Assembly (NCBI GenBank): GCA_011364965.1
Contig: RDOB01000003.1
Location: 528,939-592,938, forward strand
Direction of reading: 5' to 3'
DNA length: 64,000 nucleotides
DNA from: Candidatus Heimdallarchaeota archaeon
Lineage (GTDB): Archaea; Asgardarchaeota; Heimdallarchaeia; Hodarchaeales; Hodarchaeaceae
The position numbers were made by a program, and so were the translations under genes. Positions 1-64,000 of this stretch are shown piece after piece. The number at the start of each line of letters is the position of its first letter. Positions within the stretch are counted from its first letter, which is position 1. Below the pieces are notes generated by a model. The model saw only the letters and a list, made by a program, of their open reading frames with translations, searched no databases and was not told the origin of the DNA.

Positions 1-1053
1 AACAATTTCATGTAAAGTAGCTCCAGTTTCTTTTACGATTTTCCCAGCTCGAGTCACATCTAGCTCAAAATCAGATACAAGTCTGAAATATCCTGGTTGT
101 ATTCTCATAAGATATTTTGCTAGTAAACGAAAAACTGGATTAAAATTAAGTAACATATCTTGAGCTTCTAGAATCTTTTTGACCTTGAGAACTACTTTCA
201 TCGCATCAGCTGCATGGATAGTGATTTGTTCTGGAAACCGATGTTTTGCTTTTGTGTTGTAAGAAAACTCAGCTTGGAGAAAATCAAACTCCCCAGTACT
301 GAGAATTACATCCTGTCCCTCAGCAAGCATCAGTACCTTAACTTGATGATTAGCTACCTTTTCATTACATTGAATAAAGGCATAGGAAACTGTAAAATTC
401 TCGGAATATATTCGCCCCCACATCCAGTAATTAATAATGCTCTGAAAAGGAAAATTTAACCAGTTATGGTCATGGTAACCTATTCCTGTAACTTCAATTG
501 TATTATTTCCCTCTGTAATCGTCCCTTCTACTTTTGCACGTGCAAAAGGAACAACCCAACCAAAATATCCCATATTTCCAAAATGACTAAGCCCCGAACC
601 TGGTTTCCAGCCATTGACTTCAGCTTTATAAATGATATGACATGCAAGACCTTTCTCGTTAACATAGATTTCATAAACTGGTAATTCATTAGTTCCTTTT
701 TCCACTCGGAGTTTATTCTTCCCTATCGTGACTTCAGGTTTATCCTGAGAAGCACTGAAATCCGATTTACTATAAGTTACGACTTTTTGAATTCGTTTTC
801 CATCAGGTTTGATCAGAGTGATTTCAACACCGATTTTGCCTTGTAGCAGACCAGGATTGGGATATTTTGCATAGAAAAACACCACAAGAGTGTATCCGTT
901 GTCTAGATGAGCATCAAAATACCACCATTCATACATACCCCTTTTATTCATATCTATATGCAAACTATCCTCTGATAACGGTAGAACTTTAATCCGTGTG
1001 TCATATTTTCCAGGGCCTGTCCAGCCTTCATTAACTTCAGTGTTTTTCGTCAC
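1..1053 (-). CDS. CrtC/AttH-like (hydroxyneurosporene synthase-like) hydratase, 3' end runs off the window
   Basis: Not in the ORF track. Manual translation from GTG 1053 (AGGTG upstream) is open to base 1 and contains YEWWYFDAHLDNG, WKPG and GYHDHNW. Confidence 0.75.
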   Translation of the reverse strand, partial: MTKNTEVNEGWTGPGKYDTRIKVLPLSEDSLHIDMNKRGMYEWWYFDAHLDNGYTLVVFFYAKYPNPGLLQGKIGVEITLIKPDGKRIQKVVTYSKSDFSASQDKPEVTIGKNKLRVEKGTNELPVYEIYVNEKGLACHIIYKAEVNGWKPGSGLSHFGNMGYFGWVVPFARAKVEGTITEGNNTIEVTGIGYHDHNWLNFPFQSIINYWMWGRIYSENFTVSYAFIQCNEKVANHQVKVLMLAEGQDVILSTGEFDFLQAEFSYNTKAKHRFPEQITIHAADAMKVVLKVKKILEAQDMLLNFNPVFRLLAKYLMRIQPGYFRLVSDFELDVTRAGKIVKETGATLHEIV

Positions 1054-1521
1054 TTTTAGCACCTGAATTTCTTTTCAAAGTCTTAGAACGCGTGGAAAAT
1101 GATTCTTGATTTAATTCATTATATAGTTGTTGTGATTACATTCTAGCTTATATCTATAAAATACAATAATACTTTTCTAAGTCCCTTTTCAGGATTAATA
1201 CGTGATTTTCGGTTTCAATTATCTGCATTATTAGTGATTAACCGCACTATAAGGAGTAACATTTGAGTAGATAAGAAACGAGCACCAAAATCTGCATTAT
1301 GATGAAAATCTTCTCGTTGGTGGTTCAAATGATGAGTAATTCGTCAATATTCCTCGTAAATTCTCTTTAATAAAAAAGTTGAAACGGGAGGATTAGCTGG
1401 AAATGACTCATTTGTTGGGTGTTTTAACTCTCTTGGGAATTATAATTCTGAAATGCAAATCTTCAAGATTGATAGCTAATGATAATTTTATACCCAATAC
1501 TTTTATCTGTCGTGGATTGAA

Positions 1522-2685
1522 ATGCTTGAAGAGCTCTTAAAAAAACTTGACTTAAACTATACGTTGAAATTACTGAAAAATATAATCCAAATAAATTCTA
1601 CTGTCGGAAATGAGGGAGAATTGGTAGAATTTCTCAAAAATGAATTGGAATCCTTAGGTTTGAAATGCACACTCGACGAAGTAGAACCAAATAGGCCAAA
1701 TATTTATTCAAAGTTAATTGGTATAAATCCAGGAAAGAAAATTAACTATAACGGTCATACTGACACAATTCCTGTTGTTGATGGATGGGAAACAGATCCG
1801 TTTGAACCTATCATAAACAACGGAAAATTATATGGCTTAGGCGCTTGCGATATGAAAGCAGGTATTGCTTGTGCAATAAATATGTTACGAGCTTTCGTTG
1901 AATCAGATTATACATTCAATGGGGAACTTTCTTTTTCTGGAGTAATTGATGAAGAAGCTTTTGGAAAAGGAGCAAAAGCAATGCTTTCCCATTCTGAATT
2001 TAAAAATGTAGATGCAATAGTATTAGGTGAACCATATCCTGGGGATGAAATACAACCCATTCCTCTAGGCATTACTGGAAAAATATTGTATGATATCACA
2101 GTCAAAGGAAAAGCAGCACATGCATTTAGGCCATATTTAGGAATTAATGCAATTGAGGAGTTAGGAAAAATCATAACAAACCTTGATAAACTAAATTTCA
2201 AGAACCACCCCGATTTCGGTAAAGGGAATTACTCCACGTTGAAGATTGAGGGTGGATATGAAATTTATTCAGTTGTAGTACCTGCGTTTGCGCGTATGGA
2301 AGTAAATCGATTATTAGTCCCTGGCGAGACTGCTCAGTCTGCTATAGATGATATGAATAATTTAATAGAATCCATAAATCTTTCCTCTCAAGTAACAGTT
2401 GAAATTAAACCTCCTCTTTATCAAGCATATATTAGTGATAGAAATGATCTTATTTTCCGAGTGTTTGACAAGGTTTATCGTAGTGTTATGGGGAAAGCCC
2501 CATTCTATGAGTATACTTCTGGCATTACTGATGCTAATATCTTTGCTGGAGAAGGAAATATTCCATGTCTTCACTTAGGGCCGCACCAAGAGACAGCTCA
2601 CCAAAAAAACGAATATATTTCGTTAGATTGCTTGGAACCATTATCCAAAATGTATGCTTTAATTGCCATGAATTTTCTTGAATAA
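1522..2685 (+). CDS. M20 metallopeptidase (ArgE/DapE-like)
   Basis: NGHTD, GACDMK, DEE, GEP, GKAAHA and AHQKNE metal-binding motifs. Confidence 0.92.
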   Translation: MLEELLKKLDLNYTLKLLKNIIQINSTVGNEGELVEFLKNELESLGLKCTLDEVEPNRPNIYSKLIGINPGKKINYNGHTDTIPVVDGWETDPFEPIINNGKLYGLGACDMKAGIACAINMLRAFVESDYTFNGELSFSGVIDEEAFGKGAKAMLSHSEFKNVDAIVLGEPYPGDEIQPIPLGITGKILYDITVKGKAAHAFRPYLGINAIEELGKIITNLDKLNFKNHPDFGKGNYSTLKIEGGYEIYSVVVPAFARMEVNRLLVPGETAQSAIDDMNNLIESINLSSQVTVEIKPPLYQAYISDRNDLIFRVFDKVYRSVMGKAPFYEYTSGITDANIFAGEGNIPCLHLGPHQETAHQKNEYISLDCLEPLSKMYALIAMNFLE

Positions 2686-2852
2686 TTCGCTTTTTCTCTT
2701 ATTAAATAAAATATGTATTCTGGTTAGTTAGAAGAAAACAAATCAAAATAATAAATAATCTATAGCGAGGGGAGATAACAAATCAACCTATATAGAGGAA
2801 GGTCAGGAAACATAAAAAGAGAAATCCTCATGATGGAAAAAAGGTGTTAAAA

Positions 2853-3221
2853 ATGAACTATCTAGCTGGTTTAATGATATGTGAAATGGAATCAGAACAA
2901 AAAGCTCAAAAAAATGCAGAAAAAATGAAAAATTGTCCAAAATTACTAAGTTGTGGGATAACTGATACCACATATTATGGGTTTTATATTAGTCAAGCTG
3001 GAACAGAATGGTGGTTTGAAATCCCGGTAGAAAAACCAGATTTATTGGGAGCGAAAAAAATCCGCATCGAAATGATTCAAAAGCTCATAATACCAGATGA
3101 TTTTAGTTTCAAAAACAAAAATGAACTTATAGATAATGAAACTACTCCTTGTGGATCAAACTGCTCAAAATGCCAAGCTAAAGATCAGTACTATTGTACG
3201 GGGTGTCCTGCATTATATTAA
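2853..3221 (+). CDS. Small hypothetical protein with C-terminal Cys cluster (putative metal-binding)
   Basis: PCGSNCSKC...YCTGCP. ATG 2853 follows AGGTG; the track starts at 2844. Confidence 0.6.
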   Translation: MNYLAGLMICEMESEQKAQKNAEKMKNCPKLLSCGITDTTYYGFYISQAGTEWWFEIPVEKPDLLGAKKIRIEMIQKLIIPDDFSFKNKNELIDNETTPCGSNCSKCQAKDQYYCTGCPALY

Positions 3222-3476
3222 GTGATTTACTTGTTTATTATCATTAAATGATGATTATTACACATTCGTTATACAATTCAAATGACTAAAGCCTTACTTG
3301 ATCCTCATTTCACATACAAAACTCTAATCATTAGTGAGACCTATTATATCATCCCATTAATTTCAAAAAGTCTCGTACTATTATTTGGAACGAATTTTTC
3401 AGTAAATTCCTCCTCTTGATCCATCTATAAGGATATCCAATTTTAAAAGGGTGATTTCCATAGGAAACATAGAAAG

Positions 3477-4229
3477 ATGAATATAGAAGAAAGAAAAAAT
3501 CAAGGTGCTGATATAGAATCATTTGATAATGTGACACTTACTAATAAAACTATAACACAAATATGTAAAGATGATCTCACGAATGAACCATTAAGAAAGT
3601 ACTATCGGTTTAGATATTCAAAGCAGTTTTATGGGGGAATAGTAACAGGAGATATCGTTGGATGTAATTTACGCTGCGCGTATTGTTGGTCCCAAAAAAC
3701 AGCATGGTATCCACAAAAAGGATCATGGCAGAGCGTAGATCAAGTAGTAAAAATATTATTAAATCTCGCTAACAACAATCATTGCGAAAAGATTAGACTA
3801 AGCGGAGGGGAACCCACTCTTTGTCGAAAACATTTGATAACCATCATTCAACAACTACCTGATCACTTTTCTTTCATTTTAGAAACAAATGGAATTCTGT
3901 TAACAAACAAAGAGTACATTCAGGAATTGGAAACTTTAACTAATCCCCCTTATGTGAGAATTAGCTTAAAAGCAGGACAAACACTTTATTCCAGAATCAC
4001 AGGGGCTTCACTTGAAGCATATAGAGCACAACTTCAAACAATTAAAATTCTAAAACACTCATCTTTACAGTTTAATGTGGCCATTATAGCTGAATTTTTC
4101 ACTTCTGAAGAAATACGGAAAATTGAACGATTGATAGCACCTAAAAGACTAGAAAGAGAGCAATTGATTGTCTATCCTTTTGTTAGAGAAACTCTGAGAA
4201 AGAGGGGATTAGAATCTTTAGGAATTTGA
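3477..4229 (+). CDS. Radical SAM protein, archaeal type
   Basis: CNLRCAYC, SGGEP, ETNG. Confidence 0.9.
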   Translation: MNIEERKNQGADIESFDNVTLTNKTITQICKDDLTNEPLRKYYRFRYSKQFYGGIVTGDIVGCNLRCAYCWSQKTAWYPQKGSWQSVDQVVKILLNLANNNHCEKIRLSGGEPTLCRKHLITIIQQLPDHFSFILETNGILLTNKEYIQELETLTNPPYVRISLKAGQTLYSRITGASLEAYRAQLQTIKILKHSSLQFNVAIIAEFFTSEEIRKIERLIAPKRLEREQLIVYPFVRETLRKRGLESLGI

Positions 4230-4386
4230 AGAGCTGAAGCTAAGCTGTATGGTAATCATTATCCAAGATGTTCAATACGAAGGATTACACTGGAGATTTA
4301 ATTGATTCATGGAATATAACCAAAGTATATCCGACTCCATTTGGGAAGAAAGTTGTGAATAACTTCATCTCTTTGGAATTTAAAAA

Positions 4387-5285
4387 TCAGACTCTCTTCT
4401 TGCGTTTGGTTTGAATTTTATCCCATACAAAACCCAATGCAATGTTTAGATTTCGAAGTACATGAATCATTAATGATATCTTCAAATAAATGATTCTAAG
4501 CCTTCGTATAATCCATGATTGGTTTTTTATAATAGCTATCTCATAAATTAAGTAAGTATCAGAGTTTTCGCTTCTCGCACAGATTCTTCCCAATGGATTA
4601 GAAATAGTAATGTGACCATTCCAAAATTGTTTTCCCTCTACTCCATAACGATTAGCACTGACAATCCAAGCGTTATAATTTTTAGCATTATAACCGACAC
4701 CGAAAGCCTTGGGATCTTTTTCGTCAGCAAGGCTGTGAAGTATTAAATCAAGTTGTTTTCTCTTTAGCTCCTTTGAAACACGATGATTTTGGATATCATA
4801 GCAGATTATAATGCCAGTTTTAATGCTTTTGATGTTAAGTATCGTGACAAGGGTAGATCCAGGAACAAAGGTTGATGACTTCAAATAATTTTTACGATGA
4901 ACGGCAAGAATGTCCCCAGTTCTATCAATAAACACCTGAGAATTATAGATTCTCCCATTCTCAGATTCGGTCATACCACACAAATCATTACCCCATATTT
5001 TCTGGCTAACTCTGCTACAAAATTCGTCTCCTTTCCTGGGATGGATTTGGAAATTCTTTGATGGTACCCCTTGTTATCTTCAGGATAATTATACCAACCC
5101 AAGATTGCCTCACCAAATAAAATTAATTCAACATCGGGTTCAACTGTTAGAATTTGTTTAATGTAATGTTTAATTGTTTGAAGATTTTTTTCTGGAGAAG
5201 GATCACATTTCATAGCAACAGTAGCAACTTTTAATGAAACATCAGCATTCTTTAAATTGTACAGAAAACGATCTAAAATAGACAT
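4387..5285 (-). pseudogene. Carbon-nitrogen hydrolase (nitrilase family), split by a frameshift near 4975
   Basis: Catalytic Glu (LFGE) is in ORF 4971-5285; Lys (HRK) and Cys (ICYD) are in ORF 4387-4983. The two ORFs overlap in shifted frames. Confidence 0.8.
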
Positions 5286-5875
5286 CTTGTTAGCAGCCAG
5301 AAAAAAGAGGTTTTATAATCACTAATTTCTATAGAGGTTTATGGAATCATCCCACTTAGTATATGATATAAAAATTTATTTCGATGCAAACGAAAAAAAT
5401 TGAAAATGGCTGATGGCGTTGGCTAGGTTAAGGTAAGTACAAACTAGGGTAAATATTGTCTTCTTAAACCGATGATCTCTTTACATTTACAATTGTTATA
5501 AATAAACTTGGATATCCTGCTATAAAATTCAATCGACTAGAGATACAATTTCCATTTAATCTGATCCTAATGAATAAATATCTCCTGAAATGAGAAGATT
5601 GCATAAAATCCAGATATTATTTGTGGGAACACTAGAGAAGAGACTAAGAATAGCTTTTTCTAGAAGGCACGGATGTGTATGATTGAGTTTATTACTTACG
5701 TCTGGTTATACGACGCTTAATTAAAGGAAAATACAACATTCATATCCTAAAAACTGCTAAGCATGGCGTATTCTTTTCAAACATAAAAAAATTCCATTTA
5801 GGATGTAAAATTTGCTCATAGAGTTGAAATGCTTAATTACCACAATGAAATCGTTTATAATGATAGGGAGAAAAT

Positions 5876-7228
5876 TTGGATTTAATCATGAACGAGACTG
5901 ATCCCCCGTCATACCTCCAGAATTTGAGAAAAGTTTTCCAGTCACGAAATTATGTGGTAATTCTTCTTACAAACTATACGGGATCACTTTTTCTTGCAGC
6001 ATGGATATATCTAAATTTATTTTTTAGAGACGTCGGAATAAGCTATCTAGAATTAGGAATAGCAAACGGATGGTCAATGCTTATTGGTTTATTTTTCACT
6101 ATGATTGGGGGATATTGGGCAGATAAATACATTCATCACAGACGTTATATGGCCACTTTTAATAAATTCTTTATCGCTATAGCGATGTTATTAATGCCTT
6201 TTGTCGACACATTCACTAGCTTAGTATTTGTATGGACTGTTTTCTCATTTGCACAATTCTGTCAAGCATCCATTGATCCTATCCTATTTGAATCTTTACC
6301 AAAGGAACAGATGGGAACTGGTACGAGTCTTTTTACATTAACAGGAGTTTTTGGAGTCCTAGGCCTTGTTCTAGTAGGATTTTTGATTACTGATGGGTTT
6401 GTTGAAGGTCTTCGGACATTTTTTTTCATGGCGGGGATTGCGAGTATGGTAGATTTCTTCATTCGATTACGCTTTTTGGAGCAAATAAAGATAGATAATC
6501 TAGGGAAAATGAATAAAAAAAATGGACTGGCTCAAGATTTAATAATGCAGTATTCTACTGGACTGAAAGTAATGTTAGCAGCGATTCCGCTTTTATTCGT
6601 AGTATTTCTTTTAGATGTAGCCAGTGATATTAATTATCAATTCGCTCAAAATTTTTTTCTTAATGAAGAGGTAGGAATGAACTATAACACACTAAATTAT
6701 ACGATGATAGGGTCAACAATCTTGGGGATTTTAGGTGGATTAGCTGCAGGAGGGCTTCTAGATCGAACAACCAACGACGCTAAAATCATGTTTTTAGCAT
6801 ACTTTTTTTTACCATTTTCTATATTTCTACTATTCAATTCTCCTATATTACCTACTTGGATTAATTTTCAATCTAGTGAACTTTTATTGGCACTCATTTC
6901 TAGTACAGCTTTTATTGCGGTGGTAATCAAAGCAGGTAATGATGTTATATGGAGGACAATAGCATGGGGAGCTGTTGGAAGAAAATTACCTCGAGAACAT
7001 ACAGGAAAGGTAATGGCAATATTGGGAATGGCTATACAAACACTAGGAGTAATACTAAGCCCAATAGCTGGATTCATTTATGAACAGGAAGGAGGAGGAC
7101 GGTTATTGATTATCGCAATGGGAATAAACACTATTATTCTTTTTCTGTTACTGATTAGCTGGATAAGGAGTCGAAGTGAGTCGTACAAGCAAAAACAAGC
7201 TGCTTTACCAGTCGTGGGAGAAATTTAA
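5876..7228 (+). CDS. MFS transporter
   Basis: About 12 hydrophobic segments; GGYWADK and GGLLDR loop motifs. Confidence 0.88.
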   Translation: MDLIMNETDPPSYLQNLRKVFQSRNYVVILLTNYTGSLFLAAWIYLNLFFRDVGISYLELGIANGWSMLIGLFFTMIGGYWADKYIHHRRYMATFNKFFIAIAMLLMPFVDTFTSLVFVWTVFSFAQFCQASIDPILFESLPKEQMGTGTSLFTLTGVFGVLGLVLVGFLITDGFVEGLRTFFFMAGIASMVDFFIRLRFLEQIKIDNLGKMNKKNGLAQDLIMQYSTGLKVMLAAIPLLFVVFLLDVASDINYQFAQNFFLNEEVGMNYNTLNYTMIGSTILGILGGLAAGGLLDRTTNDAKIMFLAYFFLPFSIFLLFNSPILPTWINFQSSELLLALISSTAFIAVVIKAGNDVIWRTIAWGAVGRKLPREHTGKVMAILGMAIQTLGVILSPIAGFIYEQEGGGRLLIIAMGINTIILFLLLISWIRSRSESYKQKQAALPVVGEI

Positions 7229-7255
7229 ATGGAACTAGAGCTGAGAATGCTGAAT

Positions 7256-7480
7256 TCAATAAATAAAAAAAGAACTCAAAATTAATTCAGAATCGGGTAC
7301 TGCACCAAAAAAAGGCAAATGTAACATCCTACCCAATACAATAGGATCCTTGTATTCATCATAAATATTTTTACAGAATTTTAGTATATCTGTTATAACC
7401 AGATAATTTATAGTAATTTTAAAAGCATTAGATATATCATCAGTTTTAAAATATCCACTGACTTCTATAAAGTATTTCAC
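7256..7480 (-). CDS. Short hypothetical ORF or gene remnant
   Basis: 74 aa, directly downstream of the NTF2-like gene; no recognisable motif. Confidence 0.3.
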   Translation of the reverse strand: MKYFIEVSGYFKTDDISNAFKITINYLVITDILKFCKNIYDEYKDPIVLGRMLHLPFFGAVPDSELILSSFFIY

Positions 7481-7499
7481 AAAGGTTTTCCTTCTGTTT

Positions 7500-7883
7500 C
7501 TATTCTAACGGTTGAGAGAGTTTATGAACAATCCACCAGCGCTTATCGATTTTCATTAGATTAAAGTAATCTAAATACCCAAATCTTTGATTCTTGATGG
7601 TTAACTTGACTTGAGCATTATTCTTGAAAATGTCGACATAATGAAACTCAGTAATCCACTTAAGACTGGAATCAACAGTATTAGGATCATACCAGCTGTA
7701 ATATTCCGTTTTATCAACGATTTTGAGATTATTATTCTCATCAAACATGAAAAATTTCCATTCAGGATGGAGGATTTTTTCATAGAGGTCAGGGTCAGCT
7801 ACAACGTGGCCTTCATGGTAGAAATTCATAATAGCTTTTTTAATTGACGCAATTTCATTAGCACTTGAAGAATCAGCTTTCAC
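7500..7883 (-). CDS. NTF2-like / putative lumazine-binding family protein
   Basis: AQVKL...YLDYFNLMKIDKRWWIVHK terminus. Confidence 0.8.
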   Translation of the reverse strand: MKADSSSANEIASIKKAIMNFYHEGHVVADPDLYEKILHPEWKFFMFDENNNLKIVDKTEYYSWYDPNTVDSSLKWITEFHYVDIFKNNAQVKLTIKNQRFGYLDYFNLMKIDKRWWIVHKLSQPLE

Positions 7884-8116
7884 TTTTAATACACCTTGAG
7901 TAAAGTGATTTCCAAAAATAATCCTTTGAGTTGTATTAAAATGATACTGTTTCGGTAAACATTATCGTTTCCTAAATTTAAAGAGAAAAGAGCGACATAA
8001 GGATTTTCACTCAAGATTAATACACACTTCCTAAAGTTTAAAAAAAAGTCTATTCTCCTTCTCTATTCATTTTTCAAATAATTATTTATTGATAATAAAG
8101 GAATTGGGGAAAAAAA

Positions 8117-8893
8117 ATGACGGATTATTTATTTAGAATTATTATGATTAGTTATATAGCAGTTCTAGGGATTTTTTTATATTTTTTTGCTCAAAGTCCT
8201 GCTGAATTAGATAAAACGGATAACCCTCGGCAAGCGTTAACAATAATCTTTCTTTTGTTTGTCTGTCAATTTTTATACTTTGCATTAAGTATCTGGGTTT
8301 TAACCCCTATCTTCGAAAACTTAGGAATCGACTATTATTATATTTCGACTATATTTTCCACAATATTTTTTCTAATCCTCCCCATTATTATCCTGACTTC
8401 CAAATCTCATGATAATTTCTCTTTAAAAGAGATAGGCTTCTCAGTCCGTCATCTAAACAAAAATCAAATATACGTTATCCTAATTGCATTTGCAGGTTAT
8501 TTTGTTTATGGAATCTTGCGGGTTCTCTTGTTAGCACCATCGGAATCATTTTGGTGGGTAATAATAGTCTTAATGTTGTATTCCAACGCATTTGTAGAGG
8601 AGGTTTTTGGTAGAGGTTTCATTCAGTTGAAATTAGAAAGAGTATACGGGATCAATCGTGCCCTCATTTTACAGACGCTCTTGTTTGTTCTAATCCATAT
8701 TCCAAGTAATCTATACCGATATATCCAGTATCCTGATTTATTGAACCTAATTATTAATTTCTTATTTCAAGCGATCCATGGAGTCGTTTATGGATTGCTT
8801 TATTGGAAGACTCGAAGTATTTATCCATCAGTGATTGTCCATTATCTTACGAATTGGATGGGGCCAATCTATTTCCTGATCGTTAATAGTTGA
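8117..8893 (+). CDS. CPBP (CAAX/Abi) intramembrane protease
   Basis: EEVFGRG, FVLIH and HYLTN motifs in a multi-TM protein. Confidence 0.9.
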   Translation: MTDYLFRIIMISYIAVLGIFLYFFAQSPAELDKTDNPRQALTIIFLLFVCQFLYFALSIWVLTPIFENLGIDYYYISTIFSTIFFLILPIIILTSKSHDNFSLKEIGFSVRHLNKNQIYVILIAFAGYFVYGILRVLLLAPSESFWWVIIVLMLYSNAFVEEVFGRGFIQLKLERVYGINRALILQTLLFVLIHIPSNLYRYIQYPDLLNLIINFLFQAIHGVVYGLLYWKTRSIYPSVIVHYLTNWMGPIYFLIVNS

Positions 8894-9386
8894 TTATCAA
8901 GAATAAATGTTGAGTAAAATGCCAAGTTATGAAAAAATTGACATAAATTTACTTGTTGATTCTTACAACAGGTAACATCTTCTGAAATAGTTAAACTCCG
9001 GACGAAAAAATAAAGACTAATCCCTGAATAGACAAAATTTTTTTCCCAGCACACCTATAGTAAAGAAGTGTCTTTGAGTTCCTGATTATAATCCTAAAAC
9101 TGATCTTATTATTTCTATAACCTTTGCCCAAAAGAATATAGACATATTAATTCCCAATGGAATGCTTACAGCGATAATGAGGGGGAAAAAAGTCGTGGTT
9201 TGAAATGTTGGGAAAAAGTAAATACAATTAATAGATACCAACCAATAGAGGATGTTAATAATGATACATATAATATATATAATATGCTATAACCAAAAAT
9301 AACCAAAATTCTGATTTGATTATTAATAAATAATGAGTTTATAACTAGTTATTGAGAGTATTATTGCTCTAAAATGGTGATAAATC

Positions 9387-10430
9387 TTGAAAATAATTAG
9401 ATTAAATCACTCAAGAAGTCTGGTAATCCCTTTGATACCTATCTTACTTGTTCTTATTACTAATCTAAGTGGATGTTTACAGAATCCGAGTAACTTTAAT
9501 CCAGAATATGCAATATTCTATGATCCATTAGATAAAACTCAAGAACAGATACGAGTAATAAATATGAATTCCTCAAGTAATACCTTTTATCATCAAGACC
9601 AAATTCAAATCCTCGTAGGATTGAAGGATACCAGAGGGAATCTAGGAGTTAATTATACTCTCATAGTTGAAGTTGTATATCTTATTGGCTATTATAGAGA
9701 TGTCAAGAATTTAACAGAAAAACTCGGGATCCAGTTGATAACAAACAAATCTGGGATTGCACAATCTATATTTACTTACAATCAATATACCTGGCCAAGA
9801 GGAGTGAATACACAAGGATATTTTGAAGTTTCAAGTCCAGAGATAGCAAATACCACAGCACACTCCACTACAAGACTGTTTACTTTTAAATATACAGAAA
9901 TAAATCGAAATTCGACAATGGAAGGAGGAATAGATGTAATCTTAAATTTTGAGTCCAGAAATCTAATTGAGGAGGCGCAATCGGCAGATAATGAAACGAA
10001 TGATTTTATGGATATGATATATCAGGGTGTATTTGTAGGAAGTGAGGTGATCATCAATAAATCAACAATCGAAACTTACTCATCATTAACGGGAGCGCCA
10101 GAGAGAATATTCATTTATAGAGCATGGACATATTATTTCGATACTTATAATCTTTCCTGCGTACAAATTGTATCCTTGGGAATAGAAAAACTTAGAATAA
10201 GGTTTTTTGATATCGATATAGATGGATATGATGACTATAACTGGATTTCCACGTCTCCACAATTACCAGAGAATATTCCTAATGGATGGCTTATAATTCA
10301 ATATATGTCTAGTAGTTATCGAACGAACACGCTAAATGGGTATGGATTTGTCTGGAATCAAGTCGCAATTATAAATGGAGAGCTGCAACTTCAATGGTTA
10401 ATCTCAAGAAGGTATGCATGGGAAAGCTAA
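9387..10430 (+). CDS. Putative lipoprotein / secreted protein
   Basis: Hydrophobic N-terminus followed by lipobox-like LSGC; many N-x-S/T sites. Confidence 0.65.
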   Translation: MKIIRLNHSRSLVIPLIPILLVLITNLSGCLQNPSNFNPEYAIFYDPLDKTQEQIRVINMNSSSNTFYHQDQIQILVGLKDTRGNLGVNYTLIVEVVYLIGYYRDVKNLTEKLGIQLITNKSGIAQSIFTYNQYTWPRGVNTQGYFEVSSPEIANTTAHSTTRLFTFKYTEINRNSTMEGGIDVILNFESRNLIEEAQSADNETNDFMDMIYQGVFVGSEVIINKSTIETYSSLTGAPERIFIYRAWTYYFDTYNLSCVQIVSLGIEKLRIRFFDIDIDGYDDYNWISTSPQLPENIPNGWLIIQYMSSSYRTNTLNGYGFVWNQVAIINGELQLQWLISRRYAWES

Positions 10431-10785
10431 ACTGTTTAGAAAATCTTAATCGTATTTTAGGAGTTCTTGTTTCCAATTTACCCTAGTTAATAATCATTTA
10501 TCTTAATAATGCTCCAAGCTATCTCACAGGCTTCGGTAATATGATTCTTGTCCATTTTAATCACACCCTCAAAACGAAAGTTAAGTAAAGTAATGATTGG
10601 ATAGAAAGTGAAAGAAGTGAAAAGTGGAAGCGGAAGATCTTTTATAATATGTTCTTTTATGCAATCAAATCAATGTAAACAAAATTGATAATAATGACCT
10701 AGAATTAATTTTATCAGCATCTTCTCTCACAATGTAACCATTTTCAAAGTTTCCTGTTATTAAGACCTAGTGAGCTGCAGTAGTA

Positions 10786-11879
10786 CTATCTTTGAAGCTC
10801 CATTTTAAGGTCAGGGGGGAGAGATGGTAGGTAAGATCGAAACTGGGTTTTGTAATCATGTATAGGTGTCTGTTCTGCCTCTAGAGAACCTAGTTCTCCT
10901 CTTTGGATTCTTTGGTATAGATTTTTGACTCTAAAGATCTGAGCTCGTGTGATTAGTAATACTTCGGGAGCTCTTGCAAGTAATAAGACCAAACCAGCTA
11001 ATATTATAGCTTATCTGACTGAAAATAATTGATGCCATTCAAAATCTTTAGCTAGGGCAAGTAAATTTGTTACATCAAAAAGATAAACGATTTCTAAGAC
11101 TATACTGGAAAAACCAAAGACAATCCAGAAGATCCTTGAAATTTTTATCTTTTTTGTTTTGGCTTCTGGTTTTGTTACAATATAATTATAAACAAGGAAT
11201 AGAGGGATAGCATAGCTTAAAACTTTATATGGCTCATAAAATCCAGAAAAAGTTTCAGGTAATAAAATCAATAAATGATATGCTGGGGAAATTAAATTAA
11301 ATAAAAATTGCGGATCAAACCAATATTCAAAGGGAAGTAGATCCAACCAGAGTAAGGTTCTACCAACAGGCCACTTCAAAAAACCCTGACAAATTATCTC
11401 ATATAACATCCAGATGATCAAAATCTTTAAAAGTATATGATATTCCCTCCAAGGTCTTAATTTGATAGTATAGATAATAAGGGCAATCATTCCAAGATAG
11501 AAATTTACATGAGCTATCATAATTTCTGGTTCAAGAAAATCAGTCCAACCAAGACTATAGTTAATTCCGATAGGAGAAAAATATTCTCCCCATAATTGCC
11601 AAAAAAATATAGCATAGTAGCTGTGCCAAAAATATAAACAATCAGGAGAAGATATTGAATGGAATAAGTAAATCGATAATAAAGTATTAATCTATATATA
11701 CAAAATCCCCCTAAAACTATTGTAAGTATATATGTAATCATATATATATCAGGAGTCCTGAAAAATAAAGGATTGACAAGAGATTCGAAATTTCGGAGAA
11801 TATTGGAGAATAAAGCACCAAAAGAGACAAAACCATATATATAGAACCCATAAAGCAAAGCTTGTTCAAATTTATCCAT
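10786..11879 (-). pseudogene. Multi-pass membrane protein, probably one gene broken into three ORFs
   Basis: ORF 11011-11520 ends in TAA and the same frame continues AIILAG into ORF 10786-10992. The first two ORFs overlap by 4 nt, which could be a frameshift or translational coupling. Confidence 0.55.
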
Positions 11880-12169
11880 AGAGAGGACCCCTTTTCACCC
11901 ACCTGCGTATTTTTGTTAGTGGTAAAATCAGGGAAATGATATTGTTATACCAGTCGTTATTTAAAAAAATATTTCTTGTATTCGTTTCTCCTGTAAAAAT
12001 TTCGCTTTGAAGAATATTGATGAAATTTCTATCATGATTTCTTTAATTCGATATTGAATGGTAAAAATATGGGTGTACGGGTTTTATAGTCTATCTAGTT
12101 TAGACCTAGTACGATTAGATAAAGATTCAAGGTTGAGAAATATCGCTAAACTCATAAAAGAGGTTTCGG

Positions 12170-12658
12170 ATGGAACTAGTAATGCAAGATGTCTGGGAAA
12201 AAATTCAATCGATTCGTCAGAGTCGGAAAGATCCTGAGAAGTTAAATTTGTTACTCAATGAATGGGAAAGAGAGTTTGGTGCTGAATATAATCAGATAGC
12301 AGAGGAGCTAGTAGCAGAACATACCCGTGCTGCTTTTTCGAAATTTTCTTCCGAAAAAGGGCTTTCATCCTTAAATGATTTGATCAGGATTCTTTGGGAA
12401 CAATGGACTGATGGAGAATTTACTATTGAGAGAACTGAAACAACAGTCCAAATTTATTGCACAAAATGTCCAATAGCAGATACTTACAGGTCGATTCACC
12501 AAGAACAGTATGGCTTGATATTTCATTGTAACGAAGATCCTTTTATCGTCGAAGGGTATAATCCAAAAATAAAATTCAAGCGCACAAAAACGCTAATGAA
12601 TGGGGATGAGTATTGTGACCACTTTTACTCTCTAGATTTGACAAAAAAGGATAAGTAA
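12170..12658 (+). CDS. L-2-amino-thiazoline-4-carboxylic acid hydrolase-like (V4R-related) protein
   Basis: CTKCP...HCNED...FKRTKTLMNGDEYCDH. Confidence 0.85.
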   Translation: MELVMQDVWEKIQSIRQSRKDPEKLNLLLNEWEREFGAEYNQIAEELVAEHTRAAFSKFSSEKGLSSLNDLIRILWEQWTDGEFTIERTETTVQIYCTKCPIADTYRSIHQEQYGLIFHCNEDPFIVEGYNPKIKFKRTKTLMNGDEYCDHFYSLDLTKKDK

Positions 12659-13189
12659 ACAGACCATATCAACCTTAACAGAGCTATGGTGAACACATTT
12701 TGGTAGGGGATTCTTCATAACAGGTAATTCTAAATCTGGTTCCCCGTGGATTAATCTTTTTCATTTAACTTTGTTAGTAGAATGGCACCAATTGGAATTG
12801 AGAGTAATTTCGGGAGTTAGAAGCAGTAGAACTACGAAAAAACATGATACATATACAATCTGAGAATATATTTTATTTTTGTTTAACATATCATGTATCA
12901 TATTAATTTCTCGAACACAAACAGAGAAAAGCATAAGGTAAACGAACTAAAAGCAATTAGCTGATTAATAATTGACAGCAAAAAGACTGATAGTAATCTG
13001 CATATTAAAAAATCTTTAGTATAAGAAAACTGCTCTGTTGATCGCTTATATGTCCTTGTTTATAATAATTAAGGGACAAGATAAATTGTTAAGGAAAGGA
13101 ATATCCGCGACCTCAATTAGGGAATATAAATAGGAAAATGCTGTTATTGGAAGAAAAAATTAGAAGGATGAAGCTGGATTGGAATAACT

Positions 13190-14977
13190 TCATAGTTTTC
13201 TATAACGGATTAATGCAACACCGAAAGTTCCAGATACAAGAACCATTGCAACAAGAATTCCTCCTAAGAGATGAACTGGAAATTCTTTTAGCGGATAATT
13301 CGTTAAACTAGGGATTACACTCGAGTACTTAGGATCATGTATGATTCCATAACCATCCCAGTTAATGTAACATACAGAGTAATAATAAGTCCCTCCAATA
13401 AATGAATCATCAAATCCAAAGTCATCTGCAACACCTGCTTGATGATAAATATCCCTACCAAAAGCCCACATAGGTACAATTGCAATACCTACCTCGTATT
13501 CATTGTTATCCTTAATCCAAGTATAGATATTTTCAATTTCTACAGCAACGGGGGTAAACTCAAATTTCTCACTCTCAGAGCTAATTTTAAATTCAAAAGT
13601 TTGATCCCAATCACTAGAATTGTATACAGCTTCATCCGAGGACATAATCTCACCAGATTCTGCATTAGCCAATGTTAAGTCATAGGATTGAGGATTATAC
13701 GAGAATACAGACGACCAGTAGTTAATAGCTAGACTTAATTCCTGAAATTCAGGAGAAATCTCCCCTGTGTCACTATCTAGAAAATCGCCAACGATTTGAT
13801 CTACTTTTAACAGAGCTAAATTATCAACAACACTGAAACGAAACTTGAACTCAATCTCAGGTATTAAGACCTCAATGATCACTGGTTCATATTCTACAGG
13901 TGATTCATTCAGAGGATCAATAGACTCAATCATCCAAATATTATTAGACCAAAGCTCCGCATAAATATTAGTGAGTTTAATCGCCCAAACAATCTGATTA
14001 CTATCAACATATGGCAATACAACTTCTGATAGTGTAGAATTAACCAACCAGACCTCAAATACTAGTTCAGAAATGTCTGCCCTATACACTCCAGCAGGAT
14101 CAGTTGACAACGCCGTCTCTGCTAGCTCTCCTAGAGCATAATAACTATCGTAGGAAATATCAATAATTCCATTCTTATTTGAGTCATTAAAGATTGAAAA
14201 ACCCTCAAAGAAATGCTGGATCTCAAACGGGAAGTAGGTGTCTCCACCAGTTAATCTCAACAAACTTATTTGATAAACTGAGAAGCCAAACATTGAATAA
14301 CAACCACGATCTTCATAAATAAAACTCTCATTGTACCATGAAGCCCATTCATATTCAGGTGCAAGAATAACATCCACTGAATTTACGGGTTCATCAAACT
14401 CATTAAACCAAGTATAATTCTCCTGAATATAGTACTCATAACCCCATTCAAAGGAATAAATTCTCGTAGAATAGTATACTTCATCACCTGTGTAACTAAT
14501 AGGATCTACTTCCCAGATGGAACTTGTAGAAGAGAGATTAGTAATGAGAGATTGATCAGGATCGACAATAGTCTCCACAACAAACTCGGTTGAATTCCAA
14601 GATCCAGTCCAGTCCCAACGTGAATCAATATGAATATTATAAGCGCTTCCGTTAACATCATAGACTATTATCTGGTAGGGATCCCGGATCGGGCCAGTAG
14701 TGGGGTCAGGTTCACTAGGATCGACAGAAATCGTAGCTGTACTTGCATTTTCATATTTCTCTATCCAATTTTCTTCATAGGTTTCACTTAAGTTGTACCA
14801 GGAATAACGGACAAAGATACCAGGAAGCATCTCTTCAAAATTGCTGTTAGAAATCGATAAATGAGAAGGATCTGTGAAATTTAACAAAAATCCATTACAA
14901 GTTGTTGTGGAAGCAAAAATAAATAACAGAATAAAACTCCCAACTGTCGATATTGACAAAATTTTTCTTCGTTCCAT
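13190..14977 (-). CDS. Large acidic cell-surface glycoprotein with C-terminal membrane anchor
   Basis: Signal peptide from MERRK (ATG 14977, GGTGA upstream); DSNKNGIID, HDP motif, TM helix and RYRKL tail. Confidence 0.8.
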   Translation of the reverse strand: MERRKILSISTVGSFILLFIFASTTTCNGFLLNFTDPSHLSISNSNFEEMLPGIFVRYSWYNLSETYEENWIEKYENASTATISVDPSEPDPTTGPIRDPYQIIVYDVNGSAYNIHIDSRWDWTGSWNSTEFVVETIVDPDQSLITNLSSTSSIWEVDPISYTGDEVYYSTRIYSFEWGYEYYIQENYTWFNEFDEPVNSVDVILAPEYEWASWYNESFIYEDRGCYSMFGFSVYQISLLRLTGGDTYFPFEIQHFFEGFSIFNDSNKNGIIDISYDSYYALGELAETALSTDPAGVYRADISELVFEVWLVNSTLSEVVLPYVDSNQIVWAIKLTNIYAELWSNNIWMIESIDPLNESPVEYEPVIIEVLIPEIEFKFRFSVVDNLALLKVDQIVGDFLDSDTGEISPEFQELSLAINYWSSVFSYNPQSYDLTLANAESGEIMSSDEAVYNSSDWDQTFEFKISSESEKFEFTPVAVEIENIYTWIKDNNEYEVGIAIVPMWAFGRDIYHQAGVADDFGFDDSFIGGTYYYSVCYINWDGYGIIHDPKYSSVIPSLTNYPLKEFPVHLLGGILVAMVLVSGTFGVALIRYRKL

Positions 14978-15206
14978 AGCTTTTTCACCACAGAATAGGA
15001 AGTAGTTCCTTATCCTCTTATCATACTTATTCTTAATATAACTACGCATCAAACTGCTTATTTTGTGTTCAGAACAATTTCTGATCATTTAAAGCGTGGG
15101 AGGTTAAATATGTTTTACTCTCCAAAGAACGTTTTGCATCGTTCATTAAACACTCAGACTTACATTTTATGCCAGTGCATAACACATCAAAGTTTAATTC
15201 TCTTAA

Positions 15207-15785
15207 TTAAGACTTCGGATCATTAATCAAAAAAACCACGTTTGTTTTACCTTTTTTCTGACGTTTAACTATACCTTTCTGTTCCAGTGAAGATAAATTT
15301 GAACTGATAGTTGATTTACTTAACGAACACCCCTCCACCAACTCATGTTGAGCTATTTCAGAAGAAAATTGTCGTAAATAATTAATAATTCTCCACTCTA
15401 TGGCTGATAAGGTCACAATAGTAATTCTATCAACAGGCATATTGGATATGCCCCCTGCAAGACTGTTGTTGGAAATTAAAATGGAATTAGAATTTTTCGC
15501 AAAATCTGAAACAGATGAAAGGTGAGTAGTGGATGGTTCGGTTAAGATTTGCACTTGATCCTTTTTCTCTAATTCTAATTTAAGTGATTTGATAATTAGA
15601 AGAAAATTTAGAATTAAAGTAGCAATAGCTGTTAAAAGCAGAATTGTAGCGATCATAAAAAGGAGAAACCATTCAGAAATGAATGCAAGATACCATAGAA
15701 CAACACTGAGAAGGAAGAGAATACCACTGATAACTACTAAAAGAAAATCAACAATCGAGGTATTAACACTAATATGTTTGGGCAT
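15207..15785 (-). CDS. Membrane-anchored winged-helix regulator
   Basis: Two N-terminal TM helices; QHELVEGCSLSKSTISSNLSSLEQKGIVKRQKKGKTN. Confidence 0.8.
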   Translation of the reverse strand: MPKHISVNTSIVDFLLVVISGILFLLSVVLWYLAFISEWFLLFMIATILLLTAIATLILNFLLIIKSLKLELEKKDQVQILTEPSTTHLSSVSDFAKNSNSILISNNSLAGGISNMPVDRITIVTLSAIEWRIINYLRQFSSEIAQHELVEGCSLSKSTISSNLSSLEQKGIVKRQKKGKTNVVFLINDPKS

Positions 15786-15980
15786 GTATTCACCGAGTTA
15801 CGGTTAAATTTAATATTAAATAATGATCATTTAAACTATCTTTCTGAAATTTAAGTTCATTGAAAAGAAAAATTAATATGAAAGCAAAGCAATCTTCTTC
15901 CATCGAGTAGCTGCCAAACAACAACAGATCAAACAACCGCTTTTAGCAACATGATGATATTATTAGTAACCGTAATTGGA

Positions 15981-16290
15981 TTAACACTCCTTCGGAAAAA
16001 GATCTGAACCACCTGCTCCATAAGCTGATGTATCACCAATAATTAAATACCCTCCATCCGCTGTTTGAAAAATTGAGTTCCTTGATTTATAAGAATTGCC
16101 TTCAAAGGTTTTATTACACTCAAGATTGCTATTTAAATCATTTTTCAACAGTAGTACATCCTAGATTGGACTTATTGTAGAATATACCCCTGAAATAGCA
16201 AATCCACCATCATTTGACCTTACAATATCATAACCTTGATCAACTCCTTTCCCTCCAAAAGTATATCCTATGACTTTAAATTCCACCCTC
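15981..16290 (-). pseudogene. Remnant of a beta-propeller surface protein
   Basis: Manual translation TFGGKGVDQGYDIVRSNDGGFAISG...*DVLLLK...QTADGGYLIIGDTSAYGAGGSD, with in-frame TAG at 16161-16163. Confidence 0.7.
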
Positions 16291-16458
16291 TTGATAATAA
16301 TTTACGTCTATAACCGTATTTACTAAAGAATTTGAACTTAGAATTATAATTAATGCCCATATACACTAAACTTACTTTTCAAACTTATCAAGAAAAAAAA
16401 TTTATTTTTAAAGCTCATTTGAAATCAGATTGAAAAAATCAAACGAAGTTGATACATT

Positions 16459-17406
16459 TTGAAACCACTTGTTATTGATTTTCACGCAGATACGTTATTC
16501 AAACGGCATTACGCGCAAACATTGAAGCTTCTCACAGCAAAAATTCCAATTTTTCATGTAACCAAGGATAAACTTCTTGCAGGAGGAGTCGATGTTCAAA
16601 CTATGGCCCTTTTTACTCCGTCAACAGTCATAAATCTCAGTATCGAGTTAACCCTCCAGTTGATATCGTATGCATACGAAATGAGGGATAAAGAAGGATA
16701 TATTCTTATAAAAACAAAAACTGATTTTACCAAAGTGATACCTAGAGAAGTACCTGGAATCATTCTCAGTATCGAAGGAGCCAAACTATTGGAAAACAAT
16801 CTTGATCTTTTACCAGTATTTTATGAATTGGGAGTCCGAGCTATTGGATTGGTATGGTCAAGAAAGAATTATTTCGGACAAGGCGTCCCCGCAGAAAATG
16901 AGGGGATATCTGAAGAGGGAAAAGATCTCATATCACGAATGGAGGATCTGGGGATGATTGTCGATGTCTCTCACTTGAATGAAAAGGGTTTCGCAGATGT
17001 TGTGAAATATACCAATAATCCATTCATTGCATCGCATTCAAATAGTCAAACTCTATGTTCTTCAAAAAGGAACTTAACTGATAGTCAATTAATGGAATTA
17101 AAAAGTGTAGATGGGATTATTGGCATCAATTTCTGTCCTGCATTTCTCAACAATGACGCAACAAAAGCTTCAATCACAGATATATTCAAACACATAGATT
17201 ATATTAGCAATCTGATAGGAGTAGATCATATAGGGTTGGGTTCAGATTTTGACGGAATTACTCAGGTTCCAAAGGGAATGGAGGATGTTAGTAAGATTAA
17301 AGAAATACCCACTTTACTATTGGAGAGCTCCTATAGTAAGAAGGATGTTGAGAAGATAATGGGAGGAAATTTCTCTCGGATCATTTCTAAAGTATGGAAA
17401 AAATAG
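16459..17406 (+). CDS. Membrane dipeptidase (M19)
   Basis: DFHAD, SIEG, DVSH, ASHSN, GSDFDG. Confidence 0.93.
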   Translation: MKPLVIDFHADTLFKRHYAQTLKLLTAKIPIFHVTKDKLLAGGVDVQTMALFTPSTVINLSIELTLQLISYAYEMRDKEGYILIKTKTDFTKVIPREVPGIILSIEGAKLLENNLDLLPVFYELGVRAIGLVWSRKNYFGQGVPAENEGISEEGKDLISRMEDLGMIVDVSHLNEKGFADVVKYTNNPFIASHSNSQTLCSSKRNLTDSQLMELKSVDGIIGINFCPAFLNNDATKASITDIFKHIDYISNLIGVDHIGLGSDFDGITQVPKGMEDVSKIKEIPTLLLESSYSKKDVEKIMGGNFSRIISKVWKK

Positions 17407-17582
17407 TTAATCGCATTATTTTGTGAAGGATAAATTGAGAACGAGAGGGGTAGAGGGTTCTCATTACCAGCTAATGAAGCAACTTCATTAGAAGCTGAAA
17501 TATGCTATAAAAAATGGTTGTTTGCGGTAAAGAGTGAATTTTACAAAAATGAACAGGAAAGAAGTATAAAAAAAGAACATTA

Positions 17583-18770
17583 TTATGCAATTCGAGATGG
17601 AAGAGATTTGTCTCGAATCCATCGATGTGCACGAAATACTTCTTTTCCATATTTTTCAGCCAAGTTATCAAGGAATACCGTCAAATCATCTAAATCCATT
17701 TGCTCTACTAATTCAAATGGTCCCCATGGATTATGATAAAAATGTTTCATTCCTATATTAATATCAGCTACAGTAGCAATACCCTCTTCTAGAACTTTAA
17801 CTGCTTCATTAATTTGTACCCGCATTAAGTCGATTGGATCAAAATCTGCGGGATCTGACAGGTCAATAAACGGCCTCCTACCTCCGGAACGCCATTTATG
17901 AATTCCTTCCCCAGTTTTTCTACCTAGTTTATTTTCCTTCACTAACCTTGATATTGTGTCCGTTGGGGTATAATCTGGGGAAAGATGTTCCGCAAAATAT
18001 TGTGAGCTATCATATACAATATCTAGGCCCATATAATCAAGAAGCTCATAAGGCCCCATTACCATATTCATGTTCAAAGCTGCAGCATCAACCTTTGATG
18101 GGGAATATTCACCTCTATCAAGAAATAGTTGAATTAAAAGCAGTGATGGAGCCATGATGCGATTACATATGAAACCAGGACTATCTTTAGCAATAATGCA
18201 AGTTTTGCCCACCCTATGAGTAAAATCGATCACGAACTTAATTGTACTTTTCGCTGTTTTCTCTCCTCTAACGACTTCAATTACTTCAGCTAGAACAGGA
18301 GGAGGTGGAAAATGTAATCCAACAACTTTCTCAGGTCGTTGAGTTGCATGAGCAATTTCACTTATCCTGATTGTTGAAGTATTTGATGCTAATATTGTAT
18401 GATCAGGAGAAAACTTATCTAACTTGCTAAAGATCTCCTTTTTAAGCTCTAACTGCTCAGGGACTGCTTCAATACAAAGATCTGCATTTTTAACGGCTTC
18501 TCTCAGATTTGTGGTTGTCTCAAGATTCGTAAGCAGCTGCTTATATCTTCTTTCAGTTAGTTTGGCCTTTTGTACAAATTTTTTCAGGGACCAATCTATC
18601 AATGATACTCCTTCTGCAAGAATATCCCTGTTTAAATCAACAAGAGAAACATAGTAATCAGATAAAAGAGCAACTTCTGCAATACCATGACCCATGTGGC
18701 CTGCTCCCAGAACTACAACCTTATTACAGGTTTTAGCTTTGATATTAGAATTTACGTTCATATTGATCAC
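17583..18770 (-). CDS. 3-hydroxyacyl-CoA dehydrogenase
   Basis: GAGHMG, IEAVPE, ASNTS, PGFICNR, LGRKTGEG; duplicated C-terminal domain. Confidence 0.92.
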   Translation of the reverse strand: MINMNVNSNIKAKTCNKVVVLGAGHMGHGIAEVALLSDYYVSLVDLNRDILAEGVSLIDWSLKKFVQKAKLTERRYKQLLTNLETTTNLREAVKNADLCIEAVPEQLELKKEIFSKLDKFSPDHTILASNTSTIRISEIAHATQRPEKVVGLHFPPPPVLAEVIEVVRGEKTAKSTIKFVIDFTHRVGKTCIIAKDSPGFICNRIMAPSLLLIQLFLDRGEYSPSKVDAAALNMNMVMGPYELLDYMGLDIVYDSSQYFAEHLSPDYTPTDTISRLVKENKLGRKTGEGIHKWRSGGRRPFIDLSDPADFDPIDLMRVQINEAVKVLEEGIATVADINIGMKHFYHNPWGPFELVEQMDLDDLTVFLDNLAEKYGKEVFRAHRWIRDKSLPSRIA

Positions 18771-19000
18771 ATTTCTAAAGGGATTAATCTTTATTTAACT
18801 TCACTTGCTTGGATACACGGTGAAGTATCTAATATCAGGTGAAATATCTAATATTGAATGTCATTCCTCAAGTTTAATCCGAGCTAAAAAACTTCACTTT
18901 TATAATTAGACTTGGCGATTATAATTCAGATAGGACGAAAATAATTAGATTAATTATCGAGGAAAAGATTTTCTGAATTAAATTTTATTTTAGAAAGCAA

Positions 19001-19723
19001 TTAATTTCTTTTACTAATGAAATACCTCTGGTCACACACTTCATCACCATCAGATAGCGTGTGTTCTCTCTGATATTTACCACCTTCAACAAGATGTTCA
19101 GCGACGGAATAATCATAAGTACACCAACTTCTTCTGAAAAAAGTCATCTCTTCTTGCCCAAATTGCGTATAAAAATCATGAACAGCACATGAATAGATAT
19201 CCATATGATAAACGTCTCCCTCTTTATACAATTTTATTTTATAGCCTGGTTCACTGTATGGAAATTTCAAGGCATCTTCAAGGCGCTTTCCCAGAAAATC
19301 AGTCGGATTTTTCGCCCTAAATCTAGCTAATTTTAGTCTTAATGGGTCAAGTATTGGTATCACGCCCTTCATGTTCACACGAAGTTGCCATATCAAGTCT
19401 GCAACCAAGTTCGTGGCGTAAGCGGGATCTATTTTTTCTTTTACCATAGCTCTGTATAAAGCTAAGTGTATCAATCCACCATATTCATTCATGTAATTAC
19501 CAAGATTATCGTAGTCTTTGAAATAAGGCATTAATTCTTTAATATTCGATTTTGTTTGAAATATTATCCGTTCTATATCTTTGTATGTAAAACGACCTTG
19601 TTCAGGTACTCCATCCTGCCTGCATCTTGGAGTCAATATCTGGACTATTGCTTTTTTGTGAACTCCCCATGCCTTTCTACGGATTATTTTTTTGCCTAGT
19701 GGTTTGAAAATGGGTATTCTCAT
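19001..19723 (-). CDS. L-2-amino-thiazoline-4-carboxylic acid hydrolase-like protein
   Basis: SCAVHDFY...WCTYDY...REHTLSDGDEVCD. Confidence 0.82.
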   Translation of the reverse strand: MRIPIFKPLGKKIIRRKAWGVHKKAIVQILTPRCRQDGVPEQGRFTYKDIERIIFQTKSNIKELMPYFKDYDNLGNYMNEYGGLIHLALYRAMVKEKIDPAYATNLVADLIWQLRVNMKGVIPILDPLRLKLARFRAKNPTDFLGKRLEDALKFPYSEPGYKIKLYKEGDVYHMDIYSCAVHDFYTQFGQEEMTFFRRSWCTYDYSVAEHLVEGGKYQREHTLSDGDEVCDQRYFISKRN

Positions 19724-20228
19724 TTCATGTTCCTCTTAGCATATTGGTTACCTACCTGTTAAAAAGTATGTTCAAGTAAGCAATTTTACGAACTGTTCAC
19801 ATATGTGATTTAAAAAATGTTCTCAGAGGTAAACTTTTGAGAAATGTGGAACCATGGTTTGCAGATGAAAAGGATTTTACAGAAAAGGAGAGAAGTTTTA
19901 AAATGAAAAGAATGGACTGCAAAAGGTTCAGGCACAATCGATACCGTTATTTAATAACTCATCCTCAACATCGAGCAGAGGAACTTTAATTGTATCATTT
20001 CCTTGTGCAAACCCTGGTTTCATTGTTACATCTAGTAAATGTCCTCTTACTGATTCGAAGTGTTATTGGTCCGATAATAATTCTATAAAGGATTATTATG
20101 AGTTTTTTACATTTTTATATAGCCATTGCACATCTGCTATATAAGAGAAAAAGGAATAAGGAAAAGAAAAAGAGGATTTTAAGGAAAAACGAAGTTGAAT
20201 TAAAAATCTAGAATAGAAAACTAAAGCA

Positions 20229-21194
20229 TTGAGTTCGGTAGAGATTTTTATGATAAAAATTATTGAATCTGAGGATAAAAACATACTGTTGGATGAACGT
20301 GTAGCTTTAACTCATCAATATTGGAAAAGATATGGCTTAGTACCTTCAAATATATCTTTAAATGGGATTAAAGATAGGTTAATCAATTCCAGTGAAAATT
20401 TTCCTCCTAAAAAAATCTGGGTAGCCAAGGAAGAGGAAGAGGTACTAGGATGGTTATCAATTTCTCAGGAGGATAAACAAACCTTAGAATTAGGGAGATG
20501 GGAACCTGTTGTCAAAAACATTGCACAAGAAAATGTCGCAACTGGTTTACTAAAAAAATGTGTGGAATATGCATCAAACATACAAAATATACTTTCCTGT
20601 AGCTATTCCTGTGATAAAAACAGCAACAAAGTTTTCTTAAGATATTATCAGAACCTCTTCATAAGATGGGGTTTTAAGGTGACAGATGAAATCTCATTTA
20701 TGGTCTTAGATAAATGGATTTCTGGTGTAAACAAAAATTTTTCATCTGATTACAAAATTGTTAATATAAATGACATCGAAACTTCCAAAATCTCCGAATT
20801 ATCGTATAATATTTTTAAAAATGGAAAAGATAGACACATGAGACTTTCTAAGGAGAAAATGGACTTAGAAATAGAGAAAAAGCTCTCAGAGAATGTAATT
20901 GCAGACCTATCAGTTGCAATTAAAAAAAATGAGGAAGTTGTTGGTTTTTCTATTGTAAAAGATCGGGGATTTGATTACCATATTGATTTGATTGGAATAA
21001 AAGGACAATTTCAAGGCTTAGGCTTAGGAACTTATTTAATCAATCTTGCTGTAGAAAAATTGTCAACCAAGGACAGAAGGATAACACTTGGGGCTGATAA
21101 ATTAAATAGAGAAGCAAAGAAGTTCTATAGAAAATTAGGATTTGCAGAAAGACACATAATTGTTACTTTAGAAAGAAATACTTCTTTGGTATGA
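20229..21194 (+). CDS. Tandem GNAT acetyltransferase
   Basis: FQGLGLG acetyl-CoA motif, NREAKKFYRKLGF, degenerate N-terminal GNAT domain. Confidence 0.85.
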   Translation: MSSVEIFMIKIIESEDKNILLDERVALTHQYWKRYGLVPSNISLNGIKDRLINSSENFPPKKIWVAKEEEEVLGWLSISQEDKQTLELGRWEPVVKNIAQENVATGLLKKCVEYASNIQNILSCSYSCDKNSNKVFLRYYQNLFIRWGFKVTDEISFMVLDKWISGVNKNFSSDYKIVNINDIETSKISELSYNIFKNGKDRHMRLSKEKMDLEIEKKLSENVIADLSVAIKKNEEVVGFSIVKDRGFDYHIDLIGIKGQFQGLGLGTYLINLAVEKLSTKDRRITLGADKLNREAKKFYRKLGFAERHIIVTLERNTSLV

Positions 21195-21533
21195 ACTAAT
21201 CTTTCATTTAACCTTTAAACGAGAACAACGAGCGATTCCGTAGGATTTAGGACTCATTTCACAAAAGATATCCTAGTTTGAATCACTTAAAAAGTATTTT
21301 CTTTAAGAAATCAACTGGGGAAGCATACTAAAGGATATGAATTATATGATTCATACATAAATCAGTTTTCATTCATAATTTATTATCTATTTATAAATGC
21401 AAGATTATGCCGGTATTTAAATTTTTTAAAAGAATATTTCCATTTTGATATTCTTCTTATTTCAAGAAGGGAAGAGCATTTCGTAGTACTTTGAAGAAAT
21501 CCTGAGAGAAACTCTTGACTCAAAATAAGATGA

Positions 21534-23282
21534 TCAAGATTTTGAGGATTCCGTAATTCGAATTACAGCAAGAGATATTTGAAGAAAGGAAAGTAAACGA
21601 CCTTTATAAACCAAGTAGCGATCTTCCCAAGCAGGATTGAATTTTTGCTTAAAAAATTGTAATCCTTTAAAAGAAAAAATATTTTCTAAATAAGCGATTA
21701 ATTCTCGAAGGATTTTTCTAGTTAAATTTGAATCTTCTTCTTCGGATAGGCCTGCGAATGGTGCTAATCCCATGCTAAATTGTTTATATCCCTTTTCTTT
21801 CAGTTGTAAAATGTAAGACGCAAAAAGGAAATCCATAGCTCCATTGGGTATTACTTTCCTATGACGCATCAAATCTATTGTAACAGCATTCTTTTGATAT
21901 GAACGAATTTGATTAAGAAATGCAATAATTCTTCCTTGTGGATTTTCAAGAGTAATTACTGGTGTTTCCTGTAAGTAGCTTTCCTTAAATCTTCCAAGAG
22001 TAAAGGAACGTTCACGACGTCCTGATAAAAGCCATTCATCTGAAATTGATTTAATTTCTTGCATTATTTCAGGAGGATGTGGAGGAGTGTGAATAGTTAC
22101 TTTATATCCTGCCTTTGTTAACTTCTTCATTGTGCGACTAAATTTATATTCTTTAATTACGACACTAGAAAAATCATTAATATCTAATGAAGCTTCTTCT
22201 CCGATCTTAAAGACATTAAAACCTAGCTTCCTATAAAGAGGGATAAAATTAGGTAATGAATGATGAAAGGCTAATTGCCAGCCATTTTTAGTACAGTATT
22301 GTAGAAAATCTTTTATCAATACTTCGAGTTCTTCAAAAGGCCCTGATGGATCACCCAAACTTAGAGCAACCCCGTATTTTACCCGATAAGCAATAAATGA
22401 CTTTCTTGATTTTGAAAAATAGTAAGTTTTATCGGGCCATAATTTAAAGAAATCTATGCTAGAATTACCATATTTATCCAAAATTGCATCAGCTTCTTGT
22501 TGTTCAATTGGTAAGAGTTGGTATTGGTAAAAAATAGGTCTAAAAAGACTGATTATTGAAAGAAAAATAGTGATTGCAGTTAGGATATGTAGGGAGCTAA
22601 GAAACCAATGCCCTAATAAGGTTATAGCGAGTGTGTCTTCATGCTCTAGGAAAAAGATTATTTTTAAATTTGCTATAAAAGCTGTTGAAAGAGTATAGGT
22701 TGAATTTAAGTCTGATTTTTGTAACAAAAGAAAACCAATAGTTCCATAAGTCACTAGCACAACTAGCATTACCGAGCAAAGGATAAATCCATCTTTTATT
22801 CGGCTAATTTCACTTCTAACATGAAATTTACCTCGCAATAGGATTAAGAAGCTAATTTCAGCTATTGAGAATAAAATTAAGTATGAGGACTGTAATTGAA
22901 CAATATCAATAATACATGAGAGCATTAGAAGAGCAAGCGTAAGAACCCAAGCAATAAACTTTCTGTTTAATAGTTCAAAAGTAAGATAAATTAAAAACGT
23001 ACCTAAAAATATCCTTAGAGTGCTATTGACAAATCCAAGGTCTATTAAAAGAAAATCAGAAAGAAATAATGATTCATACGGAAATTTAATCAGAAGTGCA
23101 AAATAAAGATTTAATACTCCAAGAATAAATATTAAGGCACATAAAGTCCAAACTAGGATATTAGCTTTTAAATAATCATTAGAAAGAATAATTCGCAGCA
23201 AATGAACTGGATTAATCTTATGAATTGAAGAAATAGACTTAGTCCATGAATGAACGTCTTCTGGTTCTTCAGGAATCTGCAT
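21534..23282 (-). CDS. mprF: Aminoacyl-phospholipid synthase (MprF C-terminal / DUF2156 domain with TM region)
   Basis: LGDP, KIGEEA, DLMR, NGAMDFLF, MGLAP, FKGLQFFKQKFNPAWEDRYL. Confidence 0.88.
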   Translation of the reverse strand: MQIPEEPEDVHSWTKSISSIHKINPVHLLRIILSNDYLKANILVWTLCALIFILGVLNLYFALLIKFPYESLFLSDFLLIDLGFVNSTLRIFLGTFLIYLTFELLNRKFIAWVLTLALLMLSCIIDIVQLQSSYLILFSIAEISFLILLRGKFHVRSEISRIKDGFILCSVMLVVLVTYGTIGFLLLQKSDLNSTYTLSTAFIANLKIIFFLEHEDTLAITLLGHWFLSSLHILTAITIFLSIISLFRPIFYQYQLLPIEQQEADAILDKYGNSSIDFFKLWPDKTYYFSKSRKSFIAYRVKYGVALSLGDPSGPFEELEVLIKDFLQYCTKNGWQLAFHHSLPNFIPLYRKLGFNVFKIGEEASLDINDFSSVVIKEYKFSRTMKKLTKAGYKVTIHTPPHPPEIMQEIKSISDEWLLSGRRERSFTLGRFKESYLQETPVITLENPQGRIIAFLNQIRSYQKNAVTIDLMRHRKVIPNGAMDFLFASYILQLKEKGYKQFSMGLAPFAGLSEEEDSNLTRKILRELIAYLENIFSFKGLQFFKQKFNPAWEDRYLVYKGRLLSFLQISLAVIRITESSKS

Positions 23283-23689
23283 TAAATTTCACCATTTTTC
23301 TGGTTATAGCTCATTTCCTTTTACTAGAATATGAAATGGTAAAAAAGTTCTTATTTCAGCTAAAGTCTTACCATCATAAATGTTACTGGAATCTGTATTT
23401 TTTATGATATTTTTATTATTCCACCTTTTTTGAAAAAGACTATATATGACTAAACAAGAGCATGCATTTTTGTTTAGCCAAAAATAGATGATTCTAATAG
23501 TAATATTATGTAAAGCTCCTACAAAGCTTTTCTTGAGTTAAACGTTGGTTAAATTCAAAGATAACTTAATGAAGACTAAATAATATTATGAAATATTAGA
23601 GAATAGAAGTAAATTTATACCGAAAGGCAGTTTTTACAAAAAAGGACTAAAAATAAACATCATGAAGTATTAGAGGAGATAGATATGGT

Positions 23690-24124
23690 ATGACACCTAA
23701 GGATAAAAAAATTATAGTACCAGACCTACCTAGTTTTACAGATAGAATAGATTGGTTGTTTAAGCAGGATAAAAATATAAATTTCGTTGTTTTAACCAAT
23801 ATACCGCTCAAATTTAAGGAAAAAGAGCTGCCAGTAGTAAGAGGACTTGTACGCTTCAGCGAAGTTCAAGGAGACGATGGTGGTATACATCCTATTTCGA
23901 TACCATGTGATTCGGTCGAAGAATTATTAATGTTTCTAAAAACCGAGAATAAAGATTTTAAATTGAAACCCGTAAAGGAAGTTCACTCCTCAGAGACACA
24001 AGAGGTTTTTGTTTCAGGCAGAGTTCAATTAAAATTATCTAATGCACATTATCAGGTTTTGTATGCAATCGATGAAGCAAGAGAAGAAGAACACAGAGCG
24101 ATGTTAAGGACCTTTAGAGGATAA
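23690..24124 (+). CDS. Hypothetical protein
   Basis: 144 aa ORF with GAGGAG upstream. Confidence 0.65.
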   Translation: MTPKDKKIIVPDLPSFTDRIDWLFKQDKNINFVVLTNIPLKFKEKELPVVRGLVRFSEVQGDDGGIHPISIPCDSVEELLMFLKTENKDFKLKPVKEVHSSETQEVFVSGRVQLKLSNAHYQVLYAIDEAREEEHRAMLRTFRG

Positions 24125-24423
24125 GAGGATAGGTAACTGGTCAAAAATGTGAGTTACTAAAATTCGATTAAAATTACACATGGGAAATACAGAGAAGCAT
24201 ATTGGAAAAAACTTCCATAACATATACTGTGTTCTATTTTAATTACCTAGCTAGGACTCTTTTTATAAAAATACGTAAAAATTATTGTTAACTGTTGGTT
24301 ATACGATATATACACAACTTAAAATTGTTACCAAAACTTCGTTTAATCGGAATAAATAGTTGGTTCGATTATGAAAAGCATATCTTAAGGTATATACCAA
24401 ATTCACTTCTATTTAGTATTTTT

Positions 24424-25174
24424 CTATTCAATGGTTAGTAATAAATCAACTAATTCGTTTGAACGATTGATATGATAATCACAGGACGACTCCTCACATT
24501 TAGAGTCATTTAAAACATGAACAGTTAAAAAACCCACTTTTTTAGCAAAAGATAGATGCATAGAAGAGTCATCAACTACAATTCCATCGCTCGGAGAAAT
24601 ATTCATATCGTTGATAATTTCTTGATAATATTTTTTGCTCCATTTCGCGGTATTAACGAGATCAGGATCGTACAAGTGAGTAAAACAGTCAATAACTCCC
24701 ATCCCAGTTAAATAACCTCGCAAAGTCCAAGAAGTCTCACCTGATGCAGTACATAGAGTGTATCCTCTACTCTTCAGCTCAAAAATTAGGTCAATAATTC
24801 CTAGATATACGGATTTAATACGAGGTGTTATCCATTTCTCTGCCTCTTGACATAACTGAAATCGCTCAGATTGAGGAGGTGGATTAATTTCAACCACCCT
24901 TGAACATATCAGTTAACCACCTATCCATCATAGTTCCTAAAAAAGGATTAAAATCAATCAACGGGTTCTCCCTTATTGATCGTTCATACTTCTCCATAAA
25001 TCTAGTTAATGCGTATCTATTGGCAGATTTCCATCCCTCAATTGACCCCCCGAACCTAGGGAGAAAATATTGCGCTATTAGTTCTTGCCATTGAGGTTCC
25101 CGTACCAAATTATTATTCATTACTCCTCCATCGTCTAAAAAAATAACCTTTACCATTGATTGGCTCACCCACAC
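24424..25174 (-). pseudogene. HAD-family hydrolase split by a single-base frameshift near 24897
   Basis: Motif I (FLDDGGV) in ORF 24890-25174; motifs II and IV (TASG, VVDD) in ORF 24424-24897. Removing one G from AAGGGTG fuses them. Confidence 0.8.
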
Positions 25175-25427
25175 ACATTTTTTTGTAGAGGAGTTTGGTA
25201 AATCGAATAAATCATCATTTTTATAATAATTTAAGTAAATTCTAATATTGGTAATCGAAAAAGCTAAAATTCCTATTATTCTTCATTTATTTTGTTTAAT
25301 GAAAGAAGTGACAATGTTATTGGAAAAGCCCAATAAATACACAATTTCTTAAAAAGGATGGAATCGTATTTTATAAAATTATTCTTTATCAGAAGCTAAT
25401 CCTTTTGAACAATGTTAGGTGAAATAA

Positions 25428-25694
25428 TTGATTATAGTTGAAGGTTTTCTAGACATAGGTTTCATTATTATTGGATTAAGCTTTGGTGTATTTCTAGGGA
25501 GTTTCGTAAAGCATTTTATTGACCTTAGGAATTTAATATACAGACTATTTGATGAATATAAACAAGATGAGCTATCAGAAAATTTAACTAAACTTGATAA
25601 GAGTCTTATGAGGAGCGCTTACAGAATCTTTTTCTCTGGTTTTTTCTTTATTATTGGATTACTTATAATTTTTCTCGAACTGGTAAATAATTAG
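25428..25694 (+). CDS. Small two-TM membrane protein
   Basis: Two hydrophobic segments; AGGTGA upstream. Confidence 0.6.
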   Translation: MIIVEGFLDIGFIIIGLSFGVFLGSFVKHFIDLRNLIYRLFDEYKQDELSENLTKLDKSLMRSAYRIFFSGFFFIIGLLIIFLELVNN

Positions 25695-25792
25695 TAGGAT
25701 AATGAAGAAATTGGATATATTTAGACCAGTGTGTTTATCCAATCACTAATTCGAAATTTAAATTTCTTGTGCCAAGTAAAATCCCACCAATC

Positions 25793-26620
25793 TTATTTTT
25801 CAAACTTTCCATGAATAAAATATTCTAATTTCTTCACTGTTGGAATTACCCATACCAATTTCATCCACCCTCTTTTCGCGTCTGGATCGTCTGAAAGATA
25901 CCATTCTGATAATACCTTAAAATTGATCCCCCATTCCTCTATCAGCGTTCCAGAATTTAGTGCGCTCTTTATTTTCACATTCTCATCTTTAAACATTATT
26001 TTTCTCTCAGCCATTTTTTTGGCTCTCTCGCTAAACACGTCAAAAAATATTTCTGCATGCGGAAAAACCTGTCCTATATTTTTTAATAATTCCTGCATCT
26101 CTGGTCTCTCTAAATATACCATAACTCCTTCTGCAATGAAAAAAACAGGTGCCTGATTTTCTGTACTGAGACGCAGAATTTCTTTAATCCAAGAATAATC
26201 CAAAATTGATTGTCCAATCAATACATTCCGCGTTGATGTTGGAATGATTAACTTTCTGAATTCCAATACTTCGGGAAAATCCAAATCGACAAAGTAACAT
26301 TGATTATTATCGATTCGCCCAAAACGGTAATCTATTCCGGATCCTAAACTCACAATTATTCCATTGGGATGTTGTTCTAAAAATTGCCTACACATTTCGT
26401 CAAACTTTCTCACCCGTATTCCCATTAATATCGGATCAAAGCTTCGTACTGTTTTTTTTACGATGTTCCAATCAAAATCAATCTGGTTATATAGATCATA
26501 AGAGAATTTATCTTTTAATATTGAATTTTTTGCTCGATAATCAAGTGCTTTGCAATACAGTGGCACTAACGCCGTTTTTGAAACTGCGGGGAATTCCGAG
26601 ATTTGAATTTTTCGTTCCAT
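25793..26620 (-). CDS. SAM-dependent methyltransferase (TcmP / leucine carboxyl methyltransferase-like)
   Basis: TALVPLY, LGSGIDYR, DLDFPEV, IAEGVMVYL. Confidence 0.9.
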   Translation of the reverse strand: MERKIQISEFPAVSKTALVPLYCKALDYRAKNSILKDKFSYDLYNQIDFDWNIVKKTVRSFDPILMGIRVRKFDEMCRQFLEQHPNGIIVSLGSGIDYRFGRIDNNQCYFVDLDFPEVLEFRKLIIPTSTRNVLIGQSILDYSWIKEILRLSTENQAPVFFIAEGVMVYLERPEMQELLKNIGQVFPHAEIFFDVFSERAKKMAERKIMFKDENVKIKSALNSGTLIEEWGINFKVLSEWYLSDDPDAKRGWMKLVWVIPTVKKLEYFIHGKFEK

Positions 26621-26801
26621 AAATGCAGAGGAGTTGACTCGTCTTATAAGGTTTTTTTATATATACACTAAATGTTGATATTACACACGAACCTCCTAAT
26701 ATTTTGAAGACATTGCCAAAAATTATTTTCTAAATTTCTATTGGGAAGCTTCCCTGGATCACTACAGAAACTTGTGAACGTTAATACTCATTATGTCCTA
26801 G

Positions 26802-27380
26802 TTAAAAATTACTTAACTTAATAGTATTCCATGCCATTTCACAGGCTTGAGTAATATAATTCTCATCCATGTTAATCACCCCATTAAAGTGATAGTTTAA
26901 CAAAGTGATGATGGGAACAAAAGCAAAGGAAGTTAGAAGGGGAAGAGGGAGATCCTTGATATGATGTTCTTCTATACCTCGTTGAAATAGGTTATTGATA
27001 TAATTATACAATTCAAAATCTTCAGGTTTGATATTTTCCATCATTGAGGTCTGTTCAAATTTCTCACGGTAAATGAGATAATCAAGGTGGTTAAGATTAT
27101 ATGAAAAGGCATTAATCCAGATAGATTTGAATATATGTTCAATGTCCATTTCTTCACGAATGCCTTCTAATGCGCCTCTACTCATATCTGTTCTGATTTT
27201 TGTGTATAACTTGGTGAAAAGGTCTTCCTTGTTTTTGAAATGGATATAAATTGTAGCTGGAGAGATATTAGCTTGTTTAGCTATCTTAGAGATTGAAATA
27301 CCTGTAAATCCTAGCTCTTTCACCAATTCAAGTGAAGTATTGATAATAGCATTGTATTTGGTTTGATCCTTGGGCCTCAT
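26802..27380 (-). CDS. TetR-family regulator
   Basis: GFTGISISKIAKQANISPATIYIHFKNKEDL; likely start MRPKD at 27380 after AGGAG. Confidence 0.93.
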   Translation of the reverse strand: MRPKDQTKYNAIINTSLELVKELGFTGISISKIAKQANISPATIYIHFKNKEDLFTKLYTKIRTDMSRGALEGIREEMDIEHIFKSIWINAFSYNLNHLDYLIYREKFEQTSMMENIKPEDFELYNYINNLFQRGIEEHHIKDLPLPLLTSFAFVPIITLLNYHFNGVINMDENYITQACEMAWNTIKLSNF

Positions 27381-27443
27381 TTGATGCAAAAAACTCCTTG
27401 AAGTTGAATTCACGATGATTAATCCACAATAGAAACATATATA

Positions 27444-27503
27444 AGTGAACGTTCATTCACTTAAAAATGAATCTATTTAGTGAATGAATGTTCATTCACT
27501 TAA
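27444..27503. promoter_or_regulatory. Two TetR operator sites between divergent genes
   Basis: Perfect palindrome AGTGAATGAA-tg-TTCATTCACT at 27479-27500; related TGAACGTTCATTCACTTAA at 27446-27464. Confidence 0.8.
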
Positions 27504-27516
27504 GATGGTGAGAAAA

Positions 27517-28125
27517 ATGAACTGGAATAAATCTGAAAAAATCAATAATGAGAATTTAAACGACGTAAGAAAACGATTAATGAAACGTATGATACAAATC
27601 AGCCTACCAATAATATTGATCACAGCTACTCTCGTGATACTCGTATTGGAACTATCAGGATATCCTGGTACATTGGATGACACTCAGCTAGGATTTAGTG
27701 CTGAAATAATTAGAACACATTTTGCCATGATGACTTCTGAAGGTATGACACTCTTCATTCTAGGAAATCTCTTAGATTATGTATTCATAATCTCTTATGG
27801 TTGTTTTTTCTATAGTAGTGCCAGATATCTTTCGTGGAACTATCAAAAGGGAAGTATATCTCAAAAAATGGGCAAGTTGATCGCCTGGATTGGAGTTTTA
27901 AGTGCCCTCAGTGATAGTATAGAAAATATATTCCTCCTTTCGATGACTGCTAATCCAGTAGGATTTCCAAACTGGTTGGCTATAGCACATTCGACATTTG
28001 CACTTCTCAAATTCATTCTTATGTATCTAACTATAGGTGGATTAGTCTTCTCCTTAGTGTTAAACAAAATTCCTTTGACCTCTAAGCGAATAAATAATAA
28101 AATTCCGACTGATTTCGTAAAATAA
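27517..28125 (+). CDS. Membrane protein (about 4 TM)
   Basis: LDYVFIISYG and DSIEN motifs; ATG 27517 follows GGTGAG. Confidence 0.75.
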   Translation: MNWNKSEKINNENLNDVRKRLMKRMIQISLPIILITATLVILVLELSGYPGTLDDTQLGFSAEIIRTHFAMMTSEGMTLFILGNLLDYVFIISYGCFFYSSARYLSWNYQKGSISQKMGKLIAWIGVLSALSDSIENIFLLSMTANPVGFPNWLAIAHSTFALLKFILMYLTIGGLVFSLVLNKIPLTSKRINNKIPTDFVK

Positions 28126-28141
28126 GCAGTATTGGGTAAGA

Positions 28142-28834
28142 ATGATGAATGAAACTACTATAGGTTCGATTAAAACCATTACATTTCGAGGGGTTAATTG
28201 TTACCTTATAAAAACCAATGAGGATTATATCTTAGTCGATAGTGGGTATTCTAATCAGCGTATTAATATTGAAAATGCCCTAGAAAGCGCTGATGTTCAA
28301 CTCGGGAACCTCAAGTTAATCTTGTTGACTCACGGGGATTTTGACCATTCAGGTAATTGTGCATATCTCCGAGAGAAATATCAAAGTAAAATAGCTATGA
28401 ATAAAGATGATTTAGGAATGGTTGAACAAGGGGATCTGTTCTATTCCAGAGAAAGTCGGAATATAATCATTAGAGCACTTGTTAAAATCATGCTGCCATT
28501 ATTAAGGATGAGTTTGAAGAAAAATGATCGATTTACCCCAGATATTTATCTCGAGGAAGGGGATGATCTTTCTGAATATGGATTTAACGCAAAAGTTGTT
28601 CATCTCCCTGGACACTCCAAGGGGTCTATTGGATTTCATACAGCAGAGGGAAATCTCTTCATTGGCGACATACTCGAAAACAATGAAAAACAAGGACCAG
28701 CAAGGGGCTCTCTGATCGATAATTCCGTAGATTTTGATGCAAGTATCGCTAAACTGAGAACAATATCATTAAAAATTGTATATCCTGGACATGGCAATCC
28801 ATTCCCGATGGAAAACTACCTAAAAAACTACTGA
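28142..28834 (+). CDS. MBL-fold metallohydrolase
   Basis: THGDFDH, PGHSKGS, GD, PGHG. Confidence 0.92.
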   Translation: MMNETTIGSIKTITFRGVNCYLIKTNEDYILVDSGYSNQRINIENALESADVQLGNLKLILLTHGDFDHSGNCAYLREKYQSKIAMNKDDLGMVEQGDLFYSRESRNIIIRALVKIMLPLLRMSLKKNDRFTPDIYLEEGDDLSEYGFNAKVVHLPGHSKGSIGFHTAEGNLFIGDILENNEKQGPARGSLIDNSVDFDASIAKLRTISLKIVYPGHGNPFPMENYLKNY

Positions 28835-29111
28835 TAATGTGAAAAATTTGGAAAAAAAGGAGAAATAGGGGAATCTTTGGATCCTGCTGTTTCTTCCAAG
28901 CTCATCTACAGACATTTAGGATATAAAGGGATCCATCTTAGAAATAAATGTAGAGAGATTGGAAAGACGATTGCTACTCAACTTGAATAGACCCAATAAA
29001 AAATACGTGTATTAGGAGAAGTATTATACATTGGCCGTTGAAGAAAGTTCTGTAATCCTACAAGTTATAAAGAGGATTATATGTACTCTGCATGATTAGA
29101 ATACAAATGAA

Positions 29112-30431
29112 GTGATGAAGCTGGCTAATGGCGCTGTAATGGTATTACTATTACCTTCTGTTTTCATTTCTTTTATCCTAATAATCATATTGATCTATTA
29201 TAGTACAGCAAAAGAAAAGGAGTTTACAGAATCAGCAAAACTGCTAATCGAAAATCATTTCCCTCAATTAAGTACAACCATAATTTCAGAGGGGGGATTT
29301 TTCTCAAATCCTGAAATCCAAGCTTCCCCAAGTAATACGACTCATCCTATACGTGACCTAGACCTAAAATACAAGGTTTATGGGAGTGGAAAACACCAAC
29401 ACCAGGATCTACTTCTTTCAGCGGTCATTTCAGCTGAAAAAAGCGTAAATAACGAATTCTCAGCTATTATTAAGAAAGAGGGAGTCATAGGCCGAATTTT
29501 TGGCGGGGAGAATGTACAACTAGGACATCAAATTTTAGATGATCGGTTACTTATCCGGGGTTCTAATCCAGGTTTAGTTCAGTCATATTTAATTAAAGAT
29601 AATTTCCAGATCGCATCGAAAATTGCTAATATTTCTGATTTGAAAGAGTGTAAATTGGAACATTGTCAAGACACTATTAATGTTGTTATTCGATCAGACC
29701 ACACTGATATTCGATATGTAAGCGCACTTCTAAACCTTATTTCTGCTATCGCAAATATAGATGCATTATACCCTAAATCCCAAGAAAAGCGTGTCTTTGG
29801 AACAATAACTCGAAAAGCGACTGCAAAAATCCCGCATAGAAGGCAACGATTCAAGAATGTTCCAGCAAGCGACTCGTATGAAGGGTTATTAAATGCACCT
29901 TCACCAATTTCCATGAAAGAGAATAATCAATCCAATGCGATATCAGCTGACGGTCTATTTGAGCAAATCAAAGAAAGCCTCTTTGATATAAGCTATATTG
30001 CATCTAAGCATAAAATCTCAGATACCTCAGCAGAACTTATTTTCAATATCGGATTTTTTCAGAAGATAAATTTTACATGGGATACGCAAACAATTCAGGT
30101 ATCAGGAACCAAGAAAGAATCATTGATCCCTTTCTGGATTGAAATGACAGTCCAGTCAATAAAAAAGGAAGAAATGAGGTTTTATGATCCCTTTGAGGAT
30201 ATTGAAGTAAGAACAGACCCCAAAGAATTAGCAGATACGGTTAAAAAAAGGTTTGAGCTAGCTCAAATTCTGAATAAAATGACGGGGGATTTTCCCACAA
30301 CTATAGAAATTACTTCTGATCAACATACCATTAGGTTTTCAATAATGGCTCCTACTCATCCAGATAATATTGATCCCCTTTGTGAGTTGAGTCAGAGCAT
30401 TGGTTGGTTTCTTGAATTCTCTTTTCTCTAA
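29112..30431 (+). CDS. N-terminally anchored hypothetical protein
   Basis: Single N-terminal TM helix, 439 aa, 26 nt upstream of the peptidase. Confidence 0.7.
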   Translation: MMKLANGAVMVLLLPSVFISFILIIILIYYSTAKEKEFTESAKLLIENHFPQLSTTIISEGGFFSNPEIQASPSNTTHPIRDLDLKYKVYGSGKHQHQDLLLSAVISAEKSVNNEFSAIIKKEGVIGRIFGGENVQLGHQILDDRLLIRGSNPGLVQSYLIKDNFQIASKIANISDLKECKLEHCQDTINVVIRSDHTDIRYVSALLNLISAIANIDALYPKSQEKRVFGTITRKATAKIPHRRQRFKNVPASDSYEGLLNAPSPISMKENNQSNAISADGLFEQIKESLFDISYIASKHKISDTSAELIFNIGFFQKINFTWDTQTIQVSGTKKESLIPFWIEMTVQSIKKEEMRFYDPFEDIEVRTDPKELADTVKKRFELAQILNKMTGDFPTTIEITSDQHTIRFSIMAPTHPDNIDPLCELSQSIGWFLEFSFL

Positions 30432-30457
30432 TGGAGGATAAGATTATTTCCTAGAGG

Positions 30458-31648
30458 ATGATCCAACTAGGGACAACGAACTTTCAAGAAATAACAGTTA
30501 AAAAAGAAACATCCAATAATACCAATATTATGGTAAATCTACGAGACTTAGGTTGGTCATGTGGCAGGTATGTACCAGGTGAAGCTAATGCTATAACTGA
30601 TGTCCCCGGGGTTTCTGTTGGTCATAAAACTCTCATTAAAGGAAATGGCGAACTAGTTCCTGGAAAAGGACCTATTCGTACAGGTGTAACCATGATTCTT
30701 CCTCATGGCAGAAACATTTTCAGAGAAAAAGTACCTGCAGGGATTTTTGTTGCTAATGGTTTTGGAAAAACCACTGGTATTGCCCAAATCCTGGAAACAA
30801 GATATCTCGAAACTCCAATAGCCTTGACTAACACATTAAATGTAGGCTTGGTTTTTGATGCTTTAGTTAGCTATGCGATAAGAAATAGTCCAGAAATTGG
30901 AATAAAAACAGGATCAGTAAATCCCGTTGTTACAGAGTGCTTTGATGGGTATTTAAATGATATTCAAGGCCGACATGTAAAAGAAGCGCACGTTGTAGAG
31001 GCAATAACCCAAGCTAAACCCGGTAGAGTACCACAGGGAAATGTAGGGGCAGGAACAGGTATGCAAGTTTTCGGATTAAAGAGTGGGATAGGTACTGCTT
31101 CGAGGATAGTACTAGGGGAAAAAATTGACAATGATAAGCCCTATTATATAGGTGCACTTGTATTACCGAATTTTGGCGAATTTAAAGATTTTAACTTCTA
31201 TGGAATCGAAATGGCATCAATTCTTGATCGTGAAAAGTATTTCCCTAAGATGGACGATAAGTGGCTAAACACAGCGGGAGGTGGATCAATCATTGTTGTA
31301 ATTGCCACAAATTTGCCTCTCAATGGACATCAGCTAAGTCGATTAGCTTACAGGGGAGCATTTGGCGTTGCAAGAACTGGATCAATATTAAGTCATACAA
31401 GTGGAGATTTTGTGATAGCATTCTCAACACAAAATACCCTAGTTCACGGTACCAAAGACCCTCTCCTCAAAGAAATATTAATTAATGATACCAGCCCATT
31501 AGTTTCAGATATCTTCAGAGCTACGATTGATTCAGTTCAAGAAGCAATTTATAATGCTATTTTAGCTGCTGAAACCTTAGTAGGACGAGATAATCACATT
31601 CGCGTTTCTTTAGACCTCGAGGATCTTCCTAAATCGCCAGAGAGTTAA
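30458..31648 (+). CDS. dmpA: DmpA-like aminopeptidase (S58/P1 family)
   Basis: NAITDVPGVSVGH, NGFGK, ECFDGYLND, GNVGAGTGM, GG|SII autocleavage site. Confidence 0.92.
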   Translation: MIQLGTTNFQEITVKKETSNNTNIMVNLRDLGWSCGRYVPGEANAITDVPGVSVGHKTLIKGNGELVPGKGPIRTGVTMILPHGRNIFREKVPAGIFVANGFGKTTGIAQILETRYLETPIALTNTLNVGLVFDALVSYAIRNSPEIGIKTGSVNPVVTECFDGYLNDIQGRHVKEAHVVEAITQAKPGRVPQGNVGAGTGMQVFGLKSGIGTASRIVLGEKIDNDKPYYIGALVLPNFGEFKDFNFYGIEMASILDREKYFPKMDDKWLNTAGGGSIIVVIATNLPLNGHQLSRLAYRGAFGVARTGSILSHTSGDFVIAFSTQNTLVHGTKDPLLKEILINDTSPLVSDIFRATIDSVQEAIYNAILAAETLVGRDNHIRVSLDLEDLPKSPES

Positions 31649-31665
31649 ATATAAGAATCTTTCTA

Positions 31666-31749
31666 AGTTTTCTATAACGGTTAATGCTGCACCGAAAGTT
31701 CTAAGTACAAGAACTATTGTACCAACAATACATCCTAATAGAAGAACTG
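31666..31749 (-). pseudogene. Orphan copy of the anchor-coding 3' end of the 13190 gene
   Basis: About 80% nt match by eye to 13194-13278; reads VLLLGCIVGTIVLVLRTFGAAL/RYRKL. Confidence 0.75.
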
Positions 31750-32275
31750 ATTCTTTCAGGTGGCCGCTTTAAATTCTTTATATAAGAAGGGGGCCTTTCA
31801 GTATCCCATAACTTTCATGAATCTTTTGGTAGGTATGATTGCATTCTGCTGGAAATCATTCAGATTCTTCAGAAGAAGGTGGGAACCTGACCCTCCAAGA
31901 ACATGATACCTCTCTAAAGTTAAGATTTGGCCAATATATACGATGAAATTATTCATAACTGCTGTAACATCCAGAGAAATGTCAGAACTGGTGTTTCTTT
32001 CATTTAAATATGTAAAATATCAAAATTGAACTTGTTTAATAACGATCAGAGTCGATATTCCCACTTGAGTTTAACTATCCTTGAATTAAGCTGCAAGTTT
32101 TTCAGAACTTTATCTCTATTTTCATAATATTCAGGAGAAACTAAACTAATCATCCGCTTCAAGCATTATAATAATTTCAGAAATATTACGTCGCTCAAAT
32201 AAAGGAAAAGTTATAAGAGACCTAATTTCTTCAAACTTTTCGCTTCAATAAGAAAAATCCAGAAAGTGAAATATT

Positions 32276-33820
32276 ATGGAAAAAAGAACAGCTATTCTGA
32301 TGTTTGTACTTTTCTTTTCTTTACTAAGCTTTGAATTAATCCTTTCGAATGACCACTCTTTTACTGGTATTAATGATAAATCAATAAAAAAATCGTTAAC
32401 AGAGAGTTTTTTGATGGATGGTGTGATGCAGTTTAATGTAACTGGGTATACTGATGTAAACGTAAACGGAATTAAATCTGATTCTCAAGGAAACCTTATT
32501 ATTGGGGCAAGTTTGTATAATGGATCTTACTATGATATTGGAGTTATTCGCTTTCAAGCTGATGGGTCGCCAGACTTAACATTTGGTGGGGGAGATGGAG
32601 TTTATATCTACCCTGATCAAGGGTACAATGAATATGTAGGTAGTTTTGATGTTGATTCGGAAGGAAATATCTTTATTGGAGGGCACTACTATAGTACAAC
32701 AAGTACCGATGATCGACATTCACTTTTACTTAAGATTAATAGTTCTGGAATGCTTGAGGAAGCTATTGAACCATTAGGTTATAACTTTCCACTAATAGGA
32801 TCTGGATGCACAGTTTCTGATAATGGGAATGTCTATTTTGCTAGTTGGGGACGCCAAACGCGGAGTATTTACGATCCCCGGGTTCACTGCTTCCAGGCCG
32901 ATACTCTTGAACTTAACACCACATTCAATAGTGATGGAATAGCAGATTGGACTGGAACTTGGGCTTGGACTACATATTCTTATGGCCCATTTTTGGATAG
33001 TGATGGAAATCTGTATATATGGGGATATGATTATCAAGGGAATAATGATGACTCCTCGGCATTTATTCTTCGCTATTTAGAAGATGGATCCCTTGATACA
33101 ACATTCGGTGGTGAAGGAGATGATGTTAGTCCAGGAGTTTGGGAATATCCAGCTACTAAGTTCGATATAGCAGGTAGCCAATCAACAAGAGCATATAACT
33201 TATATGCTGATACCATTCATAACTATATCTATGTTCGTGTCCGTAATTATACAGGGAACATCTTTACGATGCGATTATATTATAATGGTGTAATTGATTC
33301 CAGTTTTGCAAATAATGGGGTTTGGGATCCAGTAATCAATGGTGTTGATGGAACAGAAATAGTCAAAGGCATTGATACAGATGGTAATATTATATTTACG
33401 GGAAATATTGGTAATAACGCGACTCTTCTTAAGTTGGACGAATCTGGTGATGCTTTAAGTGAATTTGGGAATAACGGTATCTTTTGGTATAATTCTAGTG
33501 AAGGATCTTCGTTTGGGGATATTCTGCTTCTTCCTGATAATTCAATGATTGTAGTGGGCAAAATTGGGACTAATGGAGTAATATTACATATTGATTCATT
33601 AGGAAACTTAGTAGTGGAAGAAGAAACTACAGACACCACATCTTCCACTTCTGAAACTACTAGTATGACCGATACTACTGAAACTACTAGTATGACTTCC
33701 ACAGGAAGTACTACTGAACCAACAACTCCAAAAACTGAGTCGTCAACTTCTTTCGAATTTTCATTAAGCTTTATCTTCGCTATTATCCTGCTATATAGTT
33801 TTAGACAGAAACGACGATGA
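32276..33820 (+). CDS. Beta-propeller (delta-60-like repeat) surface protein with Ser/Thr stalk and C-terminal anchor
   Basis: Repeated DGSxDxTFG..G units, Thr/Ser-rich linker, TM helix and RQKRR tail. Confidence 0.85.
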   Translation: MEKRTAILMFVLFFSLLSFELILSNDHSFTGINDKSIKKSLTESFLMDGVMQFNVTGYTDVNVNGIKSDSQGNLIIGASLYNGSYYDIGVIRFQADGSPDLTFGGGDGVYIYPDQGYNEYVGSFDVDSEGNIFIGGHYYSTTSTDDRHSLLLKINSSGMLEEAIEPLGYNFPLIGSGCTVSDNGNVYFASWGRQTRSIYDPRVHCFQADTLELNTTFNSDGIADWTGTWAWTTYSYGPFLDSDGNLYIWGYDYQGNNDDSSAFILRYLEDGSLDTTFGGEGDDVSPGVWEYPATKFDIAGSQSTRAYNLYADTIHNYIYVRVRNYTGNIFTMRLYYNGVIDSSFANNGVWDPVINGVDGTEIVKGIDTDGNIIFTGNIGNNATLLKLDESGDALSEFGNNGIFWYNSSEGSSFGDILLLPDNSMIVVGKIGTNGVILHIDSLGNLVVEEETTDTTSSTSETTSMTDTTETTSMTSTGSTTEPTTPKTESSTSFEFSLSFIFAIILLYSFRQKRR

Positions 33821-33838
33821 AGGTTATTCTCCTTCCTC

Positions 33839-33850
33839 TTTTTTTTTATT
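33839..33850 (+). terminator. Oligo-T archaeal terminator
   Basis: T-run about 20 nt after the stop codon. Confidence 0.5.
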
Positions 33851-34262
33851 CTTCTATAAAAAAACTAGGTTTAGTTAATGCTGAAGGTAATCAAGAGGTC
33901 TTGAAATCTCAAACCAGGACTCTAGAACTTGGAAAAATCCCTCTATTTGGTGTAAAGTTCCTGCAAATTGCCAGGGAAAGATTACATGATTCGTGAGATT
34001 TCTAATTTGTTATCAAAAAGGGAACTGAAGATTTTATAAATATTATGGGGTATACAACTCAGGAGGTGTTTAAGATTGGTTGATCAATTGAAATATTATT
34101 TAAATATAGGAAACGCTGGGATGCTTGAGGTTTTGGAGAGCGGTGAGGAAAGATACATACAGATAACCAAATCTTAAATTAAATTAATGAAATCCTATAA
34201 CCATGAAGCAAAAGGAGCTCTTATCGATATATGGACGATGATTTGACGGAGGATGTTGAATA

Positions 34263-34448
34263 GTGAAATGTACTTTGTGCAATGAACAAATTAAAAATTA
34301 TACCCCAGAATTTAATCAATTGGAGATTAATGAGTCATATAGTGTTTATATCTGTCAATCATGTGTCGAAAAATTTGTGAAATGGCAACAAAGAAAGTTT
34401 GCGAAATTATTTCCTACAAAACGTGCGAAAAAGCTGTTAAAAGTATAA
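34263..34448 (+). CDS. Small zinc-finger protein
   Basis: CTLC...CQSC with basic tail. Confidence 0.7.
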   Translation: MKCTLCNEQIKNYTPEFNQLEINESYSVYICQSCVEKFVKWQQRKFAKLFPTKRAKKLLKV

Positions 34449-34639
34449 AACAATCCAATTTTTATTAATTATACAAATCTACCAATCGCAGAAGGAACAG
34501 CAATACACAAACGAAGTGGGAGAGCGAAAGAAAATAAATTAGGCGGTGATTATCAAATTAAATGAAAATACCTATATAATAAGATATGGTTCAAATAAAT
34601 ACAAATCAAACAACCAGCAAAAAATGAAGTGAATAATGA

Positions 34640-36052
34640 ATGAAAAAATCTATTTGTATTCTCATTTTCGGTATTTTGGCAAGTTTTGGACTTTTATTAC
34701 ATTCTCCTACCACTATTAAAGCTACATTGCCATTAGAACATAATACAGGTTGGCAATGGGAAATTAATACTAATGATACGCTTATTTACAAAATTGTAGA
34801 TAATGTATTAGGAGCTCGTTATGAAGCCTATAATATTACTGGTGAACCTTGGGTTGCTTCTGGGGTCTTAGATGTTATAAATATAACTAAATTAATATTT
34901 AATCCTATAACTGGAACTGTTGAAAACTCAGAAGAGTTATTCCAATGTGTCGCAAGTCTGAGTCCAGGATTTTGGCAGCTTTCGTTTTACGATGCTGGAG
35001 TGAATACTGGTGGTTTTACTATGGCTTTCCCACTAATCCCTGTGAACACAAGCGGTTTGATAAATCAAACCCAGTTAGATGATTGGGGTGCAGCTATGAC
35101 AAACGATCTTGGAGGAACTACTTATGCGAGAGCTTTACAGTTACAAGAATATACTGTGGTAGGTGATAACGAACTTCAACTTTACAATTCGACTTATGGC
35201 TACTATGTCAATATGACTTATAATGACAATGGAATCCTTGAAACCGCGTGTGTAAAGATTGAATTAGAAATGGGTGGACCATTTATTCTAGAACAAACTA
35301 TAACAAAAGAAATTGGGGACATAATTAGTCTATTAAACCCAATAGATGAAACATCTCTTGCTGTAGAGGTTGGAGATAGTCTAATTTATCAATTTTATAT
35401 GAATGGAGTTCCCCAAGCGTTTCAAAGTTACAATATCACATATGTTGGGAAAATCACAGTTGACTATCAAGGTCAAGATAAATTATTTTGGGGAGCTAAT
35501 GCGACCCGATACAATTACGATACGCCCAGCGATACTTGGATATTGGATACAGAATGGCCTGAACAAACGATTGGCGGCGGAGATGATAATTATCTCCTTC
35601 TACGGATGGAGGGGCCAACAAATCTAGTCCATCCTGAAGGAACAAATGGATCAATTCTAGAAATGAATTTAGCGCCGATATATGGATCAGTGTATGGCGG
35701 ATATTTGGATATATGCGAAAAGGGTGACTGGTGGGTAAAATTCTCTAATACAACTACTGATCAATGGATACGAATAGAACTTGAACCAGAAACGGGTCTT
35801 TTACTGAATGTGACATTCACTCAAGGAGCTGATATAATAACAGAATATCTGATTGATGAAGATGATTTTCCACCCTCATCCTCGACGACAACTACAACAA
35901 CAACCACAACTACGACTACCTCTACAACTACAACCTCTCAAATGTCCAGTACAACTGAAACAACACCAGCTGTAACCTCCTTCCCAGGAGTAACAAGTAT
36001 TTTTCTAGCTATTGGAACTCTCATATTAGTGTTCAGAAGACAAAAGAAATAG
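34640..36052 (+). CDS. Cell-surface glycoprotein with Thr stalk and SFPG-TM-basic anchor
   Basis: Signal peptide, two related internal domains (DTLIY / DSLIY...YNIT), poly-Thr stretch, FRRQKK tail. Confidence 0.85.
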   Translation: MKKSICILIFGILASFGLLLHSPTTIKATLPLEHNTGWQWEINTNDTLIYKIVDNVLGARYEAYNITGEPWVASGVLDVINITKLIFNPITGTVENSEELFQCVASLSPGFWQLSFYDAGVNTGGFTMAFPLIPVNTSGLINQTQLDDWGAAMTNDLGGTTYARALQLQEYTVVGDNELQLYNSTYGYYVNMTYNDNGILETACVKIELEMGGPFILEQTITKEIGDIISLLNPIDETSLAVEVGDSLIYQFYMNGVPQAFQSYNITYVGKITVDYQGQDKLFWGANATRYNYDTPSDTWILDTEWPEQTIGGGDDNYLLLRMEGPTNLVHPEGTNGSILEMNLAPIYGSVYGGYLDICEKGDWWVKFSNTTTDQWIRIELEPETGLLLNVTFTQGADIITEYLIDEDDFPPSSSTTTTTTTTTTTTSTTTTSQMSSTTETTPAVTSFPGVTSIFLAIGTLILVFRRQKK

Positions 36053-36069
36053 TTATTTTTTCTTTTTTC
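36011..36069 (+). repeat. 59 bp direct repeat, copy 1 (gene 3' end plus oligo-T terminator)
   Basis: 56/59 identical to 43710-43768. Confidence 0.9.
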
Positions 36070-36298
36070 TTTTTTTTTGTATTCGATCTAATCAATATCC
36101 TCTTCATCACTCAATTCTTTTATCAAATGATCAAAATCAATTGGTCTAGGGTAAATTTTTTCCATTTCCAATTGAATTTTTGATAAATAGACATAATTCA
36201 GTTTGATCATGGATTAAAAAAGTGATCTCGTATGACTTGGGGGTAGATTTTGGCTTCCTTTCTTACCAATACAATTTGTTTGTTATGAACTAGTAGAA

Positions 36299-36424
36299 TA
36301 CTTTGAAAAAGGACTTTCGTTTACCGATTGTTCTATTTTAGTCATAGCAAAGCCTTTTGAGAGTAATGTATACATTGCTACATTTGATGGTCATTTTAAA
36401 TGACTTATTTCCGTTATTGAATGA
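36299..36424 (+). pseudogene. C-terminal remnant of a PIN/VapC gene
   Basis: YFEKGLSFTDCSILVIAKPFESNVYIATFDGHFK*LISVIE; 34/41 aa identical to the end of 55956-56366. Confidence 0.88.
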
Positions 36425-36719
36425 TTTTTATACGAAGGGATGGGAGATACCTGGGATATCATTAATTATAGTACGAACCGAAAAGATTCTTACATTAGCA
36501 AGTCATGTTATTGTAATCTCTAAGGTCTCCACTTCTCTCCACAGATTAAGGAACTTCAGCATTTTTTTTAGGATTGGATTGACACTAATAAATGCTTACA
36601 GTATAAAAAATTAATGTAAAAATCTTAACTTTAAAAATTCTGGCTTCGATATTTCTCAAAAGTTTTATCACATTTCAAACCTTTCAAGTTGGAGGATCAA
36701 GGAGCTTTCATTAGAATAT

Positions 36720-37046
36720 TCAGGGTAAATTTTCTTCCTTATTATCTGCTTTTTTGATTGCTTCCTCCATTCTTTTAAAAAATAACTGATCTGTTAAACA
36801 TTTCAATCTTACTAGTGGATACTCTGTTATGATTTCAAAATAGAATTCTTTTCCCGTGATTTCCCTCAAAAGCATTAAATAATCTTCTAAATGTCGTGGA
36901 TCAACCTTTGGTTTGAAGGTAAATACAATGGATTCTTCTTTATATTCAAACGCTTCAAAAACATTAATACTGAGAAAAGAGAGAAAAAAAGGGATGTAAA
37001 TATGCCATGTTGCATTTTTACTGGAATTCATGGTCTTCTTACGCAT
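36720..37046 (-). CDS. Hypothetical protein
   Basis: 108 aa, GGGAG upstream, divergent from the wHTH gene. Confidence 0.55.
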   Translation of the reverse strand: MRKKTMNSSKNATWHIYIPFFLSFLSINVFEAFEYKEESIVFTFKPKVDPRHLEDYLMLLREITGKEFYFEIITEYPLVRLKCLTDQLFFKRMEEAIKKADNKEENLP

Positions 37047-37398
37047 TTTTCTCCCTTTTCAACGTATCTACCAAAGGACTTAATGTCCTGGGGGTGGAGG
37101 TGGGGGAAGTTCAGGATCTGCTAGTCCAGCCTGTATTCCGACAAAAATAAGTATCAGCCATACAAAAAACGGCAAATATCTTATTAACATTGTTTTTTTG
37201 GGGATTATTTGATTTATTTTTTCCTTTATTGACATAAGTCAACCCTCACCCTAAATAGAAATTGAACTGTTGATTAAATGCACAGGAATCTTTTTTTTAC
37301 AGTTTTTGATAGAACCTGCAGGAATAAAAATCACTTCGCAAGTAAACGAGATCTGACGTTTTAAGTAAAGTTTTATTAAGTTTAAGTAACTGGCTTGA

Positions 37399-38913
37399 TT
37401 GAGATTAATGATCAACTCAGTGAAATCAGTAAATGAGGGAAAAATTGATTATACAACTGAAGTTGAGAGTCAGTTCATACAAGATTTCATTGTTTACTGG
37501 GAAGCAGTACGTAGTGCCATTTCTCATTATAAAAAGCTGGTAAGCAATCAAAAGGTCTCATTAGATCTTGTCAAAATCATTAGAAAAACCTGTGAAGATT
37601 TATTTTTATCGTGTACTCAACCTTTTTTCGAGAAATGGTGTAAAGTGTTCCCTTTCATTCAAAAGGATTCTGGATTCCTTTCCCTCTATTGGTCTTATGA
37701 GATTTCATTTAATAACTTTTCTTATCTCCTTCCCCATAAATTGGTTGTCTTTGAGCTATTTAAATGTGATAATGCGTGCATTCAAAATCTAAAACGCATT
37801 AAAAAACTCGAAGATCTACTTTTCTATTTAACTCGAACGTTCTGCGATTTGAACCTGAATTTAAACTCTAATGATAAAAAAATTCTCAATTATTTTACGT
37901 CTAAGGACTTTGTCTGCTCTTATAAAAGGTTTCCTACGCAAAAAAGGATTTCCGATGCCTTACGTATAAGCGAGGCAACCTATAATCGACGGGAGTCGAT
38001 TTTAGCTGAAACTTATGTTTTTAGTGCCATTTACCGTTTGAATATTAGCGCTCTAGGGTTTGAGACCTTATTTGTTTGTTCTCCCTTTGTGGTTGATAAT
38101 GCCTTTCTAACTCCGTCATCGTTAGCTTCAGTCCCCTATCGCGTGACCGATACCATTGGGGCTCAAAAGATCATTCAATATCAAGTTACGGATTATAATC
38201 TTTTCCAAAAGATCACAAGTTTGTATCAAGACAAAAATTCCCATATGACTAGACTTACAAATGGATATATCGGATGGAATCTACACTCTTTTCACCATAA
38301 TTCTTCTAAACGGTGGAAAGTGCTTCCTCCTATCCTATCTACTTACAATTGGGATGATGGCGTTATTAGCGAGGAAAAAGGATTCCATTACAATTTAATT
38401 CCCCAATCTTTAGCTCCTCATTTAACTGAGGTGGAGAGAGAGATACTAGCCCATTTTTCTAAATATGGTACCCGCTATGATGTTAATTTGGCTAAAAAAT
38501 TTGGGAAAACAGAAAAATATATCCGTAGATCGTGGAGTAGACTTCTATCTGAAAAATTAGTTCACCGTTTTCCTCTCTTTTCGAATATTGGATTAGACGC
38601 TAAACCCTGGATAACTCTTTTTGGCAGAAAGAATGGTGATTATAATAAGCAAAACAGTCTAATCCTCCGTATAGTTGAGCATCTAAAACTCCTACCCTTC
38701 ACTTTTATTTTTTATAAGTTAGCAGAGAGTTCAAAGGGTGATCCTCCTCTTCTTGCTGGTTTAATCTATATTCCAAGTTTTTGGATGACTGAATTCAATA
38801 TTAAATGGAATAAATTAGCTGAATTTGGCTTTCTACCCGAAATTGAATATTCCTACAATCGGTATATTCGTTGGAATATTGATATCACGAAGGTTTCATT
38901 CGGAGCTGTTTAA
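37399..38913 (+). CDS. Large regulator-like protein with two Lrp/AsnC-like winged-helix modules
   Basis: LNSNDKKIL...TQKRISDALRISEATYNRR...NISALG and LTEVEREIL...LAKKFGKTEKYIRRSWSRL...NIGL. Confidence 0.65.
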   Translation: MRLMINSVKSVNEGKIDYTTEVESQFIQDFIVYWEAVRSAISHYKKLVSNQKVSLDLVKIIRKTCEDLFLSCTQPFFEKWCKVFPFIQKDSGFLSLYWSYEISFNNFSYLLPHKLVVFELFKCDNACIQNLKRIKKLEDLLFYLTRTFCDLNLNLNSNDKKILNYFTSKDFVCSYKRFPTQKRISDALRISEATYNRRESILAETYVFSAIYRLNISALGFETLFVCSPFVVDNAFLTPSSLASVPYRVTDTIGAQKIIQYQVTDYNLFQKITSLYQDKNSHMTRLTNGYIGWNLHSFHHNSSKRWKVLPPILSTYNWDDGVISEEKGFHYNLIPQSLAPHLTEVEREILAHFSKYGTRYDVNLAKKFGKTEKYIRRSWSRLLSEKLVHRFPLFSNIGLDAKPWITLFGRKNGDYNKQNSLILRIVEHLKLLPFTFIFYKLAESSKGDPPLLAGLIYIPSFWMTEFNIKWNKLAEFGFLPEIEYSYNRYIRWNIDITKVSFGAV

Positions 38914-39538
38914 AGCGCTGTTGAACAGCGATCTGTATAGATAATATTTGAAAAGCCATTGAAATGTTCTCCCCTGTCCGTGCACTCGTTTCAATTAGAT
39001 GGATTCCGAAACCATAGTTTTCTCGACTTTTTTTATCATATTTTCTAGTTAAATATTCAGCATATTGTCTTGGTACGAGGTTCAATCCACTTTCTTTAAG
39101 ATCTATCTTATTTGCAACTAATATTAAGGGGATTGGTCCTTTCATATTATGTTCCCATAGTTCTCCTATCCAGTTCTCTAAGTTCTTAAAGGAGTCTCTA
39201 TTGGTAATATCATAGATGAGCAATGCGCCATTGGTACCCTTATAAAATGTCTGTCGTACCTCAGAAAAATGTGGTTGCCCTGCTAAATCCCATATCTGAT
39301 ATTTAATTTCCCTAGATCCCAAGTTTACCACATATGTTGAAAAATCTGCTCCTATTGTTGCTGAATAAACGGGATTAAATCCGTGACCAATGAACCGTCG
39401 TCTTATCGAGGTTTTTCCCACAGCTCCATTTCCGATAAGGACTATTTTCCATAATGTCCTAGAGTCCTTTGGAAAAAGGAATTCGACATCCAAATCAGTT
39501 TCAAAATCTGATGGTAAATTAGTAGTAACCCCGTTCAA
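38885..39538 (-). CDS. Rab-like small GTPase (possible upstream ACG start at 39592)
   Basis: GNGAVGKT, TIGADF, IWDLAGQ, FYKG, YDIT, NKID, ETSA. Confidence 0.93.
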   Translation of the reverse strand: MNGVTTNLPSDFETDLDVEFLFPKDSRTLWKIVLIGNGAVGKTSIRRRFIGHGFNPVYSATIGADFSTYVVNLGSREIKYQIWDLAGQPHFSEVRQTFYKGTNGALLIYDITNRDSFKNLENWIGELWEHNMKGPIPLILVANKIDLKESGLNLVPRQYAEYLTRKYDKKSRENYGFGIHLIETSARTGENISMAFQILSIQIAVQQRFKQLRMKPS

Positions 39539-39595
39539 TAGTTCTCTTAAATTATCGCGGAATTCAAATTCATTTTCATTCTTGTTGAACGTACT

Positions 39596-41119
39596 TTATC
39601 CTCCTTTAGAATTACCGTCTTGTGGATTCGTCTTCAGCTCTGGAAGAACAATAGAGAAAGTGGATCCTTTTTTATATTCACTCTCAACATAGATTGCTCC
39701 TTTATGGAGATACACTAATTCACGAGCTAGTGCTAATCCAATTCCTGTTCCTTGAATGTGTGAAACATCATCTGATCTATAAAACCTCGTAAAAATGTGT
39801 GGAATATCCTTTTTTGAGATTCCCATCCCCTGATCAGTAATTTCAATTAATGTTTCCTTATTCTCTTCTCCAGAAGAATATTTTCCCTTATAAGACTCGG
39901 TGACCTTAATAGTTATATTAGAGTTATTCGAAGAATACTTAATGGCATTATCAAGTATGATTCGGAATATTTGTTCAATCCGATGAACATCTCCCATTAA
40001 TTCTACCTGTTCTGAGCCTAAGACTTGAACGTTAAGTTTTTTCTCATAAATTCGCGGTTCTAATTGAGCTATGACTGAATAAATAGTCCCCAAGATATGG
40101 TACTTTTCCCATTTCAATTTTAAGCCTTTCCCAGCGTCGAAACGGGATAATATTAGTAGGTCATCCACCTGCTGATTTAATATTGCTGCACTTCTCCCCA
40201 TAGAATTAATTATCTCGATTTTTTCCTCCTCTGTAAGCTTCGTTCCATACCTTTGAAGGTTTATTACTGATAAATTCAACGCAGAGATAGGAGTTCTAAG
40301 TTCATGGGAAACAACAGATACAAACTTCTTTCGGAGATTTTCAAACTCGATAAATGGAGTAATATCCCTAAATTCAATAATAGAAACAAGAGAATTCTGG
40401 TTTATGGAAGAATTTAACGCGACTGTAAATTCTAGAAAGAGATTTGATGTTACTTCAACTACAACCTTTTGGTTAATGTCGTAAGTTAAGAAAAGTGTTC
40501 TAATGGTGTCAAAAAAGGGGTGACCTGTACTAAGTACGAAATTCAATTCACATACTCTTATTTCTGATAAGATTCTTTTGATTAGTCTTTCTGCTGCTGT
40601 ATTGATGATAATAGCCTTTCCATCTTGATCTAATACAATTACTCCATCTTTTATATTATTAAGTATCAATTCAATCTGTTTTTTTTCTCGATTGACAATT
40701 TCGCTTTGTGATCTAAGATGATCAATTATTTCTTCTAAGTAATCGTGGCTTAAACCAATCTTATCTTCAAAATCTGTTGAGAATGAAATTTGCTTCAATA
40801 GAAGAAATATGGAATTTAAATTAATGTACTTTGTTTTGAAATAGAACGAGATAATCTCTCCATTGTTTCTCAAGCAGCGTAATACACCCGTATTATGCAT
40901 TTTTTCTGAATAAATTGGATATTTGTAAATATAGTCTAAGTCTAGGTTATAGATATATGCTGAAATATCTTTTCCAATCATCTCTTGTTCTGAATATTTT
41001 AATATATCTGTTAGATATATATTAACATATTGTATTTTATGCTCCTTGAGATAAATAATCCCCATATCTAAATTATTTAAGATTTCTTGAAATCCTTCTG
41101 AATTCACCGTTTGATTCAT
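39596..41119 (-). CDS. Cytoplasmic PAS-domain sensor histidine kinase
   Basis: Two PAS-like segments; SHELRTP (H272), DNAIKYS, DQGMG, FTRF, GTGIGL; no TM helix. Confidence 0.93.
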   Translation of the reverse strand: MNQTVNSEGFQEILNNLDMGIIYLKEHKIQYVNIYLTDILKYSEQEMIGKDISAYIYNLDLDYIYKYPIYSEKMHNTGVLRCLRNNGEIISFYFKTKYINLNSIFLLLKQISFSTDFEDKIGLSHDYLEEIIDHLRSQSEIVNREKKQIELILNNIKDGVIVLDQDGKAIIINTAAERLIKRILSEIRVCELNFVLSTGHPFFDTIRTLFLTYDINQKVVVEVTSNLFLEFTVALNSSINQNSLVSIIEFRDITPFIEFENLRKKFVSVVSHELRTPISALNLSVINLQRYGTKLTEEEKIEIINSMGRSAAILNQQVDDLLILSRFDAGKGLKLKWEKYHILGTIYSVIAQLEPRIYEKKLNVQVLGSEQVELMGDVHRIEQIFRIILDNAIKYSSNNSNITIKVTESYKGKYSSGEENKETLIEITDQGMGISKKDIPHIFTRFYRSDDVSHIQGTGIGLALARELVYLHKGAIYVESEYKKGSTFSIVLPELKTNPQDGNSKGG

Positions 41120-41131
41120 GTATAGTTCCCC

Positions 41132-42520
41132 CTAAAACCGGATTTCCCAGGTTGTGTGCCGTTCTTCTTTATTGATAATTTTAGGTGATTCAATATGAAA
41201 GGTCTTTAGGATTCCTTCCAAAAAACCAGTGAGTAAAACATCAGTTAATTCACTGGGGATACCCTCATTTTTCCAATCTTGAACAGTTAATTCAATTGAT
41301 TGGCTCCTACGATTCATTATAAATGATTTTGATGTTAATTTTAGAGGTTTCGCGTTCCAGTCACCCTTCAGATAATTTAACCAAGATTTTTGTAATAATA
41401 TAGCATATCCTGTTCCTAAAATACGTACTCCCTGTTGGATTGATGGGAGCATATTTGTAAAATCCTCCTGACTTGTTCCTAAAGTTGGTAGAATAGTAAA
41501 TTGGGGGAGAATTACCTGTTCAAAATAATCCAATAACTCATCATTTAATAATTTCTGAAGCATTACATCTGGGAGCGAAAAATAAATAGTTTGTAATAGA
41601 GCTATATTACTACTTTGGTCATTTACGCTTGTAAGGAAAAAAGTTGCGATTTTTAAATAATCTTTAAAGTGCTTTAACACTATTTGTATATTTTTATTTA
41701 ATTCAATTCGTTTTTCCGGATCATACTTGTGTAAAAAAATGGAAAGATTTACATTAGACTCATTTTCATTGCGTACCAATGACCATAGCTTATCTAAGTA
41801 GTCTAGGGCTGGTAAGAAGGAAACAGGATCCTGTATATCTACAACATAAATTAAGGTTGAGGTTTTTCCCCAATAAGTCATGTCTTTTAGATATTGACGT
41901 CGATAAAGTTCTTGTCCTCCAAAATCCAATATTAAGATATTCTCTTTTAGGAATTCTTCGAAATCTATGTGCTGAACAACTCCTATGGTTGGCTTAATTG
42001 TATGCAAACGATCTTTCGATTCCTTTTTAAAGAATAATTGAATCATAGACGTTTTTCCGGCTCTAGATAATCCTAGAAGAGCTATTCTTATGACAGGTTT
42101 TTTCATGGATTGAGAAAGCTGAAATTCTTGATTTTTTCGAGTTAATGGACTCAGAATTGGTAAAATTAGTTTTTCAAACATTTCAGATTCTGGAAAATAG
42201 CCTTTGTCTTGGTCTTTCAACAATTGAAATGTTTCTTTAGCAATTAAATCGAAGTATCTCTCTACTTCTTCGGTTTGTATTTTTTCTTTTAGAAATAAAT
42301 ATAATCCGAAGGTTCTATATGTCCTTACATAGATAATTAAGTCAGAAAACCTAATTTCTTGAATTGCACTTTGAATTACTGCCTCTGAAAAATTTTGTAT
42401 CGCAACCATAAATCCAGAGATCAGCTGAGGATCCTGTAAAGTATATTTTGAGCTTTCTTCAGAATAACTCCATACTTCTATCCCTGCATCCGTAGAGATA
42501 GCAAATCTTACAAACATCAT
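41132..42520 (-). CDS. Longin-like / Rag-like small GTPase / V4R(Bet3)-like multidomain protein
   Basis: N-terminal DPQLISGFMVAIQNF; GLSRAGKTS, PTIG, DFGGQ, HKYD, TSV; C-terminal LLTGFLEGIL. Confidence 0.82.
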   Translation of the reverse strand: MMFVRFAISTDAGIEVWSYSEESSKYTLQDPQLISGFMVAIQNFSEAVIQSAIQEIRFSDLIIYVRTYRTFGLYLFLKEKIQTEEVERYFDLIAKETFQLLKDQDKGYFPESEMFEKLILPILSPLTRKNQEFQLSQSMKKPVIRIALLGLSRAGKTSMIQLFFKKESKDRLHTIKPTIGVVQHIDFEEFLKENILILDFGGQELYRRQYLKDMTYWGKTSTLIYVVDIQDPVSFLPALDYLDKLWSLVRNENESNVNLSIFLHKYDPEKRIELNKNIQIVLKHFKDYLKIATFFLTSVNDQSSNIALLQTIYFSLPDVMLQKLLNDELLDYFEQVILPQFTILPTLGTSQEDFTNMLPSIQQGVRILGTGYAILLQKSWLNYLKGDWNAKPLKLTSKSFIMNRRSQSIELTVQDWKNEGIPSELTDVLLTGFLEGILKTFHIESPKIINKEERHTTWEIRF

Positions 42521-42529
42521 ACTTCCTTT

Positions 42530-43411
42530 CTATTGTGATTCAATGGTTAGAATATCTGATATTTTCTCCCAATATGAGGATATATTCCAATTCTTTCCAG
42601 TTTTTATCAGACCAGAGATGGTCTCAAGTATTTCTTTCACCCTTAAAGACATTAAATAATTAATTTTTGTTGCTAGAGTAACCAACATAAATTGTCTTTC
42701 TCCTCCTCTTACAGAATCATCAGGAATCGAATCAAAATAGAGATATCCATCTTTTTCAATATTATAGATTCTTAATAAAACACTCTGAGATTCATAATAT
42801 TTTGAATGTCCATAGATTGAGACTGTTGTTTGGAACAGTTGAACACCTATTTCCTCGAGGTCAAAATCATCAACTGTATTAGGATAGTAATTCTGAATTT
42901 TCGGGCCAAAATTTTCATCCCATAATACATAAAATAAAATTACATCATTTTTTTGCTGAATTTTATAATCATTCTTAATTTCAAGAGATTCTAAAACTGA
43001 ATTTCTGATTCTCTCACTCATTTTTCTGTATTTTAATCCTTTAGCTATTTTTCCTTTTATTGTTGCAAGTAGATCTTCCTCCTCAAATGGTTTTATTATA
43101 TAGTCATCTATCCCGAGAGTTTTAGCAAATCGAACGTCAGCAGGTGAACTTTTTGCAGTCAAGAAAATGAAAGGGATAAGGTTCCAATCTGGATTGTTAG
43201 AAACTTCTTGAAGAAAGTCATAACCATTCATCTCTGGCATCATGATATCGCTAAGGATTAAATCAGGGGGATTTGAGAGATTATCTAATATTTCTAAAGC
43301 TTCTTTTCCATTTGAGCCTGTATAAACTTTATATCCATTGCATGTCAGAAAAATCCTCATATTTAACATGATTTCTTGATTATCTTCAACAACAAGGATT
43401 GTATTTGACAA
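42530..43411 (-). CDS. Response regulator: receiver domain fused to a longin/uDENN-like domain
   Basis: VVED, SD55IMMP, LTAK, KPF; C-terminal WDENFGP and IPDDSVRGGERQF. Confidence 0.88.
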   Translation of the reverse strand: MSNTILVVEDNQEIMLNMRIFLTCNGYKVYTGSNGKEALEILDNLSNPPDLILSDIMMPEMNGYDFLQEVSNNPDWNLIPFIFLTAKSSPADVRFAKTLGIDDYIIKPFEEEDLLATIKGKIAKGLKYRKMSERIRNSVLESLEIKNDYKIQQKNDVILFYVLWDENFGPKIQNYYPNTVDDFDLEEIGVQLFQTTVSIYGHSKYYESQSVLLRIYNIEKDGYLYFDSIPDDSVRGGERQFMLVTLATKINYLMSLRVKEILETISGLIKTGKNWNISSYWEKISDILTIESQ

Positions 43412-43568
43412 AATTTAACCTTCTTTCCACTGTGAATTGATTATTGTAGAATGTTAAGGTCAAAATCCTCTACAACTGTTATTTATAGCTAATTCCTCAT
43501 TAAGAGAGAGGGAATTTTTTTCAAACAAGATTCTAAAAAAAATGAAACACTTAAGCTCCTAATGTGAA

Positions 43569-43655
43569 ATGGATTTTGGAAACACAATTATTATGGTAAC
43601 TCATTATCCTGTTGTTGTCAAAATTGGGGCAGTAGTTCTCGAAGTGCAGGATGAC
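43569..43655 (+). pseudogene. C-terminal remnant of a LolD-like ABC ATPase
   Basis: GNTIIMVTHYPVVVKIGAVVLEVQDD resembles the H-loop terminus TIIMVTHD...DG. Confidence 0.6.
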
Positions 43656-43709
43656 CCGAACATTGAAAATCCTCGTTTGGAACTTTTTGCTGCTTTTTGT
43701 AAACATTTC

Positions 43710-43768
43710 ATTGGAACTCTAATATTAGTTTTCAGAAGACAAAAGAAGTAGTTATTTTTTCTTTTTTC
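43710..43768 (+). repeat. 59 bp direct repeat, copy 2
   Basis: Encodes IGTLILVFRRQKK* plus T-tract, same as 36011-36069. Confidence 0.9.
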
Positions 43769-44108
43769 ATTATATGTTCAATTTATGTTGGTTATAGGTA
43801 ATACCCAGTAAACTAAAAATAACTCTAATATAGAACCTTCAATCCTAAACTACCTCAATAATTTCAAGAATTCTTTAAATAATCAAACTTTCTTAATTGA
43901 TAGAGTTAATCCATTATCTGTTAAAAAGATTAGGCCCCTTGGTTGGATTAGAAAAAATCCATCTATTCTTGTTAAATTATTTTGAAACATCAGAAATTAC
44001 GTCAAAAATGTAAAGATTGGATCTTGAACTAGGAAAAATACTTTTCATAAAATATAAAGCACAATTATAATTAATAAACTACAGAAAAATGATTGGTGGA
44101 GAGCTGTC

Positions 44109-45296
44109 ATGTCAAAGAATTTAAAAATACCACGAGATAAAGAAAACGATTATACCAGAGATATGGCAAGAAAACGCTGTGACTTCATAAAAGAAGCAAC
44201 TGGCGTAGAAATGAAACATGTAAATTCTTACTCGTTTGAACCTGACATACTACGGGGAAATATTGAAAACTTTATAGGAGTTGCTCAGGTACCCATAGGA
44301 CTCGCAGGTCCCCTGCTGGTGAATGGAGAATATGCCAAGGGTGAATTCTATGTACCCCTAGCAACAAGCGAGGGTACCCTCGTAGCAAGTTATAATCGTG
44401 GAATGAAAATTATAAGAGAGTGTAGTGGTGTAAAAACAACAATTCAGGAAGAGGCAATGCAGCGAGCGCCGGCTTTCATATTCGATGATGCACGCCAAGC
44501 ACGCGATTTCGGTATCTGGCTTAAGGAACATTTTGATGAAATTAAGGCTCAAGCAGAATCCACCACAAGGATTGGCAAGCTGATAGCTATTGAGCAGTAT
44601 CATGCTGGGAGATTTGTGTTTACCCGTTTTGATTACACCACAGGCGACGCAGCTGGACAAAACATGACAGGAAAGGCAACTTTCTTTGCGTGTGAATGGA
44701 TCAGGCAAGTTCATCCTAATGTAAACAGATATATGATAGATGGAAATTTGTCCACCGATAAAAAGCATTCACAGATAAATGTTTTGCGAACAAGAGGGAA
44801 AAGAGTTACTGCAGAAATAATTATCCCTGAAAAAATAGTTCGCGAACGAATGAACCAATCCCCTCAAAGACTCCAGTACTATCATCAGGTAAGCGGCATA
44901 GGCACCATGATGTCAGGAGCAGCAAATAATGGTAGTCATTCGGCCAATGGAATAACAGCACTATTTATTGCCTGCGGACAAGATGTAGCAAATGTTTCCG
45001 AGGGAGCAGCTGCGATAACCTATAGCGAGAGGACAATAGAAGGTAATTATTACTTCTCAGTCACAATACCTGCGATGATCGTGGCTACCTACGGAGGAGG
45101 AACTGGACTGGCAACCCAACAAGAGTGCCTGAAAATGCTGGGGTGTGCTGGGACGGGTAATGTGAAGAAATTCGCTGAGATTGTTGCAGGTACTGTACTT
45201 GCAGGAGAACTTTCTCTTATGAGTGCAATGCGGGTAAACATAAATGGAACTAGCGACTGGATTGAAAGTCACGATAAACTAGGTCGAAATAGATAA
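44109..45296 (+). CDS. hmgA: HMG-CoA reductase, class I-like
   Basis: ENFIG, PLATSEGTLVAS, GDAAGQNM, DKK, CGQDVAN, GGGT, C-terminal His. Confidence 0.9.
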   Translation: MSKNLKIPRDKENDYTRDMARKRCDFIKEATGVEMKHVNSYSFEPDILRGNIENFIGVAQVPIGLAGPLLVNGEYAKGEFYVPLATSEGTLVASYNRGMKIIRECSGVKTTIQEEAMQRAPAFIFDDARQARDFGIWLKEHFDEIKAQAESTTRIGKLIAIEQYHAGRFVFTRFDYTTGDAAGQNMTGKATFFACEWIRQVHPNVNRYMIDGNLSTDKKHSQINVLRTRGKRVTAEIIIPEKIVRERMNQSPQRLQYYHQVSGIGTMMSGAANNGSHSANGITALFIACGQDVANVSEGAAAITYSERTIEGNYYFSVTIPAMIVATYGGGTGLATQQECLKMLGCAGTGNVKKFAEIVAGTVLAGELSLMSAMRVNINGTSDWIESHDKLGRNR

Positions 45297-45380
45297 ATTT
45301 CGAATCAATTAAAAAAGCAGGGGAAATCCTCGAGTTTCTTTGAAATTAAACATAATTAAAAAACAAGAAAGAGAGAGATA

Positions 45381-47273
45381 ATGAACGAAAATAACAAATC
45401 GAAGAAAGGATATATCATTCCTGAAGAAGACTACAAAAAGCAAATGGAATATATCAATATAATGGACCCGTATCCCCCAGACCTTTTTTACAAACTTTTT
45501 CTTGAATACAACAAAAAAGCAAGGACAGAAGTAGGTATCAACTTTGGGAGTATAATTGAGGACGCTGCAGTAAAGTATCCCAACAGGATCGCAGTTAAGT
45601 GGGACGATAAGGACATACCTGTAACCGCGATGCAGATGATAGTACCCCATATCAAATATAAGGAATTCAATGAAAATATAAACCGCTATGCAAACTATTT
45701 TCTTAAAATAGGTCTCAAAAAGGGAGATATAATCTGTTTACTGGTTGGTAACAGGGTTGATTCCCTTATACTGCATGCAGCAGCAGCAAAAGTCGGGGCA
45801 ATATCATCGATGATGAATACTGGTTGGCGATCTAATACACTTTCATACGCCATAAATCTGAACCCCTGTAAGGCCATCATAATTGGCGAAGAGTTGATCA
45901 ACCTTTTCAACCAAACAAAAGCAGAAATCAATAAAACTGAGGATCAAAAATTATATTTTCTCCCTGATTCGGGTAAAATACAGACACCTCCTAATATTAT
46001 TGATATGAAAGAAGAAATTAAAAACATGTCTATTGATAATCCTCCTACAACCAGAACTATCAGCATCTTCGATCCTTGTCACCTGGTATTTACCTCAGGT
46101 ACCACTGGAGGCAAGCCTAAAGCAGCGTTTACTATGCATAAAACCATGATTGAGAATGCGTATGCCTTCGAAATGATTCTTGACTTGCAAAAGAATGACA
46201 CCATCTACGCTCCACTTCCGTTTTTTCACAATACTTTTCTTACAGCAACATGGCCCCCAGCAATGAAAGCAGGTAGTGCAATTGCTATTCGAAGAAAATT
46301 CAGTGCCAGCAGGTTCTGGGATGATACTCGTAAATTCAGGGCTACAAAGTTTTGCTATGTGGGTGAGCTTTGCCGCTATCTCATGAATCAAGCTGAAAAA
46401 CCTGATGACGGATTAAATCCGGTGAATGGGATTTACGGGAACGGCTTGCGACCCGAAGTATGGAAGGCCTTTAAGAAGCGCTTTAACATCATATCGGTCA
46501 ATGAGTTTTACGGATCAGCTGAACTACCCAGCGGGTTTGTTAACCAATATAACTTCGATTGTACCATCGGACGAAGCGTGAAAAAGAACGCGGTGGTAGC
46601 TTATGACATCGATAGAAATGAACCAATCAGAGATAAGGATGGATTCATACAAAAAGTCGATTTTGGTAAGGTAGGTCTATGCATCTTTGAAGTAACAGAA
46701 AAGGAACCGCTCCTAGGATACACAAATAAAGACGATACCGAAAAAAAGCTCCTTCACGATGTGTTCCAGAAGGGAGACACTTGGTTTAATACAGGTGATC
46801 TGATGAGAAACATCGGATACGGACACAGACAGTTTGTAGATAGACTCGGTGACACATTCCGCTGGCACGGCGAGAATGTATCAACTACCGAAGTAGAAGC
46901 AGTTCTCGATTCCTCAAAACAGATCTACATATCAGCAACATATGGTGTGAAAATACCGAATACTGAAGGACGCGCGGGAATGGCAGCCGTGGTAATTTTG
47001 GATAAAACACTCGAGGAATTTGATTTCAAGAAACTTTCAGAACTACTGAAAAATAAACTGCCCGATTTTGCGATACCAAAGTTTCTAAGGTTTAAAGCAA
47101 ATCTAAAACAAACTCCAACAATGAAGATCAAAAAAAATAAGCTGAAAAAAGAAGAATATGACATTACAATCATTAAAGATCCTGTATACGTGCTTTTGCC
47201 AGGTGAAGAGACTTACCAGCCGCTAACCGCCGAGATCCTGAAGAATATGAAAAAAGGAACCTATAAATTTTAA
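45381..47273 (+). CDS. Long-chain acyl-CoA synthetase (FATP-like)
   Basis: FTSGTTG, YVGELCRYL, GNGLR, EFYG, TGDLM, DRLGDTFRWHGENVSTTEVE. Confidence 0.92.
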   Translation: MNENNKSKKGYIIPEEDYKKQMEYINIMDPYPPDLFYKLFLEYNKKARTEVGINFGSIIEDAAVKYPNRIAVKWDDKDIPVTAMQMIVPHIKYKEFNENINRYANYFLKIGLKKGDIICLLVGNRVDSLILHAAAAKVGAISSMMNTGWRSNTLSYAINLNPCKAIIIGEELINLFNQTKAEINKTEDQKLYFLPDSGKIQTPPNIIDMKEEIKNMSIDNPPTTRTISIFDPCHLVFTSGTTGGKPKAAFTMHKTMIENAYAFEMILDLQKNDTIYAPLPFFHNTFLTATWPPAMKAGSAIAIRRKFSASRFWDDTRKFRATKFCYVGELCRYLMNQAEKPDDGLNPVNGIYGNGLRPEVWKAFKKRFNIISVNEFYGSAELPSGFVNQYNFDCTIGRSVKKNAVVAYDIDRNEPIRDKDGFIQKVDFGKVGLCIFEVTEKEPLLGYTNKDDTEKKLLHDVFQKGDTWFNTGDLMRNIGYGHRQFVDRLGDTFRWHGENVSTTEVEAVLDSSKQIYISATYGVKIPNTEGRAGMAAVVILDKTLEEFDFKKLSELLKNKLPDFAIPKFLRFKANLKQTPTMKIKKNKLKKEEYDITIIKDPVYVLLPGEETYQPLTAEILKNMKKGTYKF

Positions 47274-47932
47274 ATTGATGCTAGTATGTGGCTTACACAC
47301 AATGATTTCTTAGCAATAAAATCAACTATCTTATTTCCAGTACATAATATACCACAATCAATCATGATTTCATAATAATCTGAAGTTCTATTATTTGTGT
47401 TAACTACTTACATTACCTTTGTGTCATTAGATTTTTTTTTCTTTATATATTTTCTATACTGAAATGATGCAGCATAAATGAAGAAAATTTAATCAAGTTA
47501 CCTGCCTTCCTCCCTAAACAATCACAGAAAGAAAGGCAATACAAAAACGAAATGGGATATATGTATTATTAAAAATCTAATACAAACTGAAAATTCCAAT
47601 TCTTAATACATCTAGATAGGTTTTAAACCTTTATTTAATTTATCAAGAGGCCAATTTTGTGTTGATCCAGTTGTTTCAAGTTCTGGGACCCACTCCATTG
47701 AAACCAAATATGCAGATAATTAATAAATGTGGTATTATGTGGTTCATCCTCTATATAGGGAAAAATAATAATAACTTAGATAACGGTATGTAATGAGCGA
47801 ATCAAATATATTGCATTCTACCTAAAGGCGCAAACCTCCACGCTTAAAATACCGCAAAGCTTTCACAACCGAGAGTCAATAGCAGGAAGAGTATGGAATA
47901 AAAATCTTTTAGTTCAAAGAGAGAGAGAAAAT

Positions 47933-48127
47933 CTATTTGGATTTAAAAAGATCGTCTAATTCAGTTATGGCGTCTTTAAAGGTATAATTCTCGAATACAC
48001 TCCGTCCTTGAAGGATTGTAGTAATCATATCCTTTTGTTGCTCAGTCATATCTTTCGTTAGTTCAGCTAAAAGGTGATTTCCATCAATAGGGGTTAGCGG
48101 ATTTGTTTGCATCCTTGAACCTCGCAA
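47933..48127 (-). CDS. Small hypothetical protein
   Basis: Protein-like 59-64 aa ORF with GAGG before MQTN. Confidence 0.45.
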   Translation of the reverse strand: MRGSRMQTNPLTPIDGNHLLAELTKDMTEQQKDMITTILQGRSVFENYTFKDAITELDDLFKSK

Positions 48128-48639
48128 TGAAAAACAAATGCCTGATGAAATTGAATATCAACCGAACACTCCACTGATCCTTATAAGGTTTTCTTCAAAC
48201 ACATGAACAATTGGTGTGGAAAAAGGTACACAATTTAAGCAAGGGATTAGGCGAGGTACAGTTCAACATTGAGACGTTGACCTTTTTAGTTGCAAATACT
48301 ACCACAAGTTTTCGAACAAAGGAGCTTAGCTTTCTTCCTCTTTCGATGAAATTGATAACTATAAGCCATTAAGAAAAAGTCTGGTCTAGTTATCAATAAT
48401 CCTCGCAAATTATAGAGAAACTAGGGAATCCAGATATAATTCATCGTCTTTTCCACTCTCGTGTTAAGTGTGTGATTCCAACGAAGAGAATAAGTATCCT
48501 CCGCATAGATATATGGATACATTCCCCACCCTGCTACGTGTTCGGGTAATTGAGGCTCAATTCCGTTACGGTAACTTGGACACCTAATTTTAGCGGTTTG
48601 GTTACTACAGCCATATAAGCAATAATACTTTATCCTTCA

Positions 48640-49398
48640 AGCATTGCTTGATTCAACGATTTCAGGCTACTTGAAAAAGGACTCTTGCTTATGATATCCA
48701 AAATAAAATCATAACTCTCTCCTCTCTTGGTGAAGCCCTCCCGAGTATAATCAAAACCTGATCAGCTCCAACGGATTTTAAAATATCTAATTTTGTAGTA
48801 CGATCTACAGCTGTTACTTCTGCACCAAAGTATTTGCAAGCTGGATAACAAAAGAACCTATTGTACCAGTAGCCCCATTAATCAGTATTTTCCGCTTTTC
48901 ACGAAGATTTCCTTGTCTAAGGAAATTTAAAGCCTCGATTCCTCCAACAGGAATGGTTGTAGCTTCTTCATAACTAATACTAGTTGGTTTTAAAGCTAGT
49001 ACTCCATTATTAGGATCTTCAGAGATAGAAATAAACTCAGCATATGTTTCCATACCCTAAAAATCAGTAGAGGCAAAAACCTGATCCCCAACTTGGAATC
49101 GTTTCACTTCTTTACCAATAGCTTCTATTTCCCCAGCAAAATCCATACCAAGAATAGTGATTCTCGTCGGTTTTCTAAATCCTATATATACACGCATTAT
49201 AAGCTTGTACCAGAAAGTTAATTTGAGACTGCGCTGTTCACAGTCTCCAGTAGACACAGATGTAGCATGAATTCTCACTAAAACCTCATCATCTTGAGGA
49301 GGTGGCTTCGGTACCTCCTGAACTAGAAGTACCTTTGGAGAACCATAATCCGTCCATATTACAGCCCTCATTTTGTTTTCACTCAATTCTAACGCCAA
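48640..49398 (-). pseudogene. Decayed MDR / quinone oxidoreductase-like gene
   Basis: In-frame TAG at 49057, frameshift after LA near 48833, then GAEVTAVD...GADQV and a further frameshift. Confidence 0.85.
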
Positions 49399-49411
49399 TT
49401 CTTAAGTAGCT

Positions 49412-50353
49412 CTAAACCACGGTAATAACCACATTACCTCTTTTGCGATAAGAATCAACGTACCGATAAGCTTCCACTATCTCATCTAACGAGTAGGTTC
49501 GATCTATGACAGCTTTAAACTTCCCTGCTTCACAAAGCTCCTTGAGCTCAGCAAGAAGACCCAGTACTTGATCTTTCTTGATCTTATCAGAAGATTTATC
49601 CACATTGAGGTAAATGCCATTTTTTTTCAATGCTTTCTTATATTCACCTTTATACCTGTCGACCGCATCAAAAATAATGTCGTAAATTTCACCTAAATTG
49701 ACAAAATCGGTGGTTTTATAGTCCACAATTACGTCAGCTCCTAATGATTTAACAAAATCGTGATTCGCACCACTACATACGGCAGTTACTTCTGCACCTA
49801 ACGTTTTGGCTAATAGGAGGGCAGATGATCCGACACTACCAGAAGCTCCGTAAATAAGCATTTTTTGACCTGGTTTGATATTAGCCATTTTAATGATCCC
49901 CAAAGTCGTAATCCCGCCAGAAGGGATTACTGCTGCCTCCTTAAAACTCAAATTAGCAGGTTTTGAGGTAATAACTCCATTTTCTTTCATTGTTTTGTAT
50001 TCAGCGTGCGCCCCAAATTTCTCCCAAACCGTGGAAGCCCAAACTTCATCACCAACCTTGAATTTCCTTACATCTTTTCCAACAGCTTCGATTATTCCTG
50101 ATAACTCCATTCCTAGAACTCCATTCCCAACGCGTCTAAATCCTAGAAATAATCGAGCCAAAATAGACATGAAAAAAGGACCTGGAATATCTAGCCCCCG
50201 CATTCGGGAATCTCCTCGGTGTAATGAGGTAGCATGAATTTTAATCAAAACTTCAGTATCCTTAGGAATAGGTTTGTCAAATTCTCTTAGTTCTACTACC
50301 TCAGGAGGACCATATTTGGTGCAGTAAGCCACTTTCATTTTTTTACCTTCCAT
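49412..50353 (-). CDS. NAD(P)-dependent MDR oxidoreductase (zinc-independent, Qor-like)
   Basis: YGPPEV, LGMELSG, GASGSVG, LGADVIVDY, GNVVI. Confidence 0.92.
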   Translation of the reverse strand: MEGKKMKVAYCTKYGPPEVVELREFDKPIPKDTEVLIKIHATSLHRGDSRMRGLDIPGPFFMSILARLFLGFRRVGNGVLGMELSGIIEAVGKDVRKFKVGDEVWASTVWEKFGAHAEYKTMKENGVITSKPANLSFKEAAVIPSGGITTLGIIKMANIKPGQKMLIYGASGSVGSSALLLAKTLGAEVTAVCSGANHDFVKSLGADVIVDYKTTDFVNLGEIYDIIFDAVDRYKGEYKKALKKNGIYLNVDKSSDKIKKDQVLGLLAELKELCEAGKFKAVIDRTYSLDEIVEAYRYVDSYRKRGNVVITVV

Positions 50354-50607
50354 TTCTTCAACCTTCCTAATTGAGGTCTTTTAATACCCGTATATAAGCG
50401 CATGGGATATCCTAACATCAGGGTCATCTTCAAACTGCGCATTTCACAGTCACCAGCCATTACCGAAACTGCTTTTACTTTTATTAGAACTTCATTTGCC
50501 ATAGGCGTGGGTTTCTTTACTTCTTGAAACTGAAGGCCATCGGGTGATCCGTATTTCGTCCAGACTGTTGCCTTCATTGCCTCTCCTTCAGTCACTGTGT
50601 TCACCAT
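50335..50607 (-). pseudogene. Truncated N-terminal MDR paralog
   Basis: MKATVWTKYGSPDGLQ...EVLIKV...GDCEMR, then abrupt junction with the next gene. Confidence 0.8.
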
Positions 50608-50769
50608 TCATGTGTTAACAACAAAATAGAATTTGTTTTAATATATTAAGCTTTGAAAACCACTTTCTTTTTTTATCTACATATTTACCAGCTAATTGCA
50701 GAAATGGAAAAAATAATCGAAAATTATCTTTCTTTGTTTAGAAAGTATATCTTATTCAATTCCAAGTTT

Positions 50770-51267
50770 CTATTTGACTTCCTCAAATGATTCCTGTTTG
50801 AGGTTTAAAGCAAACTCTTTAGCACGTTTAAAATCTTCTGCATTCGGTCGTCCTCTATTGAGACCACCAAAAAACTTTATGAAACTATTCGTGTTAAAAC
50901 CAGGGCAACTAAACTCGCCAATAATCTTGTACCCGTGGGATTGTAATTTTTCCTTGAGCGGAATATGGCATTTGGAAGTATAATTTCTGAATTCTTCTGC
51001 AAACCGACCTGGAGACCCACTAGTAGAAAAAATAAATGCTTTTTTAGTAGTAACTTGAGGAAGGGTGTCCACAAGATTGAAGATAGCTTTGTGATGAGTA
51101 TCAGAATATATACCCGAACCAAAACCGATCAAATCAAAATTCTTTAGCTCTTCTGGGTTAACTTCTCGTGGAGTTTTGATTTCAGCATTCAGAACATCTG
51201 CAATGACTTTTGCGATCTTTACTGTATTTTGATGATGAATTGACTTCACAATAACTAATATTTTCAT
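50770..51267 (-). CDS. Flavodoxin-family protein
   Basis: SIHHQNT, GFGSGIY, FSTSG, GEFSCPG, GRP. Confidence 0.9.
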   Translation of the reverse strand: MKILVIVKSIHHQNTVKIAKVIADVLNAEIKTPREVNPEELKNFDLIGFGSGIYSDTHHKAIFNLVDTLPQVTTKKAFIFSTSGSPGRFAEEFRNYTSKCHIPLKEKLQSHGYKIIGEFSCPGFNTNSFIKFFGGLNRGRPNAEDFKRAKEFALNLKQESFEEVK

Positions 51268-51628
51268 TTATATGTCTCCAAAGCAAATATATCAGCAGAG
51301 CTTCAGTACAAAAAGATATATTCGTCTTTTATCAACTTAAAAGCCCATATTTGATCATTTCTATAAAAAATTTTTATCTTTCTTTTTCACCGAAGACAAA
51401 CTCTGATGCTACTAATCATGATGAATATAAACATTAATTCTCTCAATGTCATGAAGTCTGAAAATTGAAAATATGAAATGATTGAACCAATCAATTCCAA
51501 ATATGCTTGCGAATAATTCTTTTCACTTACGAAGTCTAACACTGTTTGTCAGAAGCCAGGATTACTAATAGTCTTTATCAACCAATTCCCCCTCTAGTTG
51601 GAAGACTGGCATTTACACATTTGGTATC

Positions 51629-53002
51629 TTGAACGTATTTCTTCTATTATATTTCTCTTTCAGCAGTCCATCAGTTATTACTCGCTGGACTGGTAGTAGT
51701 TATTTCTTGATAGTTCTGGTATTAGGGATTGTATTTACTTTAATTGGCCTTGTTATTCTCATTAAACCTAATTTAGTGGATCAAATGCATCTTTGGTTTT
51801 TCTGGGGAATTAATATTGTATTTTTAGCCTCTTTAGTCTACACAATCCTTTTGAATCAAGTATTTTTCCCTAGCTCACCCACTAGCTATCCATTTACTGC
51901 ACCCTCAACAGCCATCATTCAGGACATTACTCTATTAATTTTTTTATTAACCAGTCCAATTCTGATTATCGATTTTATTTACTTTTCAAGGCAATTAATT
52001 GTGGAAACCCCTTCATTTAGACAAATAAGTGGAAGCTTCACGATAGCTGCATTTTTTTTCCTATTAATGATCTTTGCGCACATATTTACAACTGTTTACG
52101 ACTATATTCCTGAAATTGGACCCCTTTTCAGAGACCAATTCTGGTTTGTCCATTTGGTAGTAGCCATAGGGATTATGGTCCCAATTCTCCAATTAAAAAG
52201 TAAAATGGATCTTAACCTCAAACCTATCTCAAAACCTCTACCAAAGCTCTCTATAACCATCATTCTCTTATTAATCCTCACTTTGGGGTTAGTAATTACT
52301 TCACCATATCCACCACTTCCAGAGGATAAATCTTCTCTAAAAATCATAACATATAATATTCGACAAGGATATAGTCTATCGGGAGTAAAAAACTTAGATG
52401 GTCAATTAGCAATTCTAAAAGAAGTAGACGCAGATATCATTGGCTTGCAAGAATCAGATTCAGCCCGGATATCAGGGGGAAATTGTGATCCAGTTCGATA
52501 TTTCGCTAATCACCTTCATATGCACTCCTATTACGGGCCAAAATCAGTCACAGGGACATTTGGGATTGCCCTCCTTTCAAAAAACCCCATCAAAACTGCA
52601 AGAACTTTTTTCATGTACAGTATTGGCGAGCAAACCGCTTGTATCCATGCGTAAATTAAAGTTAGCACAAAAGGTTTTAATGTCTTTGTAACGCATCTTG
52701 GAAACGGAAGGCCTATTATTCAACAAGAAAATGTCTTAAAAGAAGTTAGTGGTAAGAATAATGTCATATTAATGGGTGATTTTAACTTTAGACCATACTC
52801 TACTCAATATAATCTAACGACCGCTATTCTTAATGATTCATGGACTTTGAAATGGCCATCATGGATTGATGATCAAAATTATAACGGTAGTCGCGAGATA
52901 GATCATATCTTTGTATCATTTGGAACAATAATTATTAACACACGGATTATTGAAAGCAGTGCATCAGATCATCCAGCAGTTTGGGCCGAAATAACGATCT
53001 GA
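51629..53002 (+). pseudogene. Membrane EEP-fold protein (Cwh43/PGAP2IP-like) with in-frame TAA at 52652-52654
   Basis: TYNI, GLQESD...GNCD, ALLSK, then in the same frame VTHL, MGDFN, IDHIF, SDH. Confidence 0.82.
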
Positions 53003-53007
53003 ACTCC

Positions 53008-54204
53008 TTACTTTAGGATCTTTCTTTTTCTCCCAAGATAAGCTCTGAAAATACCTACCACGACGAACATAGACAGGAGTTCTCTCAACGTCAAGAAGTC
53101 TGTAGATTCTATATCGATTGTAGAAGTACTGCTTGTAGCAGTACTGGTTGTATTCGAGGAAACTTGGGTGTTTCTTAATATCCAGGAGTTATTAGATGGA
53201 TGATAAATCCACAGATCGCCGAGGGTGGCTACACTATTTTCAGTACTCAGATAACCACCAAATAAAATTCCTTTATGGTTTATCGAGTCATAAACAAATG
53301 TTGCACATGTTCTTGGGGATGGAGATACACTCAAACTTAAAATCTCCCATGTATTGGTATTATAATCATAAAGCCAGGTTTCGCTTAACAGGTTTCCGCC
53401 AAATCCTCCAAAAAGGATTCCTTTGTCATTGATGGGATCATAGATCATAGAATGCAAATAGCGGGAACCAGGAGGGGAGGTTGGGTTTAACTCATTCCAT
53501 GAATTGGTAGTATAGTCATATTCCCAAGTATCATCCCTATATCCTTCAGCGCTATTTCCTCCAAACAGAATAATTTTCTGATTAGTAGAATCATACACCA
53601 TAGTATGCCCATATCGGGCTTCAGGTTTTATAGAGGGATTAAGTTCGGTCCAGATATTTGTAACTGGATCATAAGCCCAGAATTCATCATTAATTTTCTC
53701 ATTTAATCCCCCAAAGAGAATTACTTTTTGATTGACTGGGTCAAAAACCATAGCATGATTATATAATGAAGGGGGAGAAGTTCCAGTTGATTTTAGAGTC
53801 CAAGTATTACTGGGAAATTTAAAGACCCAGGTTTCCGTAGGGCCCCCTCCAAATAGAATTGTTTGGTTTGCAGTAGAATCATATACCATAGCATGCGAAT
53901 CTCTGGCTGAAGGGTGAGTGGTTGGAGCTAGATCCGTCCAGAGGTTGTCGTTATAATTATAAGCCCAAGTATCATCTAAATGTTGGAATCCTGATGTTAA
54001 CGTATCCCAACTACCACCAAATAAAATAGTTTGTTGATTGGTAGAATCAAAGACCATTGCATGCATTGTTCTGTCACGAGGAGAAGTACCTTGGACGATT
54101 TCAGCGGTAGTATCACTTAAATCAGCTCTAACAGTATAAAATACAAGATTTATAACAATTAAAAGAATAAAGACCTCTCCAAAGTTTTTGGGCTTCGCTC
54201 TCAA
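53008..54204 (-). CDS. Kelch-repeat surface protein with C-terminal anchor
   Basis: Six HxMVYD...ILFGG...TW repeats, Ser/Thr linker, TM helix and RKRK tail. Confidence 0.9.
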   Translation of the reverse strand: MRAKPKNFGEVFILLIVINLVFYTVRADLSDTTAEIVQGTSPRDRTMHAMVFDSTNQQTILFGGSWDTLTSGFQHLDDTWAYNYNDNLWTDLAPTTHPSARDSHAMVYDSTANQTILFGGGPTETWVFKFPSNTWTLKSTGTSPPSLYNHAMVFDPVNQKVILFGGLNEKINDEFWAYDPVTNIWTELNPSIKPEARYGHTMVYDSTNQKIILFGGNSAEGYRDDTWEYDYTTNSWNELNPTSPPGSRYLHSMIYDPINDKGILFGGFGGNLLSETWLYDYNTNTWEILSLSVSPSPRTCATFVYDSINHKGILFGGYLSTENSVATLGDLWIYHPSNNSWILRNTQVSSNTTSTATSSTSTIDIESTDFLTLRELLSMFVVVGIFRAYLGRKRKILK

Positions 54205-54504
54205 AAGATAGACCTCATGAATTACTTTCTGACCAGTTTTTCAAGAATCCTTGCCTACTAATCTAAAAACAAATCCATCCTATCCGATAAAATCTACTAT
54301 AATAACTTAGGACAGTATTTTCTAAATAGAAATTAATTAGGGCTCAAACATGGGAAATTAGAATTGGATGAATGAGTTTCCCCTTGCCAAAAATTAGGAT
54401 TATTCTTTGAGGATTATAACACAGGGAAGAAAAGAAAGATGAATGGCTAAATAAATTCAAATATACTTAGGTAAACTATTTATATATTATAGTATATTTA
54501 TTAA

Positions 54505-55242
54505 TTGATGATTTACGATAAACCAATTTTTGAGATTTTGCACTTTCTATCAAAAGAAAAAATGACTACATTCACAAATCTTCAATCAACCATTGTTTCA
54601 AATCCAAGAACATTATCCAAGAAATTAAAAATCCTTGTTGAAAAAGACCTCCTTATAAAAGAAGGGAATATTTACAAAATTACTGAAAAAGGTTTGGTTT
54701 TCTTCGAATTATATCAAAATGCTATATTTCTCCTTCATGGATTTAAAGCTGAATTAAGTAGTCTAAATGTCCCAATCTTGATAAAATTGGCACTTCAGGA
54801 GTACATTAAAATACTGATTAATGAATTAAAAAACAAATTGGGGTGTATTATTCTTTTTGGGTCATATGCAACTGGAACATGGGATGAAACCAGTGATATC
54901 GATTTGGCATTATTTTTGGAAGACATTAGCGATTTATCCCTGTTGTTTGAACAGCTGACAAAATGCCGTCGAAAATTCAGAGCATCACTTAATTATCAGG
55001 TGCTAATCCAAAAAGATTATTCCTTTAGAATCCAGCATATTCCGTTCAGCATAAAAGAGACCAAAACATTTCATAATCTTTATCCTGATCTAATTACAAC
55101 AGGGGTAAAACTCTACGATCCAAATGGATATTATGAAGAATTTAAAGAGCAGATCATTGAAAGGATTAAACAAGAAAAATTAATGAAAATTTGTAACATC
55201 GATGGTACTGAATATTGGAAAAAACTTACCGAGGTGAGGTAG
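54505..55242 (+). CDS. wHTH-fused minimal nucleotidyltransferase (MNT antitoxin)
   Basis: N-terminal PRTLSKKLKIL...YKITEKG; LFGSYATG...SDIDL. Confidence 0.88.
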   Translation: MMIYDKPIFEILHFLSKEKMTTFTNLQSTIVSNPRTLSKKLKILVEKDLLIKEGNIYKITEKGLVFFELYQNAIFLLHGFKAELSSLNVPILIKLALQEYIKILINELKNKLGCIILFGSYATGTWDETSDIDLALFLEDISDLSLLFEQLTKCRRKFRASLNYQVLIQKDYSFRIQHIPFSIKETKTFHNLYPDLITTGVKLYDPNGYYEEFKEQIIERIKQEKLMKICNIDGTEYWKKLTEVR

Positions 55243-55243
55243 T

Positions 55244-55651
55244 ATCTCAACAAAAAAAGGAAAACTGGCATTCTTACGCGCACAGAGATGGTTGCAAGGG
55301 GCTGAAAGAGCGTTAGAAGACAAACGATGGGATGATGTAATATATAGTTCGCAAATGGCGGTTGAGCATGCCATAAAAGCAATTCTACTGGAGCAGGGGT
55401 TGATTTTCAAACGCGTTCATGATGTGAGTGACGAGTTCTTATCGTTAAAAACGCAAAAATCACTTCCTAAGGAAATTGTATTACATATTGATGAACTGTC
55501 TGATGTATTAATCTATCTTACCGATCAACGAGCATTTGCAGGATATGGATTTGAAGAAGAAGTCGAGGTGTCTTTTTTCAAAGAGTTAGCCCCAAAAGCT
55601 CTTGAAAAGGCCAAATGGGCTGTAACTATCATCGATCCTTTGTTTATCTAG
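55244..55651 (+). CDS. HEPN-domain toxin (probable ATC start at 55244; track start 55292)
   Basis: SQMAVEHAIKA, HDV and RAFAGY; lies next to the MNT gene. Confidence 0.85.
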   Translation: MSTKKGKLAFLRAQRWLQGAERALEDKRWDDVIYSSQMAVEHAIKAILLEQGLIFKRVHDVSDEFLSLKTQKSLPKEIVLHIDELSDVLIYLTDQRAFAGYGFEEEVEVSFFKELAPKALEKAKWAVTIIDPLFI

Positions 55652-55955
55652 GGAATTTGGCTATGCTTATAATAGAGTGCTTTCCAAACGTTGTTCCGAT
55701 TATTAAGCCATAAAGAATTGAGAATATTACCGTACTCTTGCGAGAATCGGCAAAATAAAACTCAAAACTACACTAATTATAGACAGCTAAGAAGAACGAA
55801 TTTCATGTGACTCATTTTGCCATATTTTATGATCCTACCTTTCACAATATAAAGGAGTAATGAAGTTTGGCAATTGTCACTATCATTTGATAAATAAGAG
55901 GATTAAAGCATTATAAACTGACAATTTGTAAAAGTTCGTCTGAACCTAGATGAAA

Positions 55956-56366
55956 TCATTCAATAACTGAAAGAAGACCTTGAAAATGCCTATCAAAGGT
56001 AGCAATATAGACATTGCTCTCGAAAAGTTTCGCCATGACTAAAATCGAACAATCAGTAAATGAGAGTCCATTTTCAAAGTATCTGAGAAATAATTCCCAA
56101 GTAGCGAGAAATTCTGGTTCGCTAAGATGAAGGAGTTTAATTCTAGGTGAATTCAAAATATAATTCCCAATGTCTTCTACGAGATTCTTATTGTGAGTTC
56201 TTACCAATGTCAATGTAACTGTTTCATCAAATACGAAATTTGAAACAATAATGGAACCAAATCTCCCAGATAAACATTCTTTCATAAGGGCTGTCGCTTT
56301 AGAATGATTAATATCATCAGAATTACGTATAGCTAGAATGAAACCAGTATCTAAAAATACAACCAC
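55956..56366 (-). CDS. vapC: PIN-domain toxin
   Basis: FLDTG, DE, LSFTDC, TFD. Confidence 0.9.
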   Translation of the reverse strand: MVVFLDTGFILAIRNSDDINHSKATALMKECLSGRFGSIIVSNFVFDETVTLTLVRTHNKNLVEDIGNYILNSPRIKLLHLSEPEFLATWELFLRYFENGLSFTDCSILVMAKLFESNVYIATFDRHFQGLLSVIE

Positions 56367-56375
56367 AATAACACC

Positions 56376-56645
56376 TCATTGGTAAAGATGTTGATCAACA
56401 GTAGTTGATGTGTCTTCAATTCCCCACTTCATTGGTTTGGATAATAATTTCCAAGCAATATCATCTTCTAATTCTAGGAGAGGAGAACCAACTTCATCTT
56501 CAAATTTTTTAGCTTCTTGCCGGATTAAGTTACCTAAAATCTCCTTTTTAGTCAGTTTGATTCCCATTAAAATATAACGTGCTCTTAATCTTTCTAAAAG
56601 TTCTTCATCATCTTTTCCTAAACGAACAGTTGTCAATATTCCCAC
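56376..56645 (-). CDS. Putative antitoxin (VapB-like)
   Basis: N-terminal TTVRL strand-helix pattern, C-terminal DTSTTVDQHLY; 9 nt upstream of the PIN gene. Confidence 0.75.
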   Translation of the reverse strand: MGILTTVRLGKDDEELLERLRARYILMGIKLTKKEILGNLIRQEAKKFEDEVGSPLLELEDDIAWKLLSKPMKWGIEDTSTTVDQHLYQ

Positions 56646-56710
56646 TTAGCTCGCAAATCTACGTGAATTCATTAATAATAGCTATTTATGCCGTTCTTCT
56701 GTGATATACT

Positions 56711-56732
56711 ACAAGTATATAAATATACTTGT
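56711..56732. promoter_or_regulatory. Probable toxin-antitoxin autoregulatory operator
   Basis: Perfect palindrome ACAAGTATAT-aa-ATATACTTGT about 65 nt upstream of the antitoxin. Confidence 0.65.
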
Positions 56733-56790
56733 CTACAAAAAATAAAATAACTAGAAAAAAAATATAGGTAATAAATACTATTTAGTATAT

Positions 56791-57110
56791 ACGATTTTTA
56801 GTGTTATTGGCTTGGATCACGCTGGAAAAACTTCGATTCTACATGACTTAAAGACTGGACGTTAGACCTCTCAAACAACTCCCATTATTGGAATGAACTC
56901 TGAAACAATTACTATTGGTAAGGCCTGGTTTAGAGCTTGGGATCTGGGAGGCAACTACAATTTCGGAGAGCACTCTGGAAACCTTACACCAAAAATTCAG
57001 TAAGCTTGATCTTTGTAATCGATGTGAGTGAACCCAAACGCTATCCAGAAGGTCGAACTTATCGACAGAAGATATTATCCTTCACACATCTTGAAACCTT
57101 TCCATTAGGA
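56791..57110 (+). pseudogene. Arf/Arl-like small GTPase pseudogene
   Basis: GLDHAGKTS, TAG at 56863, TPIIG, WDLG/Q frameshift near 56950, FRRALWKPY, LIFVID; truncated before G4. Confidence 0.85.
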
Positions 57111-57285
57111 AAAATAAAGGGTAATAACTATTGTAGGAGAAAAAGTTGGAGAAAATTGAATATGCAAGACAAATGGTTTAATAATGAAAAGGTATCTAAA
57201 CTCTCCTGAAAATTCATTTTCTTAAACATAAATGGAATACCTAAAATATGGATAAGATCATAATAGAATTAATTCTAGAGACATA

Positions 57286-58374
57286 ATGAAGGGAAAAGCA
57301 GTGCAAAATGATGTTCTCTTCTCAATTTTTGACCCACAAAAAGGACCTATCATACTCTATTCTACGATAAGCTCCCAAGAAATAGCTAAAAAAATAGTTA
57401 TGAAATCTTACGTGGCTATTGGAGCTATGGAAGGGAAAATTGATCTCGAATCAAAATATGCATTACTACCCCTTCCTAGCTTCGATAAAATTGCCTTTTA
57501 CTATATGTTCAAAATCCAGAGTCAAGATGATAGGTCACAAAAATTGTACGCTACTATCACCTTTGCACAAAATAGCTCTGCAACAATGAGTTTCTATAGA
57601 TCACTACCTGAAATACAGAAAAAGGTGTTAGATTCAGTAACTCATCTCCAGGATTGCTTTATATATACAAAAGATGCAATAACATTAGATAATAAAGCTA
57701 AAAATATCTTGGAATCTCTCTTAACGATGGAAGCACCAGGTACGGGAACTTTTACTCATTCCATCCCCGCTGAAACAATTATATTCGATGATCCAAACTC
57801 GGGAAGCTTAAATTTTCTATTAGAATACTTCCAAGATGGATTAGAAAAGGTTATTTTCTCTCTTCTAATGGAAGAGCCAATTCTCATTCTTGGAACCGTA
57901 AGGGACATTGTAGATAAAGTAGTGAAATCCATGGAACTACTAGTACCTCACAGAGTCCTAAAAAAAGAATATTTATTATCGTTCGTTGATCCGAAAAATA
58001 AAGATCTCCTGATCTGTTCTCCGCAAGTGAATTTTTTAAAGAATTACAAAAACATTACGATAGTAGATGTACAATCAAGTAAAATTACTAAAAAATCTAG
58101 AGACTTACCTTCTATAGGAAATCTAATTCAAACTCTTAAAATAGCTCCCATTGAAACCCAAAAAACTGTGATTCATAACTATATTGACAATCTACTCGCA
58201 AAAACAGCACAACTTTTAGAGCTTTGCGAGAAAGAACAGATCAGTCAAGAAGAAATTCAAGCTTATCGAAGTGAATTGCAGGGGGATGAATTGTATGTTG
58301 TTATTTCAATGGTCAAAAGATATGCCCCGCAGTTTGAGATCAAATTATTTCATTTCGCACGATCACTTTTCTAG
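57286..58374 (+). CDS. DENN-like protein (uDENN/longin plus cDENN-like core)
   Basis: FSIFDPQKGP at the N-terminus; EKVIFSLLMEEPILILG; helical C-terminus. Confidence 0.65.
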   Translation: MKGKAVQNDVLFSIFDPQKGPIILYSTISSQEIAKKIVMKSYVAIGAMEGKIDLESKYALLPLPSFDKIAFYYMFKIQSQDDRSQKLYATITFAQNSSATMSFYRSLPEIQKKVLDSVTHLQDCFIYTKDAITLDNKAKNILESLLTMEAPGTGTFTHSIPAETIIFDDPNSGSLNFLLEYFQDGLEKVIFSLLMEEPILILGTVRDIVDKVVKSMELLVPHRVLKKEYLLSFVDPKNKDLLICSPQVNFLKNYKNITIVDVQSSKITKKSRDLPSIGNLIQTLKIAPIETQKTVIHNYIDNLLAKTAQLLELCEKEQISQEEIQAYRSELQGDELYVVISMVKRYAPQFEIKLFHFARSLF

Positions 58375-58479
58375 TGGTCATTGAAATTTGTACCGTTATT
58401 TGAATTAATAATTCCCTTTCTAAAGATAAAGAATAATCAGATTTTCTCCTGTTCTATTTAATTCAGCATAAAAAGGCAC

Positions 58480-60165
58480 TTAAAAATATTTATGTCCATT
58501 AATTTTCTTAATACTGATGAAAAGCATGATGCAAATCAACGCTAAATATAAAATAATAACAAAAATATCCTCTAAAATAATTGTTTGTTCGTAGAGTATT
58601 CTTATTCGGTCAATCCAGTAAAATGGGGTCAATGTAGAAAGAAATTGAATTTGATCAATTGTATATGCTATCATAAAAACCAAAAGAATTCCAAAATACG
58701 TCATTCCTGAAACTGCAACTGCTTTTCCAGGATTTTTTATGAAAGTGCAAAGCAGAACATTAAAATAGGTCATTGTAATAACAATCAAAAATGTAAGGAA
58801 TATTCCAACTCCTATAATTGGAATATAATCAATACCATACCCAGATGCAATGATACCGATGATATAACCAAGATAATTTAATAGGAATATCATAAATATT
58901 TCTAAAGTTATTGCAGCCAACCTTTGTTTCAAGATTTCCGAGTTTGGAATTGATTGTGCAAATAGTAAATCTAAAGTATTTGATTTTTGATCTCTAATAA
59001 TTATTTTTGAACCCAAAAATGCTGCCACTATTCCGGAATAAAGGAAAAACTCTCCGAATCCTTCAGTAGCAATATATCCAATGAATGAGATTGCTACACC
59101 ATGATTACGTAAAATTGCACTCATCAAGACATCCATTGAACCGTAAGTTTTTGAAAGACCAATCCATGCTATGTCACCTGGATACATAAAAGGTGTAACA
59201 AGACCTGAAACTGTTAGTAATAAAGCAAATATGTAAATAAAGGGTTTATCAGATTGAATTTGTTCAACAAAACTTGGAAATCGATGTTGAAATCTACCAA
59301 TAAAAAAGAAAAGCAAAGGAATTCCTTTTTCTTTAGCCTTTTTTTCTTCAAATTTATGTGAATAGTGAGGAATAAGGTCTTTCCTATCATTAATTACTAA
59401 TATTATTCCAAATAGTAAGATAGAGAAAATAATAAGGTAAACAGCCTTATCCCAAACAACTTGTTCAATGGAAGGTTTGAGAATGGTTGCAGCACTGTCA
59501 TAATAGTAAAATACCTGAAAATATTTTAAAAATTCTAGCTCTTCTGAAAATAAAACAAGAAGGCTAATTATGAATGACCCGACAATTATTATACCAACGT
59601 ACCGTTTAGCACGACCAGAATCTAGGAATAAAACAGCAAAAAAGATACTGAGTAGACTTATAAAGACAAGAAGGGTAAATAATTGAATACATGATGCAAA
59701 TAATATCTCAACGGAAATATTTTGTCCAATTACAAGTGATGAAAGATAAATAACAATAAACAAATAAAATATTGATCCAAAAGAGATTGCTAAAACAGCT
59801 AATATTTTTTCAAGTAAAACCTTTCTCCTAGCAATTGGATTTGACATCAACAAATCCAGGGTATTGTCATCATTATCCTTGGAAAAAACATTTGTACCCA
59901 TAAGGACAGGTAATGCTGTGTAAAAAATCCCAACATAACTAAATAGTAACAAAGCTAGCCAGAATCGATATTCCCCTCCCTCTCCGTACGCTATTCCATA
60001 TATGGCCTCCCAGTCACCCATATCCTCTAGACCAGTGATTTGTTCAACAGCTGCTGCATCTCCAGGATAAACCATAATAATTAATGTTATAAATATAGAG
60101 GAGAAGAGTAAAAAGGCAAATATTAAACCTTTTTCTTGTTTTATATTATCCAGAAAAACTTTCAT
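58480..60165 (-). CDS. ABC-2 type permease, internally duplicated
   Basis: Two halves, each with an NTLDLL...P motif and about 6 TM helices. Confidence 0.88.
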   Translation of the reverse strand: MKVFLDNIKQEKGLIFAFLLFSSIFITLIIMVYPGDAAAVEQITGLEDMGDWEAIYGIAYGEGGEYRFWLALLLFSYVGIFYTALPVLMGTNVFSKDNDDNTLDLLMSNPIARRKVLLEKILAVLAISFGSIFYLFIVIYLSSLVIGQNISVEILFASCIQLFTLLVFISLLSIFFAVLFLDSGRAKRYVGIIIVGSFIISLLVLFSEELEFLKYFQVFYYYDSAATILKPSIEQVVWDKAVYLIIFSILLFGIILVINDRKDLIPHYSHKFEEKKAKEKGIPLLFFFIGRFQHRFPSFVEQIQSDKPFIYIFALLLTVSGLVTPFMYPGDIAWIGLSKTYGSMDVLMSAILRNHGVAISFIGYIATEGFGEFFLYSGIVAAFLGSKIIIRDQKSNTLDLLFAQSIPNSEILKQRLAAITLEIFMIFLLNYLGYIIGIIASGYGIDYIPIIGVGIFLTFLIVITMTYFNVLLCTFIKNPGKAVAVSGMTYFGILLVFMIAYTIDQIQFLSTLTPFYWIDRIRILYEQTIILEDIFVIILYLALICIMLFISIKKINGHKYF

Positions 60166-61083
60166 TTAATTCACCCCAGAATTTCTCTTAAGATCATAAA
60201 AATGCATAAAATAGTCTTCGAGAGACGGTTCAGGTGCATAAAATTTTTCTATTGGATACTTTGAAATTTTGTCAAGAAAACTGTTAAAATCTCCCTTTAT
60301 TATCAGAATTAATTCATTTTTTTCGTGTGATAATACTGTTATATCAGAATCTTGAAGTAAAGAAGGATCAACATCTGATTTAAAATCAATATGAACCTTC
60401 TGGACTACCTGTTGATCAAGTTTTGCTACATCCATAGTTGAAATGATTTCACCATCACGAATTATTGACACTATATTAGCAATTTTTTGGATTTCTCCAA
60501 GATAATGGCTAGAGATAAAGAAAGTTTTTCCTTTTTTTACTTCTTCAGCTATTAAATCATATAAAACCTGTTGCATTAGAGGATCCAATCCACTTGAAGG
60601 TTCATCAAAAATATAAAACTCAGGATCGTGCATAAACGCTTGTACTATGGCAACTTTTTGCCTATTACCCCTACTTAACATTTTAGTGTTTTTAGTAACA
60701 TCCAAATCAAATAATTCTATCATTTCTTCCATTCGCGATGAGGGTTGAGTTGGTCTTAGAGAAGCAAAATAATCAAGCATTTGTTTGACAGTCAAATGGC
60801 CATATAAAGCTACATCACCAGGAATATAACCAATTTTTTCATGAATCTGAACATTCGATCGATTAACAGGAATTCCAAATAGTTTCACCTCCCCACTGGA
60901 TGGTTTGAGAATGCTAAGTATTATTCTAATAGTTGTAGTTTTTCCAGCGCCATTAGGCCCAAGAAAGCCATAAACTGTTCCTGTTTTAACAGCAATATTT
61001 ACATTCTGTACAGCAAGGAATTTTCCATAATATTTAGTGAGATTTTTGATTTCAAGCACCATTTGTTCAGTCATTTGAACCAA
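60166..61083 (-). CDS. ABC transporter ATP-binding protein
   Basis: GPNGAGKT, LSRGN, DEP, SSH. Confidence 0.95.
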   Translation of the reverse strand: MVQMTEQMVLEIKNLTKYYGKFLAVQNVNIAVKTGTVYGFLGPNGAGKTTTIRIILSILKPSSGEVKLFGIPVNRSNVQIHEKIGYIPGDVALYGHLTVKQMLDYFASLRPTQPSSRMEEMIELFDLDVTKNTKMLSRGNRQKVAIVQAFMHDPEFYIFDEPSSGLDPLMQQVLYDLIAEEVKKGKTFFISSHYLGEIQKIANIVSIIRDGEIISTMDVAKLDQQVVQKVHIDFKSDVDPSLLQDSDITVLSHEKNELILIIKGDFNSFLDKISKYPIEKFYAPEPSLEDYFMHFYDLKRNSGVN

Positions 61084-61514
61084 CTTCTAACCATGCATCA
61101 ATATTTAGTGTGATTATGAATCGTCAGATTAATGATTTGACAATATATAAAGCTATATATAATTCACACTTGAAAACATCTGATAGATAACTCAATTTTT
61201 TTTTATGATAATAGACATCTAATTAAAACAAGAATGATGATTATAGAGGTACTTCCAATAATAGGATCGAGGAGTGGTGTTAGTTTGGAATTACTCCTGA
61301 AGAATAATAATTCGGAAAATATCGATCAAACCATTCAAGTAGAGTTTTATATGATTCCTGCTCTTCAGGATAATGTATTAGCTGGAAATGGCTTGTTTGA
61401 AGTATATTACGGTATATACTGAATTGTAAGGGGTTAAAAGAGAATTTTTGACATTTTAAGAATAGTTCTACCATAAGTAAAGCATTAATACTTTTTTTAC
61501 TGAAATTTCTCTTC

Positions 61515-62162
61515 TTAAATTCCAGATTTTGCTTTCCAATACTTCTTAGCTTCAGCTATTAAAATGTCATACACCCTAACAAATACAGGAGCAAAAAGAA
61601 ATAGTGATAGGATAGTAATAGAGAAATAGGGGACAAAATTATAAAGAAGGGTACCATCAAAACTCTGGTTAGCAACTACCATCAAACTAACGAGGTATAA
61701 CATAGTCATGAGAAAATACCCAATCAGAGTAAAAAGCATCATCTTTCCAAGATTTTTTCCGTTGGCAAACCCTTCATTTTTAGCATAGCGGGGAATACCT
61801 ACAATAAATCCAAGCATTCCGAAGGATAAACCTACCATACCCATTGCGACAATTTGTTGGGTGAATAGAATTTCACTTCCTAGATGGCCAATGAAACCTA
61901 CCAATAGACCAGCTAGAGGGCCATAAAATGAAGCTACTAGAATTATAACTACGAGGCCGAGATATAAGCCTCCCGTAATCGGTATAACAGTAATACCTAA
62001 ATCCAATCCGAAAAAAGTATAAGATGGAAGAGTTACTGGAGAAACGAATATATAAATTATAGAACCTAAAATAATTCCGCTTAAGGTCCATTTAGCTTCA
62101 TTAGCTGATTCTAGTCGCAGAAAACTAAGTAAGGAGTTCCTAAAATTCGAATGTTCTACCAT
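61515..62162 (-). CDS. ECF transporter S component-like protein
   Basis: About 6 TM helices; YGPLAGLLVGFIGH. Confidence 0.8.
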   Translation of the reverse strand: MVEHSNFRNSLLSFLRLESANEAKWTLSGIILGSIIYIFVSPVTLPSYTFFGLDLGITVIPITGGLYLGLVVIILVASFYGPLAGLLVGFIGHLGSEILFTQQIVAMGMVGLSFGMLGFIVGIPRYAKNEGFANGKNLGKMMLFTLIGYFLMTMLYLVSLMVVANQSFDGTLLYNFVPYFSITILSLFLFAPVFVRVYDILIAEAKKYWKAKSGI

Positions 62163-62173
62163 TCTTATTCACC

Positions 62174-63811
62174 TCAAAGTATCACAAAAGAATACGTTCC
62201 TGGAGAGAGCGTTAAAATCATTTGACCTCCATTTTGAGCCCAATCCTCGTATACACCAGATTTTAGATAAACACCCTGAACATCAGGAAATTGATCAAAA
62301 GTTATCGCTGTTTGTTCATTAACTTCAACTGAGAGAATAAATGCTTCTTTAGTTTCATCATAATATGCCTGATATATGAATAATCCTTCTGTTGTACTCT
62401 CAGCGGAGATATACGGAAATGAGGTATAAAATGAATCACTTTTCACATCCATAAGATCTGATAATGTTGAATCAGCATGACCCCATGCCCAAGCAAATTG
62501 CAATATTGGATCCATAAACGGCCCTATCTCACCTAAAGCACTTGTGTCAAATCTATATCTGTATCCATCCCATTCTCCTGGGTATGGCCCATAAAACCAA
62601 TTTTCTAATTTTCGAAAGAGGTTAGAATCCCCCATTTCTCGAGCACCTAAATAAGAAAATAAGTTCCCAATCAAATCCATCTCAGTAAATGAACTAGGAT
62701 TATGATACGAATGTGGTGCATATGCCTGATCGTTAGGAGAATAATGGATAAAATTTGTCTTCCAGTTTCTATAATAGGTTTCTGCAATATCTGTTTTTCC
62801 AAACCCTTGATAAAAAGCAATTGCCCAAGAAGATCCATAGTTAGCCACGCCTGGTACGCCTTCAGATGCAAGAACTGGTTCTAATGCGGGGCCAGGAATT
62901 TCTCCTAAGACTTCAAATTGATGTAGTGCGGTATAGGGTTCTGAAATATAATAACCGTCAATTTGTATTCCATTGTCGTCTGTCATATATTCCTGCCACC
63001 AATCAATACCAGGTTCAATTGATTGCGCGTAATTAGAATTGTGGAGTTTATCATAGAGAGTTATAGCGTAAAAAGGAATACTATTACATTGAACAAAGAC
63101 AATATATGGTTCACACGGGATCAAACCTGTTCTCCATAATCCAAGAGGACGACCTTGATTATCAATAGAACTTTTATTATCCCAGGTTGTAGTAGCTGTA
63201 AGAGAGTTATTCCAATCATCTATAAACCATTTAATTTCATCATTGTAAGTAGATTCGCGAAAAACATTATAGTAGAGAAGCTCCATAAGCGTATAATGTC
63301 CAGTCCACATGATATTAGTCGGTCCGCGAAAATCGTTACCTAGGGATTCGTATCGCTCATCAGCAAATCCAGGTAATATCCATTCAAATTCTTCCATAGC
63401 AGAAGAATTCATCATTAAGATTAACTTTTGAAATAGGTTTTTATAATAATCTGTTCTGTAATTAGGAGTGCTATCAACAATTTGAGCCATTCCATAAGTA
63501 GTAAAAGCAATAAAATATTGCGTAAGGACATCTGGGAGGATACTCAAGTCATTGATACTATTATTTGAAAAATCATCCACCGAGTATAATTCTCGTAAAG
63601 AGTTCCATAGACCAATAACTCTCCGATCTAGATATGGGTACTCACTTAAATCGAAAGTTCCTTCATCGGGAACAATTATTATCCCAAAATTTGGAGTAGA
63701 AGGATTCGTAGGATTAAGGACAATAGTTAAACCCGAAATAATAATTCCGAGAATCAATAATGATGTAAAAAGCTTTGATCGAACAAAAAAATTTCTAATG
63801 GATGCACTCAT
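62174..63811 (-). CDS. Linalool dehydratase/isomerase-like protein, N-terminally anchored or secreted
   Basis: YFIAFTTYGMA, NIMWTGH, CEPYIVFVQCNS. Confidence 0.78.
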   Translation of the reverse strand: MSASIRNFFVRSKLFTSLLILGIIISGLTIVLNPTNPSTPNFGIIIVPDEGTFDLSEYPYLDRRVIGLWNSLRELYSVDDFSNNSINDLSILPDVLTQYFIAFTTYGMAQIVDSTPNYRTDYYKNLFQKLILMMNSSAMEEFEWILPGFADERYESLGNDFRGPTNIMWTGHYTLMELLYYNVFRESTYNDEIKWFIDDWNNSLTATTTWDNKSSIDNQGRPLGLWRTGLIPCEPYIVFVQCNSIPFYAITLYDKLHNSNYAQSIEPGIDWWQEYMTDDNGIQIDGYYISEPYTALHQFEVLGEIPGPALEPVLASEGVPGVANYGSSWAIAFYQGFGKTDIAETYYRNWKTNFIHYSPNDQAYAPHSYHNPSSFTEMDLIGNLFSYLGAREMGDSNLFRKLENWFYGPYPGEWDGYRYRFDTSALGEIGPFMDPILQFAWAWGHADSTLSDLMDVKSDSFYTSFPYISAESTTEGLFIYQAYYDETKEAFILSVEVNEQTAITFDQFPDVQGVYLKSGVYEDWAQNGGQMILTLSPGTYSFVIL

Positions 63812-64000
63812 ACTTAGGATTCACCTTTCAGATAAAACTTCTAATATAACGATTTGGCAAATTTAAATTCAGTTTCAGATTTTAGGCAAACTTGGGCTTT
63901 TTTGTGTCTATTTATCAATTTTTCTAGACTAATGACTCCTACCCCTGGATGGACAGTAAGGTGGAAAGGAGTAATTATATAAACCACGAATTTATAAAAA

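Follow-up and report, generated by a model that had tools for sequence, protein, structure and literature searches.

In eukaryotes, the longin GAP complexes FLCN-FNIP (acting on RagC/D), NPRL2-NPRL3 of GATOR1 (RagA/B) and C9orf72-SMCR8 (Arf) share a GP motif that precedes strand 2 as well as a conserved arginine, and we find both in the protein P0001 described here. This pair of features is specific to FLCN, NPRL2, SMCR8, C9orf72 and one class of Asgard longins, and is missing from TRAPP and DENND longins; Rag and Arf GTPases are the targets of the eukaryotic longin GAPs (PMC12290439). The eukaryotic complexes contain a second longin partner that does not carry the motifs. At the present locus the N-terminal domain of a second protein, P0002, is available for this part, and the neighbouring GTPase is Rag/Arf-like. 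Unlike its eukaryotic counterparts, P0001 has neither a DENN nor an NPRL2-specific C-terminal domain and its putative catalytic longin is attached to a receiver, while the partner longin and the GTPase form a single protein. The input comes from a histidine kinase rather than from amino-acid sensors, there is no lysosome or TOR kinase context, and GAP activity is predicted here.

In Asgard archaea, an NPRL2-like longin fused to two-component domains has already been reported, and growth signalling has been proposed to run via two-component systems with 'eukaryotic' regulators; most eukaryotic-signature genes were found outside conserved neighbourhoods, and no fixed GTPase partner was named (Liu et al., bioRxiv 10.1101/2020.10.19.343400, Fig. 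5c for the fusion). P0001 is a member of this fusion class. The preprint later appeared in Nature (2021). What is new here, compared with that work, is the fixed partner, seen as a conserved cassette of kinase, REC-longin and Rag-like GTPase, and a four-gene variant with a longin-GTPase fusion and a Rab-like gene. The architecture of P0002 (longin, Rag-like G domain, C-terminal domain) is known from MK-D1, where GTPase genes generally lie outside operons with regulators, whereas the P0002 gene lies inside one (Tran et al. 2024, PMC10933270).

In bacteria, both the Myxococcus Frz/RomR-MglA-MglB system and the actinobacterial conservon (CvnA kinase, CvnB roadblock, CvnD GTPase) have His-Asp components whose genes accompany, or whose products act on, a GTPase of the Ras superfamily together with a regulator of the roadblock/longin superfamily, as is the case here (PMC4316618, PMC3441718). 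MglB and CvnB are roadblock proteins, in contrast to the predicted FLCN-type longin, the conservon contains no response regulator, and the bacterial GTPases are of the MglA type rather than Rag- or Rab-like. Pfam returned no Robl_LC7 match in any of the four genes, and membership in the MglA-MglB or conservon systems was ruled out by the missing roadblock gene together with the Rag-/Rab-like GTPases. Neither the Myxococcus Mgl system nor the conservon is known to contain a receiver-regulator fusion. A literature search on Asgard small GTPases with response regulators or histidine kinases found no paper describing the cassette. An earlier note on this DNA had not recognised the system as a characterised one; this stands for its biochemistry, but the longin/two-component fusion is published (Liu et al.), and it is established that two-component systems and small GTPases are linked in bacteria (PMC4316618).

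The window (the whole 64,000-nucleotide stretch of Heimdallarchaeota contig RDOB01000003.1 that was analysed) contains four co-oriented minus-strand ORFs between 38885 and 43411. The ORF list gives intergenic gaps of 9, 12 and 57 nt, in agreement with the tight packing described in the earlier note. The features are as follows.

43480..43487, minus strand: candidate archaeal TATA box, TATAAATA, read from the sequence some 70 nt upstream of where P0001 starts
42530..43411, minus strand: P0001, response regulator with predicted longin output, 293 aa, TTG start (ORF, Pfam)
43058..43399, minus strand: REC domain of P0001, residues 5-118, with phospho-acceptor D55 at 43247-43249
42548..42940, minus strand: putative FLCN/NPRL2/SMCR8-type longin of P0001, residues 158-288, with WD-x3-GP at 42902-42922 and R235 (candidate arginine finger) at 42707-42709
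41132..42520, minus strand: P0002, longin, Rag-like GTPase and C-terminal domain, 462 aa (ORF, Pfam, AF2)
42140..42520, minus strand: N-terminal longin of P0002, residues 1-127, without GP motif and without the arginine
41573..42100, minus strand: Rag-like GTPase domain of P0002, residues 141-316, with G1 GLSRAGKT, G2 T178, G3 DFGGQ (Q203) and G4 HKYD
41135..41569, minus strand: C-terminal domain of P0002, residues 318-462, two long helices followed by strand-strand-helix-strand-strand (AF2)
39596..41119, minus strand: P0003, soluble PAS-(PAS)-HisKA-HATPase_c histidine kinase, 507 aa (Pfam, NCBIfam)
38885..39538, minus strand: P0004, small GTPase of Rab-like type, 217 aa when counted from the first canonical start, a TTG (Pfam)

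No 19-residue window in P0001-P0004 has a Kyte-Doolittle mean above 1.2, and all four proteins are therefore predicted to be soluble.

In P0001, Pfam assigns Response_reg to residues 5-118 (E 4.8e-26) and nothing further above threshold. The acidic pair E9-D10, the phospho-acceptor D55, T85 and K107 are all intact. The public gene call P0040 begins 14 residues downstream of the P0001 start and so loses E9-D10. Full-length homologues with 45-78% identity occur across Asgard lineages. The AF2 model of residues 158-288 (pLDDT mostly 85-96) has the order strand-strand-helix-strand-strand-strand-helix-helix, which is the longin order. Whole-model fold searches returned lists filled by REC matches, and the proposed longin fold of the C-terminal half rests on AF2 topology, motifs and profile homology rather than on structural superposition. 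The modelled topology and the WD-x3-GP and arginine motifs of the non-receiver part favour the receiver-longin fusion that had been proposed from the sequence, and with it a response regulator whose output is a longin instead of a DNA-binding domain.

W164, G169, P170 and R235 of the P0001 longin do not vary across 39 homologues, and at least 90% of these retain D165. The motif W164-D165-x3-G169-P170 falls on the boundary of strands 1 and 2, at the start of strand 2, with the same spacing as W33-D34...G38-P39 of C9orf72 (PMC12290439). R235 is situated in VRGGxRQF. With hhalign, the P0001 longin matched a Folliculin-positive Asgard family, defined by reaching the Pfam Folliculin cut-off in 14 of 21 genomes, at a probability of 97% (E 7.8e-11, 132 columns), and R235 aligned with the conserved xRGxxR of that family. 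The Pfam Folliculin profile itself matches 8 of the 39 P0001 family members weakly, and P0001 at E 0.18; on this weak alignment, R235 may correspond to R164 of human FLCN. The P0001 longin profile had no match among PDB sequences at E up to 10, and a Pfam search for NPR2 (PF06218) in 21 related genomes gave nothing useful. ESM Atlas feature searches with the P0001 longin and the P0002 C-terminal domain scored 0.76-0.80, so that the matches, including one nearby cluster with NPR2 in 19% of its members, serve as leads only. Judging by the GAP signature in its sequence, the P0001 longin appears to be of the FLCN/NPRL2/SMCR8 GAP type. The GP motif and the arginine narrow the GEF/GAP scaffold of the earlier note to this type, and point to GTPase inactivation rather than to a generic scaffold.

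The central domain of P0002 matches Gtr1_RagA (residues 146-305, E 2.2e-17) and Arf (E 1.7e-13) in Pfam, and HKxD replaces NKxD, as is typical of Rags. Its closest matches in both structure and sequence are the Asgard Rag-like G domains of the LokiRagO (8yl2) and LokiRagM (8zla/9m28) crystal structures. In the AF2 model of P0002 (pLDDT 78.6), residues 3-126 follow the order strand-strand-helix-strand-strand-strand-helix-helix, as in longin domains, and this N-terminal domain matches a TRAPP longin subunit; whole-model fold searches gave lists filled by G-domain matches. P0002 has 36 homologues of equal length. The P0001 longin and the P0002 N-longin are not detectably related by sequence, given an hhalign probability of 2.8%. 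The profiles of the N- and C-terminal domains found only chance-level matches among PDB sequences.

The C-terminal domain of P0002 was previously read as V4R-like. Its modelled order, helix-helix-strand-strand-helix-strand-strand, is compatible with a V4R/Bet3 topology. A Pfam search of the domain family (28 members) found no V4R and no meaningful family, hhalign gave a probability below 1% against a V4R profile built from relatives, and the domain has no conserved cysteines like those that bind Zn in V4R proteins. Foldseek alignments of P0002 to Rag proteins span about 340-350 columns and run into the C-terminal domain, and Atlas Gtr1/Gtr2 clusters align over 214-227 residues within P0002 130-443. 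The corresponding MK-D1 domain has been labelled roadblock (Tran et al.), whereas the P0002 domain has four strands rather than the five of roadblock and shows no Robl_LC7 profile similarity (hhalign probability 0.1%). The domain may be V4R/Bet3-like or, instead, Rag C-terminal-domain/roadblock-like. Of the proposed longin-Rag-like-V4R-like protein, the longin (AF2) and the Rag-like GTPase (Pfam) hold; V4R is a candidate label only, and Foldseek and Atlas place this stretch against the C-terminal domain region of Rags. Proteins of this type are rare: the C-terminal domain occurs in 7 of 301 genomes and in a single copy in the source genome. A Pfam search for TRAPP (PF04051) in 21 related genomes had no match, and the control families were likewise unmatched, so that this negative carries no weight.

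P0003 matches PAS (residues 10-58), HisKA (263-330, E 3.4e-12) and HATPase_c (376-494, E 3.3e-26) in Pfam, and a PnpS/PhoR-like NCBIfam entry over 117-493. H272 lies in SHELRTP (encoded at 40304-40306), and the boxes NAIKY (N), DQGMG (G1), FTRF (F) and GTGIG (G2) are all present. The soluble PAS-PAS kinase suggested earlier is upheld in its kinase domains, its first PAS and the lack of a hydrophobic segment; the second PAS is a weak match (residues 148-182, E 1e-3 to 3e-2). The fourth gene, P0004, encodes a Rab-like GTPase as had been claimed, with a Ras-family Pfam match at E 3.3e-41 and all G motifs G1-G5 (among them G1 GNGAVGKT, G3 DLAGQ, G4 NKID and G5 SAR), and falls into the Rab-like half of the GTPase tree. 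Its C-terminus, ...QQRFKQLRMKPS, contains no cysteine and no prenylation motif; because the C-terminal cysteine is absent, we call P0004 Rab-like rather than a canonical eukaryotic Rab.

The combination of genes is conserved elsewhere, and neither this nor the longin topology and motifs of the non-receiver domain refutes the earlier note. Of 40 Asgard REC-longin loci, which are related and therefore not independent counts, 33 have a co-oriented kinase gene no more than 300 nt away, and 28 have a co-oriented small GTPase gene no more than 4 kb away; the usual order is GTPase-kinase-REC-longin. GTPase adjacency was found in 4 of the 11 genera sampled, covering two families. Two metagenome contigs carry exactly this order of four genes (60-72% identity), and clusters of a related kind are present in MAGs labelled Odin and Thor. 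In the GTPase tree, 23 cassette GTPases group with two GTPases encoded on the opposite strand in a single clade (support 97), which adjoins the P0002-type G domains (joint clade of 42 rows, support 99). The phylogeny points to a Rag-like rather than a Rab-like GTPase as the conserved partner. P0004 was rejected as the conserved client, since in the tree the cassette GTPases from other lineages fall beside the Rag-like domain of P0002. P0004-type Rabs occur in the cassette only in the window's own genus.

Gene order, domain identities, catalytic motifs, Folliculin-family longin homology, synteny and cassette GTPase phylogeny form the observed basis, from which we infer every biochemical step, from phosphotransfer and binding to the GAP activity, the direction in which it works and the client it acts on. 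We consider it likely that the locus is a functional module that joins a two-component system to the control of a GTPase. That the four genes form one cytoplasmic module, running from kinase over REC-longin to GTPase in the steps that follow, is a reading we favour slightly. The soluble PAS kinase P0003 would sense an intracellular cue and autophosphorylate on H272, and the phosphoryl group would be passed to D55 of P0001. Phosphorylation of the receiver would alter the availability or the dimer state of the attached longin. R235, beside the GP loop, could then be inserted as an arginine finger and stimulate GTP hydrolysis on the Rag-like domain of P0002. The N-longin of P0002, which has neither GP motif nor arginine, would probably be the non-catalytic partner, as FNIP is for FLCN and NPRL3 for NPRL2. 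P0004 may be a lineage-specific extra member that serves as another client or feeds into the kinase. The narrower proposal that the module works specifically as a phospho-regulated GAP on P0002 is tentative, and we put its chances a little short of even. P0002 keeps its own catalytic glutamine (Q203), which makes a GAP plausible but not required. When P0002 residues 1-312, together with GTP, were paired with the P0001 longin alignment in a complex prediction, the scores were 0.21 and 0.09, below the mark of 0.32, a result that speaks neither for binding nor against it.

Among the longin platforms characterised so far, most (TRAPP, Mon1-Ccz1, DENN) act as exchange factors and not as GAPs. REC-longin might be an exchange factor too, or else a scaffold, or an effector specific for one nucleotide state, with phosphorylation setting recruitment or localisation in the manner of the MglA response regulators in Myxococcus. 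The role of longins as GEF cores in TRAPP and the TRAPP match of the P0002 N-domain fit such a role, and two interpretations exist of the Myxococcus receiver protein RomR acting with RomX, one as a GEF and one as an MglA-GTP effector (PMC13408092, PMC4316618). The GP motif and arginine, however, are specific to GAP longins and absent from those of TRAPP and DENND (PMC12290439), and they are invariant in the P0001 family. We regard this explanation as unlikely.

The wiring could also run the other way, with P0004, and perhaps P0002, controlling the kinase and REC-longin relaying to another target, which would make a GTPase-to-GTPase cascade through a phosphorelay. In a cluster of the same type in an Odin MAG, a Ras-family domain (residues 5-171) is fused before HisKA-HATPase_c in the sensor position, which fits a GTPase upstream of the kinase. 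Here, the P0003 and P0004 genes share one frame with a single TAA between them, and in the L077 orthologue of P0004 an ATG start overlaps the kinase stop. In the actinobacterial conservon, kinase and GTPase are in one complex without a response regulator (PMC4316618). Against this, the Ras-kinase fusion is a single case among the loci scanned, and the confinement of P0004-type Rabs to one genus argues in the same direction. We think this wiring quite improbable as the main explanation, and it is compatible with the GAP model, which it need not replace.

A chance neighbourhood of abundant Asgard GTPase genes and an ordinary two-component pair is already disfavoured and most improbable: the source genome has 62 Ras-family ORFs in 3 Mb, yet only 14% of its bases lie within 4 kb of one, compared with a GTPase within 4 kb at 30 of the 40 loci; the cassette GTPases form one clade instead of scattering over the tree; the genome's other kinase genes are 11-150 kb from any Ras-family ORF; and a GTPase domain and a kinase are fused in an Odin MAG. 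The other receiver genes of the source genome lie 12-83 kb from a Ras-family ORF, except for a 306-aa REC ORF at 1.8 kb.

It is an open problem how the many small GTPases of Asgard archaea are controlled and which of them each regulator acts on; genome layout rarely pairs the two (Tran et al. 2024, PMC10933270). The cassette places a regulator and its likely target together, and offers a defined, assayable set of kinase, phospho-switchable longin with a GAP signature and Rag-like client. If the GAP model is true, the longin-GAP mechanism of folliculin, GATOR1 and C9orf72-SMCR8 predates eukaryotes and had a link to bacterial-style sensing, a point relevant to how Rag/TOR-type nutrient signalling arose; if a test for GAP activity is negative, the locus is an annotated example of a domain fusion already reported. 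More speculatively, the operon could be a compact prokaryotic forerunner of the folliculin/GATOR1-Rag axis, with an FLCN-type catalytic longin switched by Asp phosphorylation in place of nutrient-sensing complexes, its partner an FNIP/NPRL3-like longin in cis with a Rag-like GTPase, and a Rab-like GTPase feeding the kinase, in effect a Rab-to-Rag cascade via a His-Asp phosphorelay. We think this rather unlikely; if true, Rag-type GTPases were under longin-GAP control before eukaryotes arose, and two-component signalling was what drove that control at first.

Two smaller observations concern the ends of the operon. TATAAATA at 43480..43487 is a possible candidate for the archaeal TATA box of P0001. 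At the other end, a conserved N-terminal extension of P0004 lies upstream of its TTG, in frame with the kinase stop codon, and the coding region of P0004 probably extends up to 39595.

The operon occupies window positions 38885-43411 on the minus strand and comprises four ORFs with successive gaps of 9, 12 and 57 nt, in an assembly of 2.97 Mb (16 contigs, 87% complete), of which the window is G000:C11:528939-592938:

P0001, 293 aa, minus strand: Response_reg at residues 5-118, with no further Pfam match above threshold
P0002, 462 aa, minus strand: Gtr1_RagA and Arf (residues 141-306, approximately), with some 130 and 150 residues on the two sides that match no Pfam family
P0003, 507 aa, minus strand: PAS, a second, weak PAS, HisKA and HATPase_c
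P0004, 217 aa, minus strand: Ras family

The catalytic residues of the receiver (REC) domain of P0001 are complete (E9-D10, D55, T85, K107), as is the set of P0003 (H272 and the N, G1, F and G2 boxes). Both P0002 and P0004 retain GTPase motifs G1-G4, and none of the four proteins contains a hydrophobic segment. Open reading frames, spacing, Pfam matches and catalytic residues bear out the four-gene two-component/GTPase operon claimed in the earlier note, and we regard this signalling operon as genuine, conserved and well formed. Homologues carry the labels Hodarchaeales, Odin, Thor, Hel and Loki. The genome itself encodes 54-62 Ras-family ORFs, against 6 kinase cores and 8 receivers. Gene content and homologue labels together identify the source as an Asgard archaeon.

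In AlphaFold2 models built with family alignments (mean pLDDT 84.6 for P0001 and 78.6 for P0002), strands and helices follow one another as in a longin domain in both P0001 158-288 and P0002 3-126. Since the receiver domain dominated whole-model fold searches, the P0001 longin was examined through motifs and profiles. Across 39 homologues, W164, G169, P170 and R235 are invariant, and D165 is present in at least 90%. The GP pair lies at the start of strand 2, and R235, part of VRGGxRQF, in the loop that joins strands 4 and 5. A GP motif before strand 2 and an arginine finger have been described for the GAP longins FLCN, NPRL2, SMCR8 and C9orf72 and for one Asgard longin class, with C9orf72 carrying WD-x3-GP (PMC12290439); P0001 matches this signature exactly. 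The Pfam Folliculin model matches 8 of the 39 family members weakly, and its curated cut-off is reached by a family of 430-460-aa proteins in 14 of 21 related genomes. The P0001 longin profile aligns with that family over 132 columns (hhalign probability 97%, E 7.8e-11), with the GP and RGxxR motifs in register. Because of the invariant GP and arginine motifs and this profile alignment, we file the C-terminal domain of P0001 as a predicted FLCN-type longin.

Two further longin proteins are encoded elsewhere in the window's own genome. At L127 (G000:C12:26958-28283), a 430-aa protein has an N-terminal longin at the Pfam Folliculin threshold (22.7-24 bits; up to 31 bits in its relatives). It adjoins a Robl_LC7 gene (C12:28825-29085), a pair resembling the operon of roadblock, Rab and DENN/FLCN-like genes of Liu et al. 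At L126 (G000:C9:188928-190874; L126:426-2345), a 639-aa protein combines an N-terminal GP-type longin (profile E 2.7e-16) with TPR repeats, and has orthologues of 645-655 aa across the genus.

By sequence, the GTPase domain of P0002 is nearest to LokiRagM, LokiRagO and RagC, and its HKYD aligns with their HKxD. The C-terminal domain (318-462) consists of two long helices followed by strand-strand-helix-strand-strand, a modelled topology that fits V4R/Bet3 or a roadblock without its last strand. The "V4R-like" label once attached to this domain was not confirmed: V4R profiles do not pick it up, and nor do those of Robl_LC7. Foldseek and the Atlas both align it with the C-terminal region of Rag/Gtr proteins. 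The domain is rare, occurring in 7 of 301 genomes.

The simplest reading, inferred from homology and synteny, is a pathway running from the kinase through D55 and the longin GAP to the Rag-like GTPase. Here, the cytoplasmic PAS kinase P0003 would phosphorylate D55 of P0001, and the phosphorylated receiver would control the FLCN-type longin, whose arginine would stimulate GTP hydrolysis by the Rag-like GTPase of P0002. The second, non-catalytic longin, that of P0002, could act as an FNIP/NPRL3-like partner. An alternative is that the P0001 longin, for which the GAP role is read from its signature, acts instead as an exchange factor or effector. In another alternative, the GTPase would act upstream of the kinase. 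The tight junction between the kinase and Rab genes (P0003-P0004) is in line with this order, as is a 581-aa fusion of Ras (5-171), HisKA (342-408) and HATPase_c (454-571) in an Odin MAG (GCA_048885365.1, L003:3575-5320), which is clustered with a REC-longin, a P0002 homologue and a small GTPase.

Of 301 genomes sampled across the phylum, 94 encode a REC-attached longin, including 20/20 in the window's own family and 60/68 in another large family. Profiles built for this analysis were run over 40 loci, each a stretch of about 16 kb surrounding a REC-longin gene. In 33 of them a kinase gene on the same strand is no more than 300 nt away, and in 28 the same strand carries a small GTPase gene within 4 kb, usually in the order GTPase-kinase-REC-longin. 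Of the 11 genera sampled, 4 show this GTPase adjacency, and the loci are related, so that the counts are not independent. In the window's own genome, the zones within 4 kb of a Ras-family ORF add up to 14% of bases; the nearest such ORF is 11-150 kb from the other kinase genes and 12-83 kb from the other receiver genes, except for a 306-aa REC ORF at 1.8 kb. Chance co-location of GTPase and two-component genes is disfavoured.

In a FastTree phylogeny of 110 GTPase domains, 23 cassette GTPases and two encoded on the opposite strand form one clade (support 97); together with the neighbouring G domains of P0002 type they make up a larger clade of 42 rows (support 99). P0004 groups with Rab-like paralogues, and among cassette GTPases only with those of its own genus. 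Two metagenome contigs repeat exactly the order REC-longin, longin-GTPase, kinase, Rab, with proteins 60-72% identical. MAGs labelled Odin and Thor also contain related clusters, and in Loki-type cassettes the Rag-like GTPase is a separate protein, whereas in P0002 it is fused to the second longin. Larger versions of the cluster, some on contigs of 71-78 kb, combine two REC-longins with hybrid kinases and with two to four P0002-type paralogues. In L001, L004 and L040 the REC-longin paralogues stand in tandem and the hybrid kinases are of REC-PAS type, a composition that suggests heteromeric assemblies.

Asgard growth control has been proposed to stay centred on two-component systems (Liu et al., bioRxiv 10.1101/2020.10.19.343400). 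Longin-GTPase-roadblock architectures have been described in MK-D1, where GTPase genes are generally not in operons with regulators (Tran et al. 2024, PMC10933270). The fusion of longin and two-component domains is already published. Bacteria provide precedent for the general principle, and Wuichet and Søgaard-Andersen (PMC4316618) have reviewed how two-component systems connect to small GTPases there. In the literature searched, we found no account of a cassette that is conserved together with one fixed GTPase partner. Neither the cassette with its Rag-like client nor the present four-gene form, in which a longin-Rag fusion is joined by a Rab-like gene, appears in that literature. The cassette makes the long-standing pairing problem directly testable.

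Two start sites deserve comment. In the public annotation, P0001 (there P0040, 279 aa) starts at M15, which would cut receiver strand 1 and the E9-D10 acidic pair (window 43370-43411); homologues support a start at the upstream TTG. The interval 39539-39598 contains the P0003 stop (TAA, 39596-39598), which is in frame with the P0004 ORF, and 19 open codons separating the two. These codons resemble the N-terminal extension of the orthologue on the syntenic contig L077, whose start ATG overlaps the kinase stop. As this stretch contains no ATG, GTG or TTG, only an ACG at 39590-39592 downstream of GGAGG, the true P0004 start is uncertain.

Several other features of the window were noted:

34640-36052, plus strand: 470-aa ORF bearing a repeat copy
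36011-36072: first copy of a 62-nt direct repeat
37399-38913, plus strand: 504-aa ORF without a Pfam match, converging on the operon and overlapping the P0004 stop by 29 nt
43569-43751, plus strand: 60-aa ORF bearing a repeat copy
43710-43771: second repeat copy
51629-52654: membrane protein with PGAP2IP/Cwh43-type domains (second transmembrane domain, EEP nuclease-like domain)
53008-54204: multi-Kelch beta-propeller protein

The repeat copies are 94% identical and bracket a 7.7-kb block containing the operon and three other ORFs. Each comprises the last 13 codons (ending ..IGTLILVFRRQKK and stop) and the T-rich tail of its ORF. The repeat may be the trace of an insertion or of a duplication junction; no integrase was observed. 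On both syntenic contigs, too, the opposite strand carries an ORF of 482-489 aa without a Pfam match downstream of the Rab gene: on the P0009 contig it follows immediately, on L077 at about 1.4 kb. The PGAP2IP/Cwh43-type and multi-Kelch proteins belong to eukaryote-flavoured families.

Follow-up and report, generated by a model that had tools for sequence, protein, structure and literature searches.

The closest described relatives of the protein considered here are the eukaryotic Rag/Gtr GTPases (RagA-D, Gtr1/Gtr2; PF04670), in which the G domain is followed by a C-terminal roadblock domain, and the Rag-like GTPases of Asgard archaea, namely LokiRagO (PDB 8yl2) and LokiRagM (PDB 8zla, 9m28). 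Fusions of the longin-GTPase, GTPase-roadblock and longin-GTPase-roadblock types were published for MK-D1, and the GTPase genes of MK-D1 were reported to be generally without operon partners (PMC10933270). The same paper describes a Heimdall longin-TRAPPC3/V4R fusion (MBD3190748.1) and Thor-TRAPPC3 (PDB 7yh2), whose structural kin are given as BcsD, Bet3/TRAPP, DmpR/PoxR and H-NOX, and it ties a zinc-cysteine feature of Asgard TRAPPC3/V4R proteins to cavity formation. MetOD1 is a V4R-like domain with three cysteines (PMC5847659). Longin dimers serve as GTPase platforms, and dimers of longin and roadblock domains generally do so (PMC3747258).

The longins with GAP activity, eukaryotic and Asgard alike, are marked by a WD motif, a Gly-Pro motif and an arginine finger; the partner GTPase was left open (PMC12290439). 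Asgard NPRL2-like longins fused to two-component domains have been reported (PMC12290439; Liu et al., bioRxiv 10.1101/2020.10.19.343400), and Liu et al. proposed that two-component systems with eukaryote-like regulators form the core of growth control in Asgard archaea. Each component found here, namely the longin-Rag, longin-TRAPPC3 and receiver-longin fusions as well as the arginine motif, has been published. The architectures in the text of PMC10933270 include no Rag-like GTPase with a V4R/TRAPPC3-fold tail. In the literature outside subscription journals, no description of a longin-Rag-V4R protein or of an Asgard kinase-GTPase operon was found, and a prior description in subscription papers is possible.

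The window, that is, the whole stretch of DNA that was analyzed, comprises 64,000 nucleotides of a Candidatus Heimdallarchaeota archaeon genome (Hodarchaeales-type Asgard archaeon; contig RDOB01000003.1), and all coordinates without a locus or genome handle refer to it. The Asgard lineage of this organism is often placed nearest to eukaryotes. A run of four co-oriented genes encodes a receiver-longin protein, the GTPase, a PAS kinase and a Rab-like GTPase, in this order. The features are as follows:

42530-43411, minus strand: response regulator (293 aa), a receiver with Asp55 fused to a GAP-type longin; the gene ends 9 nt upstream of the GTPase gene
42533-42961, minus strand: predicted FLCN/SMCR8/C9orf72-type longin output domain of the regulator, with Trp164-Asp165, Gly169-Pro170 and the candidate arginine finger Arg235 (codon 42707-42709); from motif conservation and weak matches
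41132-42520, minus strand: longin - Rag-like GTPase - V4R/Bet3-fold protein (P0001); from the 462-aa ORF, Pfam, homologues and the AlphaFold2 model
42143-42517, minus strand: longin-like domain, residues 2-126, Mon1/Fuz/Intu type, without WD / Gly-Pro motif; from AlphaFold2 topology and weak Pfam matches in the family
41573-42094, minus strand: G domain of the Rag-like type, spanning residues 143-316, in which G1-G5 and the switch-II Gln203 are all intact; from Pfam, structure matches and a tree
41135-41569, minus strand: predicted V4R/H-NOX/Bet3-superfamily domain, residues 318-462, cysteine-free; from the model, fold searches and sister-group homology
39596-41119, minus strand: soluble PAS-PAS histidine kinase (507 aa) with His272; the gene starts 12 nt downstream of the GTPase gene
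38885-39538, minus strand: small GTPase of the Rab-like (RasL) kind, about 217 aa, which closes the run and has no C-terminal cysteine; from Pfam and the ORF

The 462-aa gene is real, its domain content is established, and the catalytic motifs of all four operon genes are intact. About 30 full-length homologues (26-73% identity) have all three regions in common, with G1, Q203, H264-K265-x-D267, W380, G436 and W458 invariant, and their alignment places the start of most homologues at the second ATG (42517). A profile search with the GTPase family yielded 78 representatives at E ≤ 1e-30. The assembly across the operon is sound: one contig of run X4, possibly the source sample, spans the operon with 2 differences, and in run X13, from another study, the gene is covered with 0 differences by two contigs that abut at 41141/41142. 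Identical DNA was present in sediment runs from marine, estuary and mangrove sites. The family is patchily distributed, with members at E ≤ 1e-40 detected in at least 14 of the 400 Asgard genomes. In the source genome, which is 87% complete, the gene is single copy and no RagA/RagC-type partner was seen; tandem and divergent paralogues are present in relatives.

The full-length AlphaFold2 model (mean pLDDT 77) agrees with the three-domain reading, longin-like, Rag-like and V4R/Bet3-like, made in the earlier note. It consists of a b-b-a-b-b-b-a-a region (residues 3-126), the G domain (residues 144-313) and an a-a-b-b-a-b-b region (residues 318-461), and it contains no roadblock tail. A sequence scan showed that the 462-aa protein has no cysteine residues.

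The motifs listed in the earlier note were all located in the minus-strand ORF as stated, namely G1 (residues 150-158), G3 DFGGQ (199-203), G4 HKYD (264-267), G5 TSV (297-299) and a GFLEGIL segment (432-438); the G2 threonine is Thr178. The Rag/Gtr-like signature recognized there was borne out by Pfam, where the best family was Gtr1_RagA (63.7 bits, cut-off 22, residues 146-305), compared with 50.8 bits for Arf. H264, K265, D267 and Q203 are invariant in 30 of 30 family members. A small correction applies to G5, which is TSV in only two of the 30, TTI being usual (18 of 30). The closest solved structures, in both sequence and fold, were the Asgard LokiRagO and LokiRagM and human RagC/RagD, the latter being the best eukaryotic matches. 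Fold comparison gave Z 21.3 for LokiRagO (rmsd 2.5, 168 aligned), Z 19.3 for RagD and Z 17.3 for LokiRagM, with the best Arf/Sar-type rows at Z 16.6-17.3. Sequence matches to the Asgard Rag-like structures (E 2e-15 to 4e-15) were confined to the G domain, and the whole-protein fold searches in effect tested this domain alone.

In a quick, midpoint-rooted tree of G domains alone, built from Asgard sequences only (no eukaryotic ones), the His-G4 proteins were split from the Rab-like and Arf-like ones (SH-aLRT 99). All V4R-tailed Rag-like proteins formed one clade (SH-aLRT 96), inside which the cysteine-free family of the query was a clade of its own (SH-aLRT 98). The Arf/ArfR identity given by the NCBI label was ruled out by the His-type G4, the lower Pfam and fold scores and the separate clade. 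The protein belongs with the Asgard Rag-like group. It shares with the eukaryotic Rag/Gtr proteins the G-domain fold, the His-Lys-x-Asp G4 and the switch-II Gln, but, lacking a roadblock tail, it does not count as a Rag by the eukaryotic definition; instead it has an N-terminal longin and a V4R/Bet3-fold tail. In addition, unlike the eukaryotic proteins, it is single copy and encoded together with a two-component system.

The secondary structure predicted for the N-terminal domain (strands 3-10 and 15-20, helix 31-49, strands 55-58, 61-67 and 71-77, helices 83-100 and 112-126) follows the longin order b-b-a-b-b-b-a-a. The query domain itself had no Pfam match. Weak matches occurred in its family, to Fuz_longin_1 (4 of 63 members, best E 1e-4) and Intu_longin_1 (3 of 63), which correspond to the first longin of Fuz/Mon1 and of Intu/Ccz1, respectively. 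The Atlas feature search gave a lead of 0.87 for this domain, all Atlas leads being below 0.9. The family profile aligned to the longin of a longin-V4R protein from the same genome (hhalign 52%, E 1.4e-4). Profile searches of PDB sequences with the N- and C-terminal alignments returned composition-driven or chance matches only. The topology and the weak profiles indicate that the domain is likely a longin. The WD / Gly-Pro motif of the GAP longins was found in none of the 63 family members, and helix 1 was the best conserved part. A split form was observed in another Asgard family, where in two genomes a separate longin gene lies directly 5' of a Rag-V4R gene, with a 3-nt gap at L119:6875-8395 and a 4-nt overlap at L120:7443-8872; the cysteines are kept and Rab-like genes flank these loci.

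The C-terminal tail, modeled alone from 75 sequences, gave an a-a-b-b-a-b-b model with a pLDDT of 86. The best 10 of 48,161 chains in the fold search of this model were all BcsD, Bet3/TRAPP, DmpR/PoxR or H-NOX proteins, which is the set named for Thor-TRAPPC3, although each match was modest (Z 5.8-7.5, below 8; rmsd 3.3-4.5; 94-117 aligned). Foldseek returned the same families at E 1e-3 to 2e-2, below significance, and the tail was no nearer to Bet3 than to BcsD, DmpR or H-NOX. In a sister group of more distant Rag-like relatives, this tail is also present and has three cysteines spaced as in V4R/MetOD1, and the query tail aligned to it with hhalign 97% and E 3.5e-11. The Pfam search with the query tail gave no V4R or TRAPP family; within the tail family, MetOD1 (2 of 75) and TRAPP (1 of 75) were matched only at E 0.02-0.06. 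No direct profile link was found between the cysteine-free tail and the Pfam-V4R proteins of the same genome, and the sister group showed a weak link (E 0.006) to one of them. A V4R/H-NOX/Bet3-superfamily fold of the tail is thereby supported at the level of models. A roadblock identity was ruled out, given the tail's own model and its fold matches. The model also shows that the protein ends with the last strand of the tail and has no Bet3-type C-terminal extension.

The flanking folds of the GTPase are those of the longin-TRAPPC3/V4R fusions, with the difference that a G domain lies between them and the zinc cysteines are gone. The zinc-ligand positions are replaced throughout the whole family of the query, while the sister group keeps its three cysteines. 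The V4R-like pocket for a lipid or small ligand that had been proposed in the earlier note is unsupported, because every zinc ligand is lost in the family and the protein has no cysteine at all; judged from the sequence, there is no support for zinc binding, palmitoylation or a ligand cavity. The source genome also encodes a longin-V4R fusion without a GTPase (G000:C11, about 13378-13527; L194), with Pfam V4R above the cut-off and the full cysteine set; it is the protein whose longin was aligned by the N-terminal family profile.

The sequence scan of the PAS kinase revealed no transmembrane hydrophobic stretch. The Rab-like protein has an intact switch-II Gln; its open frame (stop-to-stop 38885-39595) begins right after the kinase stop codon, in the same frame. 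Receiver, kinase or Rab-like neighbors were present in all six homologues examined first. Neighbors within 5 kb were then counted for 20 family genes from 11 assemblies, 56 other multi-domain Rag-like genes, 23 bare Rag-like genes and random positions in the source genome. A GAP-type longin was found near 11 of the 20 family genes (8 of 11 assemblies), 0 of 56 other multi-domain genes, 14 of 23 bare ones and 0.5% of random positions; a kinase near 12/20, 5/56, 15/23 and 3.4%; and a Rab-like gene near 16/20 (9 of 11 assemblies), 2/56, 0/23 and 7.6%, respectively, these counts being descriptive, as most assemblies belong to a single genus and lack independence, and contig ends often truncate the control loci. 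The operon is conserved and family-specific, and gene order and orientation vary among assemblies. A search for a clade of Rab-like partners that co-evolves with the family gave none, the neighboring Rab-like proteins falling into several separate clades.

The regulator, in turn, is also found with bare Rag-like GTPases of 180 aa, which lack the longin and make up a clade of their own; in Lokiarchaeia it mostly accompanies one of these. Since it pairs both with these and with the GTPases of the family, its constant partner is the Rag-like G domain, and gene context gives good support to the link of the GTPase to the neighboring regulator. The longin domain of the regulator was found in 165 of 400 Asgard genomes; in the largest family it mostly lies in a cassette together with a kinase and one of the bare 180-aa GTPases of that other clade. 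Among the homologues of this longin, W, G, P and R are invariant (54 of 54) and D is present in 49 of 54. The best PDB sequence match, at E 0.29, spanned the whole domain and was to the longin of C9orf72, and the Pfam Folliculin match over the Arg loop was weak (E 0.04-0.18). These weak matches and the position of the motif make Arg235 a candidate counterpart of the FLCN/SMCR8 arginine. The WD, Gly-Pro and Arg motifs are common to the regulator and the FLCN-FNIP2, NPRL2-NPRL3 and C9orf72-SMCR8 complexes. Unlike in these complexes, a single regulator chain bears both the W-D motif known from the C9orf72 side and the arginine of the SMCR8/FLCN side, and it has no DENN domain.

Two receiver-longin paralogues stand in tandem at L081, L083, L110 and L192. 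At L114:9460-10041, the gene immediately 5' of a family GTPase encodes a GAP-type longin without a receiver. The source genome has a second longin of the GAP type (WD..GP, RG) at G000:C9 190443-190841, which starts a 649-aa open frame and is followed by repeat-like helical sequence; weak matches like it (E about 1e-11 to 1e-15) occur in most genomes of the genus.

These results lead us to favor, tentatively and as plausible rather than probable, a reading in which the GTPase is the output of the two-component system. The PAS kinase would phosphorylate Asp55 of the regulator, which would alter the dimer state of the regulator and switch its GAP function on or off. Two GAP-type longins, from a homodimer here and from tandem paralogues in relatives, might then form an FLCN/SMCR8-like GAP supplying Arg235 to the G domain with its Gln203. 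The longin of the GTPase and its cysteine-free tail would replace the roadblock for dimerization and as a platform for partners, and would be neither a GAP half nor a small-molecule sensor. A dimeric GAP acting on the G domain appears most likely because the regulator has both halves of the C9orf72-SMCR8 active-site signature in one chain, several relatives have tandem paralogues, and the Rag-like G domain is the constant partner. At this locus the GAP target is ambiguous, since the Rab-like gene is an equally constant neighbor (16 of 20).

The alternative that fares best, while still unlikely, is the one put forward in the earlier note: the longin of the GTPase would pair with the arginine-bearing longin of the regulator, as FNIP2 does with FLCN and NPRL3 with NPRL2, so that the GAP is built on its own substrate. 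The part of this claim that ties the GTPase to the regulator was upheld by gene context, and the two genes are only 9 nt apart. All three eukaryotic longin GAPs are heterodimers, in which two non-catalytic partners (FNIP2 and NPRL3) lack Gly-Pro (PMC12290439), as the GTPase longin does; conservation in this longin is highest in helix 1, through which longins usually dimerize (PMC3747258); and three receiver-longin cassettes (L156, L164, L167) contain a stand-alone longin weakly like it. The heterodimer itself is weakened by the Lokiarchaeia cassettes, most of which have a bare Rag-like GTPase and no such longin detected; as the regulator there mostly accompanies a longin-less G domain, a longin heterodimer is not required. 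Moreover, the regulator already bears both W-D and Arg, the GTPase longin resembles the Mon1/Fuz types, and the profiles of the two longins are not detectably alike (hhalign 1%). The split longin stays fixed before the Rag-V4R gene (L119, L120), an arrangement suggesting that its partner is the GTPase module to which it belongs. Complex prediction for the two longin domains scored 0.29 (mark 0.32) and was counted neither for nor against.

Next in rank, and distinctly unlikely, is mere co-location of the genes in a signalling island, with the tail a degenerate sensor or a plain dimerization domain. The variable order and orientation, the 62-nt direct repeat bracketing the block and the patchy family (at least 14 of 400 genomes) are consistent with it, but the link between the regulator and a Rag-like G domain is seen again in two or more distinct clades of GTPases and in different classes, compared with 0 of 56 other Rag-like genes.

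A TRAPP-like relay, to which we give a small chance, would have the dimerized longin and Bet3-fold domains form an exchange surface for the Rab-like GTPase, with the nucleotide bound by the Rag-like domain acting as the gate. The TRAPP core (Bet3, Bet5, Trs23) and Mon1-Ccz1 resemble the GTPase in longin type, Bet3-like fold and the adjacent Rab-like GTPase; the longin type is that of the Mon1-Ccz1 GEFs, the tail matches Bet3/TRAPP folds and the TRAPP active site consists of two longins and Bet3 (PMC10152722). The frequency of the Rab-like gene near family genes (16/20, compared with 2/56, 0/23 and 7.6% at random) also argues for it. However, the Rab-like neighbors belong to several clades and form no single co-evolving lineage, and the tail matches BcsD, DmpR and H-NOX equally well. 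The GTPase differs from TRAPP and Mon1-Ccz1 in being one chain with an inserted GTPase and in having no palmitoylation cysteine; exchange by TRAPP involves the extended C-terminus of Bet3 and needs Trs31 (PMC3747258, PMC10152722), whereas the GTPase ends at the last strand. It is improbable, too, that the operon holds an entire kinase - GAP - Rag - Rab cascade, in which a phosphorelay governs an FLCN-like GAP for the Rag-like domain while the longin and Bet3-fold domains of the GTPase serve, in a single chain, as a TRAPP-like exchange factor for the Rab-like protein. The least probable alternative, in which the regulator is a GAP for the Rab-like protein and the three-domain GTPase a parallel output or scaffold, fits the Rab-like gene with its intact switch-II Gln in the same operon, the Rab-like domains fused to kinases that tie such proteins to the relay (L084, L085) and the reported action of C9orf72-SMCR8 on Arf and possibly Rab proteins (PMC12290439), but a Rab-like gene is within 5 kb of 0 of 23 bare Rag-like loci, most of which have the regulator, and L114 and L115 keep the GAP-type longin and the GTPase without a Rab-like neighbor.

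The regulator and the GTPase form a testable enzyme-regulator pair with putative GAP activity. The operon names candidate GTPases for the arginine-finger longins of Asgard archaea, a question posed in PMC12290439, and its four soluble, intact proteins allow in vitro tests of the ideas on the longin-GAP partner and on two-component growth control. The GTPase itself indicates that a Bet3/V4R fold can stand in for the roadblock tail of a Rag, so that elements of longin, Rag and TRAPP proteins are united in a single polypeptide. The value of the locus is limited in that all its parts are published, the family is patchy and the GAP idea can be tested just as well with the simpler cassettes of Lokiarchaeia.

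Several further observations were made on the family and its surroundings. A second, divergent longin-Rag-V4R clade with an altered P-loop (L081:8532-9839, L083:11289-12704, L001:4189-5601, L116, L117, L118) is often arranged tail to tail with the main family; the two are candidates for a RagA/RagC-like heterodimer. In genome G068, family paralogues are split into two ORFs (L110:7933-9321, L111:3946-5415). Beside family members, a Rab-like GTPase is fused N-terminally to PAS, HisKA and HATPase domains (L084:3572-5320, L085:11005-12247). The 62-nt direct repeat (36011-36072 and 43710-43771, 94% identical) brackets a 7.7-kb signalling block and copies the 3' end of a surface-protein gene (34640-36052); it is possibly an integration scar. 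No contig joint skipping the bracketed block was present in four runs, and contigs cannot show absence. In three assemblies (L081, L086, L108), the signalling cluster adjoins SMC/ScpB genes.
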